From: Candidatus Woesearchaeota archaeon
Lineage (GTDB): Archaea > Nanobdellota > Nanobdellia > SCGC-AAA011-G17 > PNOQ01
Length of the DNA stretch: 64,000 nucleotides
Assembly: GCA_964497715.1 (NCBI GenBank)
Contig: CAZCDH010000001.1
Span: forward strand, 25,343 to 89,342
Direction of reading: 5' to 3'
A program made the translations under genes and the position numbers. This document shows positions 1 through 64,000 of the stretch, in pieces; within the stretch, counting starts at the first letter, position 1; the number at the start of each line of letters is the position of its first letter. The notes under the pieces were generated by a model that was not told where the DNA came from, ran no database searches, and was given only the letters and a program-made list of their open reading frames with translations.

Positions 1-686
1 GTTGGACCTCTCGAAGTTATGTCTTCTGTGAAAGTTGCATTTACTCTACTTCCGTCAGGTAGTGCACCATCCAGCAAAGGTGTAGCGTATGAAACATACT
101 GTCCGCACTTTTGAGCCAGTTTTTCAACAAAAGATGCTAACTCACCCATTTTAGTATATTTTACAGAGGTTTTTAAATTTCTGAATTTTCTGTGAACTAT
201 GAAAAGTGGAAACTCTGCACCATTACATTCTATATCTTCAATTAGTTGATCTTGCATTAAAGGTTCTATTCTTCCGAGTCCTACAAAATCTCTATAAATA
301 TAATACATAATTTTCAAATAGGATTCCTTAGTTAGAGTTATACGTAATTCGTTTAGGAGCACTCTAACATTTTTTTCTAAATATTCTATCACTGCCTCGC
401 CTTTTTTAACAGCTAAATAACTTATATTGATTAATTCCCTAACACCTTCTTCAATTAGATTTAGAACTTTCTTTTCCTTTGGCGTTAACTCTGGTTCCCC
501 TACTGTGTAAATTACTTCTTTTTGTTTCTCATCCCAATAGATATGGGCATAAGCGTAAGGTGCTATGAGTGCATATTTGACATTGATTTTTTCTTTTTCA
601 ACATCTTTGAAAACTGGTAATTTTGGTACAAGGTCTAGTTTAAATATTGTTTTCTCTTTTTTGTCTAGTTTTGGCAAATTTTTCAT
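1..686 (-). CDS. Type IV pilus/archaellum assembly ATPase (FlaI/PilB/VirB11 family), N-terminal part; the C-terminus runs off the window start.
   Basis: Hand translation of the minus strand from the ATG at 686-684 gives MKNLPKLDKKEKTIFKLDLVPKLPVFKDVEKEKINVKYALIAPYAYAHIYWDEKQKEVIYTVGEPELTPKEKKVLNLIEEG...MQDQLIEDIECNGAEFPLFIVHRKF...LAQKCGQYVSYATPLLDGALPDGSRVNATF. These are the N-terminal domain motifs of archaeal FlaI/GspE-type ATPases (YxxIxYDEK, YxVxEPxLTxEE, EDIxCNG, PxLDAxLPDGSRV). The ORF was not in the supplied track because it runs off the window. Its TAATG junction couples it to the upstream pilin gene. Confidence 0.75.
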   Translation of the reverse strand, partial: MKNLPKLDKKEKTIFKLDLVPKLPVFKDVEKEKINVKYALIAPYAYAHIYWDEKQKEVIYTVGEPELTPKEKKVLNLIEEGVRELINISYLAVKKGEAVIEYLEKNVRVLLNELRITLTKESYLKIMYYIYRDFVGLGRIEPLMQDQLIEDIECNGAEFPLFIVHRKFRNLKTSVKYTKMGELASFVEKLAQKCGQYVSYATPLLDGALPDGSRVNATFTEDITSRGP

Positions 687-1189
687 TATGATAAATCCTC
701 CAAGTGGATTTCATTATTTCCTCTGTTCTGGATAGCTATTCTGTGTTTCCCAGAGATTGGAAGAAATCCATCATAAGTTATATTGATTGAAGTGGTAGAG
801 TAGTCTAGCTCTAAACTAACCAAGTAATGGTCCCCTTCTTTTAGTGTTAATAATCTTAGATTCCCATGTTCGATAGTGATACCAGGTTCTGATAGAAGTG
901 CTGAGGTTTCCATATCCCATTTAATCTTTTCACCACCTGTGTCAATGTCAAATATCCCTTCACTAATTCCCATACTTATTACATCTGAGGCTCCTGGCCC
1001 TTGATTGTTTACTGATCTTATTACTCCATCTAAATTAGATAGTAGTTCTTCTGTTTGAATTAGAGTATGCCTGTCCCTCATCTTCTCTATAACTGGCATA
1101 CCAACTGCTAGAATTAAAGTTATTATTACTATTCCGAGTGCCATGTATAGCACTGCCGATATCCAAATTTGTCCTTTCCTCTTTTTCAT
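686..1189 (-). CDS. Class III signal-peptide (prepilin-like) protein, pilin/FlaG-like.
   Basis: The N-terminus MKKRKGQIWISAVLYMALGIVIITLILAV is a basic stretch, then a G|Q prepilin-peptidase-type site, then a hydrophobic helix. It is last in a run of five such genes and translationally coupled to the ATPase. Confidence 0.5.
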   Translation of the reverse strand: MKKRKGQIWISAVLYMALGIVIITLILAVGMPVIEKMRDRHTLIQTEELLSNLDGVIRSVNNQGPGASDVISMGISEGIFDIDTGGEKIKWDMETSALLSEPGITIEHGNLRLLTLKEGDHYLVSLELDYSTTSINITYDGFLPISGKHRIAIQNRGNNEIHLEDLS

Positions 1190-1218
1190 TTTAAAAAAAT
1201 AAAAAAATGGTGAAGTTA

Positions 1219-1683
1219 TTAAAATGTTATTTCTATCCCTTCACCACATGTTACTGCACAATTACATTCTTTATCTATGCCTTCTTGTGTGTATGCTACT
1301 TCAACTGTTGGTATAAACTTAGCTGAAACTGGATCTCCAGATAATCCTGTAAATTCTACAACAGTATTATTGAAAGATGATAAAGTTCCTTGTTTCACTT
1401 CTAATGATGCACCGTTTAAATCATAAACTCCAATTGCATAACTAGCGTCCACAGTATTTCTGTTGGTTATACTTATATTTGCAAGTAGTGTTCCATTAAC
1501 TCCAGTTATATCAAAATTCTTTAAATTCATACACCCAGTATTAGCTTCAATTTTACAACCTTCATCACACATTCTTGTTTTAGTTATATCTTCAATGAAA
1601 CCTATAACTAGAACTGCAAGTAGTATTGTAAATCCTACGATTAAAACTGTTGCAATTAACGGGGATATCGCTTTTTTATTCAC
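1219..1683 (-). CDS. Archaeal type IV pilin (Pilin_N-type class III signal peptide).
   Basis: The N-terminus MNKKAISPLIATVLIVGFTILLAVLVIG matches the archaeal pilin N-terminal consensus (KKAxSPVIATVLLI). Confidence 0.65.
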   Translation of the reverse strand: MNKKAISPLIATVLIVGFTILLAVLVIGFIEDITKTRMCDEGCKIEANTGCMNLKNFDITGVNGTLLANISITNRNTVDASYAIGVYDLNGASLEVKQGTLSSFNNTVVEFTGLSGDPVSAKFIPTVEVAYTQEGIDKECNCAVTCGEGIEITF

Positions 1684-1769
1684 TCTCTCTTCACCTCCTT
1701 TTTAATCATTCTTAAACTATAAACTTAGTTTAAAATTTGTTTAGTATGTATTTAAAGGTTTTGGTAGAA

Positions 1770-2222
1770 TTAATAACTTACGCTCGAGATTTCCATATTT
1801 TCATCACAGATTGATACCTGTCCTTGTATGACTATTATAGGCATTACTTCTATTTTTGTTGGAGTTCCTATTGCTGAAGAATCGAATGGTACTGATAAAG
1901 GAATTGTCGATGCTTGTAGGACTCCAGTACTTGTATCTACAGTTACTAATGAGTCTCCAGTAATTATTACTTTGAATTTATTTATATCTACAGAACCTTT
2001 ATTTTCTATTTCAAAAGATATATCTGTCCCAACCATGGTTGCAGATCCAAGCGTAAAATCTACTTCTTGTGCGCAACTTTGTTGACCTGTTAATCCGGGT
2101 TTATTTGTGTAATCATCCATTACTCCAGAGTACCAAAACCATACAAGTATTGCTAACACTATTGCAAATGCTACCATTAGAACTGTTGCAATCATTGGAC
2201 TTATCGCTTTTTTATTTATCAT
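1770..2222 (-). CDS. Archaeal type IV pilin (Pilin_N-type class III signal peptide).
   Basis: The ORF 1770..2237 contains MINKKAISPMIATVLMVAFAIVLAILV. The start was moved to the internal Met at 2222, which places it directly after the stop of the upstream gene (2224). Confidence 0.6.
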   Translation of the reverse strand: MINKKAISPMIATVLMVAFAIVLAILVWFWYSGVMDDYTNKPGLTGQQSCAQEVDFTLGSATMVGTDISFEIENKGSVDINKFKVIITGDSLVTVDTSTGVLQASTIPLSVPFDSSAIGTPTKIEVMPIIVIQGQVSICDENMEISSVSY

Positions 2223-2223
2223 T

Positions 2224-2781
2224 TTAACATACATCATTTAGATCTGGATTTGAATCTGTAATCTCTAATTTCTGATCCGGACAGTACATCACCTCATCAT
2301 CTATCTTTATCCACGCAATTATATTAACTTTTTTTACTGTATCAGTTAATGCAATTAGATTGACATCATAACATTCCTTATAGACCATTGAATCTGTTCC
2401 TGTTATCGGATCCATATCTCCCCCTATGCTCAGATTGAATTGATCGGACTCACCAGGTTGCAAACCTAGAGTTGTTGGCCCTGCATAAAGATCCAAACAC
2501 CATTGTTCTGCTATAGTTGCTGTCTCTCTACCTATTGTGTATCTCCAGATTTTAAAGTTACCGGTATTTGTTACATTGAAATTGATTGTTTTATCATCTG
2601 TTGCCCTACAAACCTCATTTATAGATAGCCTCACATCTTTACAATAAGTTTCTGGACCTGGTCCCGCAATATTAATGTCTCCCATTTCATCTATTATCCA
2701 GAGACTTATTCCTGTTCCCATAGCAACTGCAAACCCAAATAATAATATCCAGCTGATTAGTGGAGATATTCCCTTTTTCAT
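2224..2781 (-). CDS. Archaeal pilin-like protein with class III signal peptide.
   Basis: The N-terminus MKKGISPLISWILLFGFAVAMGTGISLWI has the KKG|ISPLI prepilin-type cleavage motif. Confidence 0.55.
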   Translation of the reverse strand: MKKGISPLISWILLFGFAVAMGTGISLWIIDEMGDINIAGPGPETYCKDVRLSINEVCRATDDKTINFNVTNTGNFKIWRYTIGRETATIAEQWCLDLYAGPTTLGLQPGESDQFNLSIGGDMDPITGTDSMVYKECYDVNLIALTDTVKKVNIIAWIKIDDEVMYCPDQKLEITDSNPDLNDVC

Positions 2782-2782
2782 T

Positions 2783-3478
2783 TTATGATGAAATAATCTG
2801 TTGGAGCACTCCTATAAATCTTTCTCCAAAAGTTTCTTCCCCTCCTCTTAATTTTGATCGCGGTGTCCAAGTTTCGTCACCTGTTCCAAGATTTATTACC
2901 TCTTCTCCAGAAGCAGTTCGTATTATAACTTTGAAGTCTGGACCGCCGCTTAAATTGAAATTATGTAAAAATCCACTAATAGATAGGTTCATTTGTTCCC
3001 CTGCAGCCCCAGATTGAGTGTACCAAGTTTTTCCTAAATCTCCAACAGATGTAGGAGTTTGGTGGGCAAAATCTTTGCCTCCGACTTCTAGAGTTATTGT
3101 TTGATTAATTACTTGACTTGTTGGAAAAATTATAGAATTACCATAATTTATAGTAGTCTCATCAAGATAATTAGAAACAGTTACATTTGTACCATTGCTG
3201 AAAACATAAACAAGTTCAACATGTGGATCTCTTTGTTTTGCATATTCTAAAAAAGACTTTGTGAAATTATCCAGTTTGTCTTCAATATTTTCAACATCTT
3301 CATCTTCTATCGCATAGTTTATTATCTTTGTAGATTCAGTTATATAATTCTGAGATAGGTCATCAAAATCTTCAAAAAGAATACTTTTTCTTAGAGTGTT
3401 TGATTCCATTGTGATAGCATATGTTGCCATAGCTAAAACTAAAACTGTGATTATGTAAAACTGGCCCCTTTTATTCAT
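2783..3478 (-). CDS. Pilin-like protein with class III signal peptide (KRG|Q); first gene of the pilus operon.
   Basis: The N-terminus is MNKRGQFYIITVLVLAMATYAITM. The Asn/Ser/Thr-rich mature part has N-x-S/T sequons typical of glycosylated archaeal pilins. Confidence 0.5.
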   Translation of the reverse strand: MNKRGQFYIITVLVLAMATYAITMESNTLRKSILFEDFDDLSQNYITESTKIINYAIEDEDVENIEDKLDNFTKSFLEYAKQRDPHVELVYVFSNGTNVTVSNYLDETTINYGNSIIFPTSQVINQTITLEVGGKDFAHQTPTSVGDLGKTWYTQSGAAGEQMNLSISGFLHNFNLSGGPDFKVIIRTASGEEVINLGTGDETWTPRSKLRGGEETFGERFIGVLQQIISS

Positions 3479-3494
3479 AGAGTAATTATTAATT

Positions 3495-3520
3495 TCACTT
3501 ATATAAATATCTTTTTGTTT
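3495..3520 (-). promoter_or_regulatory. Candidate archaeal TATA box/BRE for the pilin operon.
   Basis: The AT-rich element cttatataaatat lies about 25-35 nt upstream of the ATG at 3478. That spacing fits a leaderless archaeal transcript. Confidence 0.3.
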
Positions 3521-3542
3521 TAAAAGCCTTGAGAACTTATAA

Positions 3543-3614
3543 AGCCCGCGAGGGGATTTGAACCCCCGACCTCAGCCTTACCATGGCTACGCTCTACCTC
3601 TGAGCCACGCGGGC
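3543..3614 (-). tRNA. tRNA-Thr (anticodon GGU).
   Basis: The reverse complement GCCCGCGTGGCTCAGAGGTAGAGCGTAGCCATGGTAAGGCTGAGGTCGGGGGTTCAAATCCCCTCGCGGGC folds as a cloverleaf. It has a 7-bp acceptor, a GGTTCAAATCC T-arm, the anticodon loop AUGGUAA (so GGU), and no encoded CCA. Confidence 0.8.
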
Positions 3615-4235
3615 AATTTTTGATAAATGTCTTTTGTTAGAAAATCCAATTAATTTCATCCATCTTCTTAATTGTTTATGACCATAGATCTCTATCGAAT
3701 AACAATCATTATGATTTGGATTTTTATAGTTTCTCTTATAGCTATATATTTTAAAATCTTTCGATAAATAAGTCATTAATTGACTATGTAACCTTTTACT
3801 AATTGTATGAAATATTATTCTAGGATAAGGTTTATTGTATCTTTTTCTTTTGTCTAAAAATACTCCACCATCTGTATCGAATAAACCTCTTATTAAAGCA
3901 TGTAAATTTTTTTTATTATCAAATATTTTATCAGGAATATAAATTATTTTTGCTTTTTTGTTTGAATTTAAGTTGAAAAACAACTTTAAAAAATAATATA
4001 ATCTCTTTGAATAGATATTAACTCTAATTGCGTTTTTTCCATTAACTTTCTTAATAGATGTTTTTGCCATAAATAATTTATTTATTGTTGGCCCAATAGT
4101 TTTCGCATAATATTCCAGATCTAATGTTGAATCTCCAGAAAATTGAATAAGATAGTTACATCCTTTTGAGTTATAAGTGCACCCATCTCCCATGTATGCT
4201 CCAATAACCTCGCATAAATCTTCAGTTAATTCCAT
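3594..4235 (-). CDS. LAGLIDADG homing endonuclease, double-motif single-chain type.
   Basis: It carries two LAGLIDADG motifs, LCEVIGAYMGDGC and LIRGLFDTDGGVF, and is 213 aa long. Its last 21 nt (3594-3614) overlap the 5' acceptor/D-arm of tRNA-Thr. Confidence 0.75.
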   Translation of the reverse strand: MELTEDLCEVIGAYMGDGCTYNSKGCNYLIQFSGDSTLDLEYYAKTIGPTINKLFMAKTSIKKVNGKNAIRVNIYSKRLYYFLKLFFNLNSNKKAKIIYIPDKIFDNKKNLHALIRGLFDTDGGVFLDKRKRYNKPYPRIIFHTISKRLHSQLMTYLSKDFKIYSYKRNYKNPNHNDCYSIEIYGHKQLRRWMKLIGFSNKRHLSKIARVAQR

Positions 4236-4303
4236 ATAATAAAACTAGAAATTCATTTTATATACTCTTTTAGTGGCCTTGACATCATGACAAAATTAAA
4301 AAA

Positions 4304-4389
4304 TGAGGAAGAAGGGATTTGAACCCTCGTAGGCACTAAGCCACAGGATTTTAAGTCCTGCCCGTTTGACCAGACTCCGGCACCTCCTC
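4304..4389 (-). tRNA. tRNA-Leu (anticodon UAA).
   Basis: The reverse complement GAGGAGGTGCCGGAGTCTGGTCAAACGGGCAGGACTTAAAATCCTGTGGCTTAGTGCCTACGAGGGTTCAAATCCCTTCTTCCTCA has a long variable arm and the anticodon loop CUUAAAA (UAA). Confidence 0.75.
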
Positions 4390-4433
4390 ATATCGTAAGT
4401 TATAATCTGAAAACAGTTTATAAGATTTACTGA

Positions 4434-5327
4434 TTAGTGATGTTGTGCGTGTAAGTGCACACTTAGAAAATCTTTAAATTTTGATATGGAATATATAAGA
4501 GTTATACCTCCAATAACAATTAAACTACCTCCAATTATCATCTGTTCAGTTAATCTTTCTCCAAGAAAAATTGCTGCAAATATTATTGCTGAGATAGGAG
4601 TGATAGATAATTGCATTATTGCAGTTGTATCTGTACTTATATCTTTTAGTCCGAATGCTAAGAGTGTGTAAGGAATCGCAGTTAGAACTCCTCCTACAAA
4701 CACCATATGAGGCAGCACTGATATAATATCTCCAAATCCAAAGATCAATAATGTAGGGGCTAGAAAGAGGGTTGCAAATAACAATGCCCAAGCTATTGAA
4801 CTAGATCTATGACGTGTACCTTCATATTTCATATATACTAATAACGCCGCATGACATATGGAATTTAGTATTGCTATCAATACTCCCTTAAAACTTCCTG
4901 CCAAATTTAAAGGATTTAGTATAATTAATCCTGCTAAGATTAATATCATTGATATGACTTGCCGTTTTCTAAGTTTTTCTTTTAAAAATAAAAATGCAAA
5001 AAGTACTACAAAAAATACATAAGTTGATGTAATCAAAACTGCACTAGAAACCTCGATAAAAGACACTGCATATACAAACGAACTGATTGATGCAGCTAAA
5101 AAAAATCCAGAGATTGCAAATAGCTTGAGATCCTTTAATTTAACTTTGTAAAAATCTGGATCTATAAGAGGCAATACAATAAACAAGAATATTGTCCCAA
5201 TAAATAATCTGTAGAATGTAAATGTAAATGGATGGAGTGCATCTCCCACTAATTTTACTATAATCCCAACAAGTGCTACAAGAATGCTAGAGATTACTAT
5301 CGCCAACTTTTGTTGTTTATTTCTCAT
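4434..5327 (-). CDS. EamA/DMT-family transporter (about 10 TM helices).
   Basis: The 297-aa polytopic membrane protein shows duplicated 5-TM halves of the EamA type. Confidence 0.55.
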   Translation of the reverse strand: MRNKQQKLAIVISSILVALVGIIVKLVGDALHPFTFTFYRLFIGTIFLFIVLPLIDPDFYKVKLKDLKLFAISGFFLAASISSFVYAVSFIEVSSAVLITSTYVFFVVLFAFLFLKEKLRKRQVISMILILAGLIILNPLNLAGSFKGVLIAILNSICHAALLVYMKYEGTRHRSSSIAWALLFATLFLAPTLLIFGFGDIISVLPHMVFVGGVLTAIPYTLLAFGLKDISTDTTAIMQLSITPISAIIFAAIFLGERLTEQMIIGGSLIVIGGITLIYSISKFKDFLSVHLHAQHH

Positions 5328-5392
5328 TATTTAGATATTGGATTAGTTTCTTTAAAAAATTTACCATAAGGAATTGTTATCTTGAACTAAAT

Positions 5393-5506
5393 TTATTTCT
5401 TCTTTTGACACTCTTTGCAGATAGGTTTTCCTTTTACATAAGTTCCACTAATCTTTCCTAAAAAGGTTTCTTCAATAGTTTCCTTACATTCAGTACATTT
5501 AACCAT
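5393..5506 (-). CDS. Small zinc-ribbon protein of 37 aa. It is not in the ORF track.
   Basis: Minus-strand translation gives MVKCTECKETIEETFLGKISGTYVKGKPICKECQKKK, with CxxC-x20-CxxC. It sits between the TrmB regulator and the EamA transporter. Confidence 0.35.
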   Translation of the reverse strand: MVKCTECKETIEETFLGKISGTYVKGKPICKECQKKK

Positions 5507-5536
5507 AAAAATAAAAAGTTGGTTTCGCTTATAAAT

Positions 5537-6328
5537 CTACTTGTCTACAGTAGTTTTAGTTAGCGATTCCAGTGCTCCGGCAAAAAATGGCGCGTTTATC
5601 CATACACCCACATCATAAGAAGGATGTATTGCTTCATCATCTGTTACCATGAATAGAACTTCTTTTCCATCAACAACAACAAATCTCGCATCAAGGTTTT
5701 CAACATTCTTAATTTCAGCGTGTTTTGAGATATCTTTCATTTTCCCAATATCCTCTTGAGATACTGGTGCTGCAATTTTTATTGAAACTCCTTTTTTTGC
5801 TAACTTTGCAAATAAATGAGATAGTGCTTCGGTTTTTCTCGGTAGACCTTTTTCAGTAGTTACAATTGTTACAGAATCTTCTGCTTTCTTAACCATTGAC
5901 TCCAAGTGTGTGTATATATTATGCCTACCTCTTATTGAACCAGAAAGATCTGTAGGTTCAACAAATTCTACACCTTGTGTGTGAAGATTTGTTAGCTCAG
6001 TTAGTACATCAGTATTTGATAGATCTTTTAATTTTTGAATATTTTTAGTAGCATCCTCTTTTATAGATTTTTTAACACGCTCAACAACTTCTTTAGGTTC
6101 GACTGCTAAGTATTGGATTGGTTTTCCAAGCTTCATCATTACAAAACCTTTTTTCTCCAATGATTCTAAAACGTCGTATGTCCTTGAACGAGGTACATCT
6201 CCAATGTCGGATAACTCTCCTGCTGTTGAAACTCCTCTTGACAAAAGTGCTGTCCAAATTCTAACCTCATATAAGTTTAGTCCAAAAAATTGGCGTAGCT
6301 TGTTGAGAAAATCTTCTTTAACTATCAT
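5537..6328 (-). CDS. TrmB-family transcriptional regulator.
   Basis: The N-terminal winged HTH is LYEVRIWTALLSRGVSTAGELSDIGDVPRSRTYDVLESLEKKGFV, followed by a TrmB C-terminal sensor-like domain. Confidence 0.65.
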   Translation of the reverse strand: MIVKEDFLNKLRQFFGLNLYEVRIWTALLSRGVSTAGELSDIGDVPRSRTYDVLESLEKKGFVMMKLGKPIQYLAVEPKEVVERVKKSIKEDATKNIQKLKDLSNTDVLTELTNLHTQGVEFVEPTDLSGSIRGRHNIYTHLESMVKKAEDSVTIVTTEKGLPRKTEALSHLFAKLAKKGVSIKIAAPVSQEDIGKMKDISKHAEIKNVENLDARFVVVDGKEVLFMVTDDEAIHPSYDVGVWINAPFFAGALESLTKTTVDK

Positions 6329-6429
6329 TTATTTTAAACCCCTGAGTAACACCCCTCTTTTTATAAGTATTACAACCGATAAGTACTATATTAAAGTGGT
6401 GATATATAAAGATTATTATTGTTAAGTGA

Positions 6430-8091
6430 TTATTTTGTTTGAGATTTGTGAAGTTTTTTCACCCTTTCTAGATTATCAATATCTTTGAATCCTAAATCTT
6501 TTCTTAGTCTTATAACTTTTGGAAATCTTAGTGCAAATTCACTTTTGTACGTCGGTGATTTCTGAATTTCTTCATAACCTACTTCTAAAATTATTTTAGG
6601 TTTTAGTAGTACATGTTTACCTTTTTGTTCAGTTATTAGAGGTTTTAATTCGTTTGTTAACATCTCAAAAGTTAATTCTGCATCTTTTTCTGCAACTCCT
6701 GTCCCAACTTTCCCGATAGTTAATAGATTATTCTTATCTCTGCATGCCAAAGTGAAAGATGCTAACCAATCTGATCTTTTCCCTTCTCCCCAATCCGCTT
6801 CTATGATTACTAAGTCTAAATTCTCTTTTGTTGGCTTTAGTTTTACCCATCCACCAACTCTTCTACCTGGGATATATTCTGATTCAATATTCTTTATCAT
6901 CACTCCCTCATGTCCATCTTTCAAAGCTTTCTTGTAGAATTTTTCAACTTCTTTTTCTGAATCTGTTATTAATTTTTTTGTGATTACTATTTTCCTAGTT
7001 TCTTCTTTTGTAACTTCTTCTAGAATTTTCCTTCTTTCTTTCTGTGATATAGTTAATAGAGATTCCCTATCTTTACTTATTATATCAAACAGATTTATTT
7101 CTACAGGAGTTTCTTCTGCAGATTTTTCAATATCGTATTTTCTTCTTATTCTTTGAGAGATTGTTTGAAATGGTAAGTGTTTTTTTGTTTTTGGATCATA
7201 ACCAACTAGCTCCGAATCTAAGATGCATTCTTTTAGTTTTATATTCTCTCTAATTGTTGGAATAATTTCTTCGAATTGTTTTGTAACATTCTCTAGCCTT
7301 CTTGTAAATAGAGTTATTTCATCTCCTTTTTTATGAATCTGAAGTCTAAACCCATCTAGTTTCTGATCGACTAGTGCAGGCGTCCCTACTGCCTTAAATG
7401 CCTCTTCTATTGATTCCACTCTAATTGCAAGCATAGGATTTATGGGTTTCCCTGTCTTCATTTTTAAAGATTTTAATTTATTATTTTTTGCCGCTATTGC
7501 CACCTCTGCAAAATCATTTGTTAGGTTGTATGAGTTCTCTATCTCTTTTGATTCTTTTGAGAATGCTTTAGCAATTGAATCTTTTATAACTCCATCTTTT
7601 ACCCCAATCCTTAGATCTTCGATTAGGGTCCTAATTATGTATTTAGCTTCTTCTGGTTCTGCAGAAGCTAGTAGCTCGATAATGTATTGGATCTTTTTAG
7701 TTACTGTCCCTTTCCCTTCTAGCTCTGCAAGTTTTTGTATATTATTGAAAACCTTATCAACTGTTAATTTTGTTTTAAATAATGAGGTTTGTTTTGCTTT
7801 CGTTATCTGTTCCTCCACTACGATTCCTAAGTCCCCTTTCTTTACCCACTCTTTTTCTAGGTTATTTGTTGAGACTCCTGTTGCTGAGTTAATTGCTTTT
7901 AGAACTAATCTTGAAGAAATGCCTGTCTTTCTTTCGTCCCACTTTGGGAATACCTTTCCTTGTAATAAGTAAATTACTTTTTCTAGATCTTTAGTTTGTT
8001 TTAGAAGTTCTGAGATTATTTCTGTTTTTTCTAATCTTTTTGTGGTTGCTTCTAATTTATTGTATGTTTCTGTTAGTGTTGAGTATTTCAT
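6430..8091 (-). CDS. lig: ATP-dependent DNA ligase.
   Basis: It has the KxDG adenylation motif (VDQKLDGFRLQIHKK), later ligase motifs (EGVMIK, WVKLK) and an OB domain. At 553 aa it is typical of archaeal Lig1-type ligases. Confidence 0.8.
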   Translation of the reverse strand: MKYSTLTETYNKLEATTKRLEKTEIISELLKQTKDLEKVIYLLQGKVFPKWDERKTGISSRLVLKAINSATGVSTNNLEKEWVKKGDLGIVVEEQITKAKQTSLFKTKLTVDKVFNNIQKLAELEGKGTVTKKIQYIIELLASAEPEEAKYIIRTLIEDLRIGVKDGVIKDSIAKAFSKESKEIENSYNLTNDFAEVAIAAKNNKLKSLKMKTGKPINPMLAIRVESIEEAFKAVGTPALVDQKLDGFRLQIHKKGDEITLFTRRLENVTKQFEEIIPTIRENIKLKECILDSELVGYDPKTKKHLPFQTISQRIRRKYDIEKSAEETPVEINLFDIISKDRESLLTISQKERRKILEEVTKEETRKIVITKKLITDSEKEVEKFYKKALKDGHEGVMIKNIESEYIPGRRVGGWVKLKPTKENLDLVIIEADWGEGKRSDWLASFTLACRDKNNLLTIGKVGTGVAEKDAELTFEMLTNELKPLITEQKGKHVLLKPKIILEVGYEEIQKSPTYKSEFALRFPKVIRLRKDLGFKDIDNLERVKKLHKSQTK

Positions 8092-8202
8092 CAGTATTGA
8101 GTTGGTTTGTTTTAATATAAAGTTATTGATTACTTTGGAGGATCAATTGGTTTGAGAATATTAGGTTAGTTTCTTTTTCATTCTTTTCTCCACTCCCAAC
8201 TT

Positions 8203-8955
8203 TTATTTCTTTGCAGTTTTCCACAAAATATCAAAATATGATTTAAAACTTTTAGCTAGATCTTTATCCCTTACAACAAAAGCTATAGGATTTTCTAATA
8301 CTATTCCAAATAGTACTGCATCTGGAAATATATCTATCCAACTCATAGATGAAGAAACTTTTTTTAGATAACGAACATTAGTTAATTTCATTTTTTCTCT
8401 TTTGTCACCATATTTTTTTGCATCTTCATCATAGAGAATATTCATAGTTATTTTATTCTTTCTTCTTTTTCTATGGAAATCTAATAACCACCCTTCCCAC
8501 CTTTCATTAGCAATTTTTGGAGCACCTAGAACAAGTAAAGTTTCATTTGGTTTGAATGAGTTCATTAATTCTTCCCTAATTGCTTTTAGACCTTGTACCC
8601 CTTCATACATCTCTGCAACTCTTTTTTTTGATGATGTACTTCTCTGTTTCATTAATTCTGGAATGATTTGTATTACGTCTTCTTTTGTTTTGTTTAGTTC
8701 ATCTTCTTTTTTACTTAGGTATTCTAGGATCATATGTGGATCATTTGTTGTGAAATGTTTTGTTCCTGATTTTGTTATGTATCCAACTAAACCTTTCTCT
8801 ATTAATTTTTCTAAAATATCATAAATTTTTGATTTTGTTACTTTGGATTCATTTGTTATAGGACCTATTGTTGATTCTCCTAGCCTATTTAGTGCCAAGT
8901 AAACTTTTATTTCACCCTTAGTTAATCCAAGTTTTTCAAATAGTTGTTCATCCAT
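8203..8955 (-). CDS. TrmB-like HTH transcriptional regulator.
   Basis: The N-terminus is LGLTKGEIKVYLALNRLGESTIGPITNESKVTKSKIYDILEKLIEKGLV (TrmB-type winged helix). The gene is divergent from the glnA region. Confidence 0.55.
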   Translation of the reverse strand: MDEQLFEKLGLTKGEIKVYLALNRLGESTIGPITNESKVTKSKIYDILEKLIEKGLVGYITKSGTKHFTTNDPHMILEYLSKKEDELNKTKEDVIQIIPELMKQRSTSSKKRVAEMYEGVQGLKAIREELMNSFKPNETLLVLGAPKIANERWEGWLLDFHRKRRKNKITMNILYDEDAKKYGDKREKMKLTNVRYLKKVSSSMSWIDIFPDAVLFGIVLENPIAFVVRDKDLAKSFKSYFDILWKTAKK

Positions 8956-9097
8956 GCAGTTATTATTATTATTTTTCTGTTATTTAAACCTTTCTAAAGT
9001 ATCCCCCCAGTAGGGGCACTATGTTTATATATCTAAATGTTACTACTATAGTATAATAAATCCAAAGATATTTGTTAAAAAATGGAGGAAAAATAAA

Positions 9098-9292
9098 ATG
9101 AAATCATTAGAAGAAATAGAGATTATGATTGAAGAAGTCAAGGAAAGAGAAATAGCTCGTGAATCATTTGAATATATGTTTCAAATTGCAGCTATGGAAG
9201 ACCTGAGGAAATCATATACTACTGAAGCTCCAGAAGGGTGCGAAAGTATCTATACTAAAAGGATAGAAGACTTTAGAAAAGTGTATGATTAA
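9098..9292 (+). CDS. Hypothetical small acidic protein (64 aa).
   Basis: An ORF with an AGGAGG-like RBS (aaaaatggaggaaaaataaaATG). No recognisable domain. Confidence 0.35.
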   Translation: MKSLEEIEIMIEEVKEREIARESFEYMFQIAAMEDLRKSYTTEAPEGCESIYTKRIEDFRKVYD

Positions 9293-9348
9293 TACACATA
9301 ATAGATAGAATAAAGAATATCCTAGAGATATATCGGGAGAGGATCTAA

Positions 9349-9531
9349 TTGAATTTGAAAAAAAATTCCGGAGATCCTAAGATTGATTTAACCTTTAAAG
9401 GTATGAAATTTTATCAAGAAATGTATCTTGGAAATACTTTGGAGACCTATGTAGACTATACTAATCAATTAAGGATAGTTCCTATAAGTTTTAGATTAAT
9501 CTTTTCTTTGTGTGGACGTTGCAATGTATAA
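9349..9531 (+). CDS. Hypothetical small protein (60 aa).
   Basis: ORF only. Weak. Confidence 0.2.
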   Translation: MNLKKNSGDPKIDLTFKGMKFYQEMYLGNTLETYVDYTNQLRIVPISFRLIFSLCGRCNV

Positions 9532-9635
9532 GTGATTTGAGGATACTTGCACAACTATCTTCTGAATCTGTATATCTTCTATATAATGCGATATTTCTCT
9601 TAAACAGATAACTTTTTATAGGTTTTATCATAAAA

Positions 9636-10985
9636 TTGAGTATGATAACTTTAACTAAAGATGAGATTTTGAAAAAAATAAATGAAGATAAAGTTAAATT
9701 CATAGAATTACAGTTCTCAGATATATTTGGTGCAATGAAAGCAGTAACTATTACTGTTGATGAATTAGATTCTGCAATAGTTAAAGGTAAATGGTTTGAT
9801 GGGTCTAGCATAAGAGGATTTGCAAGACTTGCAGAAAGCGATATGTATCTAAAACCTGATTTAAACACTTACTCACTAATCTATCCAGTAAATGAAGAAT
9901 TAAAAACTGCTAGATTTATTTGCGATATTTATACACCTGATGGAAAACCATATGAAGGAGATCCAAGACAAATTCTTAAAAGAGAGATTGAAAATGCTGA
10001 GAAATTAGGATTTGAATGTATGTTTGGTCCAGAGATAGAGTTCTTTCTTCTAAAATCTGACGATAATGGAGAGATGATCCCTGTTCCAAATGATATAGGA
10101 GGATATTTTGATAGCTCAACTTATGATAAAGCAAGCGAAGTTCGTAAAAAAATAATGTTGATAATGGAAGAAATGGGATGGAAAGCAGAAGTTGCACACC
10201 ATGAAGTCGCTATAGGTCAACATGAAATAGGGTTCAAATATGGTGGCGCTCTGGATATTGCGGATAAAATCATTACTTTGAAACAAGTGATAAGATCTAC
10301 TGCACAAAAAGATGGACTACACGCTACTTTTATGCCGAAACCTTTCTTTGGAGTTAATGGTAGTGGAATGCATATGCACTTTAGTGTTATGGACAAGTCA
10401 GGAAATCCATTGTTTTATGATGAAACTGATAAATATAAATTATCTACATTTGGTAAAAACTTCATGGCAGGAATAATGAAACATATCAAAGAGAGTTGTA
10501 TTTTATTTGCACCAACTACAAATTCTTATAAGAGACTTGTTCCAGGTTACGAGGCACCTGTATATATCTGTTGGGGTAGCACAAATAGGAGTTCTTTGGT
10601 CAGAGTTCCAAAACCTTTCGAAGGTGTTCCAAAATCTGTAAGGGCAGAACTTAGATGCCCAGATCCTAGTTGTAATGCATATCTTGCATTTGCCACAATG
10701 ATAAAAACGGGATTAGATGGAGTAGCAAACGAAGAGAGAATTGCAGATGCTGTTGAAGAAAGTGTATTTGAATATAATGATGAGAAATTAAATGACCTTA
10801 AGATAGATACTTTGCCAGAAACACTTGGCGAAGCACTAGAAAATTTTAAAAATAGCAGATTTATGCTTGAGTTTTTAGGTGAAGGGTTCTTTAAGAAGTA
10901 CTATGAGGCAAAAAAAATAGAGTGGGACGAATCTAAAATTCAAGTAACTGAGTGGGAACTAGATAAATATCTAGATTCTGCTTAA
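9636..10985 (+). CDS. glnA: Glutamine synthetase.
   Basis: 449 aa. It has the GS beta-grasp N-terminal domain and catalytic motifs such as GSGMHMHFS and NAYLAF. Confidence 0.85.
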   Translation: MSMITLTKDEILKKINEDKVKFIELQFSDIFGAMKAVTITVDELDSAIVKGKWFDGSSIRGFARLAESDMYLKPDLNTYSLIYPVNEELKTARFICDIYTPDGKPYEGDPRQILKREIENAEKLGFECMFGPEIEFFLLKSDDNGEMIPVPNDIGGYFDSSTYDKASEVRKKIMLIMEEMGWKAEVAHHEVAIGQHEIGFKYGGALDIADKIITLKQVIRSTAQKDGLHATFMPKPFFGVNGSGMHMHFSVMDKSGNPLFYDETDKYKLSTFGKNFMAGIMKHIKESCILFAPTTNSYKRLVPGYEAPVYICWGSTNRSSLVRVPKPFEGVPKSVRAELRCPDPSCNAYLAFATMIKTGLDGVANEERIADAVEESVFEYNDEKLNDLKIDTLPETLGEALENFKNSRFMLEFLGEGFFKKYYEAKKIEWDESKIQVTEWELDKYLDSA

Positions 10986-11004
10986 ATCAAAAAGAGGTGA
11001 AAAT

Positions 11005-11748
11005 ATTAACATAATAAAATTTGGAGGATCTATTGTCAATCCTGATGGAAAATATGATGACAAAGTTATTGAAGAGTTTGCAGACTTAGTTAAAAAATCT
11101 AATGAAAAATTTATATTTATTGTTGGTGGTGGAAAAATATGCAGATTTATGCAAGACAGTTCTCAAAAATTTTTAGATGATGCATTAGGCACAGATTCTG
11201 AACAAAAAAGTTTTGCTAGAGATGAGATAGGCATTGCAACTACTAAGATTAATGCACGATATGTATTAAATTATTTTAAGAAATATCTTGGAGGAAAAAT
11301 CAAAATATTCCCAGAAATCTTAATAGATCCTACTGAAAAAGTAGATAAATCTTATGATGCATATTTAGTTGGAGGTTGGAAACCAGGACATAGTACTGAC
11401 ACTGATATGATGCTCTTGGCGAAAACATTCAAAGCTAGTAGAGTTATTAAAATCAGCGATTTTGAAATAGTAAAGAATGTTAAACCTACAGACCTTCTTG
11501 GAAAATCAAAGAAAGAGATGAAAAATATACTAGATAATGCAAAGGACTTAGATAGTATGACTTGGAAAGAGTTGACTAAATTAGTTGGAAGTGAGTGGGC
11601 TCCAGGACTTAATACTCCTTTTGATCCAAAAGCTGCAAAAATTGGTTATGATCTGAAGAATAGATTAACTCTCTGTATAGGTAGAAAAGAGGAAGTCGGT
11701 AAGATGTTGGGTGGAGAAGACTTTAGAGGGACAGTTGTTAAAAAATGA
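11005..11748 (+). CDS. pyrH: Uridylate (UMP) kinase, archaeal type. It probably initiates at a non-canonical ATT or ATA.
   Basis: The conserved N-terminal motif (N)IIKFGGSIV is encoded in frame at 11002-11034, upstream of the tracked ATG at 11149. The tracked region contains IVGGGKICRF, GGWKPGHSTDTD and the C-terminal CIGRKEE...GT of archaeal UMPK. There is no ATG, GTG or TTG in frame between the preceding in-frame stop (10972-10974) and 11149. A strong SD, AGAGGTGA, lies at 10993-11000. Confidence 0.7.
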   Translation: MNIIKFGGSIVNPDGKYDDKVIEEFADLVKKSNEKFIFIVGGGKICRFMQDSSQKFLDDALGTDSEQKSFARDEIGIATTKINARYVLNYFKKYLGGKIKIFPEILIDPTEKVDKSYDAYLVGGWKPGHSTDTDMMLLAKTFKASRVIKISDFEIVKNVKPTDLLGKSKKEMKNILDNAKDLDSMTWKELTKLVGSEWAPGLNTPFDPKAAKIGYDLKNRLTLCIGRKEEVGKMLGGEDFRGTVVKK

Positions 11749-13028
11749 ATCCCTTAGCTGAGAAACTTAATAGAGATATAAAAGATATTAATCCAGTTGT
11801 TTATGATGTCCTAAGTAAAAAAGGTAAGGAGATGTTTTATCCTAACCATGGAATCCTTGCACAGGCAGCAGAAGCAAAAGGAAAAAAGATTGATGCGACT
11901 ATAGGCATAGCATTAGAAGAAGATGGAGAAATATTATGTTTGGAAAGTATATCCTCAAATGTTAATCTTCCAAAAAATGATGTATTTAATTATGTTCCTA
12001 GCTATGGTAGGCCCGAGTTAAGAAAAAAATGGCAGGAACTGATATTCAAGAAAAATCCCTCCTTGAAAGGTAAAAAAATTAGTTTGCCAGTGGTTACTAA
12101 TGCAATTACTCATGGACTATCAATGTGCGGATATTTATTTTTGAATAGGGGTGATGAAATAATCATTCCTTCGCCTTTCTGGGGAAATTATAGATTTGTT
12201 TTTGATAATGCTTATGGTGCAAAGATCGTTAATTTCCCAATCTTTGATAAAGAAAGATTTAATGTTGATGGTTTGAAAAAAATTCTTAATAAAGGGGGAA
12301 GAAAAAAAGTTTTATTATTAAATTTCCCTAATAATCCTACAGGTTACACACCTTTAGAAAAAGACATACCAAAAATTGTAAATGTTATCAAAAATGCTGC
12401 AGAAAAAGGTAAAAAGATAGTGATCCTTATGGATGATGCTTATTTTGGTTTAATCTATGAAAATGGAGTATATAAAGAATCAATATTCTCAAAACTTTGT
12501 AATATTCATAAAAATGTTTTAGCTGTTAAGATTGATGGAGCGACAAAAGAAGATTATGCTTGGGGACTGAGAGTAGGATTTGTTAGTTATGGCATAAAAG
12601 GTGGAAATGATAAACTTTATTCTGCCCTTGTTGATAAAACTGGTGGAGCAGTTAGAGGGAATATATCTAATGCTCCAAATATATCTCAATCATTAGTAGT
12701 AAATTCATTTAAAGATCCTAAATACAACTCTCAAAAAGCCAAAAAATATGAAATTCTTAAGAGAAGAGCTAATAAGGTTAAAAAAATACTTGAAGAACAT
12801 CCAGAATATAAAGAGGAATTTGAAACATTGCCTTTTAATTCAGGATATTTTATGTGTGTTGTGTTAAACAATCATAATCCTGAAAAAATTAGAAATATTT
12901 TACTTGACAAGTACGATACAGGTACAATAGCATTCCCAGGTTTGCTTAGAGTTGCATTTTCTGCCACACCATACGACTTACTTGAAGAGTTATTTGAGAA
13001 TATTTATCGTGCTTGTAAGGAAAATTAG
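11745..13028 (+). CDS. PLP-dependent class I/II aminotransferase.
   Basis: It has the NNPTG motif, the PLP-lysine region (KEDYAWGLRVGF) and fold-type I aminotransferase architecture. It overlaps pyrH through an ATGA junction. Confidence 0.65.
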   Translation: MNPLAEKLNRDIKDINPVVYDVLSKKGKEMFYPNHGILAQAAEAKGKKIDATIGIALEEDGEILCLESISSNVNLPKNDVFNYVPSYGRPELRKKWQELIFKKNPSLKGKKISLPVVTNAITHGLSMCGYLFLNRGDEIIIPSPFWGNYRFVFDNAYGAKIVNFPIFDKERFNVDGLKKILNKGGRKKVLLLNFPNNPTGYTPLEKDIPKIVNVIKNAAEKGKKIVILMDDAYFGLIYENGVYKESIFSKLCNIHKNVLAVKIDGATKEDYAWGLRVGFVSYGIKGGNDKLYSALVDKTGGAVRGNISNAPNISQSLVVNSFKDPKYNSQKAKKYEILKRRANKVKKILEEHPEYKEEFETLPFNSGYFMCVVLNNHNPEKIRNILLDKYDTGTIAFPGLLRVAFSATPYDLLEELFENIYRACKEN

Positions 13029-13031
13029 TTG

Positions 13032-13070
13032 TAACTATTATCAGAATGTAATAGTTAGTTTCTTTATTTC
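13032..13070 (+). terminator. Hairpin plus T-rich tract after the aminotransferase gene.
   Basis: A 9-bp inverted repeat taactatta/taatagtta with an 8-nt loop is followed by gtttctttatttct. Confidence 0.4.
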
Positions 13071-13168
13071 TGAGCACCAAAACCTTTAAATATTGAATTA
13101 TTTGCTAAAAGTTGAGTAAAAATAGTGCAAATAATTAGTATTTTGTATTATTTGTTAGGAGGAACATA

Positions 13169-13498
13169 ATGGAAGGAACAGTAAAATGGTTTAATGTACG
13201 AAAAGGTTTCGGGTTCATTAACGGTGAAGATGGAGAAGATTACTTTGTGCATCATTCCGCTTTAGAACAAGGAACTTTTTTACGTGAAGATGATCGTGTA
13301 TCTTTTGAGGCTGCTGACACAGATAAAGGTAAGCAAGCTCAAAACGTTGCTTTGCTTCAAAAAGGTAGTGAAATTAGAGCTCAATCTGATGAATCTAGCG
13401 AAGAAGTAGCAGAAGAAACTAGTGAAGAGCCTGCTGAAGAAGTAGCAGAAGAAACTAGTGAAGAAGCAGCATCTGAAGAAGAACCAAAAGAAGAATAA
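13169..13498 (+). CDS. Cold-shock domain protein (CspA-like) with an acidic Glu-rich C-terminal tail.
   Basis: The cold-shock-domain core is MEGTVKWFNVRKGFGFINGEDGEDYFVHHSAL. The tail SEEVAEETSEEPAEEVAEETSEEAASEEEPKEE is encoded by a tandem 33-nt DNA repeat (gaagaagtagcagaagaaactagtgaagagcct / gaagaagtagcagaagaaactagtgaagaagca). A good AGGAGG RBS precedes the gene. Confidence 0.75.
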   Translation: MEGTVKWFNVRKGFGFINGEDGEDYFVHHSALEQGTFLREDDRVSFEAADTDKGKQAQNVALLQKGSEIRAQSDESSEEVAEETSEEPAEEVAEETSEEAASEEEPKEE

Positions 13499-13626
13499 AT
13501 CAGACCAATAATCTGAATTCAGAAATTTTTTTTAATTATTGGTTGGTGTTCGCACCGACCGTTCAAATTCTATTTTTATAAATCTTTATAAACTAAACAA
13601 CTTGCAATTAATCTAGTGATTATACT

Positions 13627-14169
13627 ATGGAACTCGATAAATGTATAAAAGAAAGACGTTCAATTAGAAAATATAAAGATAAATCTGTTAGCAAAGAAGA
13701 TATTATGAATATATTGGATGCAGGTACAGCTGCCCCAAATGCTGGAAATCTTCAGAATTGGAGATTCGTTGTTGTTAATGAGGAAACCAAAAGAGTAGAT
13801 ATCTCTAAAGCGTGTTCTAATCAAACTTGGATTTCAACAGCTCCGACAATAATCGTTGTTTGTAGCGACATCAGTGATCTAAAACGGCATTTTGGAAAAG
13901 ATTGTGAAGAGTATTCTAGCCAGAATTGTTCAGCTGCTGTTCAAAATATGTTATTAAAATCTCACGAATTAGGTCTCGGATCTTGTTGGATCGGAGGATT
14001 TGATAGAGAAAAAATAACTGGAATTCTTAAAATACCCCATAATGACCATTTAAAGATTGAAGCAATAATTAGCTTAGGTTATTCGGATGAAGATGGCGAA
14101 GTGTCAGAGAAATATGAAATGAAAAGGATTGTTTATTTCGATGAGTGGAACACTCTTAGAAAGGTTTGA
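13627..14169 (+). CDS. Nitroreductase-family (FMN-dependent) oxidoreductase.
   Basis: It has the nitroreductase motifs RRSIRKY, PNAGNLQNWRFVVV and GLGSCWIGG. Confidence 0.7.
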   Translation: MELDKCIKERRSIRKYKDKSVSKEDIMNILDAGTAAPNAGNLQNWRFVVVNEETKRVDISKACSNQTWISTAPTIIVVCSDISDLKRHFGKDCEEYSSQNCSAAVQNMLLKSHELGLGSCWIGGFDREKITGILKIPHNDHLKIEAIISLGYSDEDGEVSEKYEMKRIVYFDEWNTLRKV

Positions 14170-14170
14170 A

Positions 14171-14218
14171 AATAAAAATAAAAATAAAAGGGGGAAAATA
14201 ACATCACCTCTTTTCCCC
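14171..14218. terminator. Convergent-gene terminator hairpin between the nitroreductase (+) and ftsZ (-) genes.
   Basis: A perfect 8-bp inverted repeat ggggaaaa/ttttcccc with a 12-nt loop. It is flanked by an A-rich run on the plus strand, which is T-rich as read by the minus-strand ftsZ transcript. Confidence 0.4.
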
Positions 14219-14290
14219 AAAATTAATTCTCCTATTGAACAATGGGTTAACCTATATGTTAGGGGGTTAAAAATGTTCAAATTAACCCAT

Positions 14291-15367
14291 TTAGTGGAGT
14301 ATGCTATCAATCCCTAGTTCATTATTCATTTCTTTTACTTCAGCTTTTTGAGCATTAGGATCTTTTTTCCCAAGTATGTATGGTGAGGTCACTCCTGTAA
14401 TAATAGTCATGATCCTTAGTTTCTTTTCCATACCTTTCTCTATTCTTGCACCCCAGATAACATTCGCATCTTGATCCAATGAGGAAGTTATCATGTCACC
14501 AATTTTACTCACATCTTCCAATTTGAAATCTTCTCCACCAGTTATGTGGATTAGTGCTCCTGTTGCTCCAGAATAAGACACTTCTAGTAAAGGATTTGAT
14601 AGTGCACGGTTTACTGCCTCTTCAACCCTATTCTCTGTACTAGACTCTCCGATACCTATTGCTGAAACCCCGCCATTAGTCATGATAGTTTTTACATCAG
14701 CATAATCAAGATTTACTAAACTTGGAACTGCGATTATCTCTACGATTCCTTTTATCATTGTTGAAACTAATTCGTTTGCAACAGCAAATGCTTGTTTAAT
14801 AGGTAACTCTCCAGCAATTTTTACTAATCTATTATTATCTATTACTATCACAGTGTCTGAAACTTCTCTTAATTGTTGTAGTCCAAATTCTGCTTTATCA
14901 ATTCTTGCCCTTTCTATATCGAAAGGCATTGTAACAGTCCCAATAACTATAGAACCTGATTCTTTTGCAAGTTGTGCTACTACTGGAGCTGCACCTGTAC
15001 CTGTGCCTCCTCCCATTCCAGCACAAATAAATGTCATATCTGCACCCTTAACTATATCACGTAGTTGATTAAGGTCTTCTCTTGCAGCATCTCTTCCCTT
15101 TTCAATATATCCACCACATCCAAGTCCTCTAGTTAGATCTTTTCCAATTAAGTACTTTGTATCTGATGACGAGATGTCAAGGTGTTGTTTATCAGTATTT
15201 AATGCAGCTATTTCTGCACCATTAATTCCTTTCTTGTAAAGCCAGGAAACCATATTATTACCTGCTCCACCTACACCTATAACTTGTATATTCGCCTTTC
15301 CAACTTCTACGTCTGTAATCTCATTTTGTTCTGCATTTTTTAATGCATCTTGTATAATAAATTCCAT
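14291..15367 (-). CDS. ftsZ: Cell division GTPase FtsZ.
   Basis: It has the tubulin signature GGGTGTGAAPVVAQ, NTDKQ and the FtsZ C-terminal domain. Confidence 0.9.
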   Translation of the reverse strand: MEFIIQDALKNAEQNEITDVEVGKANIQVIGVGGAGNNMVSWLYKKGINGAEIAALNTDKQHLDISSSDTKYLIGKDLTRGLGCGGYIEKGRDAAREDLNQLRDIVKGADMTFICAGMGGGTGTGAAPVVAQLAKESGSIVIGTVTMPFDIERARIDKAEFGLQQLREVSDTVIVIDNNRLVKIAGELPIKQAFAVANELVSTMIKGIVEIIAVPSLVNLDYADVKTIMTNGGVSAIGIGESSTENRVEEAVNRALSNPLLEVSYSGATGALIHITGGEDFKLEDVSKIGDMITSSLDQDANVIWGARIEKGMEKKLRIMTIITGVTSPYILGKKDPNAQKAEVKEMNNELGIDSILH

Positions 15368-15694
15368 CTTTTTTTAGCCCCCTTTTATATTCTCCAGCAT
15401 AGTAATTTTTATAAATGCTGGAATTAATTTCCATTCTAGAAAAAGTTGTTTGATCTGCCCGATTGAATATTTTGGATAAAACCGTCTAAGTAATGCCCGA
15501 AAAACTTAGATACTTTGTATGATTAAATTCATATTGTTTGCCCAAACAAGTTGAATATTTTAATCTATTTCTATTTATTAGGAATTTTATATATAAATGT
15601 TATTAGTGTAGGAAATATAGTTTAGACAATATAAATAGAATTTTGTTGATTTTTTTAGGGTAAGGTTTTTATAGGAGTTTGTTTGGTTATAGAT

Positions 15695-16975
15695 ATGACA
15701 AAAGCTAAAGTTGGAGACAGTGTTGAAATAAAAACTGACTCAAAAGATTTTAAAGGAATCTTAATGCCGGATTCTCCGAATAATACTCTTGTGATTAAAT
15801 TAGAGAATGGTTATAATGTTGGAATCGATAAGAAAAGAGTTGAAAAGATTAAACTGATAAAAAAAGGTTTATTTGAAACTAAAAAATTAAAAAAGATTGG
15901 TGAAAAAAAGGATCTTCAGACAATTTCTATCCTCCATACTGGCGGAACAATAGCATCAAAAGTAGATTATGCTACTGGAGGTGTAATCTCAAGATTTAGT
16001 CCAGAAGAATTGATAGATATGTTCCCTGAGCTAAAAGATTTAGCAAACATAGAGAGCAGATTAGTAGGAAATATGTTTTCAGAAGATATTAGGTTCGCAC
16101 ATTACAATGTTTTAGCAAAAGCTATTGAGGCAGAAGTTCGGAATGGTGTTGATGGCATAATCATTACCCACGGTACAGATACGATGCATTATAGTTCTGC
16201 TGCATTAAGTTTTGCTCTTGGAAACTTAGGAGTTCCAGTGATTCTTGTTGGTGCCCAGAGAAGTTCAGATAGAGGAAGTAGTGATGCTCGATTAAATTTA
16301 GTTTGTGCTACTCAGTTCATCATAAATAGTAATTTTGCAGGAGTCGGAATATGTATGCATGAAAGTAGTGATGATAATAAATGTGTTATACTTCCTGGAT
16401 TGAAAACTAAAAAAATGCATAGTTCTAGGAGAGATGCATTCAAATCCATTAATGTTAGTCCTTGGGCAAGTGTTGATGAAAATGGTAAGATAGAAATCTT
16501 TGATAACTCTTTTTCTAAAAGAGATGCAGGAAAATTAGATTTGAAGTTATTTAAAGAAAATCTTAAGATAGGTATCTTAAAAACACATCCAAATATGATT
16601 CCAGAAGAAATTGCTAATTACATAAATTTTGATGGATTAGTTATTGAAGGAACAGGACTAGGCCATGTTCCAGTTAACGATATTGATAGTTTTACTAGCA
16701 AACATAAAAGGATATTTAATGAAATTAAAAGATTGAGTAAGCGGACTCCTATAGTTATGTGCAGTCAGACTGGTTTTGGAAGAGTTAATATGAATGTTTA
16801 TTCTACTGGTAGAAAAATTAAAGAATTTGTTATTTCTGGTGAAGATATGACCTCTGAAACTGCATTTATTAAATTGGCATGGTTATTGAGTCAAAATGAA
16901 AAATATATTGCTGAAAGAATGGTTGAAAACCTAAGAGGAGAGATTAGTATTAGAAGTCCTGAGGAATTTATTTGA
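15695..16975 (+). CDS. gatD: Glu-tRNA(Gln) amidotransferase subunit D (asparaginase-like).
   Basis: The GatD-specific N-terminal extension (VGDSVEIK...GILMP...LVIKLENGYNVGI) is followed by asparaginase motifs ILHTGGTIAS and HGTDTMHYSSAAL. The track starts at TTG 15683. The ATG at 15695 (MTKAK) is the likelier start. Confidence 0.8.
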   Translation: MTKAKVGDSVEIKTDSKDFKGILMPDSPNNTLVIKLENGYNVGIDKKRVEKIKLIKKGLFETKKLKKIGEKKDLQTISILHTGGTIASKVDYATGGVISRFSPEELIDMFPELKDLANIESRLVGNMFSEDIRFAHYNVLAKAIEAEVRNGVDGIIITHGTDTMHYSSAALSFALGNLGVPVILVGAQRSSDRGSSDARLNLVCATQFIINSNFAGVGICMHESSDDNKCVILPGLKTKKMHSSRRDAFKSINVSPWASVDENGKIEIFDNSFSKRDAGKLDLKLFKENLKIGILKTHPNMIPEEIANYINFDGLVIEGTGLGHVPVNDIDSFTSKHKRIFNEIKRLSKRTPIVMCSQTGFGRVNMNVYSTGRKIKEFVISGEDMTSETAFIKLAWLLSQNEKYIAERMVENLRGEISIRSPEEFI

Positions 16976-17762
16976 ATTTTAAAGCTATTGATTGATAAAT
17001 TAACTTTGCTGTTGTAAACGGAGAGACTATATCACTTTCATTAGGGCAGAGCTCAACAAAATCCATACCAACAACTTCTTTTTCTTTGAAAACTTCTTTT
17101 AATAATTCTATAACTTGAGAGTATTTTAATCCGTCAGGTTCAGGAGTTCCAACTGAAGGAATAACGGAAGGATCGAAACCATCCAGATCTATTGTTATGT
17201 AAACTTTATCTTTTAGTGTTGGAACTACTTTAGAGATCCAATCTCCTTTTAGATCTTTCATAAAAAAAGTATTAATCTTATGTTCTTTGATAAATTCTGA
17301 TTCTTCCTTATCTAAACTTCTTATCCCTACCTGGGTGATATTCTGATTTATCTCATAAACTCTTCTCATTGCACATGCATGACTATCTTTTCTCCCATCA
17401 AATTCATCTTTAAAATCTGCATGAGCATCTATCTGAAGTATTGAGAGATTATTTTGATCCAATTGTTTTACTAAAATTGGAGTTATTGAGTGTTCTCCTC
17501 CAATTGCAATTCTAAATTTCTCAGATTTTGTTATATTTTCTGGAGTTTTCTCTTCTTTTGTATTAATTCCAACTTCGTAGGGTTCCGAATCAGTCTCTAT
17601 ATCATAAAATTCTAGTTCATTTGATGCAGTAATTATTGCATCTGGAGCAGTTTTAGTTCCTTTTTTGTAAGAAGTAGTTTCTTCATGAGGTACTAGCAAT
17701 ATTTCTACCTTGGAAGAGTCAATATTTGATATTTGATCCGGCAAATTCATGAAATTTTTCAT
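16968..17762 (-). CDS. Ureohydrolase (agmatinase/arginase family), most likely an agmatinase.
   Basis: It has the Mn-binding motifs GGEHSIT, DAHADF and DLDGFDPSVIPSVGTPEPDGL. Confidence 0.7.
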   Translation of the reverse strand: MKNFMNLPDQISNIDSSKVEILLVPHEETTSYKKGTKTAPDAIITASNELEFYDIETDSEPYEVGINTKEEKTPENITKSEKFRIAIGGEHSITPILVKQLDQNNLSILQIDAHADFKDEFDGRKDSHACAMRRVYEINQNITQVGIRSLDKEESEFIKEHKINTFFMKDLKGDWISKVVPTLKDKVYITIDLDGFDPSVIPSVGTPEPDGLKYSQVIELLKEVFKEKEVVGMDFVELCPNESDIVSPFTTAKLIYQSIALKFK

Positions 17763-17812
17763 ACAAAATCCGAGATAGTAAGCCTTAAATAACTTTTTAT
17801 CGCTAAAATTTT

Positions 17813-18124
17813 ATGAAATCTAAGCTAAATAAGGAATATTTTGAAGAACTAGTGAATGACCATTTTAGAAATGTGCGTAGTACAATTTTTGGTTTTACTA
17901 TTGGAGTATTCGAAGAATCTGTGTCTGGACCAGATGGAGGATTAGAAAATGTTGTTGAAGGTTTTGCATATACCACAGGATATTTTACTGTAGAAAAACT
18001 ATCTCACAAATTATTAAGAGGATATAATATGAAAGACGATGTATCCGGACCTTATTTTTTTGGAGGATTCTTAGCAGGACAGACTATCACAAATTATCTT
18101 AAGAAAAAAATAATAAATAGTTAA
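17813..18124 (+). CDS. Hypothetical protein (103 aa).
   Basis: ORF only. Confidence 0.3.
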   Translation: MKSKLNKEYFEELVNDHFRNVRSTIFGFTIGVFEESVSGPDGGLENVVEGFAYTTGYFTVEKLSHKLLRGYNMKDDVSGPYFFGGFLAGQTITNYLKKKIINS

Positions 18125-19224
18125 TTAATTACTTCTGTTTCAACTTTATCCAAATTAAAATAATTACTTGAATAATTGTATGCTCCAGCATTTATGAAAG
18201 TGATTTTATCTCCAACGTTTATTTCTTTGTCAAAATAAACTTTGTATCTGAAAATATCTAAAGAATCTGGAGTAAATCCTTTGATTGTGTAGCAAAATCC
18301 CTCTTCTTTCTCATTTTCAACTAATAATCTTATATGTGCAACGAAAGTGTCCATCGCAGAATTATATACAGAAGCATTTACAATGACATTATTATCATAA
18401 ACATTTGTAACTTCGCACTCTAATTTTATTGATGGAGCTGCAATAAATCTGCCTGGTTCGATTATTGTAGTGATTTCTTTCTCATTCAAGAATTTTTTCA
18501 GTTCTCTGATTTTATTAAAAATAATTTCTTTTACTTCTTTTCTGAAATTCTTATACTCTGCAGGTATTCCTCCACCTATATTCACAATATCTATCTTTGA
18601 AAAATCTTCTATTGAATCTTTTAACTCTTCTTTTAGATTCCATTCAGAGACATTTTGAGTTTTTCTGTGAAAATGGATACCTAGCTTCTCTATGTTATTG
18701 TTATTTTTTAATTCTTTTAGTAATTCATTGATTCTTGAGCTTGAAAATCCGAAAACAAAGTGTTTCCCTGTGTGAATTGTGTGCTCTCTTAGTTTCATCC
18801 TTAGGAGCAAATTAATTTTTCTGTTTTCTTTTAAGAGTAATCTGAGATCGTTTTCATTATCAACAACGAAATTATTTACTTCTTTAGGGACCTCTTTGTT
18901 CCCCTGTAAGAAAAACCAAACTTTTTCTTTATTTTCTAATAATTCTAAGTTCTGTTTCGAATGCACACTCATAAAGCATCGATTCTCTAAGATTTTGGCA
19001 ACTTCTATATTAGTTTTAACACTATAAGAAACCTCATCTGCTAGAGATTTCATTATCTCTAAGTGATCTAGTGCTATTTTTTTACTTAAAATAAATCTAG
19101 CTTCCATGATAATCTGGTCAAAAAGTTGACTTTTAAAGGTTTTTATTACGAAGTTCCCTAAAGGATATTCTTTCGATTGATTCAACATAAGATTTATATA
19201 TTTCAATTGCTCATTAAATGACAT
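18121..19224 (-). CDS. PLP-dependent decarboxylase of the Orn/DAP/Arg decarboxylase (alanine-racemase fold) family; candidate arginine decarboxylase.
   Basis: It has the motifs NIGGGIPAEY and IIEPGRFIAAPS (the EPGR motif), and a candidate PLP-lysine region FVIKTFKS near the N-terminus. The neighbouring agmatinase and deoxyhypusine synthase suggest polyamine synthesis. Confidence 0.5.
   Translation of the reverse strand: MSFNEQLKYINLMLNQSKEYPLGNFVIKTFKSQLFDQIIMEARFILSKKIALDHLEIMKSLADEVSYSVKTNIEVAKILENRCFMSVHSKQNLELLENKEKVWFFLQGNKEVPKEVNNFVVDNENDLRLLLKENRKINLLLRMKLREHTIHTGKHFVFGFSSSRINELLKELKNNNNIEKLGIHFHRKTQNVSEWNLKEELKDSIEDFSKIDIVNIGGGIPAEYKNFRKEVKEIIFNKIRELKKFLNEKEITTIIEPGRFIAAPSIKLECEVTNVYDNNVIVNASVYNSAMDTFVAHIRLLVENEKEEGFCYTIKGFTPDSLDIFRYKVYFDKEINVGDKITFINAGAYNYSSNYFNLDKVETEVIN
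19134..19178. repeat. 45-bp perfect direct repeat, copy 1. Copy 2 is at 20050..20094.
   Basis: The sequence taaaggtttttattacgaagttccctaaaggatattctttcgatt is identical at both sites. This copy lies in the 5' coding region of the decarboxylase gene. Confidence 0.9.
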
Positions 19225-19562
19225 TAACTATAGTTCAGGAGATAAATAAAATGGATCAATCTTTAGAAAAAATGTTAGGTAATGTAATTGTACTAAGAGA
19301 GATAAAGAGTAGAAGTTATCAAACTATAGAATCTTGTATGTCAGTAACAACTGATATATATTGTAGCGATAAACCATTGAAACCTAGTTTTACAAAAAAT
19401 ACTGCATATTATCCGTTAACAGAAAATGGTCAAGTTGGTATAACTCACCACCCTGAAGGATTAGGCAAATTAAAATATAATGAGGAAGGAACAGAGTATG
19501 GAGTTCCACTTATCGATATCTTGGATAAACCATTGGAAAAATGGAGAATTGATAAAAAGTAA
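19218..19562 (+). CDS. Hypothetical protein (114 aa).
   Basis: ORF between the two 45-bp repeat copies. No recognisable domain. Confidence 0.3.
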   Translation: MTLTIVQEINKMDQSLEKMLGNVIVLREIKSRSYQTIESCMSVTTDIYCSDKPLKPSFTKNTAYYPLTENGQVGITHHPEGLGKLKYNEEGTEYGVPLIDILDKPLEKWRIDKK

Positions 19563-19637
19563 GATTTATAAAGATTATAGAGCATAATTTCTTGCCTGAG
19601 CAAGGTGTACTAACATACATGGATGCTCTAACAGGTA

Positions 19638-19898
19638 ATGCTGAGCCCCGTCCTTGTTGAAGATTTGAACCTTGCAGAGGCACATTATTTTATTCTAATA
19701 CTTAGTAGTTTGGATAACAAATCGATGGAAAAAGTTAACATTTTAGGGACAGGAAACGAAGGTTCGAGAAATTATTTTACATTTGAGAAGAATTTAGAAG
19801 TCTTCTCCCCATTTCTTAATTTTCTAAAGAATGTTGATTTAGAGAAAAACAAATCTGCAAGTTTTTGTTCTTTTGATGAAAAAATTAGATTTAACTAA
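19638..19898 (+). CDS. Hypothetical protein (86 aa).
   Basis: ORF between the two repeat copies. Weak. Confidence 0.2.
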   Translation: MLSPVLVEDLNLAEAHYFILILSSLDNKSMEKVNILGTGNEGSRNYFTFEKNLEVFSPFLNFLKNVDLEKNKSASFCSFDEKIRFN

Positions 19899-20048
19899 TA
19901 CTACAGATATTTATGAACATATAGAAAATGAGAACTAGGATATTGGCCTCTTTTTTGGTGAAAAGGCATTGTAGTTGTGATAAGATGTGATTTGAAAAGA
20001 GAAAGATTAGTTAATCTGATAAAAGAGATTGCAAATTTTGAATAAAAA

Positions 20049-20606
20049 CTAAAGGTTTTTATTACGAAGTTCCCTAAAGGATATTCTTTCGATTAGATCT
20101 ATCGGAGTTACTTGTGGACTCCAAACTTCTGGAGCTTTGTAACTCCCATCGTAATCTTCTAAAGGTATTGAAGAACGTGTACACTCTTCCATGAATTTTT
20201 TTTCATAAGAACTAACTAAATCTTGCAGATCTTTATCTACTTCTTCTTCTCTAAAATAGACTTGATCATAATGCTTCATAAGGTTAATATTTAAGTCATC
20301 TTTGAATCTTCTTGGTGAAAAAAGATAGTGGTCCCTCACAAATGCTCCAGATTGCCAAGTAACTGGAAATTTTAAAACTGCTTCATAAGAAGTATATTGC
20401 CATAATCTATGAGTTATGTATGATTCCTTCCATCCATTGTATTTTTCTGTAGGAATTCCTACAATGTACTCATCAAACTTGATAGTATCTTTCAAATCAT
20501 CTAAATCGCCTTGATTAAAATTATCAGGACGAGTTTTAGGCAATAAGAACCCAGAGTTCTGTATACTTTCCCAGTTTTCTTCAGAAGTGAAGTGTATTAT
20601 CTCCAT
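20049..20606 (-). CDS. Hypothetical protein (185 aa).
   Basis: ORF with mixed-charge composition. Its C-terminal tail is encoded by repeat copy 2. No recognisable domain. Confidence 0.4.
   Translation of the reverse strand: MEIIHFTSEENWESIQNSGFLLPKTRPDNFNQGDLDDLKDTIKFDEYIVGIPTEKYNGWKESYITHRLWQYTSYEAVLKFPVTWQSGAFVRDHYLFSPRRFKDDLNINLMKHYDQVYFREEEVDKDLQDLVSSYEKKFMEECTRSSIPLEDYDGSYKAPEVWSPQVTPIDLIERISFRELRNKNL
20050..20094. repeat. 45-bp perfect direct repeat, copy 2.
   Basis: Identical to 19134-19178. Here it encodes the C-terminal 14 aa of the 185-aa ORF in a different reading frame. Confidence 0.9.
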
Positions 20607-20685
20607 ATTATTAAGTGCACTAACTAAAAACTTATAAATGAATATGTTGAATAATTTTTTACTAATTTAAAGAGGATTTTAAAAA

Positions 20686-20844
20686 TGACAGTAGAATTTG
20701 ACGAATTTAAAGGAAATAAAATAATAAAATTAATTGGTGAACAAGACACGGAATCTAAATGGCCTTTTAGCTTTGGAAAAATGAAGGCTAAGTTAATAGT
20801 AGAAAACTTCGAAGAAATCAAAAAGTTTGCTGAACAGGAAGAAT
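20686..20844 (+). CDS. Small hypothetical protein of 52 aa. It is not in the ORF track.
   Basis: The ORF MTVEFDEFKGNKIIKLIGEQDTESKWPFSFGKMKAKLIVENFEEIKKFAEQEE has an AGAGGA RBS 8 nt upstream. The tracked antisense 65-aa ORF at 20624..20821 is hydrophobic and low-complexity and is probably spurious. Confidence 0.4.
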
Positions 20845-20847
20845 AAT

Positions 20848-21789
20848 TTATTCTTTCAACATTTTTTCTTTATTTAACTCTTCTAAAACTGAGATCATAA
20901 CTAATGGAAATGTGATAGATACGTCTCCGATTACAGTGACTGCATCAGAATCATCTTTAATTTTTCCCCAAGATTTAGCTTCATTAGTAGTTGCTCCAGA
21001 CATAGATCCTGAAGTATGCCTGGCAGTTGTCATGTATACTGCATAATCTAATCCTCCATTCAGTAGGCAAGCCATTATTGCGTGATGTTTTGAAATACTT
21101 CCTCCTAATGAAATCAGGCCTTTCTTCTCATCTTGAGAAGTACTTAATAATATATTCTGGAAATCTTTTACAATATCAACTATAAAATCTTCATTATCTT
21201 GTTGAAACATGAATAAGTGAAAACCAAATGCTCCATCAGTTACGGCTGGACAAAATATTGGAACATTCTGTTTTGTTGCTTGGAATAGTATTGAATCTTC
21301 ATCTTTTAGATCTTTTCCAATTTCTGAAAACATTTCTGAAGGAGTCCATCTATTTTTGATAGAATATAAATTTTTCAAATAGGGTTTCATTAAATCTTCA
21401 AATCTTGCATAAGATTCTGTTCTGATAAATAAATTTCCAACACGATTAACACCTTTTTCACATAGTTCTACATCATCTGAAGAGAAATCTCCAATTACGA
21501 ATTCTTCATTGTGTGCCTTCATTATGTCTTCTTCTATTCCACCAACAGTTGTAACCACTACATCTACTAAACCTAATTTTATTATCTGAGCAAAAAACCC
21601 TCTTAATCCTGAAGTTACCATATTTGATGTGTATGTTAAATAAATTTTAGCACCATCTTTCTTCATCTTGATTATATTCTCTTTGGCTTTTTTTAGTTCA
21701 ATGCCTTGAAACCCAACTTTTCCTAGAGAATCGACTAATTCATTCACATTGATTCCTTCTTTCCACTTCAAATCTTTGACAAACTCCAT
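20848..21789 (-). CDS. dys: Deoxyhypusine synthase.
   Basis: It has the DHS motifs YLTYTSNMVTSGLRG and VDVVVTTVGGIEEDIMKA, and the NAD/spermidine-binding architecture. Confidence 0.75.
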   Translation of the reverse strand: MEFVKDLKWKEGINVNELVDSLGKVGFQGIELKKAKENIIKMKKDGAKIYLTYTSNMVTSGLRGFFAQIIKLGLVDVVVTTVGGIEEDIMKAHNEEFVIGDFSSDDVELCEKGVNRVGNLFIRTESYARFEDLMKPYLKNLYSIKNRWTPSEMFSEIGKDLKDEDSILFQATKQNVPIFCPAVTDGAFGFHLFMFQQDNEDFIVDIVKDFQNILLSTSQDEKKGLISLGGSISKHHAIMACLLNGGLDYAVYMTTARHTSGSMSGATTNEAKSWGKIKDDSDAVTVIGDVSITFPLVMISVLEELNKEKMLKE

Positions 21790-21874
21790 ATTATTTTTGC
21801 TAAAATGGGTATTTATAAAGCTTTTTTTATTGAAATTGGTAAAGTTTATAAAATTCTGAGTTTAGTTCTAAGAT

Positions 21875-23272
21875 ATGGATTACAAAAAGCTAGGTTTTAA
21901 GTGTGGGATTGAAGCACACCAGCAATTGGAAGGAAATAAACTATTCTGTAATTGTCCTTCAATAGTCCATGATAAAGATCCTGACATTTTCTTTGAGCGT
22001 AAATTGATGGCCGTAACTGGAGAGATGGGAAAGATAGATCTTGCAGCCAAAGCAGAGGTGAAGAAAAATAAGATCAATAAATATGAAGCTTGTTCTAGTT
22101 CTTCTTGCCTTTTAGAGATGGATGAAGAGCCACCTCACCAAGTTAATCATAATGCATTAGACACTGCATTAGAAGTTGCTATGTTAATGAATATGAAAAT
22201 AGTTGATGAAGTTGAATTCATGAGAAAAATTGTAGTAGATGGTTCTAATGTTTCTGGATTTCAGAGAACAGCTATAATCGGTATGGATGGATATATTGAT
22301 ACATCCAAAGGAAAAGTTAAAATTGAGAGTTTATTTTTAGAAGAAGAGGCTGCACAAAAGATAAAAGAAGATAGAGATAGTGTTAGCTGGAGATTGGATA
22401 GATTAGGAGTACCTTTATTAGAGGTCCAGACTGATGCAGGCATAAAAGGTGCAGAGCATGCTAAAGAAGTTGCTTCAAAAATTGGTATGATCCTTAGAAG
22501 CACTGGCAAAGTGAAGAGAGGAATTGGAACAATAAGACAAGATGTGAATGTTTCAATTAAAGGACATCCAAGAATTGAAATAAAGGGATTTCAAGAATTG
22601 AAAATACTATCTAAAGTTGTTGAAACTGAAATTAAAAGACAGCAAAAGAATATGAGCGAAGAAGCACATGTCCGTAGATTTAATTCGGATGGCACTACAG
22701 AGTTTATGAGGCCAATGCCCGGAGGGGCAAGAATGTATCCAGAAACTGATGTTTCTCCTGTTAAAATTACCAAGTCTATGATTAAAGCTATTAAAATTCC
22801 AGAATTAATCTCAGATAGGATACTTAAATATGAGAAGGAAGGGATTAATCCAGATCTAGCAATAGGATTGGTTAAAAATAATATACAGCTAGCAGATTAC
22901 AACTATAGAATAGATAAGAATTTTCTTGCACATGTATTGATTGAACTACCTAAAGAGATTAAGAAAAGATTTGGTTTAGATTATAAATTCCAAGAAAAAG
23001 ATTTTAATTTTGTTCTCGTTGCCTATGAAAAGAAAAAAATAACAAAAGAAGCCATAATTGACATATTAATTTCTATTGCAAAAGGCGAAGATATAAACTT
23101 GAAAAAATATGCTGTTGTTGATGATTCAAAAATAGACAAAGAAATAAAAGAAATAGTTGAGAAAAATAAAGGACTTAGTGTTGGAGGAGTTATGGGGATA
23201 GTTATGAGTAAATATCGTGGTAAAGTTGATGGAAATAAGATTTCTAAACTAGTTAACAAATATATGAATTAA
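21875..23272 (+). CDS. gatE: Glu-tRNA(Gln) amidotransferase subunit E (GatB/GatE family); a short form.
   Basis: The N-terminus MDYKKLGFKCGIEAHQQLEGNKLFCNCPS and ERKLMAVTGEMGKIDLAAKAE match the GatE kinase-like domain. At 465 aa it is shorter than typical GatE (about 620 aa). Confidence 0.6.
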   Translation: MDYKKLGFKCGIEAHQQLEGNKLFCNCPSIVHDKDPDIFFERKLMAVTGEMGKIDLAAKAEVKKNKINKYEACSSSSCLLEMDEEPPHQVNHNALDTALEVAMLMNMKIVDEVEFMRKIVVDGSNVSGFQRTAIIGMDGYIDTSKGKVKIESLFLEEEAAQKIKEDRDSVSWRLDRLGVPLLEVQTDAGIKGAEHAKEVASKIGMILRSTGKVKRGIGTIRQDVNVSIKGHPRIEIKGFQELKILSKVVETEIKRQQKNMSEEAHVRRFNSDGTTEFMRPMPGGARMYPETDVSPVKITKSMIKAIKIPELISDRILKYEKEGINPDLAIGLVKNNIQLADYNYRIDKNFLAHVLIELPKEIKKRFGLDYKFQEKDFNFVLVAYEKKKITKEAIIDILISIAKGEDINLKKYAVVDDSKIDKEIKEIVEKNKGLSVGGVMGIVMSKYRGKVDGNKISKLVNKYMN

Positions 23273-23886
23273 TTGCCGTTCCATTCTGAAATAAATCTTT
23301 TAACGAATTCTTGAGTATAATCATACCTATCTCTAGCTATTTCTTTTGCTAACTCTGTGTGAAAAGTTTCTGGAGTTAGTTTGAAGATTTTCTCAAAAAA
23401 ATGGTTTATTGCAGTTTTTCCTTTGCTTGTATATACTTCATCAGGTTCAATCTCTGGATCATATAGAGGATTACCGATTAGAGTATTATGAGAAATGATT
23501 CTGGTGATTGCTATTGCACCTATTGCATCCAATCTATCTGCATCTTGTAAAACTTTTGCTTCTTTAGTTTCTGGCTTAAGTCCTCTACTGAATCTATGAA
23601 CATTTATGCAGTGTAACACATTATCTATTTTTTCTTCTGGAAAATTTATTTCTCTAAGAATTTCTGGAGCTAGTTTAACTCCTTCTTCTGCATGACATAA
23701 TCCAGTTTCCTCTTCTTTTTTTCTACAGATATCATGCAATAATGTAGATGCTTTAACTACTTCCATATCTGCACATTCTGTTTCAGCTATTTTTATTGCC
23801 AGATTATACACCCTTACAGTGTGATCAAAACCATGCCCCTTTCCATCTTCAAAATAGTGAAGAATTTTTTCTTTTAGATGATCCAT
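23269..23886 (-). CDS. HD-domain phosphohydrolase.
   Basis: It has the H...HD motif (GHGFDH...LLHDICR). Confidence 0.55.
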   Translation of the reverse strand: MDHLKEKILHYFEDGKGHGFDHTVRVYNLAIKIAETECADMEVVKASTLLHDICRKKEEETGLCHAEEGVKLAPEILREINFPEEKIDNVLHCINVHRFSRGLKPETKEAKVLQDADRLDAIGAIAITRIISHNTLIGNPLYDPEIEPDEVYTSKGKTAINHFFEKIFKLTPETFHTELAKEIARDRYDYTQEFVKRFISEWNGN

Positions 23887-23887
23887 T

Positions 23888-25180
23888 CTAAACAGTTGGT
23901 CTGGTTATATTTATATGTTTTACTAAAACATCTGAAGAAATAAAAGGTGAAGAAGAATCCCAGCTTGTTATTTGTTCTTTGTCTTTTCCAAACAATTGAA
24001 TATTCTTTAACATGTTTAAGATATTCTCACTAATCCTTATGTTCTTTATAGGGTGGGTTAACTCCCCATTTTCTATCATGAAAATTCCGTCTCTAGGTAT
24101 TGTTGAAAAATCTCCAGTAGCATAATTTTGAAATCGAGTGTACCAAGTGTTTGTTATGTAAATCCCTTTCTTTATGTCAAATGGATTTCCAATTTTTCCT
24201 TCCAGTATAGTGTTTGTTGAATCTGGGGCCACCAATCCTGCATTTGCTGTGGTTTTTACTTTGTGTTTTCTTGCAGTTGAAGTGTTGTGAAGATATGTTT
24301 TTAGAACTCCCTCTTTTATTGCCTCTGTTCTTTGAGTCGGAACACCTTCGCTGTCAAAACTTGATGAACCAATTCCATTCGGCAATCTTCCATCATCAGT
24401 CATACTAAAGTTTCCAAGCTTTTTATTTAATTTTCCTGTTAAGAATGACAATCCTGCCTCTACACTAAACATTGATGCTGCATCTCCAAGAGTTCCAAAA
24501 ATACTAGATGAAGCTAATGGCGATAATACTAAATCAAATTTTCCACCCTTTCCTTGTTTAGGACAACATGCAAGTTTTGCAAACTCTCCGGATAATCTAC
24601 TTGATTTTTCAACATTAAAATCTTTTAACATGGTTGAAGAGATAGTTTTATGATTTGAGGATTCTTTTGATAATAATGACCTTATTGAGAAATATAATGA
24701 AGAAGATTCTTCCTCGGCATCCACGTTAGTAGAAGTTACTATTCTCGATTTCCCTGTTGCACTCATAAATGTTCCAGAAGCACGTTTTGCATTCTCTAAT
24801 GCTGCATTAATCCCTGACTCAACTATATCAACTTCATCGATATTTTTTATCTTTTTGTCGAATAGACCTGGAACTTTCTTATATTTGAATGGCCCTTCTG
24901 CTATCCCGAAGTAATTTCCACTTTGTTTTGTAAATTTTAAAAAATTTGAAATATTCTTTACTAGTTCTTTTGCACTCTTCTTATCAGATTCTTTCAAATC
25001 TGTTGAAATGATTTTATTATCTTTTACTGCAAAAATTCCAGTTTGCGATGAATCTTCGGTAGCAGTTTTTACTATTTTATTATTTACGAATTTTAAATGA
25101 CTCATCTCTAAATCTCGTTTTATTAAAATGAAATCATCCACTTCTTTTTCTAATTCTTTTTTCAAATAATCTAGTATCAT
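23888..25180 (-). CDS. TldD/PmbA-family metallopeptidase (PmbA-like paralog).
   Basis: TldD/PmbA fold. The start was moved to MILDYLKK at 25180, which forms an ATGA overlap with the upstream tldD stop. Confidence 0.6.
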   Translation of the reverse strand: MILDYLKKELEKEVDDFILIKRDLEMSHLKFVNNKIVKTATEDSSQTGIFAVKDNKIISTDLKESDKKSAKELVKNISNFLKFTKQSGNYFGIAEGPFKYKKVPGLFDKKIKNIDEVDIVESGINAALENAKRASGTFMSATGKSRIVTSTNVDAEEESSSLYFSIRSLLSKESSNHKTISSTMLKDFNVEKSSRLSGEFAKLACCPKQGKGGKFDLVLSPLASSSIFGTLGDAASMFSVEAGLSFLTGKLNKKLGNFSMTDDGRLPNGIGSSSFDSEGVPTQRTEAIKEGVLKTYLHNTSTARKHKVKTTANAGLVAPDSTNTILEGKIGNPFDIKKGIYITNTWYTRFQNYATGDFSTIPRDGIFMIENGELTHPIKNIRISENILNMLKNIQLFGKDKEQITSWDSSSPFISSDVLVKHINITRPTV

Positions 25181-26574
25181 CTTAGTTTTATTCCTCTTAA
25201 TCTTATTGAAGGTCCTCCTGTTGTTACAGGTATTCCTTGCATCGGTTCCCCTTTCCCACATGTTGCTGCGAAAAATTTCAGATTATCTGCTACTCCATCT
25301 ATTGAAGACCAAAATGCAGGGGTAGTTATCTCAAGTATTGGAGCCCTAACAGGTTTAGTTAATTCTCCTTTCTCTATAAGATATGCTTCATTTCCTACAT
25401 ATTTTTGTTGATATCTCTTATCATCTATGTTCCATTCCATGAAGTTTTTTATGTAAACTCCTTTTTTGATATCTTTGATTAGTTCCTCTTCTTTCTGAGT
25501 CCCTTTCTCTACATAAGTATTTGACATTCTAACGATTGGTTCAACTGAAAAATGATTTGCTCTTGCCGATCCGTTACTTTTTACACCTAACTGGGATGCA
25601 GTATCTCGATTGTGTAGGAATTCATTTATTTTCCCACCTTTCATCAATATTTTTTTCCTTGCCTTTACACCTTCATCATCATATAAATAGAATCCATATT
25701 TCCCTTTTAGAGTTGGATCATCAATAACTGTTACATTCTTATACCCAATTTTATTGCCTAGCATATCTTTGGTAACAAATGATTCTCCAGCTTGTGCAGA
25801 CTCTCTTCCAAAAATTCTGTCTGCCTCATAAGGATGTCCACAAGATTCATGAGTTGCTATTCCTGTAACTTCTGGTGCACAAATAACATCCACCTTTCCT
25901 TTTGGCACTTTTATTCCTTTAATCATATTTGTTTTTAGAGTTGCTATTTCTTCACCTATATTTTTCTCCAATTCCCATTTTTTGATTGCTTCATAACCTG
26001 TAGAAGTACCATACTGGTGAGCCCTTTGGATGGATTTATTTGATTCCATCAAAGTTATTAAATAAAAGAAATTAATAGTAGGAATTTCTGAATATATCCT
26101 CGACCCTTCTGTGTTAATATAGTATTTCTTAACTAGTTTATCCGAGAGTGAATAGTATCCATGCTGAGGAGTTATTGATTTATTTAAGTCTGTTAAAATT
26201 TTTATTTTCTCTTCAGGACTCACATCTCTAACATCTTTTATTTGTTTGACTTTGTAAGATTTTTTTTGAATTTGCTCAGGAGAAAACTCTATTTTCTCAG
26301 ATAATTTTGAAGATTTTTTTGTTATCTTAATTGCCTTATCTAATTGTTTTTTTATGTGATCTTTTGATAACTGATTTGCTGCCATAAATCCCAATGAATT
26401 ATTTATTGAAAATCTGATTCCCAATCCTGTACTATTATCAAAAGACGAGGCATCTAGATTTCCATCTTTTAGCATGAAACTATTTGAATATCTAGATTCT
26501 AGTCTAGCTTCAGCATAATCTGCCCCTTTCTTTTGAAGATATTTAATTGAAAAATCTGCTATTTCTTTATTCAT
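25177..26574 (-). CDS. TldD/PmbA-family metallopeptidase (TldD-like).
   Basis: 465 aa with the conserved TldD region (GHPYEADRIFG...). It is paired with its paralog, as is usual. Confidence 0.65.
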   Translation of the reverse strand: MNKEIADFSIKYLQKKGADYAEARLESRYSNSFMLKDGNLDASSFDNSTGLGIRFSINNSLGFMAANQLSKDHIKKQLDKAIKITKKSSKLSEKIEFSPEQIQKKSYKVKQIKDVRDVSPEEKIKILTDLNKSITPQHGYYSLSDKLVKKYYINTEGSRIYSEIPTINFFYLITLMESNKSIQRAHQYGTSTGYEAIKKWELEKNIGEEIATLKTNMIKGIKVPKGKVDVICAPEVTGIATHESCGHPYEADRIFGRESAQAGESFVTKDMLGNKIGYKNVTVIDDPTLKGKYGFYLYDDEGVKARKKILMKGGKINEFLHNRDTASQLGVKSNGSARANHFSVEPIVRMSNTYVEKGTQKEEELIKDIKKGVYIKNFMEWNIDDKRYQQKYVGNEAYLIEKGELTKPVRAPILEITTPAFWSSIDGVADNLKFFAATCGKGEPMQGIPVTTGGPSIRLRGIKLR

Positions 26575-26648
26575 AAACTAGTTTAGTTTGAATAGAGTTT
26601 ATATAAATTATGGAAAAGTTTAAATAGAATTATTCAAGAGATATAAAT

Positions 26649-28061
26649 ATGTTAAGAACACACACATGTGGAGAATTAGATAAGACACTTGTTGATAAAG
26701 AAGTTACACTTTCTGGATGGGCAGATACTGTGAGAAATTATGGTAAACTTGCTTTTGTTGATCTGAGGGATAGATACGGAATTACACAAATCGTTCTTAG
26801 TGCTAAAGATATTCCAGATATTGACAAATTAAGAAATGAAGATATTCTAAAAATTACTGGAAAGGTTAAAAATAGATTAGATGGTAAGGAAAACAAAGAT
26901 ATCTCAACAGGAGATATTGAAGTTAAAGCAAGTTCTCTTAAGATTCTTAGCAAATCAAAAGATTTGCCTTTTGAAATAAATAAAGATATTGAAGTTGGAG
27001 AAGAATTAAGATTAAAGTACCGTTACTTGGATTTAAGAAAAAAAGATATGATGAGAAATATGAAAATGAGGCATGATACTATTCTATTCCTTAGAAATTT
27101 CTTGCATAAAGAAAAATTCTTAGAGATAACTACTCCGATGTTAACAAAATCTACTCCAGAAGGTGCAAGAGATTATGTTGTACCATCAAGATTACATAAG
27201 GGAAAGTTCTATGCCCTTCCTCAATCACCACAACAGTATAAACAATTATTAATGTGTGCTGGAGTCGACAAATATGTTCAGATGGCTCCTTGTTTTAGAG
27301 ATGAGGATGCAAGAGCACATAGAGCACCTGGAGAATTCTACCAAATGGATCTTGAGATGTCATTTGTTGAACAAGAGGATATTTTAGAACTTGTAGAAGG
27401 TTTGATGATAAAGATGGTAGAAAAACTTTATCCTGAAAAGAAGATTACAAAGGTCCCTTTCCCTCGGATAAAACATGCCGATGCAATTAAAAAATATAAG
27501 ACTGATAGTCCAGATATAAGAAAAAACAAAAAGGACGACAATGAATTAGGATTCTGTTGGATTGTTGATTTCCCATTATTTGAGAAACAAACAGAAGAAG
27601 ACTTTTTCCATGGTGCCGGAAAAGATTTGGCACCATCCCATCATATGTTTACTGCACCGAAAGAAGAAGATATTAAGTTATTAGACAAAACTCCTGGAAA
27701 AGCTAAGAGTTATCAACATGATATGGTCTTAAATGGTTTTGAAATTGGTGGAGGAAGTATAAGGATCCATGATCATGAACTACAAGAGAAAATATTTGAT
27801 CTTATAGGATTTACTAAGAAGCAAAAGAAAGAATTTAGCCATTTATTAGAAGCATTTTCATATGGAGTTCCACCTCATGGAGGAATTGCCATAGGATTAG
27901 ATAGGCTAATGATGATTTTACTTGGAAAAGATACAATAAGAGAAGTCATCGCATTTCCAAAAAATAAAGATGCTAGAGATCCTGTGATGGATGCGCCTGC
28001 AGATATAGAAGATTATCAATTAAAGGAATTAGGGATAAAACTAGATAAGAAAAATTTATAA
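26649..28061 (+). CDS. aspS: Aspartyl-tRNA synthetase, archaeal type. It is probably non-discriminating.
   Basis: It has an N-terminal OB anticodon-binding domain and the class II motifs (FRDE, QLDLEMSF, GGGSIRIHD, GLDRL). Confidence 0.85.
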   Translation: MLRTHTCGELDKTLVDKEVTLSGWADTVRNYGKLAFVDLRDRYGITQIVLSAKDIPDIDKLRNEDILKITGKVKNRLDGKENKDISTGDIEVKASSLKILSKSKDLPFEINKDIEVGEELRLKYRYLDLRKKDMMRNMKMRHDTILFLRNFLHKEKFLEITTPMLTKSTPEGARDYVVPSRLHKGKFYALPQSPQQYKQLLMCAGVDKYVQMAPCFRDEDARAHRAPGEFYQMDLEMSFVEQEDILELVEGLMIKMVEKLYPEKKITKVPFPRIKHADAIKKYKTDSPDIRKNKKDDNELGFCWIVDFPLFEKQTEEDFFHGAGKDLAPSHHMFTAPKEEDIKLLDKTPGKAKSYQHDMVLNGFEIGGGSIRIHDHELQEKIFDLIGFTKKQKKEFSHLLEAFSYGVPPHGGIAIGLDRLMMILLGKDTIREVIAFPKNKDARDPVMDAPADIEDYQLKELGIKLDKKNL

Positions 28062-28091
28062 GTGAACAGTTTCTCTAAAAATCTACAATGT

Positions 28092-28164
28092 GGCTCCGTA
28101 GCTTAGTAGGTGGAGCGTCCGGCTGTTAACCGGAAGGTCGGCAGTTCGAGTCTGCCCGGAGCCG
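28092..28164 (+). tRNA. tRNA-Asn (anticodon GUU).
   Basis: GGCTCCGTAGCTTAGTAGGTGGAGCGTCCGGCTGTTAACCGGAAGGTCGGCAGTTCGAGTCTGCCCGGAGCCG. The anticodon loop is CUGUUAA. Confidence 0.85.
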
Positions 28165-28190
28165 CTTTTTATTCATTCGTGGTGTAAATA

Positions 28191-28481
28191 ATGCCTAAAA
28201 TAGATCAAAACTTGATAAAAGATATTGCAAAATTAGCGAGATTAAATCTAACAAAAAAAGAGGTTTTGCAGTTTGAATCAGATTTTAAAGATGTTCTTAA
28301 ATATTTTGAAATTTTAAATGAATTAGATGTTAGTACTACTAAATCTTCATTCAGGCCTATTGAAGAAAATAATGTTACTCGTGAAGATAAAGTTGTAGAG
28401 TGTATAGATCAAAAAGATGCGTTAAAATTTTCTAAACAAACTAAGGAGGGTTTCTTTATAGGGCCAAGAACTGTAAAATGA
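28191..28481 (+). CDS. gatC: Asp/Glu-tRNA amidotransferase subunit C.
   Basis: 96 aa. It is in the position and of the size of gatC, and is coupled to gatA by an ATGA junction. Confidence 0.7.
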   Translation: MPKIDQNLIKDIAKLARLNLTKKEVLQFESDFKDVLKYFEILNELDVSTTKSSFRPIEENNVTREDKVVECIDQKDALKFSKQTKEGFFIGPRTVK

Positions 28482-29893
28482 TAGATAAACATGTTAAAGA
28501 AATTGTCAGTGGAAAAATAAAGTGTTTAGATTATACTAAAGATGCTCTAAAAAAAATCAAAGAAATTAACAAAGACAATCATTACCTTACTACTATGTGT
28601 GAAGATCTTGCAATTTATCAAGCTAAGGAACTAGATTCTAAAACTAAAAAAGGTAAATTAGCAGGAACAATTTTTACAATAAAAGATAATATTTGTGTTA
28701 AAGATGTTGAAAGTACTGCTAACTCTAAAATTCTTGAAGGATACAAACCTATTTTTGATGCAACTGTTATCGAGAGATTGAAAAAAGAGGGTGCAATAAT
28801 AGTTGGGAAAGATTCATGTGATGCTTTTGGTTTTGGAGGATTTAATGTTAATGTTGGTGTTGGGAAAGAGATCCCTAAGAATCCAGTAGATAGTGCTAGA
28901 ACCTGTGGAGGATCTAGTGGTGGTTCCGGAGGAATAACTAAGAAAGCAGATTTTGTTCATGTTGCTATTGGAGAGAGTACCGGAGGCTCTATTGAGTGCC
29001 CTTCAGCATTTTGTGGAGTAGTAGGATTTTGTCCAACTTATGGATTAGTTAGTAGATGGGGATTAATTTCATATGCAGATTCATTTGATAAAATAGGTGT
29101 TATGACTAAGACTGTTGAAGACAATGCAAGAGTTATGAGTGTTATTGCAGGTCATGACAATAAAGATGGAACTTCATTGAAAGTTGACAAAAAAGATTAT
29201 GTTAAATCTATGAAAGAAGATTCTAAAAAATTAAAAATTGCTATAATCAAAGACGGACTTTCTGAAGGAACTTCTCAAGAAGTGAAAGACTCATTTAATA
29301 ATATGGTTGAAACCTTAAAGAAGGATGGTTTTGAAATTGATGAGATTTCTTTACCTTTAACTTTCAAATATGGTGTAGCAACATATTATATTCTTGCTAC
29401 AAGTGAATCTTCCACCAATTTATCTAGATTCTCTGGGTTGAGATATGGTATTGAAGAAGATAAAAAGGGGAAATATTTTGATGATTATTTCTCAGAGATT
29501 AGAAGCAAAAATTTCAATACAGAAAGTAAAAGAAGAATCATGTTAGGAACATTTACTAGAATGGCAGGATTTAGAGATGCATATTACATCAGAGCAACTA
29601 AAGCTAGAACAAAAATCATAGAAGAGTATAAGAACCAATTTGAGAAATACGATTTATTGATTTCGCCCACAATGCCAATTGTTCCACCCAAATTTTCAGA
29701 TATTAAAAAAATGAGTGCATTAGAGGCTTACACTATGGACATTCTAACTGTTGGTCCAAACTTAGCAGGAATACCTCATGCTAGTATGCCAATCCATAAA
29801 GAAGGATTGCCTATTGGAATGATGGTAATGGCAGACCATTTACAAGAAGATAAAATTTACAGATTATTAAAAAGAATCGAGGAGCTAAAATGA
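28478..29893 (+). CDS. gatA: Asp/Glu-tRNA amidotransferase subunit A (amidase).
   Basis: It has the amidase signature GGSSGGSGG and a Ser-cisSer-Lys family core. Confidence 0.85.
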   Translation: MIDKHVKEIVSGKIKCLDYTKDALKKIKEINKDNHYLTTMCEDLAIYQAKELDSKTKKGKLAGTIFTIKDNICVKDVESTANSKILEGYKPIFDATVIERLKKEGAIIVGKDSCDAFGFGGFNVNVGVGKEIPKNPVDSARTCGGSSGGSGGITKKADFVHVAIGESTGGSIECPSAFCGVVGFCPTYGLVSRWGLISYADSFDKIGVMTKTVEDNARVMSVIAGHDNKDGTSLKVDKKDYVKSMKEDSKKLKIAIIKDGLSEGTSQEVKDSFNNMVETLKKDGFEIDEISLPLTFKYGVATYYILATSESSTNLSRFSGLRYGIEEDKKGKYFDDYFSEIRSKNFNTESKRRIMLGTFTRMAGFRDAYYIRATKARTKIIEEYKNQFEKYDLLISPTMPIVPPKFSDIKKMSALEAYTMDILTVGPNLAGIPHASMPIHKEGLPIGMMVMADHLQEDKIYRLLKRIEELK

Positions 29894-31302
29894 ACTTTAA
29901 ATCTGATGTAGTTATTGGATTAGAGATTCATGTAGAACTAGATACAAATACAAAATTGTTTTGTGGGTGCAGTACTAGTGGAAGCGATAAACCAAATACA
30001 AGAGTCTGCCCAATTTGCTTAGGACATCCTGGAGCAAGACCTGTATTGAATAAGAAAGCATTGGATTATGCAATTAAACTTTGCTTAGCTACCAATTCTA
30101 CACTAACTCCTGAAGTCATATTCTCTAGAAAAAGTTATTTCTATCCAGATATGTCAAAAAACTTTCAGATTAGCCAGTATGAAGAACCTTTATCTGTTGG
30201 AGGATCAATTGAATTAGAAAGTGGGGAAAAAATTAATCTGACAAGAATTCACATTGAAGAAGATCCTGCTTCAATAACTTATCCAAAATCTGCTAAGACT
30301 TCAGATTACAGTTTAATAGATTATAATAGGTCTGGAAACCCCTTAGTTGAAATTGTTACAGAACCTGAATTAACAACTCCTGACGAAGCGAGAGAATTTC
30401 TAAATAAATTAATAAGTGTTTTGAATTATTTGAAAATCTTTGATATGAAATCAGGAATAATAAAAGCAGATGCTAATATTTCTATAAAAGGAAGCGGATA
30501 TAGGAGAGTTGAAGTAAAAAATATTACAGGATTCAAAGATATAGAAAGAGCATTAGGATATGAGATTGTAAGGCAGAAAGAGCTTGTTGAAAAAAATAAA
30601 GAAATTGTAATTGAGACTAGAGGATGGGATGCTAAAGACAGAGAGACTTATTCTTTAAGAAAAAAAGAAACAGAAGAAGGATATGGATATATTATTGAGC
30701 CAGATCTTGTTAAGATAGATGTTAATGAGGAATTAATTGGAATTTTGAAAAAAGAGATTCCGGAACTTGCACATAAAAAAGCTAAAAGATTCATTAAAGA
30801 GTACAAAATCGATAAGGTTGATGCCAAAGTTATGGCAATGGAGCTTGAACTTGGGGAACTATTTGAAAAAGTTGTTAAAGAAATCGATCCAGTATTAGCA
30901 GGTAGATGGTTGAGAAAAGAATTGCTGAGAGTTTTGAATTATAATAAGAAAACCCTTCAAGATATTAAAATTGATGAATCTCATATCATTGAATTATTGA
31001 GCCTTATTGAAACAAAGACTATTACTGAAGCAACTGGTAAAAAGATTATTGAAATGTTAATAGACAAGCCATTCTCTCCAAAAGATTATGTTAAAAAGAA
31101 TAAACTTGCACAGATTACTTCTGAAATTGAGTTAGAAGATATCTGTAAGAAGATTGTTTCCCAGAATGAAAAAGCGGTAGAAGATTACAAGGGCGGAGAA
31201 GAAAAATCATTTAATTTCTTAGTTGGAATGGTTATGAGAGAGACTAAGGGAAAGGCAAATCCGGTCATAGTTAAAGATGCTATGAAACGAATTTTAGATT
31301 AA
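29890..31302 (+). CDS. gatB: Asp/Glu-tRNA amidotransferase subunit B.
   Basis: The N-terminus is VIGLEIHVELDTNTKLFCGCS. It has a GatB/YqeY C-terminal domain. Confidence 0.85.
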   Translation: MNFKSDVVIGLEIHVELDTNTKLFCGCSTSGSDKPNTRVCPICLGHPGARPVLNKKALDYAIKLCLATNSTLTPEVIFSRKSYFYPDMSKNFQISQYEEPLSVGGSIELESGEKINLTRIHIEEDPASITYPKSAKTSDYSLIDYNRSGNPLVEIVTEPELTTPDEAREFLNKLISVLNYLKIFDMKSGIIKADANISIKGSGYRRVEVKNITGFKDIERALGYEIVRQKELVEKNKEIVIETRGWDAKDRETYSLRKKETEEGYGYIIEPDLVKIDVNEELIGILKKEIPELAHKKAKRFIKEYKIDKVDAKVMAMELELGELFEKVVKEIDPVLAGRWLRKELLRVLNYNKKTLQDIKIDESHIIELLSLIETKTITEATGKKIIEMLIDKPFSPKDYVKKNKLAQITSEIELEDICKKIVSQNEKAVEDYKGGEEKSFNFLVGMVMRETKGKANPVIVKDAMKRILD

Positions 31303-31353
31303 TTTTGTATAAAAGATAACTTTTTAAACCTCTTATTTTAGATTTATTTTACA

Positions 31354-32337
31354 ATGAAAAATATACTTATCCTTGCAACTGGAGGCACTATAGCTTCTGT
31401 AAAAACAGACGAAGGACTTAGACCTGCTTACAAACCTCAAGAAATGATTGATTTGATCCCTGAGCTTAAAGATATAGCTAACTTAGAGGGAAAACTAATT
31501 ATGAATATAGATTCTTCAGACATGGTTCCTGAGAGATGGATTGAGATTGCAGATTCTATTGATAAAGATAAGGATTCTTATGATGGTATTGTTGTTCTTC
31601 ATGGAACTGATACTATGTCATATACTTCTTCAGCACTTTCTTTAATGTTGAGAGGTATTGATAAACCTGTTGTAATAACTGGTGCAATGAAAGGTATTGG
31701 AGAAGAAGGTAGTGATGCTATTGGAAATATGATTAATGCAGTTAAATTTGCAACTGAAGAATATAAAGGAGTTTATTGCGTGTTTGATAGTAAGGTGTAC
31801 CAAGGTAGTAGAATCTCTAAAGTTAATCCTAGTAGCGTAAATGCTTTTGAAAATATTAACTCTTCACTTGTTGGAGAATTTAAAAAAGGAGAATTCAATA
31901 AAGATTCAGATTATAATTCTTCTCTTGAAGATCTTGTTTATGAAAAAGATACTAAAATAAGTGATAAAGTCTATTATATGTATCTAACTCCTGGTATGAA
32001 AACTGAGGTAATTGATAAAGTTCTTGAATTAGGATATAAAGGGATTGTTATTGGAGGATATGGTGACGGAAACTTCCCCCTAAGATTCTTAGACAAATTT
32101 GAAGAAGTTCTCGATAAGAATATTCCTTTGGTTCTTGGATCACAATGTCTTAAAGGCAAAGTTGATGCAGCTTATGAAGCAGGATTTAAACTTATGAAAA
32201 AAGGAGCCATCTCTGCAAAAGATATGACAAATGAAATGGCTGTAACAAAACTTATGTATGCTATTGGACACTCAGATAATCTAGAAAAAATCAAAGAGAT
32301 TATGAGCGAGAATTATGCGAATGAGATTTCAGAATAA
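31354..32337 (+). CDS. L-asparaginase, type I (cytoplasmic).
   Basis: The N-terminus is ILATGGTIAS. It has HGTDTMSYTSSAL and no GatD-type N-terminal extension. Confidence 0.7.
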   Translation: MKNILILATGGTIASVKTDEGLRPAYKPQEMIDLIPELKDIANLEGKLIMNIDSSDMVPERWIEIADSIDKDKDSYDGIVVLHGTDTMSYTSSALSLMLRGIDKPVVITGAMKGIGEEGSDAIGNMINAVKFATEEYKGVYCVFDSKVYQGSRISKVNPSSVNAFENINSSLVGEFKKGEFNKDSDYNSSLEDLVYEKDTKISDKVYYMYLTPGMKTEVIDKVLELGYKGIVIGGYGDGNFPLRFLDKFEEVLDKNIPLVLGSQCLKGKVDAAYEAGFKLMKKGAISAKDMTNEMAVTKLMYAIGHSDNLEKIKEIMSENYANEISE

Positions 32338-33459
32338 GTTGAATAACTGATATAATATTCCTAGTGCGAAGATTACAATTAATATTGCACCAATCAGAGT
32401 TTTCTTACCTAAGTTATATTCTGGAACTCTTAATTTCATTTTTCTTGCTTTCCAGAACATCAATACCACTAGAATTCCATCTATTCCTCCAGCAAATGCC
32501 CCAGTTATCCCTATGATGTTTATGAAGCTTTTTGCACCACTTAAAAAAATAAGTAATGGGATAGTCATAGTTAAAACCCATGCAATAGTTTTCTGAATTT
32601 TAAAATCAAAATGATAGATTTCTTTCATTGCTAAGGCTAAAGTTAATGCTGAAGTAAACATTGCAAACGCTGCGAATAAGTTCCCAAAAATAATCATTTC
32701 TTTTCCTAGGGCTTGCCCTAAACCAATTGTTGCTATTTCTGTAGTATTTGCTCCAGTTATCCCAATAGTTATTGCTGCAAAAAGTACATATGCTGCTAAG
32801 GGAATTAAAGAACCTATAATGACTGCTTTCTTTAGCTTATGTTTTTGATATATTAAACATTCTTTCATCTCAGGAACAGCTACTCCTCCAACAAATGCAA
32901 ATAAGACTACTCCATATGGAATTGCTAATTTCATTAAATTAAATTCTGCAAGATTTCCTATATTGAAATTACCCTTTAGTATTGCGAAAATTCCCATTAC
33001 TACTATCAAGACTAATACACTAGAAGCAAAGATTAATTCAGATTTTGTTATTGCTTTCAGTCCTATAAACACCAATATTGAAACTATTGCAAAGAACATC
33101 AAAGAAAACATCAGAGGAGATCCTCCAAAAATTGCAGATAGTGCCTTGCCCTCCCCTATTATATATGCAATTAGTGCACCATAGATTCCAAAGATTAAAG
33201 AAAACATCATTAATGATTTTCCCCATTTTCCTAAGTAAATTTTAGCATAACCTGGAAGTTGATGATTTCCTGGAGTTCGGAGAACTATCTCTCCAATGAA
33301 TAAATTTAACATCATTACTGCCAAACCTAATATGATTATATCTAGAACTCCTGTCAGAAATCCTGCTTTTTGAAACACATAAGGCAATCCCAAAACTCCT
33401 GCACCAATAACCGTCCCGCACAAAGTTGCTATCGCCTTTGGAAAACATTTATCTATCAT
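32329..33459 (-). CDS. Amino acid permease (APC/HAAAP-like, 11 TM helices).
   Basis: The N-terminus LCGTVIGAGVLGLPYVF is typical of aromatic/hydroxy amino acid permeases. Confidence 0.5.
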   Translation of the reverse strand: MIDKCFPKAIATLCGTVIGAGVLGLPYVFQKAGFLTGVLDIIILGLAVMMLNLFIGEIVLRTPGNHQLPGYAKIYLGKWGKSLMMFSLIFGIYGALIAYIIGEGKALSAIFGGSPLMFSLMFFAIVSILVFIGLKAITKSELIFASSVLVLIVVMGIFAILKGNFNIGNLAEFNLMKLAIPYGVVLFAFVGGVAVPEMKECLIYQKHKLKKAVIIGSLIPLAAYVLFAAITIGITGANTTEIATIGLGQALGKEMIIFGNLFAAFAMFTSALTLALAMKEIYHFDFKIQKTIAWVLTMTIPLLIFLSGAKSFINIIGITGAFAGGIDGILVVLMFWKARKMKLRVPEYNLGKKTLIGAILIVIFALGILYQLFNLF

Positions 33460-33483
33460 ATTCAGTAAATTGGAAATTTTTCT

Positions 33484-36081
33484 TTATATTGTTTTTGGTA
33501 AAAAGAATTTTCTTATTTCCATTATTCCTACTCCTATAAATGCTACTCCAAATATCTTTACCCAATCAGATAGTCCGAGTGGAACTAGTTTGAAGATTAT
33601 TGCAAGAGGAGAATATATCACTAACAATTGTAGTAAAAAGGATATTGCCACTGCTCCAATCAGATATTTATTTGTTAAAATTCCTACTTGAAAGATATTC
33701 TTTGTTTCTGATCTACAACTAAATACTAACAATAATTCGAAAATTACTGCAGTAGTTAAGGCAATAGTTCTTGCTTTATCTAGATCTCCAGTTTGTAAGT
33801 ACTCTAATGAAAATAAACTTAAAGTTGCTATTGCACCTAAAATTCCTGCTAAGATCAAGAAAGTTTTTGTCCCATTTAGTATCCCTTCTTTTGGATTTCT
33901 TGGTTTCCTGCTCATTATTCCATCCTCACTAGGATCTACTCCCAAAGCTAGTGCAGGTAAACTGTCAGTTACTAAATTTATCCACAATATTTGTAAGGGT
34001 AGCAAAGGTAATGGGAATGAAGATAATAATGAGAAAAAGATTATTAATACTTCTCCCAAATTTGCAGAGAGTAAATATTTAATGAATTTTTTTATGTTGT
34101 CAAATATAGTCCTTCCCTCTTTTACTGCATCAACTATTGTTGCAAAATTATCATCCAATAATATTATATCTGATGTCTCTCTTGTAACATCTGTACCTGA
34201 TTTACCCATTGCAATTCCAACATCTGCTTTCTTTAGTGCAGGAGCGTCATTTATCCCATCTCCAGTCATTGCAACTATCTCACCATTATGTTGTAAGGCT
34301 TCAAGAATTCTAACTTTGTGTTCAGGATTTACTCTTGCAAATATCCCTATATCTTTAATTTTCTTTGCTAATTGTTCTTTTGATAACTTATCCAGATCTT
34401 TCCCTTCCAGACTAGTAGTGTTTAAATTTAATTGTTTTGCAACAGCTTCGGCAGTTATCCTATTGTCTCCTGTAATCATAATTACTCTTATCCCTGCTTT
34501 CTTACATAATTTCAATGCACCCTTTACTTCATCTCTAGGTAGGTCCTCTATACCAACTAAACCTAAAAATACCATATCTTTTTGACTTTTTGATTTTGAA
34601 TATGCTAATCCTAAAACTCTTAGTGCAGATTTTGCGAATTCTTCATGTTTTGCCAATATATTTTTCTTATCTCTTTCACTTAGAAGTTTTATTCCGCCCC
34701 TATCATAGATATATTTACATTTATCTAGAACTATTTCCGGTGCACCTTTCATATGAGTATAGGTCTTGCTTCCTGACCGATCTATAGTAGCCATATATTT
34801 CTTCGAAGAATCAAAAGGGATTTCATCTACCCTTCTAAACTCTGAGTTGATTTCGGCCTTTTTTGCCGCTACTAAAAATGATATTTCTGTTGGATCTCCA
34901 ATAAAATTCTTGTTCTTTAACTGTGAATCATTACAAAGCATCCCAGTTTCTAATAATTTGTTTATCTCTTTTTTATTTAATTCATTTCTGTTATACAAGA
35001 ATTTTCCTTCAGTCTTATATCCTGAACCGGTTACAGTTATTACCTTTTTATTTGCATATATTTTAGTTATTGTCATCTCTCCACTAGTCATTGTACCTGT
35101 TTTATCTGAACAGATTACTGTAGTTGCACCAAGGGTTTCTACTGCTGCTAACCTTCGTACTAATGCTTTGTCTTTGATCATACGTTGGATTCCTAATGAT
35201 AAACATATTGTGATTACTGCAGGCAATCCTTCAGGTATTGCCGAGACTGCTAAACTTAAAGAAGTCATGAATATCTCCGAGAGAGACATCTCTTTTATCA
35301 ATCCTAAAACTAAAACTATAAATATAACTCCCAAAACTATCATGCCTAAATTTTTTCCAAATCTTGACATTTTCTTTTTTATTGGAGTATCTTCTTCATT
35401 TATTGATTCTAATTCATGCGCTATTTTTCCAAACTCTGTCCTATAACCTGTTCCAGATACAACTGCCTTACCTCTACCATAAGAGACTATAGTTCCAGAA
35501 AAAACCATATTTGATTGATCTGCTATCTGAAGATCTTTATCTAATTGTTTGACTGATTTTTCGACAGCTCTTGATTCTCCAGTTAAAACTGATTCATTTA
35601 CTTTTAATGAGAAGGATTCTATTATTCTTGCATCTGCAGGTATCTTATCACCAGTTTCTAAAATTATTATATCTCCTGGTACTAATCGATTTGAAGGTAT
35701 AGATTTTATTATCCCTCCCCTTACAACTTTAGCATTTGGAACCTCTAATTTCTTTAGAGAGAGTAATGATTTTTCTGATTTAAACTCTTGATAAAATCCA
35801 AATAGTGTGTTTAGTATGATAATGATAGAAATCACTGCGGCATCTATGAAACTTTTTAGAAAAAGTGAAACTAATATTGCAATTAATAGTATATATATTA
35901 ATGGATTTTTTATTTGATCTAGGATTAGTCCTAATTTTGATATCCCTTTTGTTGTTTTTATCTCATTTTTTCCATAGTGTACAAGTCTTTCTTTTGATTC
36001 TTGTTGTGAAATCCCATTAGGTTTAGAATTTAGTAAAGTTATTGATTGATTCACCGATTTTTTAGAATAATTGACCCTCAT
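33484..36081 (-). CDS. P-type cation-transporting ATPase (P2-type, Ca2+/cation).
   Basis: It has the phosphorylation motif ICSDKTGTMT, TGES, MTGDGINDAPAL and about 10 TM helices. Confidence 0.85.
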   Translation of the reverse strand: MRVNYSKKSVNQSITLLNSKPNGISQQESKERLVHYGKNEIKTTKGISKLGLILDQIKNPLIYILLIAILVSLFLKSFIDAAVISIIIILNTLFGFYQEFKSEKSLLSLKKLEVPNAKVVRGGIIKSIPSNRLVPGDIIILETGDKIPADARIIESFSLKVNESVLTGESRAVEKSVKQLDKDLQIADQSNMVFSGTIVSYGRGKAVVSGTGYRTEFGKIAHELESINEEDTPIKKKMSRFGKNLGMIVLGVIFIVLVLGLIKEMSLSEIFMTSLSLAVSAIPEGLPAVITICLSLGIQRMIKDKALVRRLAAVETLGATTVICSDKTGTMTSGEMTITKIYANKKVITVTGSGYKTEGKFLYNRNELNKKEINKLLETGMLCNDSQLKNKNFIGDPTEISFLVAAKKAEINSEFRRVDEIPFDSSKKYMATIDRSGSKTYTHMKGAPEIVLDKCKYIYDRGGIKLLSERDKKNILAKHEEFAKSALRVLGLAYSKSKSQKDMVFLGLVGIEDLPRDEVKGALKLCKKAGIRVIMITGDNRITAEAVAKQLNLNTTSLEGKDLDKLSKEQLAKKIKDIGIFARVNPEHKVRILEALQHNGEIVAMTGDGINDAPALKKADVGIAMGKSGTDVTRETSDIILLDDNFATIVDAVKEGRTIFDNIKKFIKYLLSANLGEVLIIFFSLLSSFPLPLLPLQILWINLVTDSLPALALGVDPSEDGIMSRKPRNPKEGILNGTKTFLILAGILGAIATLSLFSLEYLQTGDLDKARTIALTTAVIFELLLVFSCRSETKNIFQVGILTNKYLIGAVAISFLLQLLVIYSPLAIIFKLVPLGLSDWVKIFGVAFIGVGIMEIRKFFLPKTI

Positions 36082-36158
36082 ATTATTTTTTATTTCTTTA
36101 GGTTTATATCTTTTTTGGAATTGGTAAGCTTTAAATAGTAAATTTGTTTAGTTTCTTC

Positions 36159-36232
36159 GGGCCTGTAGCATAATCTGGATAGTGCGGTCGGCTTCGGACC
36201 GATTGGTCGGGGTTCAAATCCCCGCAGGCTCA
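36159..36232 (+). tRNA. tRNA-Arg (anticodon UCG).
   Basis: GGGCCTGTAGCATAATCTGGATAGTGCGGTCGGCTTCGGACCGATTGGTCGGGGTTCAAATCCCCGCAGGCTCA. The anticodon loop is CUUCGGA. Confidence 0.75.
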
Positions 36233-36239
36233 TTAAACG

Positions 36240-36557
36240 ATGGAATATAAATTTGATTCGAGATATGGAAACATTATGATAGATTATTGTACGCCTAGTG
36301 AAGTGAAATTATGGCTAGAATCTTTTGAAAAGGTTATACCTCATAGTTCTCCACTTTCTGAAATAGAAGAGAAAATCAACAATATTGAGAATATTACTAC
36401 TTCAGAATCTTTTAACTTTAGTAGAACAGAAAGAGTTTATTTTGATAAAGATTCTATTCTTTATGTAGCAAATGTCAGTTTAAATTCTAGAGGAAGTTAT
36501 TATCCAATATTGAGAGACCATTTTAGTTTAGCTAAAAAATTAGTTGAAAATCATTGA
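36240..36557 (+). CDS. Hypothetical protein (105 aa).
   Basis: ORF only. Confidence 0.3.
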   Translation: MEYKFDSRYGNIMIDYCTPSEVKLWLESFEKVIPHSSPLSEIEEKINNIENITTSESFNFSRTERVYFDKDSILYVANVSLNSRGSYYPILRDHFSLAKKLVENH

Positions 36558-36976
36558 TTTTTCTTGTAATCTTCTACTGCTTTCTTAAATGCTTGATCTG
36601 CCAAAACTGAACAATGGAATTTTCTTGCAGGTAGACCGCCAAGTTGCTCTGTGATATCTTTCGCAGTTATTTTTAGTGCAGTTTCTATTTTTAGTCCGAT
36701 TACCATAGTTGAAAACATAGAAGTTGCTGCAATTGCAGATGCACATCCGAAGGTTTGATATTTACACTCTTTTATTTTGTTATCTTTCACTTTTATCCAG
36801 ATTTTCATAACATCTCCGCAAGCCGGAGAGCCTACCTCTCCTTCCCCATCTGCAGTTTTAGAATATTTCTCTGATTCTGCTTTTGTTTTTAATATATTTC
36901 TTGGATTAAAGAAATGATCTTTTACTCTTTCTGAATAAAACCATTCTTTTCCAGTCTTTGATTTTACATCGCTCAT
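36551..36976 (-). CDS. iscU: Fe-S cluster assembly scaffold IscU/NifU.
   Basis: It has GSPACGDVMKIWIKV, YQTFGCASAIAATS and the HCSVLA motifs. Confidence 0.85.
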   Translation of the reverse strand: MSDVKSKTGKEWFYSERVKDHFFNPRNILKTKAESEKYSKTADGEGEVGSPACGDVMKIWIKVKDNKIKECKYQTFGCASAIAATSMFSTMVIGLKIETALKITAKDITEQLGGLPARKFHCSVLADQAFKKAVEDYKKNQ

Positions 36977-38151
36977 TTTAAATCTTTCAACCCCATATGA
37001 ACTGGAGACATATCTCTAAGTTCTTTAACAATCTTTGACATTACTTTTAGTACCTTATTTATATCTGATTTTTTTGTATATTTTCCCAAACTAAATCTTA
37101 TACTTCCGTGTGCTGCTTTCTCAGACTGGCCAATCGCTAGTAGTACATGACTAGCATTCAATGATTTCGAAGAACATGCACTCCCTGTTGATGCATAAAT
37201 CTTGTATTCGTTTAGTTTGAGCAATATTGATTCCCCTTCTATGTTTAAAAAAGTTATATTGACATTGTTTGGAAGCCTTTTATTCTTATCTCCATTCAAG
37301 ATTGTATTATCTATCTGCATTAACCCTTTTATTAAGTAATCTCGTAATTCTGTTAGATTTTTAGAATAATTCTTCTTATTTTTCTGTGCTAATTCCAAAG
37401 CTTTTGTGAACCCCACTATCCCAGGAATATTCTCTGTACCGCTTCTTAATCCAAACTCTTGGTTTCCCCCATCTAAAATGGGATCTAATTGAATTGTATT
37501 ATTTTTATATAAACACCCGATTCCTTTTGGTCCATAGATTTTACTTCCATTCAAACTCATTAAATCGACATTTAATTTTTTTACATCTAACTCTTCAGAA
37601 TTTGCTGCCTGGCATGCGTCAGTATGAAATGTTATCTTTTTGTTCTTCGCTATTGCCCCAATCTCCTTTATTGGTTGAATAGTTCCAACCTCATTATTTG
37701 CATAAATTGTAGATATCAGAATGGTTTCTTTCTTTATTGCAGATTTGATCTTATCTGATGAGACTATCCCATTATTCTCTACTGGAACCAAAGTTATCTC
37801 AAATCCTTCTTTTTTTAGTGATTCTAGAGTGTTTAATACTGCAGGATGTTCTATTGTTGTTGAGATTATATGATTTCCTTTTGATTTTAATTTTCTTGTT
37901 AATCCTTTTAGTGCTAGATTTATTGATTCTGTTCCAGATCCTGTGAAGATTACCTCTTTTGAATCCGCATTTAATATTTTTGCAACTTTTGTTCTTGAAA
38001 AATCTAAAACATTATCTGAGATTAACCCCAAATCATGCATACTCCCTGCATTCCCGTAATCTTCAGAGTAATACTTACTCATTTCTTTTACTACCTTCTT
38101 ATCTGCAGGAGTCGTTGCAGAATTATCCAAGTAAATCTGTTTATTCCTCAT
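36973..38151 (-). CDS. iscS: Cysteine desulfurase (IscS/NifS family).
   Basis: It has class V aminotransferase and the active-site loop STGSACSS. It is coupled to iscU by an ATGA junction. Confidence 0.85.
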   Translation of the reverse strand: MRNKQIYLDNSATTPADKKVVKEMSKYYSEDYGNAGSMHDLGLISDNVLDFSRTKVAKILNADSKEVIFTGSGTESINLALKGLTRKLKSKGNHIISTTIEHPAVLNTLESLKKEGFEITLVPVENNGIVSSDKIKSAIKKETILISTIYANNEVGTIQPIKEIGAIAKNKKITFHTDACQAANSEELDVKKLNVDLMSLNGSKIYGPKGIGCLYKNNTIQLDPILDGGNQEFGLRSGTENIPGIVGFTKALELAQKNKKNYSKNLTELRDYLIKGLMQIDNTILNGDKNKRLPNNVNITFLNIEGESILLKLNEYKIYASTGSACSSKSLNASHVLLAIGQSEKAAHGSIRFSLGKYTKKSDINKVLKVMSKIVKELRDMSPVHMGLKDLK

Positions 38152-38350
38152 TAGCTACCTTATTTAATTTCACTAGAATTTTTTCTATGTCTTCTTCTGA
38201 GAGTCCGTGACTTTTTAGACCAATCTCAATCGTTTCTACATTTGCTGCAAAACAACCTACACAGTGTATTCCACTTTCAAATAATACTTCTGCTGTCTTC
38301 GGATATTCTGCTAAACATTCCCCAATTATTGTATCTTTAGTTATTTTCAT
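38141..38350 (-). CDS. DUF1858-type redox-disulfide protein.
   Basis: MKITKDTIIGECLAEYPKTAEVLFESGIHCVGC matches the DUF1858 N-terminal consensus with the CxxC motif. The start was trimmed from the tracked 38407 to the internal Met. Confidence 0.55.
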   Translation of the reverse strand: MKITKDTIIGECLAEYPKTAEVLFESGIHCVGCFAANVETIEIGLKSHGLSEEDIEKILVKLNKVANEE

Positions 38351-38717
38351 TTTTAAAACAAACCTCGCATTTTTCTGGAACATCATCATATAGTTTATGA
38401 ATTTCACAAACCATTGCCGTGTCCCGAATTAATTTTGTTAACTTAATCAATTCTTTGTGTGTCGTTGACTTTCTTTCTAGTATTCTATCTGCTGATTCTT
38501 TTACAAATTTTATTATTCTTTTACTGAACTTTGCAATTCCTCTCTTCTTTCCTAGATACTGTGAAACTGCTGCAGGAGTGATTTCTAATAGTTCTGCTAT
38601 CTCTTTTTGTTTTAATTTTTCCTTTGAAAGATGAATAGCTAATTCTCTCCGTAGTGAAGGGATTACATACCTTACTTCCACATCTTGTAGCATTAATTTC
38701 ATTAGAAAACTTAACAA
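38337..38717 (-). CDS. Small HTH DNA-binding protein with a C-terminal Cys pair (Tfx-like?). It may regulate the isc cluster.
   Basis: The HTH is KQKEIAELLEITPAAVSQYL. The C-terminus is CEIHKLYDDVPEKCEVC. Confidence 0.35.
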   Translation of the reverse strand: MLSFLMKLMLQDVEVRYVIPSLRRELAIHLSKEKLKQKEIAELLEITPAAVSQYLGKKRGIAKFSKRIIKFVKESADRILERKSTTHKELIKLTKLIRDTAMVCEIHKLYDDVPEKCEVCFKNENN

Positions 38718-38752
38718 TTGTTAATTTATAAATATTACTATTGTCAAATAAT

Positions 38753-40102
38753 TTATTCACCCATTATGTCTGGCAATTTTGATTTGCCCTTACAAGATAT
38801 AAATTGAGGATTTCCTCCCCATTCACCACCAAGGTTATTTAATCTGATAATTCCATTTAAAATTGCTCCAGATGTATCTAGATCTAATTGCCCATTAAAA
38901 CAGAATGTTCCTCCAGTGATTATATTACATCCTCCCATTTGTGAAGTCCCATAATCATTATATTTACTAACAACATTAATTAGATTTTTTTCAGAATCTT
39001 CAAGGCAGTAATTACTATAAAATCCCCATTGGGCATTTGTTGCAGTACTGTAACTTACTGAAGAATTATCAATTAGATGAAATCCAAACATACTATTATT
39101 TGTTGCTGTGCTGTACTTTGAAGAAGATGTATCTTCTAATAAAAATCCTTGACCATTACTTGTTGCCGCACTATGAGTTACTGAAGAATTATCAAGTAGA
39201 TTAAATCCAACCATACTATTATTTGTTGCCGCACTATGAGTTACTGAAGAATTATCAAGTAGATGAAATCCTTGACCAGCATTTGAAGCAAAACTATCCG
39301 TTACTGTAGAATATTCTTCTAGAAAAAAACCATAATTATTATTTGTTGATGTGCTATTTCTTACGGAAGAGGATTCTTCTAGAAAAAAACCATAATCATT
39401 ATCTGTTGACATACTACTTGTTACTGAAGAAGTATCAAGTAGATGAAATCCTACAACCCCTTTTGTTGAGGTGCTCCCTCCCACAGAAGAATTATCAAAT
39501 AAGCTAAATCCATAAACTAGATTATTTGTTGAGGTACTATCGATTGTAGAAGAATAATTTACTAAATAAAATCCATAAAATCTCCCTTCGTTTGATTTAC
39601 ATTTGCTCACAGTAGAATGATCTTTTAGATAAAATCCATAGAAATTATTTAGTGAAGTACTTTCCATTGAAGAAGAATGATTATTTAAAATGAATCCATA
39701 ATCACTATTGGTAGAGATACTACCTGTTACTAAAGAATAATCATTTAGATAAAATCCACAGGGGTTATTTGTTGCAGTACTGTTTTTTATTGAAGAGAAA
39801 CTAGATGATGTAAATCCGACTTGATTATATGTTGATGTACTGTCTACCACAGAAGAATTATCAAATAGGTCAAACCCGTACTGATTCATTGTTGCCATAC
39901 TATTTATTACAGAAGAGAAACTAGATGATGTAAATCCGACTTGATTATACAGTGCCGCACTATCAGTTATTGAAGAATAATCTTCTAAAATAATTCCAAA
40001 ATATTTATTAATAACCCTACAATCTTTTAATTTTGCATAACCTCCTAATATAAATCCTCCTTCACTATAATCTGAAATAACAGAATTATGCGAGTATAAC
40101 AT
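38753..40102 (-). CDS. Ser/Thr/Asn-rich tandem-repeat protein (about 20 copies of a roughly 20-aa unit). It is the likely C-terminal part of a split surface protein gene.
   Basis: Repeat units are like YGFFLEESSSVRNSTSTNNN / YGFHLLDNSSVTHSAATNNSMV. It lacks its own signal peptide. The upstream 141-aa ORF supplies one. Confidence 0.55.
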   Translation of the reverse strand: MLYSHNSVISDYSEGGFILGGYAKLKDCRVINKYFGIILEDYSSITDSAALYNQVGFTSSSFSSVINSMATMNQYGFDLFDNSSVVDSTSTYNQVGFTSSSFSSIKNSTATNNPCGFYLNDYSLVTGSISTNSDYGFILNNHSSSMESTSLNNFYGFYLKDHSTVSKCKSNEGRFYGFYLVNYSSTIDSTSTNNLVYGFSLFDNSSVGGSTSTKGVVGFHLLDTSSVTSSMSTDNDYGFFLEESSSVRNSTSTNNNYGFFLEEYSTVTDSFASNAGQGFHLLDNSSVTHSAATNNSMVGFNLLDNSSVTHSAATSNGQGFLLEDTSSSKYSTATNNSMFGFHLIDNSSVSYSTATNAQWGFYSNYCLEDSEKNLINVVSKYNDYGTSQMGGCNIITGGTFCFNGQLDLDTSGAILNGIIRLNNLGGEWGGNPQFISCKGKSKLPDIMGE

Positions 40103-40134
40103 GTGGCCATTACAATTAAATTGAAAATTACCTT

Positions 40135-40560
40135 CTACAGGAGTATAAATATATATATATTATGGTCGAACATGATATCCTCGGAAAAATTGGCACACCC
40201 TCCTACATAACTGAATATTACATCATTATTATGTACATCAAACCATTCTTGATCAAGATCCAAACAATCTGTTTCGATAGGAAAATCCCCACTATAATTC
40301 GTCGCATCCTTACTTGGCACAGTATTAATTAATTTTTTATGTCCATTAAATCTTGATTCCTCTAAAACTAAATTAGGTTTATCTGGAGTACTCCATTCAG
40401 ATTTACTCGGCACATAGGTTTTATCGAAGTCATAAAAACTATATCTTTTAAACTCGTTTTCATTACCCTTTAATATTATTAAACTTAATCCAACTATCAA
40501 TATAAGGGCAACAATCTTTAGAACTTTATAATTATTCAAATTTCTAATTGAACTTATCAC
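40135..40560 (-). pseudogene. N-terminal fragment (signal anchor plus about 110 aa) of the split repeat-protein gene. It ends inside an (AT)6 tract.
   Basis: MISSIRNLNNYKVLKIVALILIVGLSLIIL is a signal/TM segment. The ORF terminates at 40135. The downstream frame is open from 40159 and differs by +2/-1 within atatatatatat (40149-40160). Confidence 0.45.
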
Positions 40561-40708
40561 TTTGTTGAATAATCACAATCAGATTATATAAACCTTTTTA
40601 TATATGGATCATTAATTTGATCGGAATGTAAGAGATAAGTTTTCTAAGTTTAACTTAAAAATTAATTGAATGAAAAGATTTAAAAGTGATTAAAGAGATT
40701 ATTGAAAT

Positions 40709-42139
40709 ATGGTTAAGCAAGAAGGTATAACTGTAAAAAAAGATGAGAACTTTTCTGAGTGGTATACTCAATCAATTATTAAGAGTGAAATGGCAGATTA
40801 TACTGCAGTTTCTGGATCTATTGTTTACAGGCCAAAAAGTTATGCTATATGGGAGACCATACAAAGAGAAGTAGATAAAAAACTAAAAAAGCTTGGCGTA
40901 CAAAATGCTTATTTTCCTTTATTAATTCCTGAAAAATACTTAATGAAAGAAGCAGAACATGTTGAAGGATTTTCTCCAGAAGTTGCATGGGTTACCCATA
41001 CTGGAAATTCCAAATTAGATGAAAGGTTAGCAATAAGGCCTACTTCTGAAACAATTATGTATCCTTCTTATGCAAAATGGATTAGATCTTGGAAAGATCT
41101 GCCTTTGAAATTAAATCAGTGGAATAATGTAGTTAGATGGGAATTTAAACATGCAGTTCCATTTTTGAGAGGTAGAGAGTTTTTATGGAATGAAGGGCAC
41201 ACAGTTTTTGCAAAGAGAGAAGAAGCAGAAAAAGAGATGAAGGACATCATAAGATTATGGGATTCATTTTGTAAAGATTATCTAGCATTACCTTCATTAG
41301 TTGGCCAGAAATCAGAAAAAGAAAAATTTGCTGGTGCAGAATATACTTGGAGTACAGAGTTTATGATGCCAAATGGAAAAGCTATCCAAGGGCCAGATAC
41401 TCATTTTGATGGACAAAATTTTGCTAAAGCTTTTGACATAAGTTTCTTAGATGAAAATGAGAAGAAACAATTACCTTATCAGAATACTTGGGCAATTAGT
41501 ACAAGAATGATGGGAGTTATGTTTGCCATACATGGAGACGATAAAGGAATAGTGTTACCTCCAAAAATTGCACCAAATAAAGTTGTCTTAATCCCTATAT
41601 TATTTACAAAGACAAAAGATAAAGTAATGAAAGTTGCTAAAGATATAGAGAAAAAGCTGAAAAAATATGATGGAATTTTAGACGATAGAGAGGATTACTC
41701 GGCTGGATGGAAATTCAATGAATGGGAGCTGAAAGGCATACCTATCAGACTAGAACTTGGACCAAAGGATGTTGAAAAAAAACAAGCTGTCATTGTTAGA
41801 AGAGATAGTGGTGAGAAGATAGTTGTAAAACTGAAAGACCTTAATAGTAGTATTGACAAAGTTCTTGAAGATATACAGAGTAGTTTATTTGAAAAAGCTA
41901 AAAAGGCATTATATGATTCAATTGAAGAAGTTGGAATGATTTCTGAGCTTAAAAAAACAATCAGTAAGAAAAAAATTGGTAAAACTAATTGGTGTGGCAA
42001 TGTTACTTGTGAAGAAAATATCAAAAATAAAACTGGTACAAAGAGTTTGAACAGTGAATTTAATTCTAAAGGGGCAGGCAAATGTTTTGCTTGTGAAGCT
42101 AATGCAGAATTTGTTACTTATTTTGGGAAGAGTTACTAA
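40709..42139 (+). CDS. proS: Prolyl-tRNA synthetase, archaeal/eukaryotic type.
   Basis: It has the class II core, the archaeal ProRS C-terminal Zn domain (CGNVTCEE...CFACEANAEFVTYFGKSY) and a terminal Tyr. Confidence 0.85.
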   Translation: MVKQEGITVKKDENFSEWYTQSIIKSEMADYTAVSGSIVYRPKSYAIWETIQREVDKKLKKLGVQNAYFPLLIPEKYLMKEAEHVEGFSPEVAWVTHTGNSKLDERLAIRPTSETIMYPSYAKWIRSWKDLPLKLNQWNNVVRWEFKHAVPFLRGREFLWNEGHTVFAKREEAEKEMKDIIRLWDSFCKDYLALPSLVGQKSEKEKFAGAEYTWSTEFMMPNGKAIQGPDTHFDGQNFAKAFDISFLDENEKKQLPYQNTWAISTRMMGVMFAIHGDDKGIVLPPKIAPNKVVLIPILFTKTKDKVMKVAKDIEKKLKKYDGILDDREDYSAGWKFNEWELKGIPIRLELGPKDVEKKQAVIVRRDSGEKIVVKLKDLNSSIDKVLEDIQSSLFEKAKKALYDSIEEVGMISELKKTISKKKIGKTNWCGNVTCEENIKNKTGTKSLNSEFNSKGAGKCFACEANAEFVTYFGKSY

Positions 42140-42719
42140 CCAATTTGTTTAAAAAATATATTATTGGAATTACACAAACTAAAGCATAGAATATCGGAAA
42201 GAGTATAGGGAATAATGGAATTGTTGGTAACCAGTTTATGCAAGATTTGAATAAACAGTTTAGATTGAGATCATTTCCATAGTATATTATTATAGGTATT
42301 AATAATGCTAGATGTAGTGCTACACCTTTCCAAGCTTTTTGTTGTTTCTTATTTATCAATAAAAATGCCATCACCCCGAAAGGGACCACTATTAGATGGA
42401 GTAAACTTGAGATATACAAGGGTGTTGCGAAATCTGGATTAAACATATATGCTGTTGATCCTACTAGATATTTATTGAATGATAATTTGAAAAGATAATC
42501 TATTGTCCACCCAATCTCCCCGGCAAAAATGAATGCAGTTTCTGCTAATATCCAAAATGAACTTCTGAGTAAAATGGCTATCCCTAGAATTAATGGAACA
42601 TGATTACTTAACCAAAATAAACTTGTTGGTGTTCCAAACTTTAATATCATGAATATTCTAATTAGAGATAGAACTATCATAACTATCCCCATTGTTCTCA
42701 GCATATTGTTTTTATCCAT
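42114..42719 (-). CDS. Hypothetical integral membrane protein (6 TM helices).
   Basis: Hydrophobic 201-aa ORF. Confidence 0.35.
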   Translation of the reverse strand: MDKNNMLRTMGIVMIVLSLIRIFMILKFGTPTSLFWLSNHVPLILGIAILLRSSFWILAETAFIFAGEIGWTIDYLFKLSFNKYLVGSTAYMFNPDFATPLYISSLLHLIVVPFGVMAFLLINKKQQKAWKGVALHLALLIPIIIYYGNDLNLNCLFKSCINWLPTIPLFPILFPIFYALVCVIPIIYFLNKLVSNSSQNK

Positions 42720-42720
42720 A

Positions 42721-44652
42721 TTAGTTTACTAGATTAACAAAAAATTTGTAAATTTGTGCGTACCATGGAATATTTATTATGTCTATCGCTTTTATCTCAT
42801 TTAATTCGAAAGTATTCCCAAATTCATCTTCGTATTCTATTAAAATCTTTATTTTATTATTCAGGAGAGATTTTGAGTTTAGCTTTGCTTCTAGATTAGT
42901 TATTCCTTGTGACTCTTGGATTATTTGTTTGTCTGCATTGTTTATAGATATGGATAAGTTTTTTATCAGTGCTTTAGAATCTAACCTAAATATGAAATCA
43001 AAGTCTTCGCCATAATTCACTTGGTTTGGATATTCAAAGTAAATCATTTTTAAGTCTGGTTTCCCCAGAACTATTAGTTGAATATTACTGATTAAATCTA
43101 CTACACCATTTTTTGCAGAGACTACTCTCTCTGTTAGATTTTCTGCATGAATTTCAAAGAGTATTTCTTTTTCTTTAGATATTGTTAAATCTATGAGTTC
43201 ACATTCTTGATCTAAACAGACTGAAATATCTGTTAAAATCTTATTACCTATATTTTTTATATTACAAGATATTGGTACAGTTTCAAAAATATAATAGTAT
43301 GGTCTCTCAGATCCACATTCTAATGAAATCTCTTCAGAATAGGTTTTTTCTTCAATCTCTTCTAACTCTTCTATCAGATCTCTTGCTTCATCTTCTGAAA
43401 TGTAATCATATCCTTCGCTTGAAGAGAATTCTATAACATCCGAAGTTATTTCACCAAATAGATCTATAACTTCTATCTGAGTGGTGTACCTCATGTTATT
43501 TTCAGCATCATCTGGAATCTTTATTATCCAAAAAATTGCTTTATTTTGTTTAGGTTTTAGTAAAGTTATCTTAGTATTATCTGACAATAAATCTGGAGCT
43601 TTTGTTATTATTGCAGTATCAGATACATAAGAATCGTATGGGTTTTCTATAGTTACTTTTATTGGAACATAACTTCCAGGAGATACATTATTCTCCAGTA
43701 TTTCTAGATCAATATCAAAAGGAGAATCTATTTTGTTTCCAAAGTCTGCAATCTCTGCACTGATGTTTAAACCCTCGGGAGAGATTAATACATTATTTGA
43801 TCTCCAATTATACCTTATTGAAGGAGTTCCAGAATCAACATTTTCTAATAACCTTATATGAGTTGGATCAATCCAACCAAACTGTCCGAATGAAATATCG
43901 AAAGGTACCCACCCATAATCTGGGAAATACGCTTCCGCCCATCCGTGATTACCAAAATCTTCTGTTGTTCCCGAATATGCTACACCTGAAATAAATCTTG
44001 TTGGAATTCCTACTGAACGAGAGAGTGAAATAAATAATGTTGCAAGCTCATCACATACACCTTCTTTATCTTCTAATACCCATGAAGAAGATAATGCCGC
44101 ATTTGCAGTTTGTGAATTCAAATCATACTCTATATTCTTTTTTACCCAGTTTGCTATTTTGAAAACTGCCGAATAAAGATTTGATTCTCCTTCAATGATC
44201 TCATTTGCTTTCTCTAATATCTCTGGAGTAATATCTGTCTTTTCTCCTTCTTCTAAGTAAATCTCATAATCTTCATCCAAGTTTATTATTGGAAATTGTA
44301 TTCGTGGAATTTTGTGTAAAACATTTTCAGTCTCTATTTTTGAAGTATATCCAAACTCTATAGTTTCCGAATAATCTTCCCATCTAAATTTTAGAGAATC
44401 ATCTAATTCACTTATCTCTGCAGGTTCATCTGAAAAAGTGTTTAAATATAGTATAGATTGTGTTTGGAGTTGAATTGGATTAATTAGAAGAGTTGCTTCA
44501 GCATGATCTAAACTAGCCCCAGACTCCTCTTCTTCCATAGTTAGTTTTGCTAAAACTTCAAGATCAATAGTTATAGTAGAGTAATCAGTATAGGACTCTT
44601 GAGCTAAAACTAATGGAACTAATAACAAAAAAAATAAAATTGCTTTTTTTAT
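42721..44652 (-). CDS. Secreted transglutaminase-like (Cys-His-Asp) domain protein. It probably initiates at ATA 44652.
   Basis: The core is EGVCDELATLFISLSRSVGIPTRFISGVAYSG...NHGWAEAYFPDYGWVPFD. The in-frame upstream codons encode (M)KKAILFFLLLVPLVLAQE, a textbook signal peptide. The SD AAGAGGTGA (44670-44662) lies 7 nt before ATA at 44652. There is no ATG or GTG upstream of the TTG at 44628. Confidence 0.6.
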   Translation of the reverse strand: MKKAILFFLLLVPLVLAQESYTDYSTITIDLEVLAKLTMEEEESGASLDHAEATLLINPIQLQTQSILYLNTFSDEPAEISELDDSLKFRWEDYSETIEFGYTSKIETENVLHKIPRIQFPIINLDEDYEIYLEEGEKTDITPEILEKANEIIEGESNLYSAVFKIANWVKKNIEYDLNSQTANAALSSSWVLEDKEGVCDELATLFISLSRSVGIPTRFISGVAYSGTTEDFGNHGWAEAYFPDYGWVPFDISFGQFGWIDPTHIRLLENVDSGTPSIRYNWRSNNVLISPEGLNISAEIADFGNKIDSPFDIDLEILENNVSPGSYVPIKVTIENPYDSYVSDTAIITKAPDLLSDNTKITLLKPKQNKAIFWIIKIPDDAENNMRYTTQIEVIDLFGEITSDVIEFSSSEGYDYISEDEARDLIEELEEIEEKTYSEEISLECGSERPYYYIFETVPISCNIKNIGNKILTDISVCLDQECELIDLTISKEKEILFEIHAENLTERVVSAKNGVVDLISNIQLIVLGKPDLKMIYFEYPNQVNYGEDFDFIFRLDSKALIKNLSISINNADKQIIQESQGITNLEAKLNSKSLLNNKIKILIEYEDEFGNTFELNEIKAIDIINIPWYAQIYKFFVNLVN

Positions 44653-44706
44653 TTCTAATCACCTCTTAATGAGATAAGTGACAGCTTAGTTTATATTTAT
44701 TTCGAT

Positions 44707-47247
44707 TTAACATGCAGAAAAATCACAGGATGAACACCTTTTACAACCTTCTTGAAAAATTAGCTTCCCGCTTTCACATTTTGGACATTTTATTCCGTAT
44801 GTATTCTTCTGACCTTCATTTGAATTTGCTGAACCGTTACCATTACCGTTACCGTTTCCTTTCTTTAAAGTATCACTTAATTCATCAACAATCTCATTGT
44901 AATCAACATTCCCTAACATTACATCCTCAAATCCATAATTCTCTATTGCCATCAGATATTTCTTAAGTGCCCTTCCAACTCCGTCAGGTATGGAAGTAAC
45001 TACCCCTTCTCTGGTAGGAATGCTAGCTATACTCGCACCTATTCCCTCTAATTGATCTACACAATAATTCGGATCCACTCCAGCCCTCAAATTAGTACTT
45101 AGCTGCCTACAAATTCCTTCTAAATCTGCGTGCACTACATCTCCACTTTTTCCTAGCTGTGCAAATACTTCATAAGGGAACCCATCTTTTGGATCCACAG
45201 TGATATTTACATGCATGTGACCAAAAGGAGTATTTTGTTTTATTTTTACTGAAGGCATCATATCAGGAATCTTTCTTGGAGTGATATAGGTTCTCTCAGT
45301 TTCCTCTTCTTTATTTGTTTCTAAAACTTGAATATCTTTTGAACCATCTCTATAGATAGTTGTACCTTTCAACCCCATCTGGTATGCCAATAAATATGCT
45401 TCCTTAACATCATTAACTGTTGCTTTGTTTGGCATGTTTATCGTTTTACTTACAGCATTATCTAAATTTCTTTGGAATGCTGCTTGAATTCTTATATGGT
45501 CTTTTGAATTTATATCTCCTGCAATCTTGAATACTTCTTGTAACTCTTCTGGAATCTCTTTTATTCCCTTCAGTGAACCTCCGTTCTTTTCTATCTTATC
45601 AAGTAGTTTTTCTGAATATATTCCCTTATCTTTTAGTGCTCTTTCTAATTCAGGATTCACAAATTTCAGCCTTTCTCCGCCTCTGATATTCTTATAAAAA
45701 ATATTTGAGAAATAAGGTTCTATTCCTCCAGATACTCCTGCCACCATAGCTATTGAACCTGTTGGAGCAATTGTTGTTCTTGCAACATTTCTAACTCTAT
45801 CTTCTAAATCTCCATTATCATATATACTTCCTTCAAATGCTGGAAAAACTCCTCTTTGTTCTGCTAATTGAACCGACTTCTCTTTCGCAGTATTATTTAT
45901 TTTAGACATTACTTGTTCTGCAAGTTCTACTGCTTCTTTAGAATCATAAGGTACTTTCAATTTTAATAACATATCTGCCCAACCCATTACACCAAGTCCT
46001 ATTCTTCTGTGAGCTAATACAGTGTCTTCTATTTCTTTTATTGGACCTTTACTAGCATCATTTACATTGTCCATGAAATGTACTGCCGTTTGAGTTGTTT
46101 CAATTAATTTGTTCCAATCAACTTCATATCCATCTTCTAATTTTTTGACCATGTTTGAAAGATTGAGTGAACCTAAGTTACATGCATCATAAGGATGCAA
46201 AGGTTGTTCTCCACAAGGATTTGTAGCTTTTATCGGACCCTTATTTGGTAAGGGATTTTCTCTATTTATTGCATCTAAAAATATCATTCCTGGATCTGCA
46301 GTTTGCCAAGCAAGATTTGCAATTATATCCATTACCGAAGGACCATATAACTCGACATTATTTTCTTCATTTATCCTTCCAATATCTTTGTTTGTATATG
46401 AGTCTAGAACTCTCCTATTTTCCTTATCTACTATTAAAGAGGGAGGATTTGGCGCCTTTCCAATTTCTGAACCACCTAGTTTATTCTCTTCTATATTGGA
46501 TTGATAGTTAAGTAAGTCGTCTAGAGTCAGAGGATTTCCTTTGAATTCTAATGGGAAATAACCATCATTTATTGTCGCATCCATAAACTTATCTGTAGCT
46601 CCAATTGAGATGTTGAAATTCTTTAATTTTCCATGTATTGCCTTTGCATAAATAAAATCCATTATATCAGGATGATTTACATCTAAGATCCCCATATTTG
46701 CTCCACGCCGATTTCCAGAGTTTATTATTTCCGTTGCCTTATCGAACTGCTCCATGAAAGAGATCGGACCTGATGCAACTCCTTTTGATTTTTTTACATA
46801 ACTTCCTCTAGGCCGTAGTTTTGAAAAATTATATCCTGTACCTCCGCCTTCTTTGTGGATTCTCGCACCTTTTCTAACTTCTCCGAAGATATCATTAAGA
46901 TCATCATCAGGATCTATACTATCTTCAGGATCAAGTACATAACAATTGAATAGAGCTTTTGTTTCTGTTCCTGCATTCGTGAATACTCTTCCCGCAGGTA
47001 AAAAATCTAGATTTGTCATGGCGTTATAAAAATTTTCTGTTACTTTGCCAATTTCTTTCTCAGAATGACCATAACCTGAATCTATATTTGCTATAGTATC
47101 TGCTATAGTGTATAGCCTTTCTTTTGGCCCTTCTACCACTTCCCCTTCACTATTTCTTTTAAGGTATTTTTGCTCTAAAGTCCACTTAGAATTGTCCGAT
47201 AGTCTCTCTTCAAGATTATCTTGGTTTACATAATTAGGTAATTTCAT
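44707..47247 (-). CDS. nrdJ: Ribonucleotide reductase, class II (adenosylcobalamin-dependent).
   Basis: It has the NrdJ motifs (TNPCGEQPL, ten-strand alpha/beta barrel), a C-terminal (GN)n linker and a Cys4 zinc ribbon (CPKCESG...CKRCSSC). 846 aa. Confidence 0.8.
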   Translation of the reverse strand: MKLPNYVNQDNLEERLSDNSKWTLEQKYLKRNSEGEVVEGPKERLYTIADTIANIDSGYGHSEKEIGKVTENFYNAMTNLDFLPAGRVFTNAGTETKALFNCYVLDPEDSIDPDDDLNDIFGEVRKGARIHKEGGGTGYNFSKLRPRGSYVKKSKGVASGPISFMEQFDKATEIINSGNRRGANMGILDVNHPDIMDFIYAKAIHGKLKNFNISIGATDKFMDATINDGYFPLEFKGNPLTLDDLLNYQSNIEENKLGGSEIGKAPNPPSLIVDKENRRVLDSYTNKDIGRINEENNVELYGPSVMDIIANLAWQTADPGMIFLDAINRENPLPNKGPIKATNPCGEQPLHPYDACNLGSLNLSNMVKKLEDGYEVDWNKLIETTQTAVHFMDNVNDASKGPIKEIEDTVLAHRRIGLGVMGWADMLLKLKVPYDSKEAVELAEQVMSKINNTAKEKSVQLAEQRGVFPAFEGSIYDNGDLEDRVRNVARTTIAPTGSIAMVAGVSGGIEPYFSNIFYKNIRGGERLKFVNPELERALKDKGIYSEKLLDKIEKNGGSLKGIKEIPEELQEVFKIAGDINSKDHIRIQAAFQRNLDNAVSKTINMPNKATVNDVKEAYLLAYQMGLKGTTIYRDGSKDIQVLETNKEEETERTYITPRKIPDMMPSVKIKQNTPFGHMHVNITVDPKDGFPYEVFAQLGKSGDVVHADLEGICRQLSTNLRAGVDPNYCVDQLEGIGASIASIPTREGVVTSIPDGVGRALKKYLMAIENYGFEDVMLGNVDYNEIVDELSDTLKKGNGNGNGNGSANSNEGQKNTYGIKCPKCESGKLIFQEGCKRCSSCDFSAC

Positions 47248-47364
47248 TTTTGCACCTCTTAAATAATATTAATTTAGATTATAGAAATTAAATTGACTTG
47301 ATATATAAACATATATAGTGTTTAACTTAGATTATTTATTGTATAAATTAGAATATAGAATTTA

Positions 47365-48396
47365 TTAATTTTTTATTAATTTTTTGAATCTTTCTAAAAA
47401 TTCATCAAAATCGTGAGAACTTATTTTTCCTCCACATGCAAACTCGTGCCCTCCACCGTAGCCATCAAGACCTTCTAAGGCCTTGTTTATCTTTTTTGGT
47501 AGTTTTATCTTTGAACTTCTGAAACTAAGTTTCATATAACCTTCTGATTCTCTTGCAACTATGATTACCTTCTTTGGTTTCCTGTAAAGTAGTTCATTTG
47601 ATAACTCACTAGTAAATGAATTCTTCTGAGAGGGATAGTAATAAATGAATAGATTACCATTAGACTTTGTTTTTAGAGCATCTTCCAACATAATTTTGTA
47701 TTCCTTTCTAAATTTATTTGCCCTTTTGAATAATAATTTCCCTTTTGGAGTAGTTTGATCTAAAATCTCATAAGGAGTTTCTATCTGCGAGAATACATTT
47801 ATTGAACTTATTACATCCTTCATAGGACCCTTTAGTAAGAATGAGGTTAGTAGTGCTAGCTCTCCAATTCTGCTATCAAATAATAATTCCTCTGGTTTTT
47901 TTAATTTCTTTTGAAGAAGATCAGGATAGTGTTCCATAAATTGTTTTGCAAAGTCTGGCCTATGCCAATCTGAAACAGTACCAAGTGTTGCTATCCAAAG
48001 ATTTTGCTCAACTACTTTATATGCATAATATGATGTAGGTTTGTTATCTCTTGGAATTTTTAACCGAGGATTATAATATTTAACTCCCTTTCTTTTTACA
48101 GGCTGGTGATGATCTAACCAAACTATAGGAACATCTACATTGTCTATGAATTCCTGAGTTACGTCCGGCATGTCTAGTACAAAAACTATGTCTGGGGAGT
48201 ACTCTTTTACTTTCCTCACAAATCTTTCATCTAGAATTGGAACAGATTTTACAATGACTCCCTTACCTTTGTTGATTAATTTTCTAAATAACATATATGA
48301 ACATAATCCGTCAGGATCATCATCATAAAAAAATAGAGGATTCTCCGCCTTTAGCAAATACTCTCTTATTTCCTTCAATTTTTTCTTTGGAATCAT
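47365..48396 (-). CDS. DHH-family phosphoesterase (RecJ-like / nanoRNase-like) with a DHHA1 domain.
   Basis: It has the motifs DDDPDG, WLDHHQP and GGGHEFACGG. Confidence 0.65.
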   Translation of the reverse strand: MIPKKKLKEIREYLLKAENPLFFYDDDPDGLCSYMLFRKLINKGKGVIVKSVPILDERFVRKVKEYSPDIVFVLDMPDVTQEFIDNVDVPIVWLDHHQPVKRKGVKYYNPRLKIPRDNKPTSYYAYKVVEQNLWIATLGTVSDWHRPDFAKQFMEHYPDLLQKKLKKPEELLFDSRIGELALLTSFLLKGPMKDVISSINVFSQIETPYEILDQTTPKGKLLFKRANKFRKEYKIMLEDALKTKSNGNLFIYYYPSQKNSFTSELSNELLYRKPKKVIIVARESEGYMKLSFRSSKIKLPKKINKALEGLDGYGGGHEFACGGKISSHDFDEFLERFKKLIKN

Positions 48397-48430
48397 TGTA
48401 GAAAGATTAATAAATTTACTTTATAAACTT

Positions 48431-48679
48431 TTGTTTATGGTTGGTAGAACAATATTGTACATCTCATTGTTAATCTCGTTATTTGTGTTTGTTAAACTTG
48501 GAGACCTTGAGATATTTAATTTAAAAAATAGGGTCTTAATATCCTTAATATTCCCATTCTTAGCAGGATTGGTATTCTTATTGGGAGCTATAGGTTTTAT
48601 GTTTGTAGGAGTTTTGTTAGTTCTTGGAACAATATTCTTCGCTTTAAATAAAGATAAAATTAAAATTATAAGAATTTAG
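48431..48679 (+). CDS. Small membrane protein (2 TM helices).
   Basis: 82-aa hydrophobic ORF. Confidence 0.3.
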   Translation: MFMVGRTILYISLLISLFVFVKLGDLEIFNLKNRVLISLIFPFLAGLVFLLGAIGFMFVGVLLVLGTIFFALNKDKIKIIRI

Positions 48680-48685
48680 AAAATA

Positions 48686-49258
48686 TTATTTAGCTCTTCC
48701 CTTATTCGCAGATAAACTAGGTCTAATCTTTTCAGCACCGATTCCTTTCTTTCTAAGTCCTCTTGACTTTTTACCAGCTGAAGTTAATCCTCTGAAAACT
48801 CTTCCTTTTTGTTTACCTTTGCAAATCCAGTTAATTTTCTTATCTGATTTGATTACTGAATGATCTGGATCAACCATTATAACTTCATACCATCTGTACC
48901 GGCCATCCTTTACAAGGAAATAACTGTTTAAAACTCTAAGGTTTGTGAATTTTTTTGATACTCTCTCTTCTGCAATCCATTGGTAACTCTTTCCAACAAC
49001 TTTCTTTCTCCTTCTTGCTTTTGGCCTTCTACCTTTCTTGATTAATGGGCGCATCCTTTTGGATTTGTTTAGTCTTATTCTAACCATAACATATCCTTGC
49101 TTTGCTTTGTATCCAAGAGATCTAGCTCTATCTAACCTTGTTGGTCTATCTAACCTAATTATCGTAGGATCCCTTCTCCAAACTACTAACCTTTCAGTAA
49201 ATAATTCTTTCAAAGATTCCTTAGGTTTTTTCCAGAGTTCTCTAATGTGTTTATACAT
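48686..49258 (-). CDS. rpl15e: 50S ribosomal protein L15e.
   Basis: The N-terminus [14 protein letters not shown], the basic composition and the 190-aa length match L15e. Confidence 0.8.
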
Positions 49259-49365
49259 AGTATGGTTTGTGAAATGAAACGGTTTATAAAAGTTTCTGTA
49301 TTTGGAGATTATTCCAAAAACTATATATATTAAGATTGGTTACCATTTTGGTTTAGGAGGAACAA

Positions 49366-49652
49366 AAATGAAGCATTTATTAAAAATTATAAGCGGTTTA
49401 ATGATGGTTATGGGTGGATTATATACCTATGTCAGATGGGATTTCTTCAGAACACAACTTATCATAGCTTTGAAGTTAGTTGTAGGTAATGTAGGTGCGT
49501 TTATCGCATTAATAGGTTTGATAATATTCTTGATTGGAATGAGCGAAAGTAAAGAGATTGTTGAAGAAGAGTTTGTTCAAGAAGAGGAAGAAATTGAAGA
49601 AGAGCCTGTTGTAGAAAAGAAACCTAAAAGAAAAGCTAAGGCTAAGAAATAA
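49366..49652 (+). CDS. Small membrane protein with an acidic/lysine-rich tail.
   Basis: The start was set at MKHLLK (49366), preceded by AGGAGGA with a 7-nt spacer. The tracked 49302 start lacks an RBS. Confidence 0.4.
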
Positions 49653-50865
49653 ACTTATTCAAACTAATTTGTTTTTTATTTAATATTTTACTTTCTTTCA
49701 ATATTTGAGTTATATCAAAATTGAGATGTTTTTTTATTTTTCCATAAGCATAGTTTAATGCTATGTTTTTTGATTCAAAATTTTCTTCTTTTGTTTCCAT
49801 AGCTTTTCTTGCCGCAGATCTTACAACCCATACTCCCATACTTGCCCAATATTCTGGAGTCTCAAATCTTAATACTAAAACAGAGGCTTGTCTCTTTATT
49901 TTAGTTAAATATTCTAAAACTGCTAGTCTTGCGGCATAGTATCCTCCGACGGTGTTTGAAGCATATTTCTTTCTTCCAAAAAAATCTTCAAAATCTGTTG
50001 CCATACTTATACCTGATGCCTTATTCCATGCAGAATCTTGGAGATACATTTCAAATAGTTCATAAGATAACATTTCAGGAAATAAAATGATTAAGTAATA
50101 ATTTCCGAAATAGTTTCCAAAAAATATTTTATATTCCTCTATCTGAGGATAGTGTCTTATGTTTTCTAATAACTTTTTTCCGATTAAATCATCTGTAGCA
50201 GTTATGCCCCATCGTGTCGGAACTAACTTCCTATCTTTTTTTAATCCAAACATTCCCATAGATAGTAATTTTGAGATTGCGTGTTCATCAAAATTCTTTT
50301 TGTAAAGTGTTGAAATTGCTTCTGTCGATTTTAGATCGGTGTCCGAAACAACTTTGTCTATCCTTGTATGAATTTTCGGATTTTCTGTAAGTTTTACTTT
50401 CTTTAGTTCTGCCCTCGGACCCATTGGCATATTCACATTATCAAAATCTAATCTTATCATTGCTTTCTTTTTTAGTTCCATCTCTAAATCTACAGATTTT
50501 GTTGCCATTGATAATTCTTGAGAGATTTCTAAGAACCTCTTGTTTAAGTTAGATTGAGAACTAGTTATGGCATTTACATTTGATTTGAATCTTGAATTAA
50601 TTAGTGATCTCCTGAAATTTATTACCTCCTCTAGTTTAAATTCATTTTTTGCCCAATAATTCTGAGCATCATATAGCCAAGCATCTTCTTTTTGTTCTGG
50701 TGGAGAGAGAATTCCCACATTCACTGCAGGATATTGTAACTTCGAACCTACAAAAACAGATGGAGGAGAAGTACTATTGAATTCCCCAATTATCTCTTTT
50801 ATCTTGAATAGTGTTTGAGATCTTGATTCTAAAAGTTTTTTCTTGTCTATTTTAATCAAAACCAT
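49642..50865 (-). CDS. Hypothetical protein (407 aa); possibly an archaeal Nre-like family member.
   Basis: No recognisable domain. It vaguely recalls archaeal DUF650/651 Nre proteins; the comparison is from memory and unverified. Confidence 0.3.
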   Translation of the reverse strand: MVLIKIDKKKLLESRSQTLFKIKEIIGEFNSTSPPSVFVGSKLQYPAVNVGILSPPEQKEDAWLYDAQNYWAKNEFKLEEVINFRRSLINSRFKSNVNAITSSQSNLNKRFLEISQELSMATKSVDLEMELKKKAMIRLDFDNVNMPMGPRAELKKVKLTENPKIHTRIDKVVSDTDLKSTEAISTLYKKNFDEHAISKLLSMGMFGLKKDRKLVPTRWGITATDDLIGKKLLENIRHYPQIEEYKIFFGNYFGNYYLIILFPEMLSYELFEMYLQDSAWNKASGISMATDFEDFFGRKKYASNTVGGYYAARLAVLEYLTKIKRQASVLVLRFETPEYWASMGVWVVRSAARKAMETKEENFESKNIALNYAYGKIKKHLNFDITQILKESKILNKKQISLNKFIS

Positions 50866-50966
50866 ATTTTTGAGAGTGTAACATTATTTATAAAATTGGT
50901 TAGTCGGTTTTGTCATAGTGGCAATAAAAGAAACCCTTTTAAATTAATTAATTTTATAAAATTAAC

Positions 50967-51527
50967 ATGGTATTAATCACTCTCCGAGAGATTCTTGAAT
51001 TAATCATAATGACAGGAGTCATAGGATACATACTTACTGGAAAATTTATACGTAGACCTAAAACCGTGTATGATATGATGCACCCAAATAAATTTAATAT
51101 GGAAGATTTTAAGTTTGCAGTTGTAGTTACGGCACCAGCAATAGTATTGCATGAATTAGCACATAAATTTGTTGCATTATCTTATGGTTTCAGTGCGACT
51201 TTCAAAATGTTCCCTTTTGGATTAGGAATAGGACTAGTTTTGAAGTTATTAAATTCTCCATTTATTCTTATTGCCCCAGGGTATGTAGAGATACCAGTTA
51301 TTGCTAATGCTTTTGCGTATAGAATGATTGCTTTTGCTGGCCCTGCAGTTAACTTGATATTATGGATTACTGCTGCGATTTTGCTTAAGAAGATGGAAGG
51401 TTTGAATAGAACACAATTATCTGCACTTCATATGACTAAAGTATTGAATATGATATTGTTCTTCTTTAATATGATTCCTTTCGGACCTTTCGATGGTGCT
51501 AAGGTCTTGAATGGTCCACCAATATAG
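50967..51527 (+). CDS. Site-2 protease-like (M50 family) membrane metallopeptidase; a small form.
   Basis: HExxH lies within a TM helix (APAIVLHELAHKFVALSYGF). It is polytopic. Confidence 0.5.
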   Translation: MVLITLREILELIIMTGVIGYILTGKFIRRPKTVYDMMHPNKFNMEDFKFAVVVTAPAIVLHELAHKFVALSYGFSATFKMFPFGLGIGLVLKLLNSPFILIAPGYVEIPVIANAFAYRMIAFAGPAVNLILWITAAILLKKMEGLNRTQLSALHMTKVLNMILFFFNMIPFGPFDGAKVLNGPPI

Positions 51528-51529
51528 AA

Positions 51530-52078
51530 TTATGCTGCTACTTTTTCACAAGGTTCTTCAAGTAAAACTTCCAACTCTTTTTTAATCTCTTTTATTATCT
51601 TTTTATTGTTTGATTGTGCTAACATCCCTTCACAAAGAGGACATTTGAAATCATTATCCATTGAATTCATAAAATTTAATCTTAAACATTTTCTAGAACA
51701 GGTATAGTGGTCTTCTTCTTCTTTTTTCAACCGTTTTTTTAGGGATCCTATCTCTTCTTCTTTTAGAGATTTTATCAAAAGTTTAGCTTGAACAAGATTA
51801 AACGTCCAATAGTAAATATACCAACCTTTTTGCTTGTCTTTTTTTCTCATTGAGCTAACAAGATTGTGTTTTTGTAAACGATATAATCTATTACGGACAA
51901 GATTTATTCCTAATTCTAGCTTTTCAGCTAATAAGAATTCTGAGACATTTTCCTTTCCCTCTATTATAAGTTTTGATAGTTCAACAGTATCTTTTCCTGC
52001 TAATCTTGCTACCAACTCCTCAATTTTTTCAAAATCTATATCCATTTTTTGTTCTTTAGTCATTTTGGGATAAATCAC
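51530..52078 (-). CDS. tfe: Transcription factor E (TFIIE alpha homolog).
   Basis: It has a winged helix with the GWYIYYW wing motif and a C-terminal zinc ribbon CSRKC...CPLC. Confidence 0.65.
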   Translation of the reverse strand: MIYPKMTKEQKMDIDFEKIEELVARLAGKDTVELSKLIIEGKENVSEFLLAEKLELGINLVRNRLYRLQKHNLVSSMRKKDKQKGWYIYYWTFNLVQAKLLIKSLKEEEIGSLKKRLKKEEEDHYTCSRKCLRLNFMNSMDNDFKCPLCEGMLAQSNNKKIIKEIKKELEVLLEEPCEKVAA

Positions 52079-52195
52079 TTTAAAAAGCTTGTTATTTGGC
52101 CGAATTTTCCCAGTTTTCTAAAATTCACCACTTATTGATAACACAGAAACTTTAAGAATGTATAAAATAAAATTTTACTATCGGAGGAATCCATT

Positions 52196-52714
52196 ATGGG
52201 ACTTTTCAAAAAGAAGAAAAAAGAAGAATTTGATTTTGGTGAGACTGTTTCTAGTGCTAAAAAGGGAGGAATTCCTGATTTAAAATTACCTAAACTTCCG
52301 GAGTTACCTTCAGAAGGTAGAGGTTATCCTAGTTATGGTGCCGGAGATCTTGGCGCGATAAAAAAAGAGGTAGAAAAACCTATAATTATACCTAGAAAAA
52401 AGATTGTTTCTCCTATGGGTATGCCTAAAATAAATCCACATAAAATTGTAAAACCAATTACAAGTGTTGGAGTAAGAAGGCCTGTAGAAAGAGTTGAAGG
52501 AGATAAACCAATCTTTGTTAAAATTGAAGCATACAAGGATGCTATTGAATCTATAGAAACTATCAAAGGATTGTGTAAAGAGGCGGACGGAGTACTTGTT
52601 GAGCTTAGTAAAATAAGGTCTGAGGAAGATAGAGAGTTAGCTAAATGGCACAACGATATAGATAAGATCAAAAATAAACTTCTTGTTGTAGATAAAAAAT
52701 TATTCGAACTTTAA
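52196..52714 (+). CDS. Hypothetical protein (172 aa); weak SepF-like C-terminal region.
   Basis: An N-terminal Lys/Pro-rich region, then PIFVKIEAYKDAIESIETIKGLCKEADGVLVELSKI. The resemblance to SepF is from memory and unverified. Confidence 0.3.
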   Translation: MGLFKKKKKEEFDFGETVSSAKKGGIPDLKLPKLPELPSEGRGYPSYGAGDLGAIKKEVEKPIIIPRKKIVSPMGMPKINPHKIVKPITSVGVRRPVERVEGDKPIFVKIEAYKDAIESIETIKGLCKEADGVLVELSKIRSEEDRELAKWHNDIDKIKNKLLVVDKKLFEL

Positions 52715-52715
52715 A

Positions 52716-53111
52716 ATGGCCAAAAAGAAAGCAGGTGTTGCAAATGAGGATAGTACTACTTTTGTAAGAGTTGAGAATCCATTAGTTCTTAGAGAAGAGA
52801 TTCTACACTCCGCAATCGATACTACTTCTATCCTTAAAAGTTATGAGAGATATGGTTTGCTCAGAGATAAAAAAATAACTCTTATGAAGAAAGTTAGAAC
52901 TCTTATGAGAAAAATAGAGAAAGAGTTTAAAGTTATTAGAGAGAAACAACTTCCTAGAGTTGAAGAGATTGAAAGAGATATTGAATTGAATGGAAAGAAG
53001 AAAAAGAAAACTTCAAAGGTTCATCAAATTAAAAAAACAAAAGTTGTGAGAACCTCTCTAGATAGAGATATAGATGAGATACGAAAAAAATTGTCTGAAC
53101 TAGAAGTTTAG
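52716..53111 (+). CDS. Hypothetical Lys-rich coiled-coil protein (131 aa).
   Basis: ORF coupled to the upstream gene by a 1-nt gap. Confidence 0.3.
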   Translation: MAKKKAGVANEDSTTFVRVENPLVLREEILHSAIDTTSILKSYERYGLLRDKKITLMKKVRTLMRKIEKEFKVIREKQLPRVEEIERDIELNGKKKKKTSKVHQIKKTKVVRTSLDRDIDEIRKKLSELEV

Positions 53112-53147
53112 ATAAATTTTTAAATAACTTTATTCTGTTATGACTGT

Positions 53148-54899
53148 ATGAAATCAAATCAATTGAAGGAAAAATATATTGAATTCTTTAAATCTAAAAA
53201 ACATAAAGAGATTTCTAATTTCTCTTTAATTCCTCAGAACGATCCTACTGTTTTATTTACAACTGCAGGAATGCACCCATTAGTACCTTATTTACTTGGG
53301 CAGAACCATCCCTCCGGAAAAAGATTGGTTAATGTTCAGAGATGTTTGAGAACTGGAGACATTGATGAAGTTGGAGACGATGTTCATTTAACTTTATTTG
53401 AAATGCTTGGGAATTGGAGCCTCGGAGATTATTGGAAAAAAGAGGCAATTAATTGGAGTTTTGAATTTCTTACAGATAAAAAATGGTTGAATTTTTCTGT
53501 TGATAAATTGGGAGTTAGTGTTTTTGCTGGAGATAAAGATTCTTCAAAAGATGAAGAGAGTGCGAAAGTTTGGAAAGAGAAAGGCATCTCAGAAAAAAGA
53601 ATTGCTTATCTTGGAAAAGAAGATAATTGGTGGGGACCTGCTGGACAAACTGGACCTTGTGGACCTTGTACTGAAATGTTCTATTGGGCAGGAGAAGGAG
53701 ATGCTCCTGAGAGATTTGATCCAACTGACTCAAACTGGGTAGAAGTTTGGAATGATGTTTTTATGCAATACAATAAAGATGTAGAAGGTAAATATTCAGA
53801 ATTAAAACAAAAAAATGTTGATACTGGAATGGGAACTGAAAGAATTATTATGATTCTTGAGGGAAAAAGATCAATTTATGAAACTAGTAATTTTATACCT
53901 ATAGTTAAAAAGATAAAAAAACTTGCAGGATTTGAAAAAGTTAACGAAGTTGAAGAGATATCTGTTAGAAAAATTGCAGACCATGTTAGGTCGGCAACAT
54001 TCTTAATTAATGATGGAGTTGCCCCTTCAAACGCTGATCAAGGATATGTTTTGAGAAGATTGATTAGAACAGCTATAAGACATGGAAGAATTTTAGGAAT
54101 CTCTCAAGAGAATCTTTGTGGAGAGATATCAAAAGAAATAATTAAAATCTATTCTAAACACTACCCTGGACTTAAAGAAAAAAGAAAAGAGATATTAGAT
54201 GAATTGGACAGAGAAGAAACTAGATTTGAAAAAACTTTAGAAAAGGGCCTTAGAAAATTTAAGGAAATGACCAAGAACAAAAAGTTATCTGGAGAAGATG
54301 CTTTCTTATTATTCCAATCTTATGGTTTCCCTTTGGAGATTGTTCTTGAACTTGCAGAAGAAAGTGGAGTTAAAGTTAGTGTTAAGGGCTTTGAGAAAGA
54401 GCTAGAGAAACATCAGGAAATATCTAGAACGGCCACTAAAGGAAAGTTTGGTTCGGGACTTGCCGATCAATCTGAAGAAGTAACTAAACTTCATACTGCG
54501 ACTCATTTATTACATTCTGCTTTGAAAAAAGTTCTAAAAAAAGATATTGAACAAAGAGGTTCCAATATTACTTCAGAGAGACTTAGGTTTGACTTTAATT
54601 TTGATAGAAAATTAGATGAAAAAGAAATAAAAAAGGTTGAAGAAATTATTAATGATTGGATCAAGGAAAGTATTGCAATAAAGATGGAAGAGATGACTAT
54701 AAGTGAAGCAAAAAAAGCTGGAGCTATTGGACTTTTTGAATACTCTGGAAAAGTCTCAGTTTATAGTGTTGGTAAAGTCTCTAAAGAAATTTGTACAGGG
54801 CCTCATGTAAAAAACACTAAAGAGTTGGGTAAGTTTGAGATAGTAAAAGAAAAATCCAGCTCTGCCGGAGTAAGAAGAATAAAGGCAATTCTAAAATGA
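53148..54899 (+). CDS. alaS: Alanyl-tRNA synthetase; a short form lacking the C-terminal C-Ala domain.
   Basis: It has the catalytic motifs FTTAGMHPLVPYLLG, QRCLRTGDIDEVG and LGNWSLGDYWKKEAI, and an editing-domain HxxxH (HTATHLLH) with CTGPHV. It is only 583 aa. Confidence 0.8.
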   Translation: MKSNQLKEKYIEFFKSKKHKEISNFSLIPQNDPTVLFTTAGMHPLVPYLLGQNHPSGKRLVNVQRCLRTGDIDEVGDDVHLTLFEMLGNWSLGDYWKKEAINWSFEFLTDKKWLNFSVDKLGVSVFAGDKDSSKDEESAKVWKEKGISEKRIAYLGKEDNWWGPAGQTGPCGPCTEMFYWAGEGDAPERFDPTDSNWVEVWNDVFMQYNKDVEGKYSELKQKNVDTGMGTERIIMILEGKRSIYETSNFIPIVKKIKKLAGFEKVNEVEEISVRKIADHVRSATFLINDGVAPSNADQGYVLRRLIRTAIRHGRILGISQENLCGEISKEIIKIYSKHYPGLKEKRKEILDELDREETRFEKTLEKGLRKFKEMTKNKKLSGEDAFLLFQSYGFPLEIVLELAEESGVKVSVKGFEKELEKHQEISRTATKGKFGSGLADQSEEVTKLHTATHLLHSALKKVLKKDIEQRGSNITSERLRFDFNFDRKLDEKEIKKVEEIINDWIKESIAIKMEEMTISEAKKAGAIGLFEYSGKVSVYSVGKVSKEICTGPHVKNTKELGKFEIVKEKSSSAGVRRIKAILK

Positions 54900-55571
54900 G
54901 TATAATCCTAAGATCTCTCTAATATCTTTAAAATTATATATAGTATAATCTGAGTTATCTATAGTTTTTTGAGTTTTTGGATCGAATGCTATTGAGATTC
55001 CTACTCTCCTGAATACATCTATATCATTATCATGATCTCCGATGTAACAAACATTCTCCATAGATATATTATAATTTTTCTTTAAAACTTCTTCAAGTAC
55101 TTCGTGTTTTTTCCACATATCTAGAACCTCTACTTCTCCATTAAAATGACCGTTTTCTGTCCCTAAATTGCAAGAGAGTGCGAAATGCATATCTAACTCA
55201 TTTTTTATTTCGTCTGCAACTATACTTATACCTCCACTGAGTATTCCTGTTATTTCTAATCTTGAGGGATTTTTAAAAAAGTCTTCAACACCCTCACTAT
55301 AAGGTACTGGAAGAAGTGCATTTTTTATTTTCTCAAACTCTAATCCCTTCAATAGTAATGCATTTGATTCAGACCATTCAGTTAATCTTTCTTTCTCTTT
55401 GTAATAAATCTCTAGATTTAGGAACCACTGATCTTTTCTCCATCCTGTTAGTCTATTTCCTATAGCATCCCAACTACTTTTGTAATCGCTATTCTCATAC
55501 TGCACTAAAGTCCCATCCATATCAGAGATTATTGCTTCTATTTTCATATTTAGTAACATTCCTTCAAACAT
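54891..55571 (-). CDS. HAD-superfamily hydrolase.
   Basis: It has HAD motif I (IISDMDGTL) and motif IV (GDHDNDIDVF). Confidence 0.6.
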   Translation of the reverse strand: MFEGMLLNMKIEAIISDMDGTLVQYENSDYKSSWDAIGNRLTGWRKDQWFLNLEIYYKEKERLTEWSESNALLLKGLEFEKIKNALLPVPYSEGVEDFFKNPSRLEITGILSGGISIVADEIKNELDMHFALSCNLGTENGHFNGEVEVLDMWKKHEVLEEVLKKNYNISMENVCYIGDHDNDIDVFRRVGISIAFDPKTQKTIDNSDYTIYNFKDIREILGLYSF

Positions 55572-56227
55572 TTTCCCTGCATTATACCTATATTGATTAT
55601 TGAATTTTCTAACTTTTCCATAGGTTCTACAGTTATATCCTTTTGAATTATTTCTAAGAGATTAACATATCTCGATAGTTCGTGATATGCTTTGAATCCA
55701 TCTCCTTCCATAGTTAATTTGATAACATCCGGGATAACTTCATTCTCCCAGACTTCTTTTATTGATGAAAAATCATCCTGTCCAAAAAATACGAAATTTG
55801 TTTCAAAGGTTTCTGGAGATATTTTTTGTTCTGCGACCGGAATAATATATTCGTCGGCAATAAATCTTGAAAAAGCAACTATTTTTGATAGATTGTTTGT
55901 ACTCTCTAGATCTGAAAGTATTGGATACTCTCCTAAAAAATTAGTTTCTGTTTCTTTGTGAATCCCGTGTGCTGAAACCTTTTTCCTTTTTTGATATTTT
56001 GAATTGTAAACTAGTAATTTAAATTCTTCATAGTCTAATTGATCTTCTCCAGCTAAAAGCCTTTCAGTATTGTCTTGAAAAATTAAGTTTGTATCTAGAA
56101 ATTGAGAGATAATTTTTGCATCATTATGACTGCCTTTATCTTTTCCTTTGTAATAAACTGTGAATTCTGCTTCGCTCATTTTTTCTCTAAGGGTTCTTGA
56201 CATACCTCTACTCCATGATTTTTTCAC
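55550..56227 (-). CDS. Hypothetical protein (225 aa).
   Basis: ORF. No recognisable domain. Confidence 0.35.
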   Translation of the reverse strand: MKKSWSRGMSRTLREKMSEAEFTVYYKGKDKGSHNDAKIISQFLDTNLIFQDNTERLLAGEDQLDYEEFKLLVYNSKYQKRKKVSAHGIHKETETNFLGEYPILSDLESTNNLSKIVAFSRFIADEYIIPVAEQKISPETFETNFVFFGQDDFSSIKEVWENEVIPDVIKLTMEGDGFKAYHELSRYVNLLEIIQKDITVEPMEKLENSIINIGIMQGKCLKECY

Positions 56228-56352
56228 CCCTAATTTGTTGCCAAGCCTATAATTTGTTAATCCCTAGTTATTTTTAAGTGCTTCGAATTGATTGAACCTG
56301 ATTTGTCTAGTTTAGTAACTTTTATAAAACAAAAATGATTCTAAAAGTTAAT

Positions 56353-56427
56353 GGACCTGTAGCCTAGTCTGGATAAGGCGTCAGCCTTCTAAGCTGAAGA
56401 TCCAGGGTTCAAATCCCTGCAGGTCCG
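56353..56427 (+). tRNA. tRNA-Arg (anticodon UCU).
   Basis: GGACCTGTAGCCTAGTCTGGATAAGGCGTCAGCCTTCTAAGCTGAAGATCCAGGGTTCAAATCCCTGCAGGTCCG. The anticodon loop is CUUCUAA. Confidence 0.8.
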
Positions 56428-56430
56428 TTT

Positions 56431-56501
56431 GGGTCCATGGCCAAGCGGTAAGGCACGAGGTTGCAGCCCTCGGATCCTGGGTTCGATTCCCAGTGGGCCC
56501 T
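56431..56501 (+). tRNA. tRNA-Cys (anticodon GCA).
   Basis: GGGTCCATGGCCAAGCGGTAAGGCACGAGGTTGCAGCCCTCGGATCCTGGGTTCGATTCCCAGTGGGCCCT. It lies 3 nt after tRNA-Arg. Confidence 0.8.
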
Positions 56502-57337
56502 TATAATTGATTTAGGTAGTCCCTTTTTAGCTTGAAGCCGTTTCTTTTGGCTAGCTTTGTTATCGCCTTATCTATGCCTGAACCGTATTGTGCAGCTATT
56601 TTTTTTCTATTTGCAAACTCGATAGGTATTCCAAGATCGATTGCTAGTTCTCTAAGAATGATTTTATCTCTTTCTATGTCGAATTTCTCTTTGATTGGAA
56701 ATGCCATGGATTGTTTTATCACCTCTTCATCTAGCAAGGGCGCATTTATAATTACATTTAGATTGTTTGCTATTGGTATGTCTCTGCTCAGGTCTCTCTT
56801 CCAAGTAGTTTTAAGGCCGTTCCAGCACTCTTTTTCAGGATTTTCTGAAGTCCTATATCTTTTATAGCCTACGAATAATTCCTCTGCCCCTAGGCCTGAA
56901 AATAGGTTTGATTGGTTGTCTTGTTTAGCTAAATCTGCTGCAATATGGACTACTGTCCCTATACTTAGTTTTACTGTATCTCTTTCTTTTAGTATTTTAA
57001 TTGTTTTCTTTAGATAAATCTCTACCTCATCTAGAGAAACTATTTTTGATTTTAATTTAAAACCTAGAGTGGTTGCGATTTCTTCTGCCGCCTTCAAATC
57101 TTTTGAATTTTCAATTCCTATAGAGTAACAGGTAAAATCTTTATTTAGTTTTTTTAGAATAAACGCTATTAGTGTTGAGTCTATTCCTCCTGAGAATAAG
57201 ACCGCATTGTCATCTTTTGCTTGTTTTTTGATAGATTCTATTATTGATCCTTTTAGTTGTTTTTTAGAAGGTTTTATTTTTGTTTCTTTGATACTCTCTA
57301 TTCTAGAAATCCAATTAGCTTTAGGTATTAAATCCAT
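56501..57337 (-). CDS. PP-loop ATP pyrophosphatase superfamily protein (asparagine-synthetase-C-terminal / LarE-like).
   Basis: It has the SGGIDS PP-loop at residues 49-54. It is 278 aa with no Zn-finger cysteines. Confidence 0.45.
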   Translation of the reverse strand: MDLIPKANWISRIESIKETKIKPSKKQLKGSIIESIKKQAKDDNAVLFSGGIDSTLIAFILKKLNKDFTCYSIGIENSKDLKAAEEIATTLGFKLKSKIVSLDEVEIYLKKTIKILKERDTVKLSIGTVVHIAADLAKQDNQSNLFSGLGAEELFVGYKRYRTSENPEKECWNGLKTTWKRDLSRDIPIANNLNVIINAPLLDEEVIKQSMAFPIKEKFDIERDKIILRELAIDLGIPIEFANRKKIAAQYGSGIDKAITKLAKRNGFKLKRDYLNQL

Positions 57338-57369
57338 AAAAAGAAAAAGAAAAAAAAGAGATTAAAAAG

Positions 57370-59367
57370 TTATCTCTTTATTGAAGTTCTTCTTAGCAAT
57401 AGTACAAAATAAATATTTATGATTACTAATGCTAGAACTCCCAATAACCAGAAAGTCGTTTTTAATCCGTTAGCTCCGAACAAGTCACTGATTGCCGCAC
57501 CTGTTATGAATGAAAATGGCCATGATCCATCTGCACCTTGTAAGTCAATTACTCCTGAGTTGTCGGCATTGTCATCGTCATCGTCTGAACCATCGTCAGT
57601 TGAACCATCGTCAGTTGAAGGTGCACAGTTTCCTGCGACACTCATTGTTTTTGAGTCGTATCCAAGCAGATTATCGTTCCTATCATAAGCCCAAATTTTT
57701 ACTACATAATCTCCATCTGTAGAGTTTCCAGGAATTGTGAAAATGAACATCTCTTCTCTTTCTCTGTCATCATCATTATCTGAATCTAACTCAAAAGGAT
57801 GAGAAGTTTCAATTATATCTAACTCATTAACAGTTAGTTTCAGATACATCTCTCTCTGATCAGAATCTCCAGTATTTACAACAGTTGTAGTTATTGTCAT
57901 TTGACTTCCACATTGGGGATCTAAAGGAGTTATATCTAAAGAAGTTATAGTAACTTCATCATCTTCTTCCTTTACTACTTCTATTTTTTCATTGAACAAA
58001 AATTTAACTTTTGTTTCTTCATGATATGTGTCGTCGTCATCAGGATATCCTTTGATGTATACTTCAACAGAATATCTATCATCAGTATTTGGAGTCTCAT
58101 CTATATTATATGGAACTCTGAAATTAAATTCTTCATTATCTCTTGTTTCTTCATCATCTAGATTGAATTCACTTGTTATTTCTAAATCGTCTCCATCTAG
58201 TTCCATGTTAATTATTGTTACTCTCACTTCAACATCATCAACATCAAAATTTTGAAGGTTTTCTATATCGAACTCTATATCAAAAGAATCTCCAGGATTC
58301 AAATCACTCTCAGGATTCAAATCAAAATTATCTAAATCAAAAAGATGACTTTTTATTTCTGATGTGAAAACTAAGGTTTCTGTTGATACATTATTGGATA
58401 CCTTTACTAGGTAACCCATATCTTCACCAAAAACTATAGGTTGTGAATCTGATATTGTGTAAGTGTAAGCTATCTCTACAGAAGCATTAGGTTGGATGTT
58501 TTCTAAGTTTTGAGTTTCTGAGATTGCTAGAGATATATCTTCGCTTTCTCCATCATCTTTTGCTTCTTTTGTAATCGTAAAACTCTGAACAGTATCTCCA
58601 GTGTTTGTGATAGTTATATTTCCTTCAACTACCTCCCCAAGATAAAGAGCACCGTATGAAAAATCGGATATTGTAGTAAATCCTGAATCAATAACTTCTG
58701 TTACATTTATTGTAACTGTTGCAGTATTTGAATTATTAGTTTCATCTGATACATAATATGTAAATGAATCTGAACCTACAAAATCTGTTGTTGGATTATA
58801 AGTTGCCACATCTTCATTTATTGAAACTGCTCCATTTGATGCATTAGAGACTGAATAATTTAATACATCGCCATCTGCATCTGTTGCATTTAGTGTAATT
58901 GAGATAGGGGAGTCTTCTTCAGTTTCTACAGATAGATCATATGCGACCGGAGGATTATTAACTGGAGCAGGAGTTACATTTATTGTTACTGTTGCAATGT
59001 TTGACTGGTATTCTCCATCTCCACCGTAATATGTAAAGTTATCTTCTCCAATAAATCCCAAAGTAGAAGTATAAATCACTATGTTTGTCCCTTCTTCAAG
59101 TACTGCAGTTCCATTTGCGGGCATATCTAAAAGACCATATTCAAGTAAATCTCCATTTTCATCAGTTACATTCAGATGTATACTAATTTCTTGGCCTTCA
59201 AGAATTTCTACTTCGATATCATGTGCAACCGGTGCATCATTTTCTCCGCCAAATCCGAAAAGTCCAAATAATCCGTCCATAAAACCAGCTTCTGCAACTG
59301 GCGCAGCCATACTAAAAGATAATAATAGTGCTAGCATAATACTCATAATTTTGTATGATTTATTCAT
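57370..59367 (-). CDS. Secreted cell-surface protein with tandem Ig/cadherin-like domains, an Asp/Ser-rich linker and a C-terminal TM anchor with a basic tail.
   Basis: The signal peptide is MNKSYKIMSIMLALLLSFSMAAPVAEA. Two repeats of about 95 aa (…DFVGSDSFTYY…TATVTINVT…) follow. The C-terminus is STDDGSTDDGSDDDDDNADNSG…TTFWLLGVLALVIINIYFVLLLRRTSIKR. Confidence 0.6.
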   Translation of the reverse strand: MNKSYKIMSIMLALLLSFSMAAPVAEAGFMDGLFGLFGFGGENDAPVAHDIEVEILEGQEISIHLNVTDENGDLLEYGLLDMPANGTAVLEEGTNIVIYTSTLGFIGEDNFTYYGGDGEYQSNIATVTINVTPAPVNNPPVAYDLSVETEEDSPISITLNATDADGDVLNYSVSNASNGAVSINEDVATYNPTTDFVGSDSFTYYVSDETNNSNTATVTINVTEVIDSGFTTISDFSYGALYLGEVVEGNITITNTGDTVQSFTITKEAKDDGESEDISLAISETQNLENIQPNASVEIAYTYTISDSQPIVFGEDMGYLVKVSNNVSTETLVFTSEIKSHLFDLDNFDLNPESDLNPGDSFDIEFDIENLQNFDVDDVEVRVTIINMELDGDDLEITSEFNLDDEETRDNEEFNFRVPYNIDETPNTDDRYSVEVYIKGYPDDDDTYHEETKVKFLFNEKIEVVKEEDDEVTITSLDITPLDPQCGSQMTITTTVVNTGDSDQREMYLKLTVNELDIIETSHPFELDSDNDDDREREEMFIFTIPGNSTDGDYVVKIWAYDRNDNLLGYDSKTMSVAGNCAPSTDDGSTDDGSDDDDDNADNSGVIDLQGADGSWPFSFITGAAISDLFGANGLKTTFWLLGVLALVIINIYFVLLLRRTSIKR

Positions 59368-59472
59368 TTATTTCATCCCCCACACAGATAATTCTAATTA
59401 TTTCAAATGTGTTATTATTGTAGGGTTGTAAAAAGTTTAATAAAGCTTTCGATTGCTTAAAATTGGGTCAAA

Positions 59473-60081
59473 TTAAGTGGATTCTTTGTAATCTGGAGCA
59501 CTTATTTTCTTCTTTTTTGACGGTTTTGGGGCAGGAGGGATAATTCTGTCCCTAACTTTTGGAATAAGTACATGAACTAATCCAATAAATATCGATAAAG
59601 CTATTAATATTAAGAAAAATGCTATTGTTGTGAACCTATCTATAGCTATATCTGTGTAAACCAAAATTATCGCTACAAATGCCATGTAGTTGATTGGAAG
59701 TTTTGAAGATATCTGAAATGCTATCTTTTTAGGTAGTAGGTGGAAAAAATCAATTAACATAAGGATTAGTCCCATGAATATTACTGTTGCAGCTATTGAT
59801 ACTTTTATTGGATCAGTTATCAAAGCGTTTTGATATATGTGGTTTGCTAAGTATGCCGATACAAAAATTAAAACAAGTACATTACCAAATGCAGTATTCC
59901 ATCCTAATTCTTCTTCTTTGTACCTTCCAAAATAAAGCTCCATTAAAAAAAGTGTTAAAAGTAGGGGTGCTAGTAACCACAACATCTCAGGATTATTTAT
60001 TGGTGATGAGATTATCTCAATCATTCTCCCTTTTATTATTGGAGTTGATTCTACAACAGCTTGCCAGTAAGTTTGTATCAT
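59473..60081 (-). CDS. Hypothetical integral membrane protein (202 aa).
   Basis: Polytopic. It forms an ATGA overlap with the PAP2 gene upstream. Confidence 0.35.
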   Translation of the reverse strand: MIQTYWQAVVESTPIIKGRMIEIISSPINNPEMLWLLAPLLLTLFLMELYFGRYKEEELGWNTAFGNVLVLIFVSAYLANHIYQNALITDPIKVSIAATVIFMGLILMLIDFFHLLPKKIAFQISSKLPINYMAFVAIILVYTDIAIDRFTTIAFFLILIALSIFIGLVHVLIPKVRDRIIPPAPKPSKKKKISAPDYKEST

Positions 60082-60653
60082 CTCTTGAACACCTTTCTAA
60101 GTTTTTTTGATAATTTATATTTTGATTCTAAGTATATATAGAAATTTCCACTACCAAATCCGATTATTGAACCAGAGATTACATCACTGAGATAGTGAAC
60201 TCCTAAATAAACTCTACTGAATGCCACTACTATTGCTATTACCAACCATATCCACTTGAATATTGGATACTCTTTGTTGAAAAAAGCTAGGGGGGTAAAG
60301 ATAAATGTTGCGTGTCCGCTTGGGAATGAAAATGTTGAAGGAGAGGTAAGTGCATCAACTAATGGTCTCGGCCTTGCTATTATGTGTTTTAACCCTAGTG
60401 TTATTATTGCTGCTGTTGCAAAACTTGCAACTAAAGGAATTATTAACTTTCTTTTGTTTTTTGTAGAAAAGAATAATAATGAAACTGCAAAAACTAATAG
60501 TTCTGCACTAAATACTTCTAGAGATATCATAAAAGTCGATAGTTGTTCTGTTCTGAATTTTAAAATAAAATTTAATATCTGGTTATCAAATAATAAACTT
60601 ATTAGTAACGCTATCTTCAATATTACAAACGAAATTATATATCCTCTTTTCAT
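60078..60653 (-). CDS. PAP2-family phosphatase (polyprenyl-diphosphate phosphatase-like).
   Basis: It has the three PAP2 motifs: KX6RP (KHIIARPRP), PSGH and SRVYLGVHYLSDV. Confidence 0.7.
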   Translation of the reverse strand: MKRGYIISFVILKIALLISLLFDNQILNFILKFRTEQLSTFMISLEVFSAELLVFAVSLLFFSTKNKRKLIIPLVASFATAAIITLGLKHIIARPRPLVDALTSPSTFSFPSGHATFIFTPLAFFNKEYPIFKWIWLVIAIVVAFSRVYLGVHYLSDVISGSIIGFGSGNFYIYLESKYKLSKKLRKVFKR

Positions 60654-60692
60654 AAGGTAAAAAACTGTTAAAGGAATTTATAAAATTAACTA

Positions 60693-61772
60693 CTATTCTA
60701 TATTAAATTTGGCCCCTTCTAGATTATATGCATTCATATAATACCAATCATTACCTTCTTTATAGTATGCACCAACTGTTGATTTTTCTGATCCCTTCGG
60801 ACCATATGTTTCAATTCCTGCTTGAACCCATAAACTTGCTAAATTTTTAGAACTAAACTCTGTAAAACCTTCTCCAGTTAGTTTTAAGAAGTTTTTTATT
60901 AGTTCTGGGCTGCCAACACTACTCTTTTTTGTAGAGGGTGCCTTAGTAGAATATCCAAGGTGTACAGAATGAGGACCTTTAGTCAACATAGTATTTATTA
61001 CTTCGATTTCAGGACGCTCAGCATATTTTGGATGAATTACAGAATTACAAGCCATATAAAAACTAACTTTAGTATCTTTTGAAACTTCTAAATCGGTGAG
61101 ATCATACTCGTCCGTATAGTCGCTATGATATACTGGATCCATCTGATCATGATGACCACTAAAAAATCTTATTGTAGTCTTAGTATCTGATCCAAGATCA
61201 TACCTATAGTTTCCTATTTCTAGTTTATTTCCCTGTGCACTTAAAGATTCTATCAAATAATCTGCACTTCTCCTATCTCCTCCACTATATAACCAGATAG
61301 AAGTTGTTCCGCTAGGATCAATAAATTTCAAAGGATTATTTCTAACATAACTATAAGCTTCATTTTCCTTGACTGGATCAACCGAAGTAAATCTTCCTAG
61401 ATTTGGAAGATAGTATCTAGCTCCAAAGTAATACAATTTGGATTCGTCTAGTTCTTTCCCAGTTGCAAATGAGAATTTTATTCCAGAGTTTTTTATCTCT
61501 TGTCCAAAAGGCAAAGAGTTGAATTCGCTTTCTATAAGTCCATCTGAATCTGTAATTATCCTATTAGAATTGATTCTATCTGAATGATAATAGGTTATAT
61601 CTCCTCCCTTAATCGAAGCTATTAAACTTGATCCATAAACATATCTAGTTATGCTCCCTTCAGAATTTTTATTTTCAATCTGATTAGATACTTTCTCAAT
61701 TCCTATAGAACTACCAACAGACATACTAATTATAAGAAACACTAACACAAACGATAAAATCCTCTTTTTCAT
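60693..61772 (-). CDS. Secreted RHS/YD-repeat core-domain protein (polymorphic-toxin-like) with an uncharacterised C-terminal domain of about 205 aa.
   Basis: The signal peptide is MKKRILSFVLVFLIISMSVGSSIG. It has the terminal YD repeat YYHSDRINSNRIITDSDGLIESEFNSLPFGQEI and the RHS core hallmark ARYYLPNLGRFTSVDPVKENEAYSYVRNNPLKFIDPSGT, then a variable C-terminal domain. Confidence 0.75.
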   Translation of the reverse strand: MKKRILSFVLVFLIISMSVGSSIGIEKVSNQIENKNSEGSITRYVYGSSLIASIKGGDITYYHSDRINSNRIITDSDGLIESEFNSLPFGQEIKNSGIKFSFATGKELDESKLYYFGARYYLPNLGRFTSVDPVKENEAYSYVRNNPLKFIDPSGTTSIWLYSGGDRRSADYLIESLSAQGNKLEIGNYRYDLGSDTKTTIRFFSGHHDQMDPVYHSDYTDEYDLTDLEVSKDTKVSFYMACNSVIHPKYAERPEIEVINTMLTKGPHSVHLGYSTKAPSTKKSSVGSPELIKNFLKLTGEGFTEFSSKNLASLWVQAGIETYGPKGSEKSTVGAYYKEGNDWYYMNAYNLEGAKFNIE

Positions 61773-61846
61773 GATTAAGTTATTAGTTTGGAGAATTTAT
61801 AAGGTTTGTTAGAAATTGTTATAAGTTAAAAGTAATTTACAAAAAT

Positions 61847-62389
61847 ATGGAATATGAAAGGAAACTTGGGATTAGATTATTTTTAGCAGTTTTTGCTATG
61901 ATATTCTACAATATTATATTCTATGAGAGTTTGAAACCCTTAACAATATGGGGAAGTTATTTTTCTTTGTCACTCTTTGAGTCAGGATTAAGTATTGGTA
62001 CCAGTACTATTTCTGCAGGGATCCAATCTTTCGAGTTTGTTCATGCTTGTATAGCTAGTTCTGCATATTTCTTACTGTTCATACTTATTATATCAACAAA
62101 AGATATCAGATTTATTAAAGGAATAAATATGATGTTGTTAGGCAGTTTGTTAATTCTTCTAATGAATATATTTAGAATTGATTTGTTAATTCTTGCCTCT
62201 TTAAAGTTCGGTAAAGTTTGGTTTGATGCTATCCATATGATCTTTTGGAAATTTCTTTCCACCATTTATGTTGCAATGGTTTGGATATTTTTAATTTGGA
62301 AATTCAAAGTCAGAAACATTCCAGGTTATAGTGATATTAAAGAATTGAAAAAACATATTATTTTAGATAAGAGAAAGTCCAGAAGATAG
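61847..62389 (+). CDS. Small polytopic membrane protein with exosortase/archaeosortase-like Cys and Arg motifs (tentative).
   Basis: About 5 TM helices. FEFVHACIASSAYFLL has a Cys within a TM helix. NIFRIDLLILA has an Arg within a TM helix. The spacing and context resemble the xrt/art active-site residues, but the protein is short (180 aa). Confidence 0.3.
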   Translation: MEYERKLGIRLFLAVFAMIFYNIIFYESLKPLTIWGSYFSLSLFESGLSIGTSTISAGIQSFEFVHACIASSAYFLLFILIISTKDIRFIKGINMMLLGSLLILLMNIFRIDLLILASLKFGKVWFDAIHMIFWKFLSTIYVAMVWIFLIWKFKVRNIPGYSDIKELKKHIILDKRKSRR

Positions 62390-62806
62390 TAATATTCCTG
62401 CAGTTAGTACACCTAGTACAATTGCTAAAAGTGCTTTTTTCCTTCTAATTTTGAAAATCCATGCTGCCAAAACTCCAGTGTATGCTCCTGTAAATGGTAA
62501 AGGAATTGCAACCAATAAATAAAGCGCAGGTAGTTCCCACTTTGTTCCGATATGTTTCTCTATCTTTTTTGTGGTTCTTCTTACTTGGAAATAGAAAATT
62601 CTTTTGTAAAATCTTGCTCTTAAGAAGAAATGATGTAAATAATCTAAAAAGAAAAAGATGAATGGCACTATTGCTATATTAGCTAATGTTGCTATAAAGA
62701 ATGTTAGTAATGGATCCATCCCAATTATTTTTGAATAGATTATTGCACCTCTTAGTTCTGAAATAGGTAATATACTTAGAAGAATGAGTTTAGCGATTGT
62801 TATCAT
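62363..62806 (-). CDS. Small membrane protein, putative small multidrug export family (COG2426-like).
   Basis: The N-terminus is LPISELRGAIIYS. It has 4 TM helices. Confidence 0.35.
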   Translation of the reverse strand: MITIAKLILLSILPISELRGAIIYSKIIGMDPLLTFFIATLANIAIVPFIFFFLDYLHHFFLRARFYKRIFYFQVRRTTKKIEKHIGTKWELPALYLLVAIPLPFTGAYTGVLAAWIFKIRRKKALLAIVLGVLTAGILLSSGLSLI

Positions 62807-63683
62807 CTTGGTTTTGGAATACTAATAAATCTTCAGTTGTTAGCTTTTTCTTTGTTTTGAGCTTCTCTTCCACCTGTTTTGTCTTTTTATCAAGTTCTTC
62901 TCTAATCCTTTCCTTCTCTTTTCTCTTTTTTTCTCCTCTCACCATATCAGACTTTTTCCGATATTTGTTAGAGTCCATTAATTTCTCTTTTAGAAGGTCA
63001 TTTACTTTTGCAAACTCTTTTTTTGATTCTATGAATTTATTGAACGATTCTTCTTGTTCTTTCTTTAAATCTGTAATCTTCTTAGTTAGCTTCATGAACT
63101 CTGAATATCCATCTTTATTCTTAATGAATGCTTGTTTTAATTTCTCATGAAATCCTTGTGCAGTATCTTTTGTCTGAGTTATTTCTTCAGATATTTTTTT
63201 GATTGCATCTATAACTTCTTTGATTCCTGCAGTTTTTACTAGTACAGATCTTAATTTCTTAAGTTGCTTCATTAAAGATTGTTCTTTTTTGAAAGGAAGT
63301 GCTTCTGTTTCTATCTTACTTTCAATCTTCTCTATCTGAGAAGCTATAGCACTTGGATCATAATCAATCTTTGTTTTGTCTAAGAATTCTTTCTTTTTAT
63401 CTGAAAGGTCTTTGTATGATTCTATTAAACTTTGTACTTCAGTATTATATTTGTCTCTTTGTTCTTTTAGTGTTTTTATTTCTAGTGCAGTCTGGTCCTT
63501 AGAAACTTTCAAACCTTTAATTTTCTTTATTAATTCGCCAAGCTCTTTCTTTTGCTTTTCTTTCTTAGCAAACCATTTCTCTTTCTCTACATTCAATCTA
63601 TTAAGGTCTTTCCGAATACTTGAAATATCGGATTTAACATCTTTAGATTTCTTTTTGTCGTCTTTCGTTTCTACCATTTGCAA
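62790..63683 (-). CDS. Lys/Glu-rich coiled-coil protein (297 aa).
   Basis: Highly charged heptad-like composition. No enzymatic motifs. Confidence 0.35.
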   Translation of the reverse strand: MQMVETKDDKKKSKDVKSDISSIRKDLNRLNVEKEKWFAKKEKQKKELGELIKKIKGLKVSKDQTALEIKTLKEQRDKYNTEVQSLIESYKDLSDKKKEFLDKTKIDYDPSAIASQIEKIESKIETEALPFKKEQSLMKQLKKLRSVLVKTAGIKEVIDAIKKISEEITQTKDTAQGFHEKLKQAFIKNKDGYSEFMKLTKKITDLKKEQEESFNKFIESKKEFAKVNDLLKEKLMDSNKYRKKSDMVRGEKKRKEKERIREELDKKTKQVEEKLKTKKKLTTEDLLVFQNQDDNNR

Positions 63684-63710
63684 CTATAGAATAAAAATAA
63701 AAAAAGAAGT

Positions 63711-64000
63711 TTAGCCGAATAGTGATCCTAGTCCGGCTGCAGCTTCTTCTTTCTTTTTCTCTTCCTTAGCTTCCTCTTCTTTAGCTTCTTCTTTGGATTC
63801 TTCTGCTTTTCCATCAGAGCTAGGAGCTGCGGAAACAGGTGTAACTGCGGCTTCTTTGATAGCTTGTTCTATATCTACACCATCTAGTGCTGCGACCAAA
63901 GCTTTCACTTTAGTTTCATCCACTGTAGCGCCAGCTGCTTCAAGAACCTTTTTTACGGATCCTTCGTTAACTTCTTTTCCTGCTTTATGCAATAATAATG
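63711..64000 (-). CDS. rpl12: 50S ribosomal protein L12 (acidic stalk, P1-like). It is partial; its N-terminus runs off the window end.
   Basis: …LLLHKAGKEVNEGSVKKVLEAAGATVDE…EEAAAGLGSLFG has the classic archaeal L12 C-terminus and an acidic KEE tail. The frame stays open to position 64000. Confidence 0.8.
   Translation of the reverse strand, partial: LLLHKAGKEVNEGSVKKVLEAAGATVDETKVKALVAALDGVDIEQAIKEAAVTPVSAAPSSDGKAEESKEEAKEEEAKEEKKKEEAAAGLGSLFG

Follow-up and report, generated by a model that had tools for sequence, protein, structure and literature searches.

Homing endonucleases usually do their host no harm, because they are concealed within introns or inteins or lie between genes. Integrative elements of archaea and bacteria with SSV-type or P4-type integrases insert in a tRNA gene, carry a part copy that restores a functional tRNA and leave a displaced partial tRNA behind; these elements use site-specific recombinases and are kilobases long. 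In mitochondria, free-standing endonuclease ORFs such as that of Allomyces atp6 continue in frame into a duplicate of one end of the host gene and travel with a partial copy of the gene they invade, so that an intact gene is restored and a displaced fragment is left; such cases concern organelle protein genes, usually involve GIY-YIG or other LAGLIDADG families, and duplicate the gene only in part. The closest analogue of the locus described below is SegB of phage T4, a free-standing GIY-YIG homing endonuclease encoded in the T4 tRNA gene cluster, which recognizes a site that includes a conserved tRNA motif, the T-psi-C stem-loop, and whose homing moves the endonuclease gene plus neighbouring tRNA genes, with loss of the recipient's tRNA-region markers (PMC2330249). 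In the synthetic Cleave-and-Rescue (ClvR) system, a nuclease disrupts an endogenous essential gene and a linked functional copy rescues the cell (PMC6442612).

The 64-kb stretch of DNA analysed here (the window), from a tiny archaeon of the DPANN type, holds a LAGLIDADG enzyme that carries a whole replacement for the gene it disrupted, fused to its own reading frame. The elements of the locus are as follows.

4304–4389, minus strand: tRNA-Leu(UAA), called by ARAGORN at 4303–4390; the host gene to the left of the insertion, outside the cassette
4292–4303, minus strand: retained Leu–Thr spacer TTTTTTAATTTT, where the empty allele has TTTTATATTTTT
3530–4290, minus strand: inserted cassette of 761 bp that the sister genome lacks
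4272–4291, minus strand: left end of the cassette, GTCATGATGTCAAGGCCACT, containing a direct TGTCA repeat
4257–4264, minus strand: TATA-box-like element TATATAAA, 21 nt upstream of the endonuclease ATG
3594–4235, minus strand: LAGLIDADG homing endonuclease gene, 213 aa, ATG start, monomeric double-motif type
3594–3614, minus strand: 21-nt overlap of ORF and tRNA; nt 1–21 of tRNA-Thr are the last six codons (A R V A Q R) plus TAG
3543–3614, minus strand: cassette-borne tRNA-Thr(GGU), called by ARAGORN, complete and intron-free
3537–3542, minus strand: TTATAA, a 6-nt spacer that separates the cassette tRNA from the remnant
3525–3536, minus strand: 12-nt remnant, GTTC...TCAAGGCT, of the 3′ end of the displaced resident tRNA-Thr, followed by flank common to the endonuclease-less allele

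The endonuclease ORF closes with AAA ATT GCC CGC GTG GCT CAG AGG TAG, and the initial annotation was right that its last 21 nt, stop codon included, are nt 1–21 of tRNA-Thr. Its expectation that both tRNAs are intact and intron-free also holds, as checked with the Rfam tRNA covariance model, which matches tRNA-Thr(GGU) with 65.4 bits and tRNA-Leu(UAA) with 56.2 bits, each end to end (model 1–71/71). The two genes are about 689 nt apart, and the cassette-borne copy is the sole tRNA-Thr within the window. No intron RNA family was detected at E ⩽ 1 across window positions 3000–5000, and a 5′ tRNA remnant, looked for between tRNA-Leu and the ORF in the window, is absent. The 761-bp insert codes for the endonuclease and the tRNA only, with no tyrosine or serine recombinase gene, and the GC content of the ORF is 0.21–0.26, against about 0.32–0.36 in the flanks. 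The archaeal TATA box lies at about −26, and the spacing of TATATAAA would fit an archaeal promoter giving an mRNA with no leader or almost none; in relatives, equivalent A/T boxes stand ahead of the endonuclease ORF. Further upstream, GTCATGATGTCAAGGCCACT is possibly a regulatory site, and related motifs precede the TATA box at other loci of the short form: TGTCAnnnTGTCA in L083, TTGTCAAGGACCAGCACT in L001 and CACTGGACA in others.

The reading of the ORF as a 213-residue, double-motif LAGLIDADG protein lying between tRNA-Thr and tRNA-Leu was borne out by its Pfam match (PF14528, LAGLIDADG_3; E-value 2.7e-12, 47.2 bits against a cutoff of 22.5) and by both motifs, LCEVIGAYMGDGC and LIRGLFDTDGGVF. 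LAGLIDADG_3 is the sole domain, and no Hint domain was found in the protein. The first motif (...IGAYMGDG) provides the catalytic Asp17 and the second (...LFDTDG) the catalytic Asp122, and each is kept in 87 of 88 family sequences. An AlphaFold2 model (pLDDT 91.8, pTM 0.90) predicts two repeats of a helix plus four strands each, in the tandem alpha-beta-beta-alpha-beta-beta-alpha arrangement. A PDB sequence search with the 213-aa protein gave no meaningful match, and the fold search alone was informative, with a Foldseek probability of 1.00 to I-Tsp061I (2dch), I-DmoI, PI-PfuI and PI-SceI. These four enzymes share the monomeric double-LAGLIDADG fold (TM 0.6–0.7), the catalytic Asp pair and the Pfam family with the window enzyme, at only 14–24% identity. 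They reside in rRNA introns or inteins, where splicing renders the insertion harmless, whereas the window locus has neither intron nor intein and owes its harmlessness to the whole replacement gene that it brings. The sub-threshold NCBIfam matches, all to intein-containing stretches of RFC, DnaB and IF-2, show kinship with intein-type endonuclease domains only, and membership in those three families was rejected. With dN/dS values of 0.05–0.24 in the family (0.12–0.18 against the closest relatives of the window enzyme), internal stops in only 4 of the 88 sequences, the conserved Asp pair and the predicted fold, the enzyme is likely to be active.

In a scan of viral contigs, only distant relatives of the protein were found (24–31% identity), none with a tRNA nearby, and the scan gave no evidence of a viral vector. 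These tRNA-less viral relatives serve as a negative control for tRNA linkage.

How the cassette arrived can be seen from a sister genome, represented by three metagenome contigs (L100, L107 and L122), which has the gene order of the window and no endonuclease. Its flanking proteins are 84–97% identical and its flanking DNA 89% identical to those of the window, and tRNA-Leu is identical at 88/88 positions. When the window was aligned with L100 by blastn, two colinear blocks were obtained (89.3% and 89.0% identity) that break exactly at window positions 4291 and 3529, and the 761 bp in between stand where the sister has about 67 bp, which are most of a different tRNA-Thr(GGU). This resident gene starts 12 nt after tRNA-Leu, the short spacer that had been predicted for a close relative, and the sister allele places the left junction at or adjoining nt 1 of tRNA-Thr. 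The cassette tRNA-Thr and the resident tRNA-Thr of L100 agree at only 56 of 76 positions; the former is thus foreign relative to the latter, and was exchanged together with the ORF. On the other side, the 12-nt remnant aligns with the resident tRNA 3′ end, GTTCAACCCCCATCCGAGGCT, of the three sister contigs, with 2 mismatches in its last 8 nt, and TTTAAAACAAAAAGATATTTATATAAG... comes next after the tRNA 3′ end in both alleles; the shortness of the remnant and these mismatches weigh against the explanation given below. The cassette has taken the place of a different tRNA-Thr(GGU) native to the lineage, of which a 12-nt stump survives; as expected of a mobile element, the cassette is present in one and absent from the other of two close relatives at the same site, with defined boundaries. 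Since endonuclease-less Leu–Thr tandems are common (61 metagenome contigs) and also occur in remoter relatives that share the downstream pilin-like cluster (L123, L099, L113 and L125), the empty state is taken to be ancestral.

The association with tRNA-Thr extends to the whole enzyme family. The initial annotation had asked whether the same endonuclease turns up at loci without tRNAs; instead, 84 of 86 relatives abut a match to the tRNA-Thr model, compared with 2.6% of random placements in the same loci, which is far from chance. The family is thus dedicated to tRNA-Thr genes across DPANN archaea, and no account of such a link was found in the literature covered, which was incomplete, on LAGLIDADG enzymes and tRNA-Thr, DPANN archaea or Woesearchaeota. 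Its layouts are three, each specific to a clade (GGU; CGU; GGU/UGU). In layout A, the ORF reads into a co-oriented tRNA-Thr(GGU) at the 5′ end of the tRNA; in layout B, it reads into a convergent tRNA-Thr (GGU or UGU) at the 3′ end of the tRNA; and in layout C, it is placed after a co-oriented tRNA-Thr(CGU). Most co-oriented relatives with an uninterrupted tRNA call have the same in-frame fusion as the window, with tRNA nt 1–3 forming codon 1 and the stop usually at tRNA nt 13–15 or 19–21. A complete tRNA-Thr of the matching isoacceptor is present with nearly all relatives, many of these linked genes carrying small introns, and one MAG has one paralogue per tRNA-Thr isoacceptor (L034, L060 and L054). 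Long forms of the enzyme have an N-terminal HTH-like domain. Some relatives with the endonuclease at one isoacceptor have an endonuclease-free tRNA-Thr at another (L048, L083, L085, L086 and L096). In the subclade of the window, the order tRNA-Leu, endonuclease, tRNA-Thr is kept among enzymes that are only 59–73% identical; this conserved order and the purifying selection fit long vertical residence or domestication equally well as active homing. Closely related enzymes have partner tRNAs that differ greatly from one another (64–84% identity), which makes strict co-inheritance of enzyme and tRNA doubtful. The earlier suggestion of a free-standing endonuclease using a tRNA region as its target or landing site stands in essence; what it had missed is that the tRNA-Thr downstream came with the inserted segment and replaced a different resident gene of the host, and that the whole family is tied to tRNA-Thr.

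On the two sides of many relatives lie pieces of another tRNA-Thr that was disrupted, one from its 5′ part and one from its 3′ part. The 5′ remnants (tRNA nt 1–15, with a TATA box directly after) lie upstream of the cassettes in layouts A and C, and the 3′ remnants lie downstream, starting mostly at nt 32–53 (modal about 32–37, extremes 12–53), so that the junctions concentrate at nt 15/16 and, in most cases, near nt 32–37. At four loci (L010, L011, L012 and L020), the 5′ and 3′ remnants form a 7/7 stem together, and the tRNA that they enclose has a different acceptor stem of its own, also 7/7. In the relatives, the remnants bracket only the endonuclease plus the tRNA, about 1.1–1.3 kb in all. 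Some family loci drew odd anticodon calls from ARAGORN (Phe-aaa, Asp-atc, Gly-acc, Ser-cga and Val-tac), which were rejected, the downstream genes inspected being intron-containing tRNA-Thr(GGU), or a remnant plus a real tRNA.

The anticodon arm may distinguish the cassette tRNAs from their presumed targets. The uninterrupted sequence CATTGGTAATG is found in 4/4 remnants that retain the anticodon region and in 9/9 distinct endonuclease-less alleles of the CATTGGTAATG class, including the window's syntenic relatives, the latter set having been gathered with a search pattern that leaves out most intron-containing genes. About 80% of the endonuclease-linked GGU genes differ at CATTGGTAATG or have an intron after nt 37, and about 8 endonuclease-linked tRNAs have the same uninterrupted CATTGGTAATG as the presumed targets. 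With the bias of the pattern, and with kinship ignored in all comparisons, this difference is suggestive only. The D-arm (nt 8–15) gave no discriminating signal among cassette tRNAs, remnants and endonuclease-less tRNAs.

Window 3530–4290 is best explained as a compact mobile cassette consisting of a TATA-box promoter, a free-standing LAGLIDADG gene and a complete tRNA-Thr(GGU), and we consider it likely that the enzyme is a free-standing homing endonuclease which cleaves the tRNA-Thr genes resident in its hosts and comes with a rescue copy of its own. It would make a double-strand break within endonuclease-less tRNA-Thr genes, at a putative site between about nt 16 and 37, from the D-arm to the anticodon loop, and repair off the endonuclease-bearing allele would then copy the cassette in. 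The cassette's tRNA-Thr would maintain the cell's supply of an essential tRNA, and may itself be refractory to cutting through its anticodon-arm variants or, at other loci, introns; overall, the element would work like a natural cleave-and-rescue or SegB-type element. As a speculation, the tRNA might be matured off the 3′ end of the endonuclease transcript, which would strip the mRNA of its stop codon and damp expression of the enzyme. A wider and more tentative proposal, whose chances we put slightly below even, is that of a natural cleave-and-rescue gene drive, in which a radiating LAGLIDADG family cuts GGU, CGU and UGU tRNA-Thr genes and overwrites them with resistant copies, causing horizontal turnover across DPANN. 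If so, the anticodon-arm variants and the tRNA-Thr introns, which are unusually frequent or occur in multiples, would be immunity devices against the enzyme, and they would provide direct evidence for the old idea that disruption of archaeal tRNA genes protects against mobile elements.

Compared with SegB, the window enzyme is likewise a free-standing gene among tRNA genes, and its adjacent tRNA-Thr is co-transferred. However, it is a LAGLIDADG protein of a cellular archaeon, and so stands outside the GIY-YIG SegB family of phage though apparently working like SegB. SegB is not tied to one amino-acid family of tRNAs, whereas the window family is restricted to tRNA-Thr; in SegB no ORF is fused to a tRNA, and an overwritten tRNA left in split pieces is unreported for it. 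SegB activity has been shown experimentally, while that of the window enzyme is inferred. Like ClvR, the locus has a nuclease gene tightly linked to a complete rescue gene, here a tRNA-Thr that overlaps the ORF, and the endogenous copy is destroyed, as seen from the 12-nt stump in the window and from the split remnants without nt 16–35 in relatives. ClvR is engineered with Cas9/gRNA, placed at a separate locus and used in sexual eukaryotes (PMC6442612); the window element, in contrast, is natural, protein-guided and inserted in the target gene itself, with putative resistance of the rescue copy. Unlike the SSV-type and P4-type elements, the family elements are only 0.76–1.3 kb long and have no integrase, the LAGLIDADG nuclease being their sole protein.

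Several other explanations should be weighed against a cutting enzyme with a rescue copy. The gene could encode a domesticated LAGLIDADG protein that has a host function at tRNA-Thr loci, such as regulation or maintenance, is inherited vertically and is no longer selfish. Purifying selection (dN/dS 0.05–0.24), the synteny kept in the window's subclade, the one-paralogue-per-isoacceptor MAG and the HTH-like domain of the long forms would all agree with this, but we regard it as unlikely: the gene is missing from a genome with 89%-identical flanks, the relatives named above that carry it at one isoacceptor have endonuclease-free tRNA-Thr genes at another, overwritten-tRNA remnants surround the endonuclease gene, internal stops occur in 4 of 88 copies, the residues for DNA cleavage are kept in full, and the composition of the ORF is foreign. 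Slightly less probable again is an ordinary free-standing homing endonuclease in the tRNA-Leu/tRNA-Thr spacer, with the tRNAs as bystanders and a 21-nt overlap that arose by accident when the ORF was extended. Although tRNA clusters are common landing sites for mobile DNA, and although the ORF, lying between two intact tRNAs, has an ATG and a promoter-like TATA box to itself, a bystander tRNA-Thr should not have been exchanged (56/76) while tRNA-Leu stayed unchanged (88/88), nor should a stump of the old tRNA persist; the placement of 84/86 relatives specifically at tRNA-Thr genes, and the in-frame junction common to most co-oriented ones, also speak against an accident.

A relic of an intron-encoded endonuclease, with the ORF once in a tRNA-Thr intron and the tRNA later repaired or duplicated, seems very improbable. 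This was the alternative offered in the initial annotation, and it gains some credit from the archaeal rRNA-intron enzymes I-Tsp061I and I-DmoI among the closest solved structures, from the small introns in many linked tRNA-Thr genes, and from an ARAGORN call at L032 of a tRNA-Gly with an 831-nt intron holding an ORF. That call was rejected, however, as the locus resolves into a 5′ remnant, the ORF and a separate complete tRNA. The window shows no interruption of its tRNAs, no intron boundaries and no intron RNA family, and the ORF has a TATA box and ATG of its own; the tRNA of the empty allele is intact, lacks an intron and differs in sequence, indicating tRNA replacement rather than intron excision. 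Moreover, the remnants lack nt 16–35 and therefore could not be spliced into a tRNA, and an ORF between the exon halves of a complete tRNA with a bulge-helix-bulge motif was seen in 0/86 cases. Finally, partial tRNA duplications around inserted DNA are a hallmark of tRNA-targeting integrative elements, so the tRNA pieces might be attachment-site scars of an integrase-type element, with the endonuclease as passenger cargo. We give this almost no credence, given that the insert carries the endonuclease and the tRNA alone, that both flanks are colinear with the empty allele, and that nothing else lies between the remnants in the relatives.

If the inferred targeting of tRNA-Thr genes by this enzyme is right, the element would be a natural counterpart to engineered cleave-and-rescue drives, and would provide a mechanism for horizontal tRNA gene replacement in genome-reduced DPANN archaea. 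It would also account for the gene-caller ORFs that read into tRNA genes in DPANN genomes, and would offer diverse natural meganucleases whose targets are readable from the remnants. With one enzyme and one tRNA family, the system could then be used to test introns and sequence variants as defences against mobile elements.

From the comparison of the window with its sister genome, it is clear that a complete tRNA-Thr gene is part of the mobile unit and that this cassette (window 3530-4290) overwrote a resident tRNA-Thr. The window features concerned are as follows.

3543-3614, minus strand: tRNA-Thr(GGU), matched end to end by the Rfam tRNA covariance model (65.4 bits)
3594-4235, minus strand: LAGLIDADG endonuclease ORF, 213 aa (Pfam LAGLIDADG_3, 47.2 bits, E 2.7e-12)
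4272-4291: short repeats upstream of the ORF
4303-4390, minus strand: tRNA-Leu(UAA), matched end to end by the same model (56.2 bits)
686-3478, minus strand: five small genes in a run, downstream of tRNA-Thr

The ORF, a single copy within the 64-kb window, ends in AAA ATT GCC CGC GTG GCT CAG AGG TAG, and its final 21 nt are nt 1-21 of tRNA-Thr. The initial annotation had described the ORF, its location and this overlap correctly, and had rightly taken both tRNAs to be intact and intron-free. Its reading of a free-standing endonuclease at a tRNA target was essentially right, although it understates what is present. The other option it raised, a mobile-intron remnant left after repair of the tRNA, is not supported, since neither tRNA has an intron and an Rfam scan of window 3000-5000 found, besides tRNA, no RNA family at E ≤ 1. 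The low GC content of the ORF (0.21-0.26; flanks about 0.32-0.36) is consistent with a foreign origin, and a TATA box lies 21 nt 5′ of the ATG, as would suit an independent endonuclease transcript with almost no leader. Just 5′ of this box, short-form loci (those with the window type of enzyme) carry TGTCA...TGTCA or CACTGGACA repeats, sometimes doubled (window 4272-4291; L083:3940-3975; 5′ regions of L027, L036, L037, L038, L043, L051 and L077), which may serve as an operator or belong to the end of the element. The five-gene run is syntenic in relatives; the homologues there show weak Pilin_N matches and have a T2SSE-type ATPase gene after them. Its probable identity is an archaeal type IV pilus-like cluster.

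A metagenome collection was scanned for tRNA-Leu(UAA) followed by tRNA-Thr(GGU) within 72 nt, and 61 endonuclease-less tandems were found. Among them are three contigs of the sister genome (L100, L107 and L122), with nine flanking genes in the same order, proteins 84-97% identical, a tRNA-Leu identical to that of the window at 88/88 positions, and the short spacer that the initial annotation had expected in related genomes if the enzyme is an insertion. The two DNAs align in a pair of colinear blocks (3.8 and 3.5 kb, 89% identity) that end at window 4291 and 3529, so that window 3530-4290 (761 bp) stands in place of 67 bp in the sister. The order after tRNA-Leu is given below.

Sister: TTTTATATTTTT; resident tRNA-Thr(GGU), GCCTCGG...CCGAGGCT; TTTTAAAACAAAAAGATATTTATATAAG
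Window: TTTTTTAATTTT; GTCATGATGTCAAGGCCACT-AAAAGAG-TATATAAA and 21 more nt; ORF fused to a different tRNA-Thr (GCCCGCG...CGCGGGCT); TTATAA; GTTCTCAAGGCT; the sister's downstream flank

The cassette and resident tRNA-Thr genes are identical at just 56/76 positions, and a stump in the window, GTTC...TCAAGGCT, aligns with the resident tRNA 3′ end, GTTCAACCCCCATCCGAGGCT. An origin of the empty allele by deletion could not change one tRNA into another and leave such a remnant. Endonuclease-less tandems also occur in more distant relatives that share the downstream pilin-like cluster (L123, L099, L113 and L125); judged from both lines of sequence evidence, the empty allele is the ancestral one, and that of the window came about by insertion and replacement. 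We are highly confident in this description of a mobile endonuclease and tRNA-Thr cassette that replaced the resident gene.

An AlphaFold2 model built from 17 family sequences (pLDDT 91.8, pTM 0.90) has two repeats, each of one helix and four strands, and Foldseek matched it in the PDB to two archaeal enzymes of rRNA introns, I-Tsp061I and I-DmoI, and to two intein enzymes, PI-PfuI and PI-SceI (probability 1.00, TM 0.6-0.7), at an identity of just 14-24%. The initial annotation had allowed for a degenerate pseudogene lacking catalytic Asp residues; that reading is ruled out, since D17 and D122 are each kept in 87/88 family sequences, internal stops occur in only 4/88 copies, and dN/dS against relatives is 0.05-0.24. 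The endonuclease is thus under purifying selection and is probably an active monomeric LAGLIDADG enzyme. Most family members are long forms of about 330 aa (for example P0020, P0036 and P0069), whose extra N-terminal 120 aa or so, with weak HTH_3/HTH_19 matches, are absent from the window enzyme and its subclade. The C-termini of most aligned homologues read ...GFSNKRHLxKIA-x-VA*, with an ending that corresponds to a translated tRNA 5′ end (GCC NNN GTA GCT TAG).

To survey the family, 80 loci were taken from species-representative genomes (more than 506 relatives were among the matches listed), all from DPANN-type MAGs (Woese-, Pace-, Nano-, Iain-, Aenigm- and Micrarchaeota), seven further loci were added for the closest homologues, and the loci were scanned using ARAGORN and an nhmmer profile of tRNA-Thr. 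A tRNA-Thr match adjoins 84 of 86 family members, compared with 2.6% when positions in those loci are drawn at random; of the two exceptions, one is truncated by a contig end and the other has the tRNA 286 nt upstream. Distant viral LAGLIDADG_3 relatives, the negative control for tRNA linkage, have no tRNA nearby. This enzyme family is dedicated to tRNA-Thr genes. Three tRNA layouts follow the enzyme clades of a neighbour-joining tree: in layout A (the window, its subclade and the long forms) the ORF reads on in frame into a co-oriented tRNA-Thr(GGU), entering at its 5′ end; in layout B the tRNA-Thr(GGU or UGU) is convergent and the ORF enters it at the 3′ end; and in layout C a co-oriented tRNA-Thr(CGU) precedes the ORF. 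In one MAG there are three paralogues, each beside a different isoacceptor (GGU, UGU and CGU): L034 and L060 on JBAZQI010000008.1, and L054 on JBAZQI010000005.1.

The closest enzyme relatives (59-73% identity) keep the order tRNA-Leu(UAA), endonuclease, tRNA-Thr(GGU), some also with a CTP-transferase-like gene or an upstream tRNA-Thr(CGU), and L123 and L125 have the three-tRNA cluster without the endonuclease. Since the partner tRNAs of related enzymes are merely 64-84% identical, enzyme and tRNA have probably been reshuffled at times. Those odd ARAGORN anticodon calls that were inspected proved to be intron-containing tRNA-Thr(GGU) genes. In a second short-form clade (L026, L027, L032, L036, L037 and L043), the linked tRNA-Thr(GGU), just 3′ of the ORF at about locus 4615-4735 and missed or mistyped by ARAGORN, has an intron in the D-arm/anticodon-stem region and a second one after nt 37. 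Two loci labelled as bacterial (L014 and L023) pair an archaeal-type endonuclease with a tRNA-Thr bearing archaeal-style introns; these and the protein P0109 (labels 'bacterium', Falkowbacteria or Patescibacteria) probably reflect mis-binning and not bacterial occurrence. Distant LAGLIDADG_3 paralogues (25-29% identity) also lie at tRNA genes, one entering the 5′ part of a tRNA-Leu-like gene at a contig end (L086:5076-5708) and one stopping 61 nt short of an intron-containing tRNA-Arg(CCU) (L031:1257-2009), and tRNAs other than tRNA-Thr may have dedicated subfamilies of their own.

Many loci retain pieces of a second, disrupted tRNA-Thr. Layout A long forms have tRNA nt 1-15 (for example GCCTCTGTAGCTCAG) 45-55 nt 5′ of the ATG, directly followed by ...CACAAAATATATAAA, the TATA box, and a 3′ piece 6-14 nt past the complete tRNA, starting at about nt 36 in L011, L012 and L020 and shorter or decayed elsewhere. 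In layout C the same 5′ piece and TATA box precede the complete tRNA-Thr(CGU), and 12 of about 17 loci have a 3′ piece beyond the ORF, starting at about nt 12-48 (commonest 32-37); in L048 and L067 the ORF stop is the TAA at nt 36-38, in the anticodon loop of the remnant. Layout B has 3′ pieces past the ORF, on the tRNA strand. The 15-nt 5′ motif is at its expected place in at least 20 loci, against about 0.4 expected from background frequency. In L010, L011, L012 and L020 the two remnants pair 7/7 as an acceptor stem and the enclosed complete tRNA has its own, different 7/7 stem, so promoter, endonuclease and complete tRNA-Thr sit inside an older tRNA-Thr minus its middle (nt 16-35).

The junctions, at nt 15/16 on the left in layouts A and C and commonest at about nt 32-37 on the right, suggest a break in the stretch from D-loop to anticodon loop. 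All four remnants retaining the anticodon region have an uninterrupted CATTGGTAATG, as do all nine distinct endonuclease-less alleles of this class, the window's syntenic relatives included. Of the GGU genes linked to an endonuclease, about 80% depart from it, through a C31-G39 closing pair, A32 or C33, or through an intron placed after nt 37 (the window arm is CC-ATGGTAA-GG). The difference is only weakly suggestive of a bearing on resistance to cutting, since there are about eight exceptions among the linked tRNAs, the search pattern left out most genes with introns, the counts ignore phylogeny and a D-arm comparison gave no signal. Some cassette tRNA-Thr genes have C for the near-universal U at 33, with anticodon loops ACGGTAA or TCGGTAA (L005:1273-1345; L006:4610-4682; L020:4607-4678).

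In the literature searched, beyond which papers may exist, we met with no account of LAGLIDADG enzymes associated with tRNA-Thr in DPANN archaea. In function, the closest known system is phage T4 SegB, a free-standing GIY-YIG endonuclease within a tRNA cluster, whose site contains the conserved T-psi-C motif and which spreads with the surrounding tRNA genes (PMC2330249); the cassette enzyme has a LAGLIDADG fold and is therefore outside the SegB family. It belongs to the same structural group as archaeal intron and intein LAGLIDADG enzymes, but has no intron or intein. Integrase-type elements leave similar partial tRNA duplications, although the 761-bp insert carries no recombinase.

Taken together, our overall explanation of the element is likely to be correct. 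Within it, we lean slightly towards a mechanism in which the enzyme would cut endonuclease-less tRNA-Thr genes, break repair would copy the cassette in, and the cassette tRNA, itself refractory to cutting, would rescue the loss of an essential gene. Speculatively, tRNA-Thr may mature from the 3′ end of the endonuclease transcript, at the cost of the mRNA's stop codon. In its logic the cassette would match the synthetic Cleave-and-Rescue drives (PMC6442612).

Follow-up and report, generated by a model that had tools for sequence, protein, structure and literature searches.

To gene callers such as Prodigal, ATG, GTG and TTG are the only possible start codons, and the question raised by the stretch of DNA examined here (the window; 64,000 nt from an uncultured DPANN archaeon of the Woesearchaeota type) is where translation begins in two genes whose conserved N-termini are encoded ahead of the first such codon. 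The comparisons described below argue that the UMP-kinase-like gene and the transglutaminase-like gene are both intact and are translated from near-cognate codons, AUU at 11005 and AUA at 44652, respectively, a reading to which we assign a probability of about 0.85. The organism very probably uses AUH starts (where H is A, U or C) behind strong Shine-Dalgarno (SD) sequences, and the copies of both proteins in the databases have very probably been truncated wrongly, because gene-calling software overlooks AUH starts. The positions of the relevant features are listed in Table 1.

Table 1. Positions of the two genes, their predicted initiation signals and two comparators in the window
Feature	Position	Strand	Remarks
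TAA stop of upstream glutamine synthetase gene (glnA)	10983..10985	+	19 nt before ATT start
Predicted SD of UMP-kinase-like gene, AGAGGTGA	10993..11000	+	GAGGTGA kept in sister species (L010-L016)
ATT start of UMP-kinase-like gene	11005..11007	+	Aligns with GTG/ATG of orthologs
Full CDS, archaeal-type UMP-kinase-like protein (amino-acid kinase family), 247 aa	11005..11748	+	
First canonical ATG, start used by gene callers	11149..11151	+	199-aa product without Gly-rich N-terminal motif
Predicted SD of transglutaminase-like gene, AAGAGGTGA	44659..44667	-	Contains the in-frame stop that limits the ORF, TGA (44659-44661)
ATA start of transglutaminase-like gene	44650..44652	-	Also ATA in L017-L020 and L021-L024
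Predicted Sec-type signal peptide, (M)KKAILFFLLLVPLVLA	44602..44652	-	Read by eye
In-frame TTG, start used by gene callers	44626..44628	-	First canonical codon; gives 635-aa P0089 and P0090
Full CDS, predicted secreted transglutaminase-like protein, 643 aa	42721..44652	-	
Comparator, start of upstream ribonucleotide reductase gene, AAGAGGTGcaaaaATG	47245..47260	-	Strong SD, canonical ATG
Comparator, AGGAGGTGAagagagaGTG	1681..1699	-	Strong SD, GTG start

In the kinase gene, the TAG at 10972-10974 shares its frame with the ATG at 11149. As the initial annotation had reported, no ATG, GTG or TTG lies in frame between the two, and IIKFGGSIV is encoded in frame 5' of the ATG; every sequence feature that it described here is present. 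A CTG, at 10978, is inside the end of glnA and 5' of the kinase SD. The octamer is followed by AAAT and then by ATT, and the frame from this ATT reads (I)NIIKFGGSIV. The ATA codons at 11011 and 11014 had also been put forward as starts behind the same SD, but orthology sets the start at the ATT: orthologs of the kinase begin MNIIKFGGS and their ATG aligns with ATT 11005, and the sister species, with an ortholog that is 82 % identical, has GTG exactly at this position (GAGGTGAaaaaaGTG). The gap between the glnA stop and the start is 19 nt in the window species and 21 nt in the sister species, and in-frame homology therefore begins exactly at the ATT/GTG.

The protein read from the ATT is complete. 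Pfam AA_kinase matches residues 3-213, and positions 2-220 of the 222 in the NCBIfam model pyrH_arch (TIGR02076) correspond to residues 3-244, a coverage obtained only with the ATT start. Both an amino-acid-kinase fold, including the Gly-rich motif at its N-terminus, and full coverage of the model were found. In the PDB, archaeal uridylate kinases match best (E = 5e-11, aligned from residue 3-4), though the pyrH_arch score of 92.3 bits falls under the 158-bit equivalog cutoff and the protein is therefore best named UMP-kinase-like. The database protein P0002 is the form truncated to ATG 11149.

The transglutaminase-like gene presents the same arrangement. Its SD is followed by the spacer TTAGAA, by ATA at 44650-44652 and then by KKAILFFLLLVPLVLAQE; the in-frame TGA sits two codons 5' of ATA 44652, and only TTA, GAA and ATA stand between it and the KK of the predicted signal peptide. 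The SD had been correctly placed before this ATA by the initial annotation, except that the spacer is 6 nt long and not 7. A signal peptide encoded 5' of the first TTG, also claimed there, agrees with the orthologs, which across Woesearchaeota begin MKKxxLLL...A-Q, i.e. MKK followed by a hydrophobic core. The KK n-region, hydrophobic core and A-Q motif of the predicted signal peptide were recognised by eye and are common to the orthologs. Residues 149-252 match Pfam Transglut_core (PF01841) with 97 bits against a cutoff of 23, and homologs of 630-650 aa occur throughout Woesearchaeota. The sequence GAGGTGAttagaaATA is conserved across three lineages, the relatives sharing 88 % and 61 % protein identity, and GAGGTGATTAGAA is identical in both of these relatives.

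Were ATG 11149 and TTG 44628 the real starts, the in-frame sequence upstream would be an untranslated leader. They are the first canonical codons in their frames and are the starts used in the database entries P0002, P0089 and P0090. Nevertheless, the upstream stretches evolve as coding sequence: dN/dS is 0.14 for codons 2-48 of the kinase compared with 0.13 for the remainder of the gene, so the 48-codon region dropped by gene callers behaves as the rest does, and the values for the first 28 codons of the transglutaminase-like gene are 0.25 and 0.14. These stretches also encode the Gly-rich motif and the predicted signal peptide, which essentially all orthologs possess, and neither ATG 11149 nor TTG 44628 has an SD at working distance. 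The truncated kinase spans only positions 60-220 of pyrH_arch, losing 1-59, and is recorded without any Pfam hit. The TTG lies inside the hydrophobic core, 30 nt past the GGTGA of the SD, and is TTA in both related lineages, where the first canonical codon is past the signal peptide. Hence, TTG 44626-44628 is probably not the start, and initiation at the downstream codons in general is very unlikely. The comparisons instead place the starts at the ATT and the ATA, and they show intact genes with 5' regions under purifying selection.

Genes of this appearance would also result from an error in sequencing or assembly, or from a concealed indel whose correction would bring an upstream ATG into frame. 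The initial annotation had preferred genuine non-canonical starts to frameshifts, and the data bear this out, as the N-terminal regions evolve as coding sequence and the relevant stretches recur in independent data. The kinase ATT is identical (GAGGTGAaaatATT) in nine independent assemblies (JGI, ENA and Logan) and ...GAGGTGAttagaaATA is identical in three further assemblies of the window species, both sets having come from different samples and pipelines; the same codons are present in assemblies of two other lineages, and the 19-nt spacer contains no ATG in any frame. We regard an error as having a negligible chance of being the explanation.

It had also been proposed that ATG at the corresponding positions in close relatives would indicate a point mutation or sequencing error in the window. 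The outcome is mixed. For the kinase, the sister species has GTG and the more distant orthologs ATG, but since the ATT is the same in the nine assemblies and the ORF is intact, the GTG/ATG of the orthologs marks the start site rather than an error. For the transglutaminase-like gene, ATA is kept in three lineages, and AUH starts recur more widely in the family (see below). The ATT at the kinase start is confined to one species.

For the kinase alone, the ATT could represent a recent mutation of ATG or GTG that inactivated the gene, leaving a young pseudogene or one with negligible expression. ATT is found in the window species only, against GTG in its closest relative and ATG in every other ortholog, and a very recent loss would be invisible to dN/dS measured between species. 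Against this, neither the ORF nor the SD is damaged, and the 199-aa product is the same on all 17 contigs with the gene. The nine assemblies do not differ in the upstream region, no second copy of the kinase was seen within the 64-kb window, and the layout of SD plus AUH is conserved over long distances in other genes of the lineage. Inactivation is accordingly considered unlikely, and a functional AUU start is preferred.

The spacing of both signals is that of ordinary starts. The distance from GGTG to the start codon is 5 nt in the kinase gene, as for GAGGTGcaaaaATG of the ribonucleotide reductase (RNR) gene, and 7 nt in the transglutaminase-like gene (GAGGTGAT); in the canonical SD-led genes of the sample it is 5-8 nt, a range that includes both AUH genes. 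The octamer AGAGGTGA occurs five times in the window where 2.1 are expected, an enrichment that is not significant against shuffles (8 of 100 reach five), and the significance of the SD lies in its position and comparative conservation, not in the octamer count. One further site, TAAGAGGTGcaATA near 62751 on the minus strand, was rejected; it is inside a small multidrug-export gene with a Pfam domain that starts upstream, from ATG 62806, and the spacing is 2 nt. Two database proteins were likewise set aside as evidence for truncation, P0051 (a kinase of 205 aa), whose sequence breaks off at a stretch of N in the assembly, and P0113, which has a normal ATG and was miscalled. An all-against-all comparison of ORFs with sister loci gave too much noise, since close relatives have non-coding DNA in common as well, and starts were compared one by one instead.

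Transglutaminase-like orthologs from 78 species representatives (Woesearchaeota/Nanoarchaeia) were surveyed. AUH starts (ATA, ATT or ATC) were found in 11 clear and 7 ambiguous cases. ATC and ATT were also seen in orthologs more distant from the window gene. All 18 AUH starts, and none of the approximately 60 ATG starts, follow an SD match of 6 nt or longer (Fisher p = 4e-13, ignoring phylogeny), and in a quick neighbour-joining tree of 77 of the orthologs the AUH state falls in at least eight separate clusters. Hence, conservation, recurrence and a strict tie to a strong SD are all evident in this comparison. An in-frame GTG inside the SD provides an alternative start in seven transglutaminase-like orthologs. 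Overall, 25 AUH starts were counted and 7 of them are ATC, a codon that accounts for only 9 % of Ile codons (p = 0.005), and the AUH start codons are therefore unlike ordinary Ile codons.

The same pattern was found in other families. In NrdR it occurs in three of four loci, with residue 1 aligned to residue 1 of Escherichia coli NrdR and positions 1-42 of the Pfam model equal to residues 1-42; the RNR gene is always canonical behind the same type of SD, its orthologs in the related loci starting with ATG or TTG. The RNase HII gene (L092) has a stop directly 5' of its AUH codon, and its residue 1 aligns with residue 1 of the PDB structure 1uax. A CoA-binding (ACD-like) protein (L061) and, from an independent sample, a NIL-ferredoxin complete the set. 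Though AUH was present in 5 of 16 genes outside the transglutaminase-like family in the sample centred on that gene, the idea that it dominates SD-led genes generally was rejected. In an independent sample centred on GatB (250 kb of Woesearchaeota-like contigs) there was one AUH start in about 14 SD-led genes. In other lineages AUH was at background (5, compared with approximately 33 ORFs in which no codon of either type, canonical or AUH, stood at SD distance), and three AUH candidates inspected there looked spurious. Because the GatB sample and the other lineages gave few AUH starts, our claim is limited to family-specific usage, concentrated in particular families; it is not a genome-wide habit. 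No earlier report of AUH starts in DPANN archaea or in Woesearchaeota was found in the literature.

As to mechanism, we envisage initiation steered by the SD, much as in bacterial infC. The long SD (GAGGUGA or GAGGUGAU) would pair with the 3' end of 16S rRNA, a pairing that we infer, as the 64-kb window is without a 16S rRNA gene, and this would position AUH, 5-8 nt 3' of GGUG, in the P site. A normal initiator tRNA (anticodon CAU) would then pair at the first two positions, and the protein is therefore proposed to begin with Met. Initiation at ATT 11005 would give the N-terminal peptide MNIIKFGGSIVNPDGK, with or without Met. The strong SD would supply the binding energy missing from the AUH codon, while the weak codon probably holds output low, and this lowered efficiency may itself have been selected. 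A strong archaeal SD has been documented in GGAGGUGAU, 4 nt before AUG and 6 nt from GGUG (PMC6237735). Two points from the archaeal literature count against AUH: a review of translation initiation gives AUG, GUG and UUG as the only start codons (PMC7531240), and initiation complexes formed on non-AUG mRNA reportedly become less stable in the presence of aIF1 (PMC6237735).

Animal mitochondria initiate at AUA, AUU and AUC, the same AUN codon set. A specialised decoding apparatus would be an alternative in the archaeon, such as a mitochondria-like initiator tRNA with a modified C34 that reads AUN, initiation by tRNA-Ile, or re-initiation, with relaxed checking of the codon, by ribosomes that have just terminated on the upstream gene. 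Only third-position variants of AUG were found, with no CUG or ACG starts, no member of the transglutaminase-like family was seen to pair a strong SD with ATG, and in many cases no more than 13 nt separate an AUH start from the stop of the upstream gene, on either side. In animal mitochondria, however, AUA is Met also inside genes and a single tRNA-Met has a modified C34, whereas ATA is an ordinary Ile codon within genes of the window archaeon, e.g. in IIKFGGS. None of the six tRNA genes in the window is for Met, and there are no Rfam matches in it other than tRNAs. The sole initiator-type tRNA gene found, in 60 related loci and from a species that uses AUH, has the usual CAT anticodon, though modifications are invisible in DNA. 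Since RNase HII and the CoA-binding gene each seem to be expressed from a separate promoter with a leader, coupling to upstream translation is not required. Specialised decoding is thus unlikely, and SD-directed initiation by the ordinary initiator tRNA is the mechanism we favour.

Known non-canonical starts provide several parallels. The AUU/AUA of bacterial infC (encoding IF3) and the AUU of pcnB are likewise conserved third-position variants of AUG behind an SD that were missed by gene callers, leaving heterogeneous annotated N-termini (PMC2830850). Those genes are bacterial and involve discrimination by IF3, with autoregulation demonstrated for infC, whereas the archaeal case involves aIF1, aIF1A and aIF2, and other genes. 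In Deinococcus, dnaA (ATC) and rpsL (CTG) are also essential or conserved genes whose non-canonical start is kept throughout a lineage, and the corrected start again restores a conserved N-terminus (PMC2830850). The Deinococcus starts are backed by direct peptide evidence from N-terminal proteomics, while the evidence in the archaeal case is comparative, and no CTG start was seen in the present archaeal set. Archaeal GUG and UUG starts, too, are non-AUG codons on mRNAs with an SD of the GGAGGUGA type (PMC7531240; PMC6237735), but their difference from AUG is at position one, and annotation recognises them; AUH departs from AUG at position three. In ribosome profiling of Haloferax, near-cognate sites were seen and set aside (PMC7261190).

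As a repressor (NrdR) and a secreted enzyme use AUH and RNR does not, the bias among families suggests that expression level is adjusted through the choice of start codon. More broadly, though we would put it at less than even odds, Woesearchaeota may run two start-codon regimes, in which leaderless genes and those with overlapping stop and start (ATGA) are strictly AUG, and genes with a long GAGGUGAU allow AUA, AUU or AUC, maintained by selection. AUH may then be the preferred partner of the SD in some families, such as the transglutaminase-like proteins and NrdR. If so, the aIF1/aIF2 machinery of the lineage accepts mismatches at the third position, or has been tuned to them, and DPANN proteomes predicted from MAGs would be systematically truncated at AUH genes. 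The AUH starts of this lineage, conserved and recurrent behind a strong SD, offer a case that can be tested of near-cognate initiation by a eukaryote-type apparatus with a bacterial-type mRNA signal. The public kinase entry is without its nucleotide-binding N-terminus and the transglutaminase-like entries are without their predicted signal peptides, and truncation of AUH genes may distort both metabolic and secretome reconstructions of DPANN archaea.

In the frame of the UMP-kinase-like gene, no ATG, GTG or TTG lies between the TAG at 10972 and ATG 11149, and a Shine-Dalgarno (SD) site is found in this interval, as the initial annotation had described. However, of the three start codons proposed there, only ATT 11005 stands. 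Read from this codon, the protein begins (I)NIIKFGGS, and the full-length homologs from Woesearchaeota have MNIIKFGGS or a near variant (such as MNIVKLGGS) at the N-terminus, in some cases after a short extension; the database entry for the window kinase, P0002, is a 199 aa truncation beginning at ATG 11149. The ortholog in a sister species (82 % identical) reads ...GAGGTGAaaaaaGTG AAT ATA ATT AAA TTT GGT GGA at its 5' end, and the window reads ...GAGGTGAaaatATT AAC ATA ATA AAA TTT GGA GGA. By this alignment, ATT 11005 is the homolog of the sister start codon, and ATA 11011 and 11014 encode Ile within the protein. The spacer between the stop of the upstream glutamine synthetase gene (glnA) and the kinase start is 19 nt in the window vs 21 nt in the sister and, therefore, the in-frame homology starts exactly at the start codon.

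The start region does not differ among nine assemblies, which derive from separate samples and pipelines (JGI, ENA, Logan). The gene is intact and under purifying selection throughout, with dN/dS of 0.065/0.477=0.14 for codons 2–48 and 0.108/0.845=0.13 for the remainder, and 4, 3 and 12 differences at codon positions 1, 2 and 3, respectively. Only with the ATT start does the protein match the models for amino-acid kinase and pyrH_arch from their beginnings, and it then aligns starting at residue 3–4 of solved archaeal uridylate kinases. With 92 bits, the protein falls short of the pyrH_arch equivalog cutoff (158), and 'UMP-kinase-like' is therefore the safe name. The ortholog in NCBI assembly GCA_964542815.1 (L025, approximately 570–600) is broken by a run of N, hence the truncated protein entry P0051.

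The arrangement of SD, ATA and TTG proposed for the transglutaminase-like gene was confirmed, except that the spacer, TTAGAA, is 6 nt and not 7 nt. Orthologs of this protein begin with MKK or a similar n-region, followed by a hydrophobic core and then A-Q. The database proteins of the nearest two lineages (88 and 61 % protein identity) both lack the N-terminus, and their DNA reads GAGGTGATTAGAA ATA AAA AAA TCA... and GAGGTGATTAGAA ATA AAG AGG TTA..., such that SD, spacer and ATA are all conserved. The window TTG is replaced by TTA in both, and their first canonical codon lies past the predicted signal peptide. The gene is intact, its first 28 codons are under purifying selection (dN/dS 0.25 and 0.14), and three further assemblies of the window species have the same ATA. 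More distant truncated homologs include tGAGGTGATgagcagATC AAA AAA and aGAGGTGATggagaaATT AAA AAG.

Features of the gene starts and of the initiator-type tRNA gene (window coordinates unless a locus is named)
Feature	Sequence	Position	Strand	Remark
glnA stop	TAA	10983–10985		
Kinase-like SD	AGAGGTGA	10993–11000	plus	followed by AAAT, then ATT 11005
Transglutaminase-like SD	AAGAGGTGA	44659–44667	minus	its TGA is an in-frame stop
Transglutaminase-like start	ATA	44650–44652	minus	followed by KKAILFFLLLVPLVLAQE
Transglutaminase-like first canonical codon	TTG	44628	minus	
Ribonucleotide reductase SD	AAGAGGTGcaaaaATG			
Small membrane protein SD	AGGAGGTGAagagagaGTG			
TATA-like box, no SD (examples)		genes at 49258, 48396, 50865, 36081, 33459	minus	
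TATA-like box, no SD (examples)		genes at 9642, 15695, 17813	plus	
Initiator-type tRNA gene		L092 1617–1705	minus	apparent 12-nt intron beside anticodon loop

The 64 kb window has a G+C content of 31–33 %. Its genes have homologs labelled Candidatus Woesearchaeota, Nanoarchaeota or just archaeon, and the window therefore comes from a DPANN archaeon. When approximately 35 gene starts were compared singly against sister-lineage contigs, nearly all were ATG, and the majority had no SD and a TATA-like box (tttataaa or ttatataa) approximately 25–30 nt upstream, which suggests that most mRNAs are leaderless or have a very short leader. Long SDs of the GAGGTG type precede only a few genes, namely those for ribonucleotide reductase (RNR), a small membrane protein and the two considered here, and starts at AUA, AUU or AUC (AUH) were found in two of approximately 65 genes. 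The octamer AGAGGTGA occurs five times vs 2.1 expected, which is not significant alone. A further perfect copy (14204–14211, minus strand), between the convergent nitroreductase and ftsZ genes, is directly followed by an ATG that opens only a 32-codon ORF and could represent a small ORF or chance. AGAGGTGAT at 56719–56726 (minus strand), within a 278 aa gene (56501–57337), is followed after 12 nt by an ATG apparently in frame, and could be an internal start for a C-terminal product of approximately 70 aa, or chance. For the ornithine/arginine decarboxylase gene (18121–19224, minus strand), orthology supports ATG 19107 (328 aa) and not the longest-ORF ATG 19224 (367 aa); a phage-type integrase gene beside it in the sister species (L010 9422–11274) is missing from the window.

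A scan at one genome per species recovered 80 transglutaminase-like loci; one is titled uncultured Methanosarcinales, and the others belong to MAGs of Woesearchaeota, Nanoarchaeia or an unclassified archaeon. The start of the predicted signal peptide was mapped in the 78 informative loci. The start is ATA, ATT or ATC with no canonical alternative in 11 and ATG in approximately 60; seven are ambiguous, with an AUH codon 5–8 nt past GGTGA and an in-frame GTG inside the SD that gene callers choose. The SD match reaches 6 nt or more in 18/18 AUH cases vs none of the approximately 60 ATG cases (Fisher p=4e-13 strict, 5e-18 with ambiguous cases, phylogeny ignored), and in a quick neighbour-joining tree this combined state falls into at least eight separate clusters interleaved with ATG lineages. 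ATG-class orthologs are preceded by a TATA-like box, or else their start overlaps the upstream gene as ATGA. This 4-nt overlap with the upstream stop, seen in many of them (L034, L047–L059 and others), is a third start mode for this gene, besides leaderless-like and SD with AUH.

Other families include AUH starts. Of four loci with the gene for the repressor NrdR, three have ATT, ATT and ATC starts preceded by GAGGTG or GGGGTG, and the fourth has ATG without a properly spaced SD. Residues 1–42 of the AUH-start proteins match positions 1–42 of Pfam Zn_ribbon_NrdR, and residue 1 aligns to residue 1 of Escherichia coli NrdR. A palindrome, acaATATATTGTat, approximately 25–45 nt upstream of each NrdR-like gene (L073 ~2330–2345, L095 ~2290–2305, L090, L101), resembles the bacterial NrdR box and hints at nrdR autoregulation in these archaea. 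The RNase HII gene in L092 has an ATA start immediately behind an in-frame TAA, with residue 1 aligning to residue 1 of PDB entry 1uax. In L061, a gene for a CoA-binding (ACD-like) protein has an ATT start preceded by AAGAGGTG; ATG is the start codon of its orthologs in three further loci, of which the two that show a clear TATA-like box appear leaderless. ATC is the codon at 7/25 AUH starts, against 8.8 % of the Ile codons within these genes (binomial p=0.005).

As the first sample had been built around the transglutaminase-like gene, an independent control of GatB-centred loci was drawn from metagenome contigs. Among strong-SD-led ORFs of at least 100 codons in its 24 Woesearchaeota-like loci (250 kb), 12–13 have a canonical start, one has AUH and three have neither at SD distance. 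The AUH case (AAGGTGAtttaagATA, in-frame TGA two codons upstream, NIL domain aligned from residue 7) looks real. In other lineages AUH is at background, with five vs approximately 33 that have neither canonical nor AUH codons at SD distance, and the three AUH candidates inspected look like junk ORFs. Given these counts, AUH is not the rule for SD-led genes; AUH starts are real and recurrent in this lineage, and concentrated in certain families.

Pairing of the long SD with the 16S 3' end would set AUH in the P site, where the normal initiator tRNA could pair at two of three positions. The Pyrococcus abyssi aEF1A mRNA has a strong SD, GGAGGUGAU, 4 nt before AUG and 6 nt from GGUG (PMC6237735). 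One AUH-using species has an initiator-type tRNA with A1:U72, a GGG:CCC anticodon stem and a normal CAT anticodon; the contig on which this tRNA lies, L092, also carries the ATA-start RNase HII gene. ARAGORN calls a four-base anticodon (tcgg) for a tRNA at L067 6492–6580 (minus strand); this is probably an intron-containing tRNA-Arg(TCG), of the kind that neighbouring loci have in the same place. Leaderless mRNAs have no SD to offset a weak codon, which would explain why AUH was never found without one. Published work gives grounds for caution: aIF1 reportedly disfavours non-AUG complexes (PMC6237735), a review of archaeal initiation gives only AUG, GUG and UUG as start codons (PMC7531240), and a ribosome-profiling study of Haloferax left near-cognate sites out of consideration because they might be false positives (PMC7261190).

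The nearest precedents are bacterial: infC (AUU or AUA), pcnB (AUU) and Deinococcus dnaA (ATC), of which dnaA has peptide evidence (PMC2830850). The starts described here would work the same way, though in an archaeal host with eukaryote-type initiation factors, in different gene families, and tied all-or-none to long SDs in many species. No report of AUH starts in DPANN archaea was found in the literature searched. RNR always has a canonical start behind the same SD type whereas NrdR and the transglutaminase-like enzyme, predicted to be secreted, use AUH, a contrast in the sequences that suggests selection for low output at AUH genes. In practice, the immediate result is truncated database entries for the genes described here.

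Follow-up and report, generated by a model that had tools for sequence, protein, structure and literature searches.

Two exact copies of a 45-bp repeat bracket an 871-bp insert between an orphan gene and an arginine-decarboxylase-like gene in a marine Woesearchaeota population

The DNA analysed here (the window) is a stretch of 64,000 nucleotides from a Candidatus Woesearchaeota archaeon, in which genes for an agmatinase, a decarboxylase and a deoxyhypusine synthase (DHS) form a neighbourhood that is coherent and real, as the initial annotation had proposed. Within this neighbourhood, the 45-mer TAAAGGTTTTTATTACGAAGTTCCCTAAAGGATATTCTTTCGATT has two exact occurrences, at 19134-19178 (copy 1, R1) and at 20050-20094 (copy 2, R2), both taken here on the minus strand, and the coordinates and the identity given for them previously are correct. 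The repeat is exactly 45 bp long, since the flanking bases differ on either side. No third copy appeared when up to 3 mismatches were allowed, the rest of the 64-kb window contains no further copy with up to 14 mismatches, and a match of this length was obtained in none of 100 shuffles. The two copies enclose a segment of 871 bp (19179-20049, plus strand); the decarboxylase gene lies on one side of it and an orphan gene, orf185, on the other.

Both exact copies, at the same spacing of 916 bp, were recovered in 14 contigs belonging to distinct JGI and ENA assemblies (JGI Ga0105000, Ga0118726, Ga0115656, Ga0171653 and others; ENA SUTE22-1 series), which differ in sample, project and assembler. 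The initial annotation had named an assembly artefact as one finding that would undo its interpretation. Nothing speaks for such an artefact, be it a chimeric join or a collapsed repeat, beyond the presumed metagenome-assembly origin of the window, whose sequence is found again in metagenome contigs, and the identical structure in 14 independently assembled metagenome contigs rules it out, leaving it a practically negligible probability.

The decarboxylase had been called as a 367-aa ORF, which is over-extended by 39 codons. Its orthologues begin at the equivalent of M40: 7 related loci share this start, as do the closest among 2352 homologues (lengths of 325-345 aa, mostly 328), and in-frame stops lie upstream of it in the relatives. 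The true coding sequence, with the conserved M40 start, occupies 18121-19107 on the minus strand and specifies a fold-type III PLP decarboxylase of 328 aa, arginine/ornithine-decarboxylase-like, with the Pfam domains Orn_Arg_deC_N and Orn_DAP_Arg_deC. The spurious N-terminal extension (19108-19224, minus strand) runs through R1 into the insert, and products of 366-367 aa are restricted to the population of the window; all members of their cluster have this length. A reading of copy 1 as decarboxylase coding sequence was rejected on these grounds, orthologues starting at M40 and residues 1-39 being found in this population only. The claim that each copy lies inside a gene, the two in different frames, does not hold because copy 1 sits in the promoter region of the decarboxylase. 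Copy 1 had also been thought to include the candidate PLP-lysine region. The conserved motif SYS[VF]K[TS], which we take to be the PLP-lysine motif from what is known of fold-type III decarboxylases, falls outside the repeat, at residues 66-71 of the 367-aa ORF and ∼30 residues past M40. In a PDB sequence alignment for the PLP lysine, matches spanned residues 115 onwards only.

Copy 1 lies 27 nt upstream of the true ATG of the decarboxylase. A TATA-like box, TTTAAAA (19131-19137, minus strand), begins at -30 from this ATG, with four bases in R1 and three in the flank. This is the modal position of TATA-like boxes in the genome; in the window, such boxes peak at -33 to -28 and are present upstream of 26 of the 53 long ORFs. 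Five relatives have a comparable box, ctttaaaag at -29/-30 in three loci (L018, L019 and L022) and cttaaaaa at the same position in two others (L021 and L024). Judged by these sequence signals, copy 1 is promoter DNA that carries a TATA-like box and is not coding sequence. A homology between the 3' end of xerA and the spacer of 26 nt that precedes the decarboxylase ATG was considered and discarded, the alignment being unconvincing.

Copy 2 belongs to orf185 (20049-20606, minus strand), a conserved orphan gene whose 3' end is duplicated. It has homologues at 81, 66 and 46% identity and no match in Pfam, NCBIfam or PHROG, and its structure prediction was unusable (pLDDT 41). Its partner is a divergent ORF of 52-53 aa, and this pairing is kept in the related loci L026 and L029. 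As the initial annotation stated, copy 2 encodes the last 14 aa of the 185-aa ORF (residues 172-185, IERISFRELRNKNL); it also supplies the TA of the stop codon, which insert base 20049 completes to TAG. R1 with base 19133 reads ...CTT TAA, the stop used by the L026 orthologue. The orthologue P0002, at 81% identity, has exactly the same tail, ISFRELRNKNL, and a single diverged copy, with 8 mismatches in 45 positions, is located at the end of orf185 in the sister lineage (L026-28). Because the tail is conserved in P0002 and L026 has one diverged copy, copy 2 is, on this comparison of sequences, the ancestral gene end and copy 1 an extra, non-coding duplicate. The event appears to be recent relative to speciation, as the two copies are identical whereas the sister orthologue differs at 8 of the 45 positions. 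In one variant of the population (L014), a 14-bp deletion within copy 2 leads to a 193-aa product.

The junction between R2 and the insert is straddled by a perfect 9-5-9 palindrome, AATAAAAAC-CTTTA-GTTTTTATT (20041-20063, minus strand), in which a 9-bp inverted copy of repeat bases 32-40 directly follows the repeat. Within the palindrome, the stop codon of orf185 extends from the end of the loop to the first base of the 3' arm. This palindrome is unique in the window and was found in none of 100 shuffles; a perfect hairpin of at least 8 bp is found at only 2 of the 53 gene ends, and its frequency in 70-nt windows drawn at random is 0.7%.

The perfect identity of the two copies, and the fact that copy 1 abuts the decarboxylase promoter, would also suit a selected cis-element present twice, either a regulator site or an RNA element coordinating orf185 and the decarboxylase. 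We consider such a role very improbable. The relatives, including the sister lineage, never hold more than one copy and lack any upstream of the decarboxylase, the variant L014 has lost 14 bp of copy 2, and the 45-mer has neither a further copy in the 64 kb nor any significant internal symmetry. The distribution of copies among the relatives also bears on the possibility, raised in the initial annotation, that orthologous loci share the arrangement; none of them does.

The 871-bp segment is without counterpart at this position in the relatives, and neither blastn nor tblastx matched it to any of 18 related loci or to other parts of the window. It had been described as carrying only orphan, hypothetical ORFs, a description that fails because both a protein gene and a structured RNA in the segment are conserved. 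The small-protein gene, orf114, was called from 19218 on the plus strand; its likely start is at 19251, which gives a gene at 19251-19562 and a product of 103 aa. It belongs to a family of Nanoarchaeota/Woesearchaeota (27 representatives at E<=1e-3, 45 clusters) that shares the motif G[IV][TS]HH..GLGKLK...WRIDKK. The cluster of orf114 itself is limited to this locus, and no donor copy of the 871 bp is present in the population. In the predicted model, the C-terminal 58 residues have a pLDDT >90, and a fold search with this model returned generic beta-sheet matches only (Z <=6.1).

The structured RNA, of ∼91 nt (19593-19683, plus strand), is a candidate new family. A TATA-like box is located at 19565-19572 and an oligo-T run follows the 3' end of the RNA. 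The structure is supported by covariation, nine of its 22 pairs showing compensatory double changes, versus 3.3 +/- 1.4 in shuffles, an independent match in L063 reached 101 bits, and the strand was assigned from 10 G-U cells. No Rfam 15 match was obtained at E<=10 with the window segment or with L051, and ARAGORN detected no tRNA inside the insert. Box C/D, H/ACA, hammerhead and tRNA-like readings, made by eye, were dropped because the motifs were misordered or unconserved. The 8-bp inverted repeat noted in the initial annotation exists, with arms at 19578-19585 and 19623-19630 and not from 19581; its first arm is unconserved in homologous loci. orf86 (19638-19898, plus strand) is probably not a gene as called, its first 15 codons overlapping the RNA and the ORF being the sole member of its cluster. 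Between 19700 and 20049, the reading frame is fragmented into short ORFs by frame shifts.

Across six lineages, the window included, and in differing genomic contexts, the small-protein gene is always followed by the RNA, and the covariance model found no second RNA copy in the window, L059 or L061. This association suggests that the small-protein gene and its cognate ∼91-nt RNA gene constitute a portable module, each gene having a promoter-like box. Upstream of the module, L053 and L057 encode proteins of ∼380 aa; the first had no PDB sequence match, and the second had a sub-threshold match to Pol-beta nucleotidyltransferases only.

We then turn to the same junction in related genomes. In L020, DHS abuts the decarboxylase gene and overlaps its start, and the four small ORFs are absent, which supports the earlier suggestion of an insertion or duplication scar. 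In the sister lineage, upstream synteny (L026-28) stops right after the orf185 stop codon and downstream synteny (L035-40) resumes at xerA-decarboxylase; the contigs end on both sides. The island at this position measures at least several kb and contains type III restriction-modification, RadC, YgjP and methyltransferase genes, which vary between contigs. The gene for the XerA-type recombinase is located 2 bp from the decarboxylase ATG. With 216 versus 265 bits, this recombinase remains under the integron-integrase cut-off; it exceeds the cut-off of the NCBIfam XerA equivalog and has diverged as fast as the decarboxylase (87-89% identity), and it therefore looks like a core gene and not an element integrase. 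No sampled genome has orf185 directly beside the decarboxylase gene, and since the xerA-decarboxylase adjacency is found in three related lineages, the immediately ancestral arrangement was perhaps more complex. In the comparison with related genomes proposed in the initial annotation, the 871 bp have no counterpart at this position, and an empty site with a single repeat copy between orf185 and the decarboxylase gene was not seen. On the gene contents compared, the orf185/decarboxylase junction is a recombination hot spot, with at least three different contents among related lineages.

The sister island raises the question of whether the insert could be what is left of a larger one, that is, of an ancestral integrative element between attL and attR that shrank to 871 bp and lost its recombinase by internal deletions. 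A variable island of several kb at this position, with a XerA-type recombinase at its far end, would fit such a history, as would the resemblance of 19700-20049 to decayed coding sequence. However, the sister lineage has no second copy of the orf185 end near xerA or the decarboxylase gene, the recombinase has the features of a core gene noted above, and the remaining genes of the insert are intact and have their own promoter-like boxes. We therefore regard a remnant of this kind as improbable.

Searches of the ORFs in 19108-20847 against Pfam, NCBIfam and PHROG revealed no integrase or recombinase, intact or split. No XerA homologue was detected in the 64-kb window by tblastn, and no transposase or casposase domain in or beside the unit. 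Inverted repeats at the insert ends and an attC-like structure in the unit were likewise not found, nor were long direct repeats round the protein and RNA module at four other loci. A transposon or IS element was rejected for want of terminal inverted repeats and a transposase and in view of the 45-bp duplication, and an integron gene cassette because attC is missing and the sister recombinase scores below the integron-integrase cut-off. The dif site consists of two inverted arms of ∼11 bp with a 6-bp spacer (PMC2958812). In the 45-mer, the best arm of a dif-like dyad matched at 7 of 11 positions, which equals the median of 2000 shuffles, and no 11-6-11 site was present, so a Xer/dif-dependent element (IMEX) was rejected as well. 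The initial annotation had advised a search for the repeat and the inner ORFs in viral and plasmid data; the repeat, the whole unit and orf114 matched no viral contig, phage record or plasmid record.

A scan of metagenome contigs for the empty junction gave 0 matches, a weak null because the collection also failed to return known filled contigs: a 23-mer scan of the same collection yielded three loci only, none of them from the population of the window. One of these three, L045, was discarded as a chance 23-nt match on an unrelated contig, beside a ribosomal protein S15 gene. Among 15 billion proteins, none is the exact 328-aa decarboxylase that should result from an empty site. Among the characters of an att-like integrated element, the unit has the direct repeat, and no integrase and no empty or circular form were found; it has no recombinase of its own and gives no sign of present mobility.

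The locus is best explained, with a confidence slightly better than even, as the scar left by one insertion, recent in evolutionary terms and by now fixed in a marine Woesearchaeota population. The inserted DNA would be the 871-bp portable module, with its small conserved protein gene and cognate ∼91-nt RNA gene, and it would have landed at the junction of orf185 and the arginine-decarboxylase-like gene, with duplication of the last 45 bp of orf185. Before the event, in an ancestral adjacency of the two genes that we infer, the orf185 stop codon (TAA) probably overlapped the decarboxylase TATA box. Copy 2 would keep orf185 intact, providing its last 14 codons and a stop completed by the first insert base, and copy 1, with the original right flank, would keep the TATA-like box (presumably with a BRE) at -30 of a leaderless decarboxylase gene.

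As to the mechanism, we tentatively favour, at somewhat under an even chance, a conservative recombinase-mediated integration (Campbell-type, att-like) at the 3' end of orf185, with the enzyme acting in trans. A site-specific origin is preferred because the end of the repeat falls within the target gene's stop codon, because an improbable 9-5-9 palindrome lies at one junction and because archaeal att sites inside protein-coding genes have been reported (PMC8371274). In a bolder version, which we hold to be highly doubtful, the 916-bp unit would be a non-autonomous integrative cassette, an RNP module moving between Nanoarchaeota/Woesearchaeota loci by means of a host XerA-like recombinase in trans, which would use a core such as AATAAAAA-CCTTTA(G/A)-TTTTTATT at the orf185 3' end.

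The same structure could have arisen during repair or replication, if the orf185/decarboxylase junction suffered a break or fork stalling that was mended, without a recombinase, through a template switch or by trapping a foreign DNA fragment between staggered ends; the 9-bp inverted repeat would then stem from snap-back synthesis, and the direct duplication from re-priming at a point 45 bp upstream. The 9-bp inverted copy directly after the repeat is indeed a footprint of the fold-back-priming type. A repair origin would also be in line with the lack of a recombinase, of terminal inverted repeats and of a second att-like site, with a cargo that resembles ordinary chromosomal genes more than a selfish element, and with an event that is unique and fixed. 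Nevertheless, a 45-bp duplication that ends exactly in a stop codon and preserves both neighbours would have to be a coincidence, unless selection filtered the outcome. We know of no templated insertions of such length in archaea, and the same population offers no donor copy of the 871 bp. This origin is unlikely on balance, if a serious possibility.

The decarboxylase of this population is mis-called, with a false N-terminus of 39 residues that the insertion has created, and orf86 is an ORF called across an RNA gene. For the evolution of DPANN genomes, the locus, if indeed an insertion scar, would indicate that a very compact genome can withstand an insertion into an intergenic spacer of zero length: where a stop codon apparently overlapped the next TATA box, the duplication left each neighbour with a copy of the shared 45 bp. 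The protein and ∼91-nt RNA pair is a tangible candidate for a hitherto undescribed family of archaeal RNA and perhaps for a new RNP. Should the unit prove to be a cassette mobilised in trans, it would be a mini-element of a new type for archaea, and RNA and protein together would form a new RNP.

Transposons, IS elements and casposons duplicate their target exactly on both sides of the insertion, as observed here. Their target-site duplications are 2-15 bp long, whereas the present one comprises 45 bp and is accompanied by neither terminal inverted repeats nor a transposase or casposase. Templated or snap-back insertions at double-strand breaks repaired by microhomology-mediated pathways, known mainly from eukaryotes and bacteria, share with the locus a short inverted copy at the junction and a duplicated flank. 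They differ from it in that the duplication here measures 45 bp, two genes are precisely preserved and the two copies enclose 871 bp of functional foreign genes. The likeness to IMEX at dif is that a recombinase-less element would need the tyrosine recombinase of its host, and sister lineages have a XerA gene at the corresponding position; by contrast, the 45-mer is without the 11-6-11 dyad and the window without a XerA gene. Finally, archaeal and bacterial att elements target gene 3' ends, of tRNA genes as a rule and of protein-coding genes occasionally (PMC8371274). Compared with these, the unit is only 916 bp long, has no integrase and is not accompanied by an attB-only allele, a circular form or an extrachromosomal relative, and its cargo is a small protein and an RNA that elsewhere reside among chromosomal genes. 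It nonetheless resembles att-like elements in that perfect direct repeats of tens of bp bracket foreign DNA, one repeat is the 3' end of a conserved gene that stays intact, an inverted-repeat core is located at one junction, and the position is a hot spot in relatives.

The 45-bp direct repeat reported in the initial annotation proved to be exact: its sequence occurs precisely twice in the window, at 19134-19178 (copy 1) and 20050-20094 (copy 2), and was found in 0 of 100 dinucleotide-preserving shuffles. The flanking bases of the two copies are unlike, which sets the repeat length at exactly 45 bp. No further copy with up to 3 mismatches was found in the window, and no degenerate third copy (up to 14 mismatches) in the window or in the neighbouring DNA of the same population. 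Exact-protein look-ups retrieved 16 contigs of this population from separate JGI and ENA assemblies. Both exact copies, with a spacing of 916 bp, are present in 14 of them, which excludes an assembly artefact. One contig begins between the two copies, and the last (L014; ENA ERZ23498963, SCRA20-1) is identical save for a 14-bp deletion, AACTTCGTAATAAA, within copy 2, which changes the product of the adjacent gene orf185 from 185 to 193 aa. This deletion, at L014 2828 (around 20057-20070 of the window) between two AAC triplets, exchanges the last 6 residues of orf185 for 14 others and removes a palindrome at the junction with the insert. In an unrelated contig whose G+C is visibly higher, 23-24 nt match the conserved half of the repeat exactly (L045 3193-3215), a few hundred bp from a ribosomal protein S15 gene; we judged this match to be due to chance.

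The genes flanking the insert, encoding orf185 and a fold-type III PLP decarboxylase, both lie on the minus strand. As called, the decarboxylase ORF spans 18121-19224 (367 aa), and copy 1 had been read as coding near its N-terminus and spanning its candidate PLP-lysine region. Neither view held. The match to Pfam Orn/Arg decarboxylase domains begins only at residue 114, nine related Woesearchaeota loci align to the ORF only from residue 40 or 42, and in all seven loci with a 5' end the protein starts with M-[AK]-[KR]-F-[IV]-L, equivalent to M40 of the window ORF, with in-frame stops just upstream. The closest among 2352 homologues are mostly 325-345 aa long, mostly 328 aa, and products of 366-367 aa were found in this population only. 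The conserved M40 start and the homologue lengths thus place the true CDS at 18121-19107 (minus strand, ATG at 19107). The gene is over-called by 39 residues in every contig of the population, the false N-terminus beginning within the insert and passing through copy 1. Judging from these alignments, copy 1 is non-coding and located 27 nt upstream of the decarboxylase start codon, so the repeat does not serve two overlapping coding uses. A conserved SYS[VF]K[TS] motif, which we take to be the PLP-lysine motif of fold-type III decarboxylases, lies ~30 residues past M40, outside the repeat. Of the 53 long ORFs of the window, 26 have a TATA-like box within a sharp peak at -33 to -28 from the ATG, a pattern that indicates leaderless transcripts in this genome. 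The box of the decarboxylase, TTTAAAA (19137 down to 19131, minus strand), starts exactly at -30, with 4 bases within copy 1 and 3 in the flank, and ctttaaaag or cttaaaaa is found at the same distance in five relatives whose decarboxylase gene is preceded by intergenic DNA.

On the other side of the insert, orf185 (20049-20606, minus strand) is a conserved orphan with homologues of 81, 66 and 46% identity and no match in Pfam, NCBIfam or PHROG. With orf53 (20685-20846, plus strand) it forms a divergent pair that is kept in L026 and L029, two lineages with different neighbours; by eye, orf53 is like small PC4/YdbC-like ssDNA-binding proteins, with no Pfam match at E<=0.1. The ISFRELRNKNL tail of orf185 also ends its 81% orthologue, whose locus in a sister lineage (L026-28) has the upstream synteny PmbA/TldD - GatE - deoxyhypusine synthase (DHS) - orf53 - orf185 in common with the window and carries the 45-mer only once, diverged by 8 mismatches, where the gene ends. 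The conserved tail and this single copy identify copy 2 as the ancestral coding 3' end of orf185. The stop codon is CTT TAA in L026; in the window, copy 1 with its flank reads CTT TAA, and copy 2 with the first insert base reads CTT TAG. These contexts fit a simple insertion model, in which copy 2 would retain the original left context and copy 1 the original right context, 871 bp having entered between them.

The sister orthologue departs from the repeat at 8 of 45 positions, whereas the two copies in the window are identical; this comparison shows a recent insertion that duplicated 45 bp. The insertion is also fixed in the population, since no cluster member lacks it and the protein collection does not contain the 328-aa decarboxylase expected of an empty site. 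Neither 18 related loci nor the rest of the window contain a match to the 871-bp insert. The original reading of an insertion or duplication scar is upheld.

In L020, a locus with a 75% identical decarboxylase, the gene order is HD - GatE - ... - DHS - decarboxylase - orf103 - agmatinase - GatD; here the stop of DHS and the start of the decarboxylase overlap, and orf53, orf185, orf86 and orf114 are all absent. In L018, a related Woesearchaeota MAG, a full DHS gene (1789-2727) is followed ~300 bp further by a second partial copy (3022-3771) that covers residues 63-312 at 82% identity to the protein of the window; the two lie upstream of the decarboxylase. The sister lineage (decarboxylase 88% and orf185 81% identical to those of the window) keeps the synteny of the window both left of orf185 and right of the decarboxylase, with variable DNA between. 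A CxxCxxCC protein, a 159-aa ORF and a type III restriction-modification system lie downstream of orf185, and a 287-aa tyrosine recombinase gene ends 2 bp before the decarboxylase ATG; the cargo preceding it varies among same-species contigs (methyltransferase, flavodoxin and HD versus RadC and YgjP). Same-sample contigs break off 187 bp past orf185 and 90 bp short of the recombinase gene. The recombinase scores 249.6 bits against the NCBIfam archaeal XerA profile (cut-off 220) and looks like a core gene, as its identity between lineages, 87-89%, is similar to that of the decarboxylase. XerA-type recombinases occupy this position in three related lineages (L035 3088-3951, L036 2877-3740, L041 896-1714, L017 1103-1963); XerA of L017 is identical to that of L035, yet other genes lie downstream of its decarboxylase. 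A conserved segment of ~62 nt upstream of xerA, with nested inverted repeats GTATTAGA..AACCTT...AAGGTT..TCTAATAC, forms the boundary of the variable DNA; beyond it, contigs of a single species carry different DNA, and many contigs stop at this point. On this evidence the orf185/decarboxylase junction is a breakpoint hot spot. The window has no XerA homologue. In no sampled genome does orf185 directly adjoin the decarboxylase, and their ancestral adjacency is therefore something we infer.

A recombinase-mediated origin, with the repeat as an att-like (attachment site) duplication, is the explanation that we tentatively favour. It is favoured by the repeat end falling within the orf185 stop codon, as att sites end at target-gene 3' ends, by the hot spot at the same point in the sister lineage, and by archaeal attB sites on record within protein-coding genes (PMC8371274). 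A perfect 9-5-9 palindrome at the junction of copy 2 and insert (20041-20063), unique in the window, also counts for it; palindromes of this type are found at only 2 of 53 gene ends, and 0.7% of random 70-nt windows contain one. The same palindrome bears on the main rival, break repair or template switching, which would read the 9-bp inverted copy as the footprint of a snap-back; we consider this explanation somewhat less probable. That the insert is a larger island in decay seems unlikely. Against the att-like origin count the lack of an integrase at the insert and of a dif-like dyad within the 45-mer, the failure to find an empty site (in a metagenome scan that also missed known filled contigs) or a circular form, and the suggested comparison with viral, phage and plasmid sequences, which returned no extrachromosomal relative.

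The impression that the insert holds small hypothetical ORFs only did not survive, as it contains a conserved gene and a conserved structured RNA. orf114 (19251-19562, plus strand) probably starts at 19251, with GGAG at 19238-19241, 7 bases before the ATG, and TTTATATA at 19193-19200. It belongs to a conserved small-protein family, for which a search of 1.8 billion sequences gave 27 representatives at E<=1e-3 and a second search 45 clusters; the three members with an organism name come from MAGs of one Nanoarchaeota, one Patescibacteria and one Bacteroidota. Members have the motif T.Y..L...G[IV][TS]HH..GLGKLK...EYG[VI]P..DI..KPL..WRIDKK, and orf114 has no match in Pfam, NCBIfam or PHROGs. The C-terminal 58 residues are confidently predicted to form a small beta-sheet domain, and the model had no informative structural neighbour.

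The RNA, of ~91 nt (19593-19683, plus strand), is found directly downstream of every orf114-family member with fetched DNA (window, L051, L052, L053, L057, L058 and L063). Copies lie at L051 369-459, L053 5423-5512 and 5586-5676 (a tandem pair), L057 5378-5467 and L063 6342-6437, the last of which was left out of model building and scored 101 bits against the model. The consensus structure comprises three helices with 22 pairs in all, with 96% of cells paired, and compensatory double changes at 9 pairs, versus 3.3 ± 1.4 in shuffles and 0-1 with partners slid. Ten G-U cells favour the plus strand (pairing 96.1%, versus 89.1% on the minus strand). The conserved TATA-like box that precedes the RNA by ~29 nt and the oligo-T run that follows its 3' end point to the same strand. 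The conserved loops are GUGUAC(C/U)AACA and UGAUGAGGAUUUGAA. Rfam 15 gave no match even at E<=10 and ARAGORN no tRNA, and we propose the RNA as a candidate new archaeal family. The first 15 codons of orf86 overlap it, and the remaining 350 bp of the insert hold short frame-shifted ORFs.

The gene upstream of this two-part module varies: a ~380-aa protein with a nucleotidyltransferase-like GSx10DxD motif (L052, L053, L057) or a radical SAM/SPASM enzyme (L063). The L053 module lies between the ATPase and platform (T2SSF) genes of a type-IV-pilus-like cluster, and the window's genome has a homologous cluster without it. The module thus occupies different sites from one genome to another. At the other loci, the regions scanned around it held no long direct repeats besides the tandem RNA pair itself. 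The window's pilus-like cluster (3-1189, minus strand) runs off the left end and continues at L059 10001-15535; it encodes a 167-aa protein, a T2SSE ATPase, a 73-77-aa ORF and two T2SSF proteins. Elsewhere in the window, a 213-aa LAGLIDADG-type ORF (3594-4235, minus strand) between tRNA-Leu (4303-4390) and tRNA-Thr (3543-3614) overlaps the tRNA-Thr gene by ~20 nt and was recorded by gene callers in one of three covering contigs (L061).

The interest of the locus lies in a duplication that preserved both the orf185 end and the decarboxylase promoter, which probably overlapped beforehand, in the hot-spot behaviour of their junction, and in a cargo consisting of a conserved small-protein and structured-RNA module of no described family. 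As a structural feature, the insertion scar is fairly ordinary and of a kind already known.
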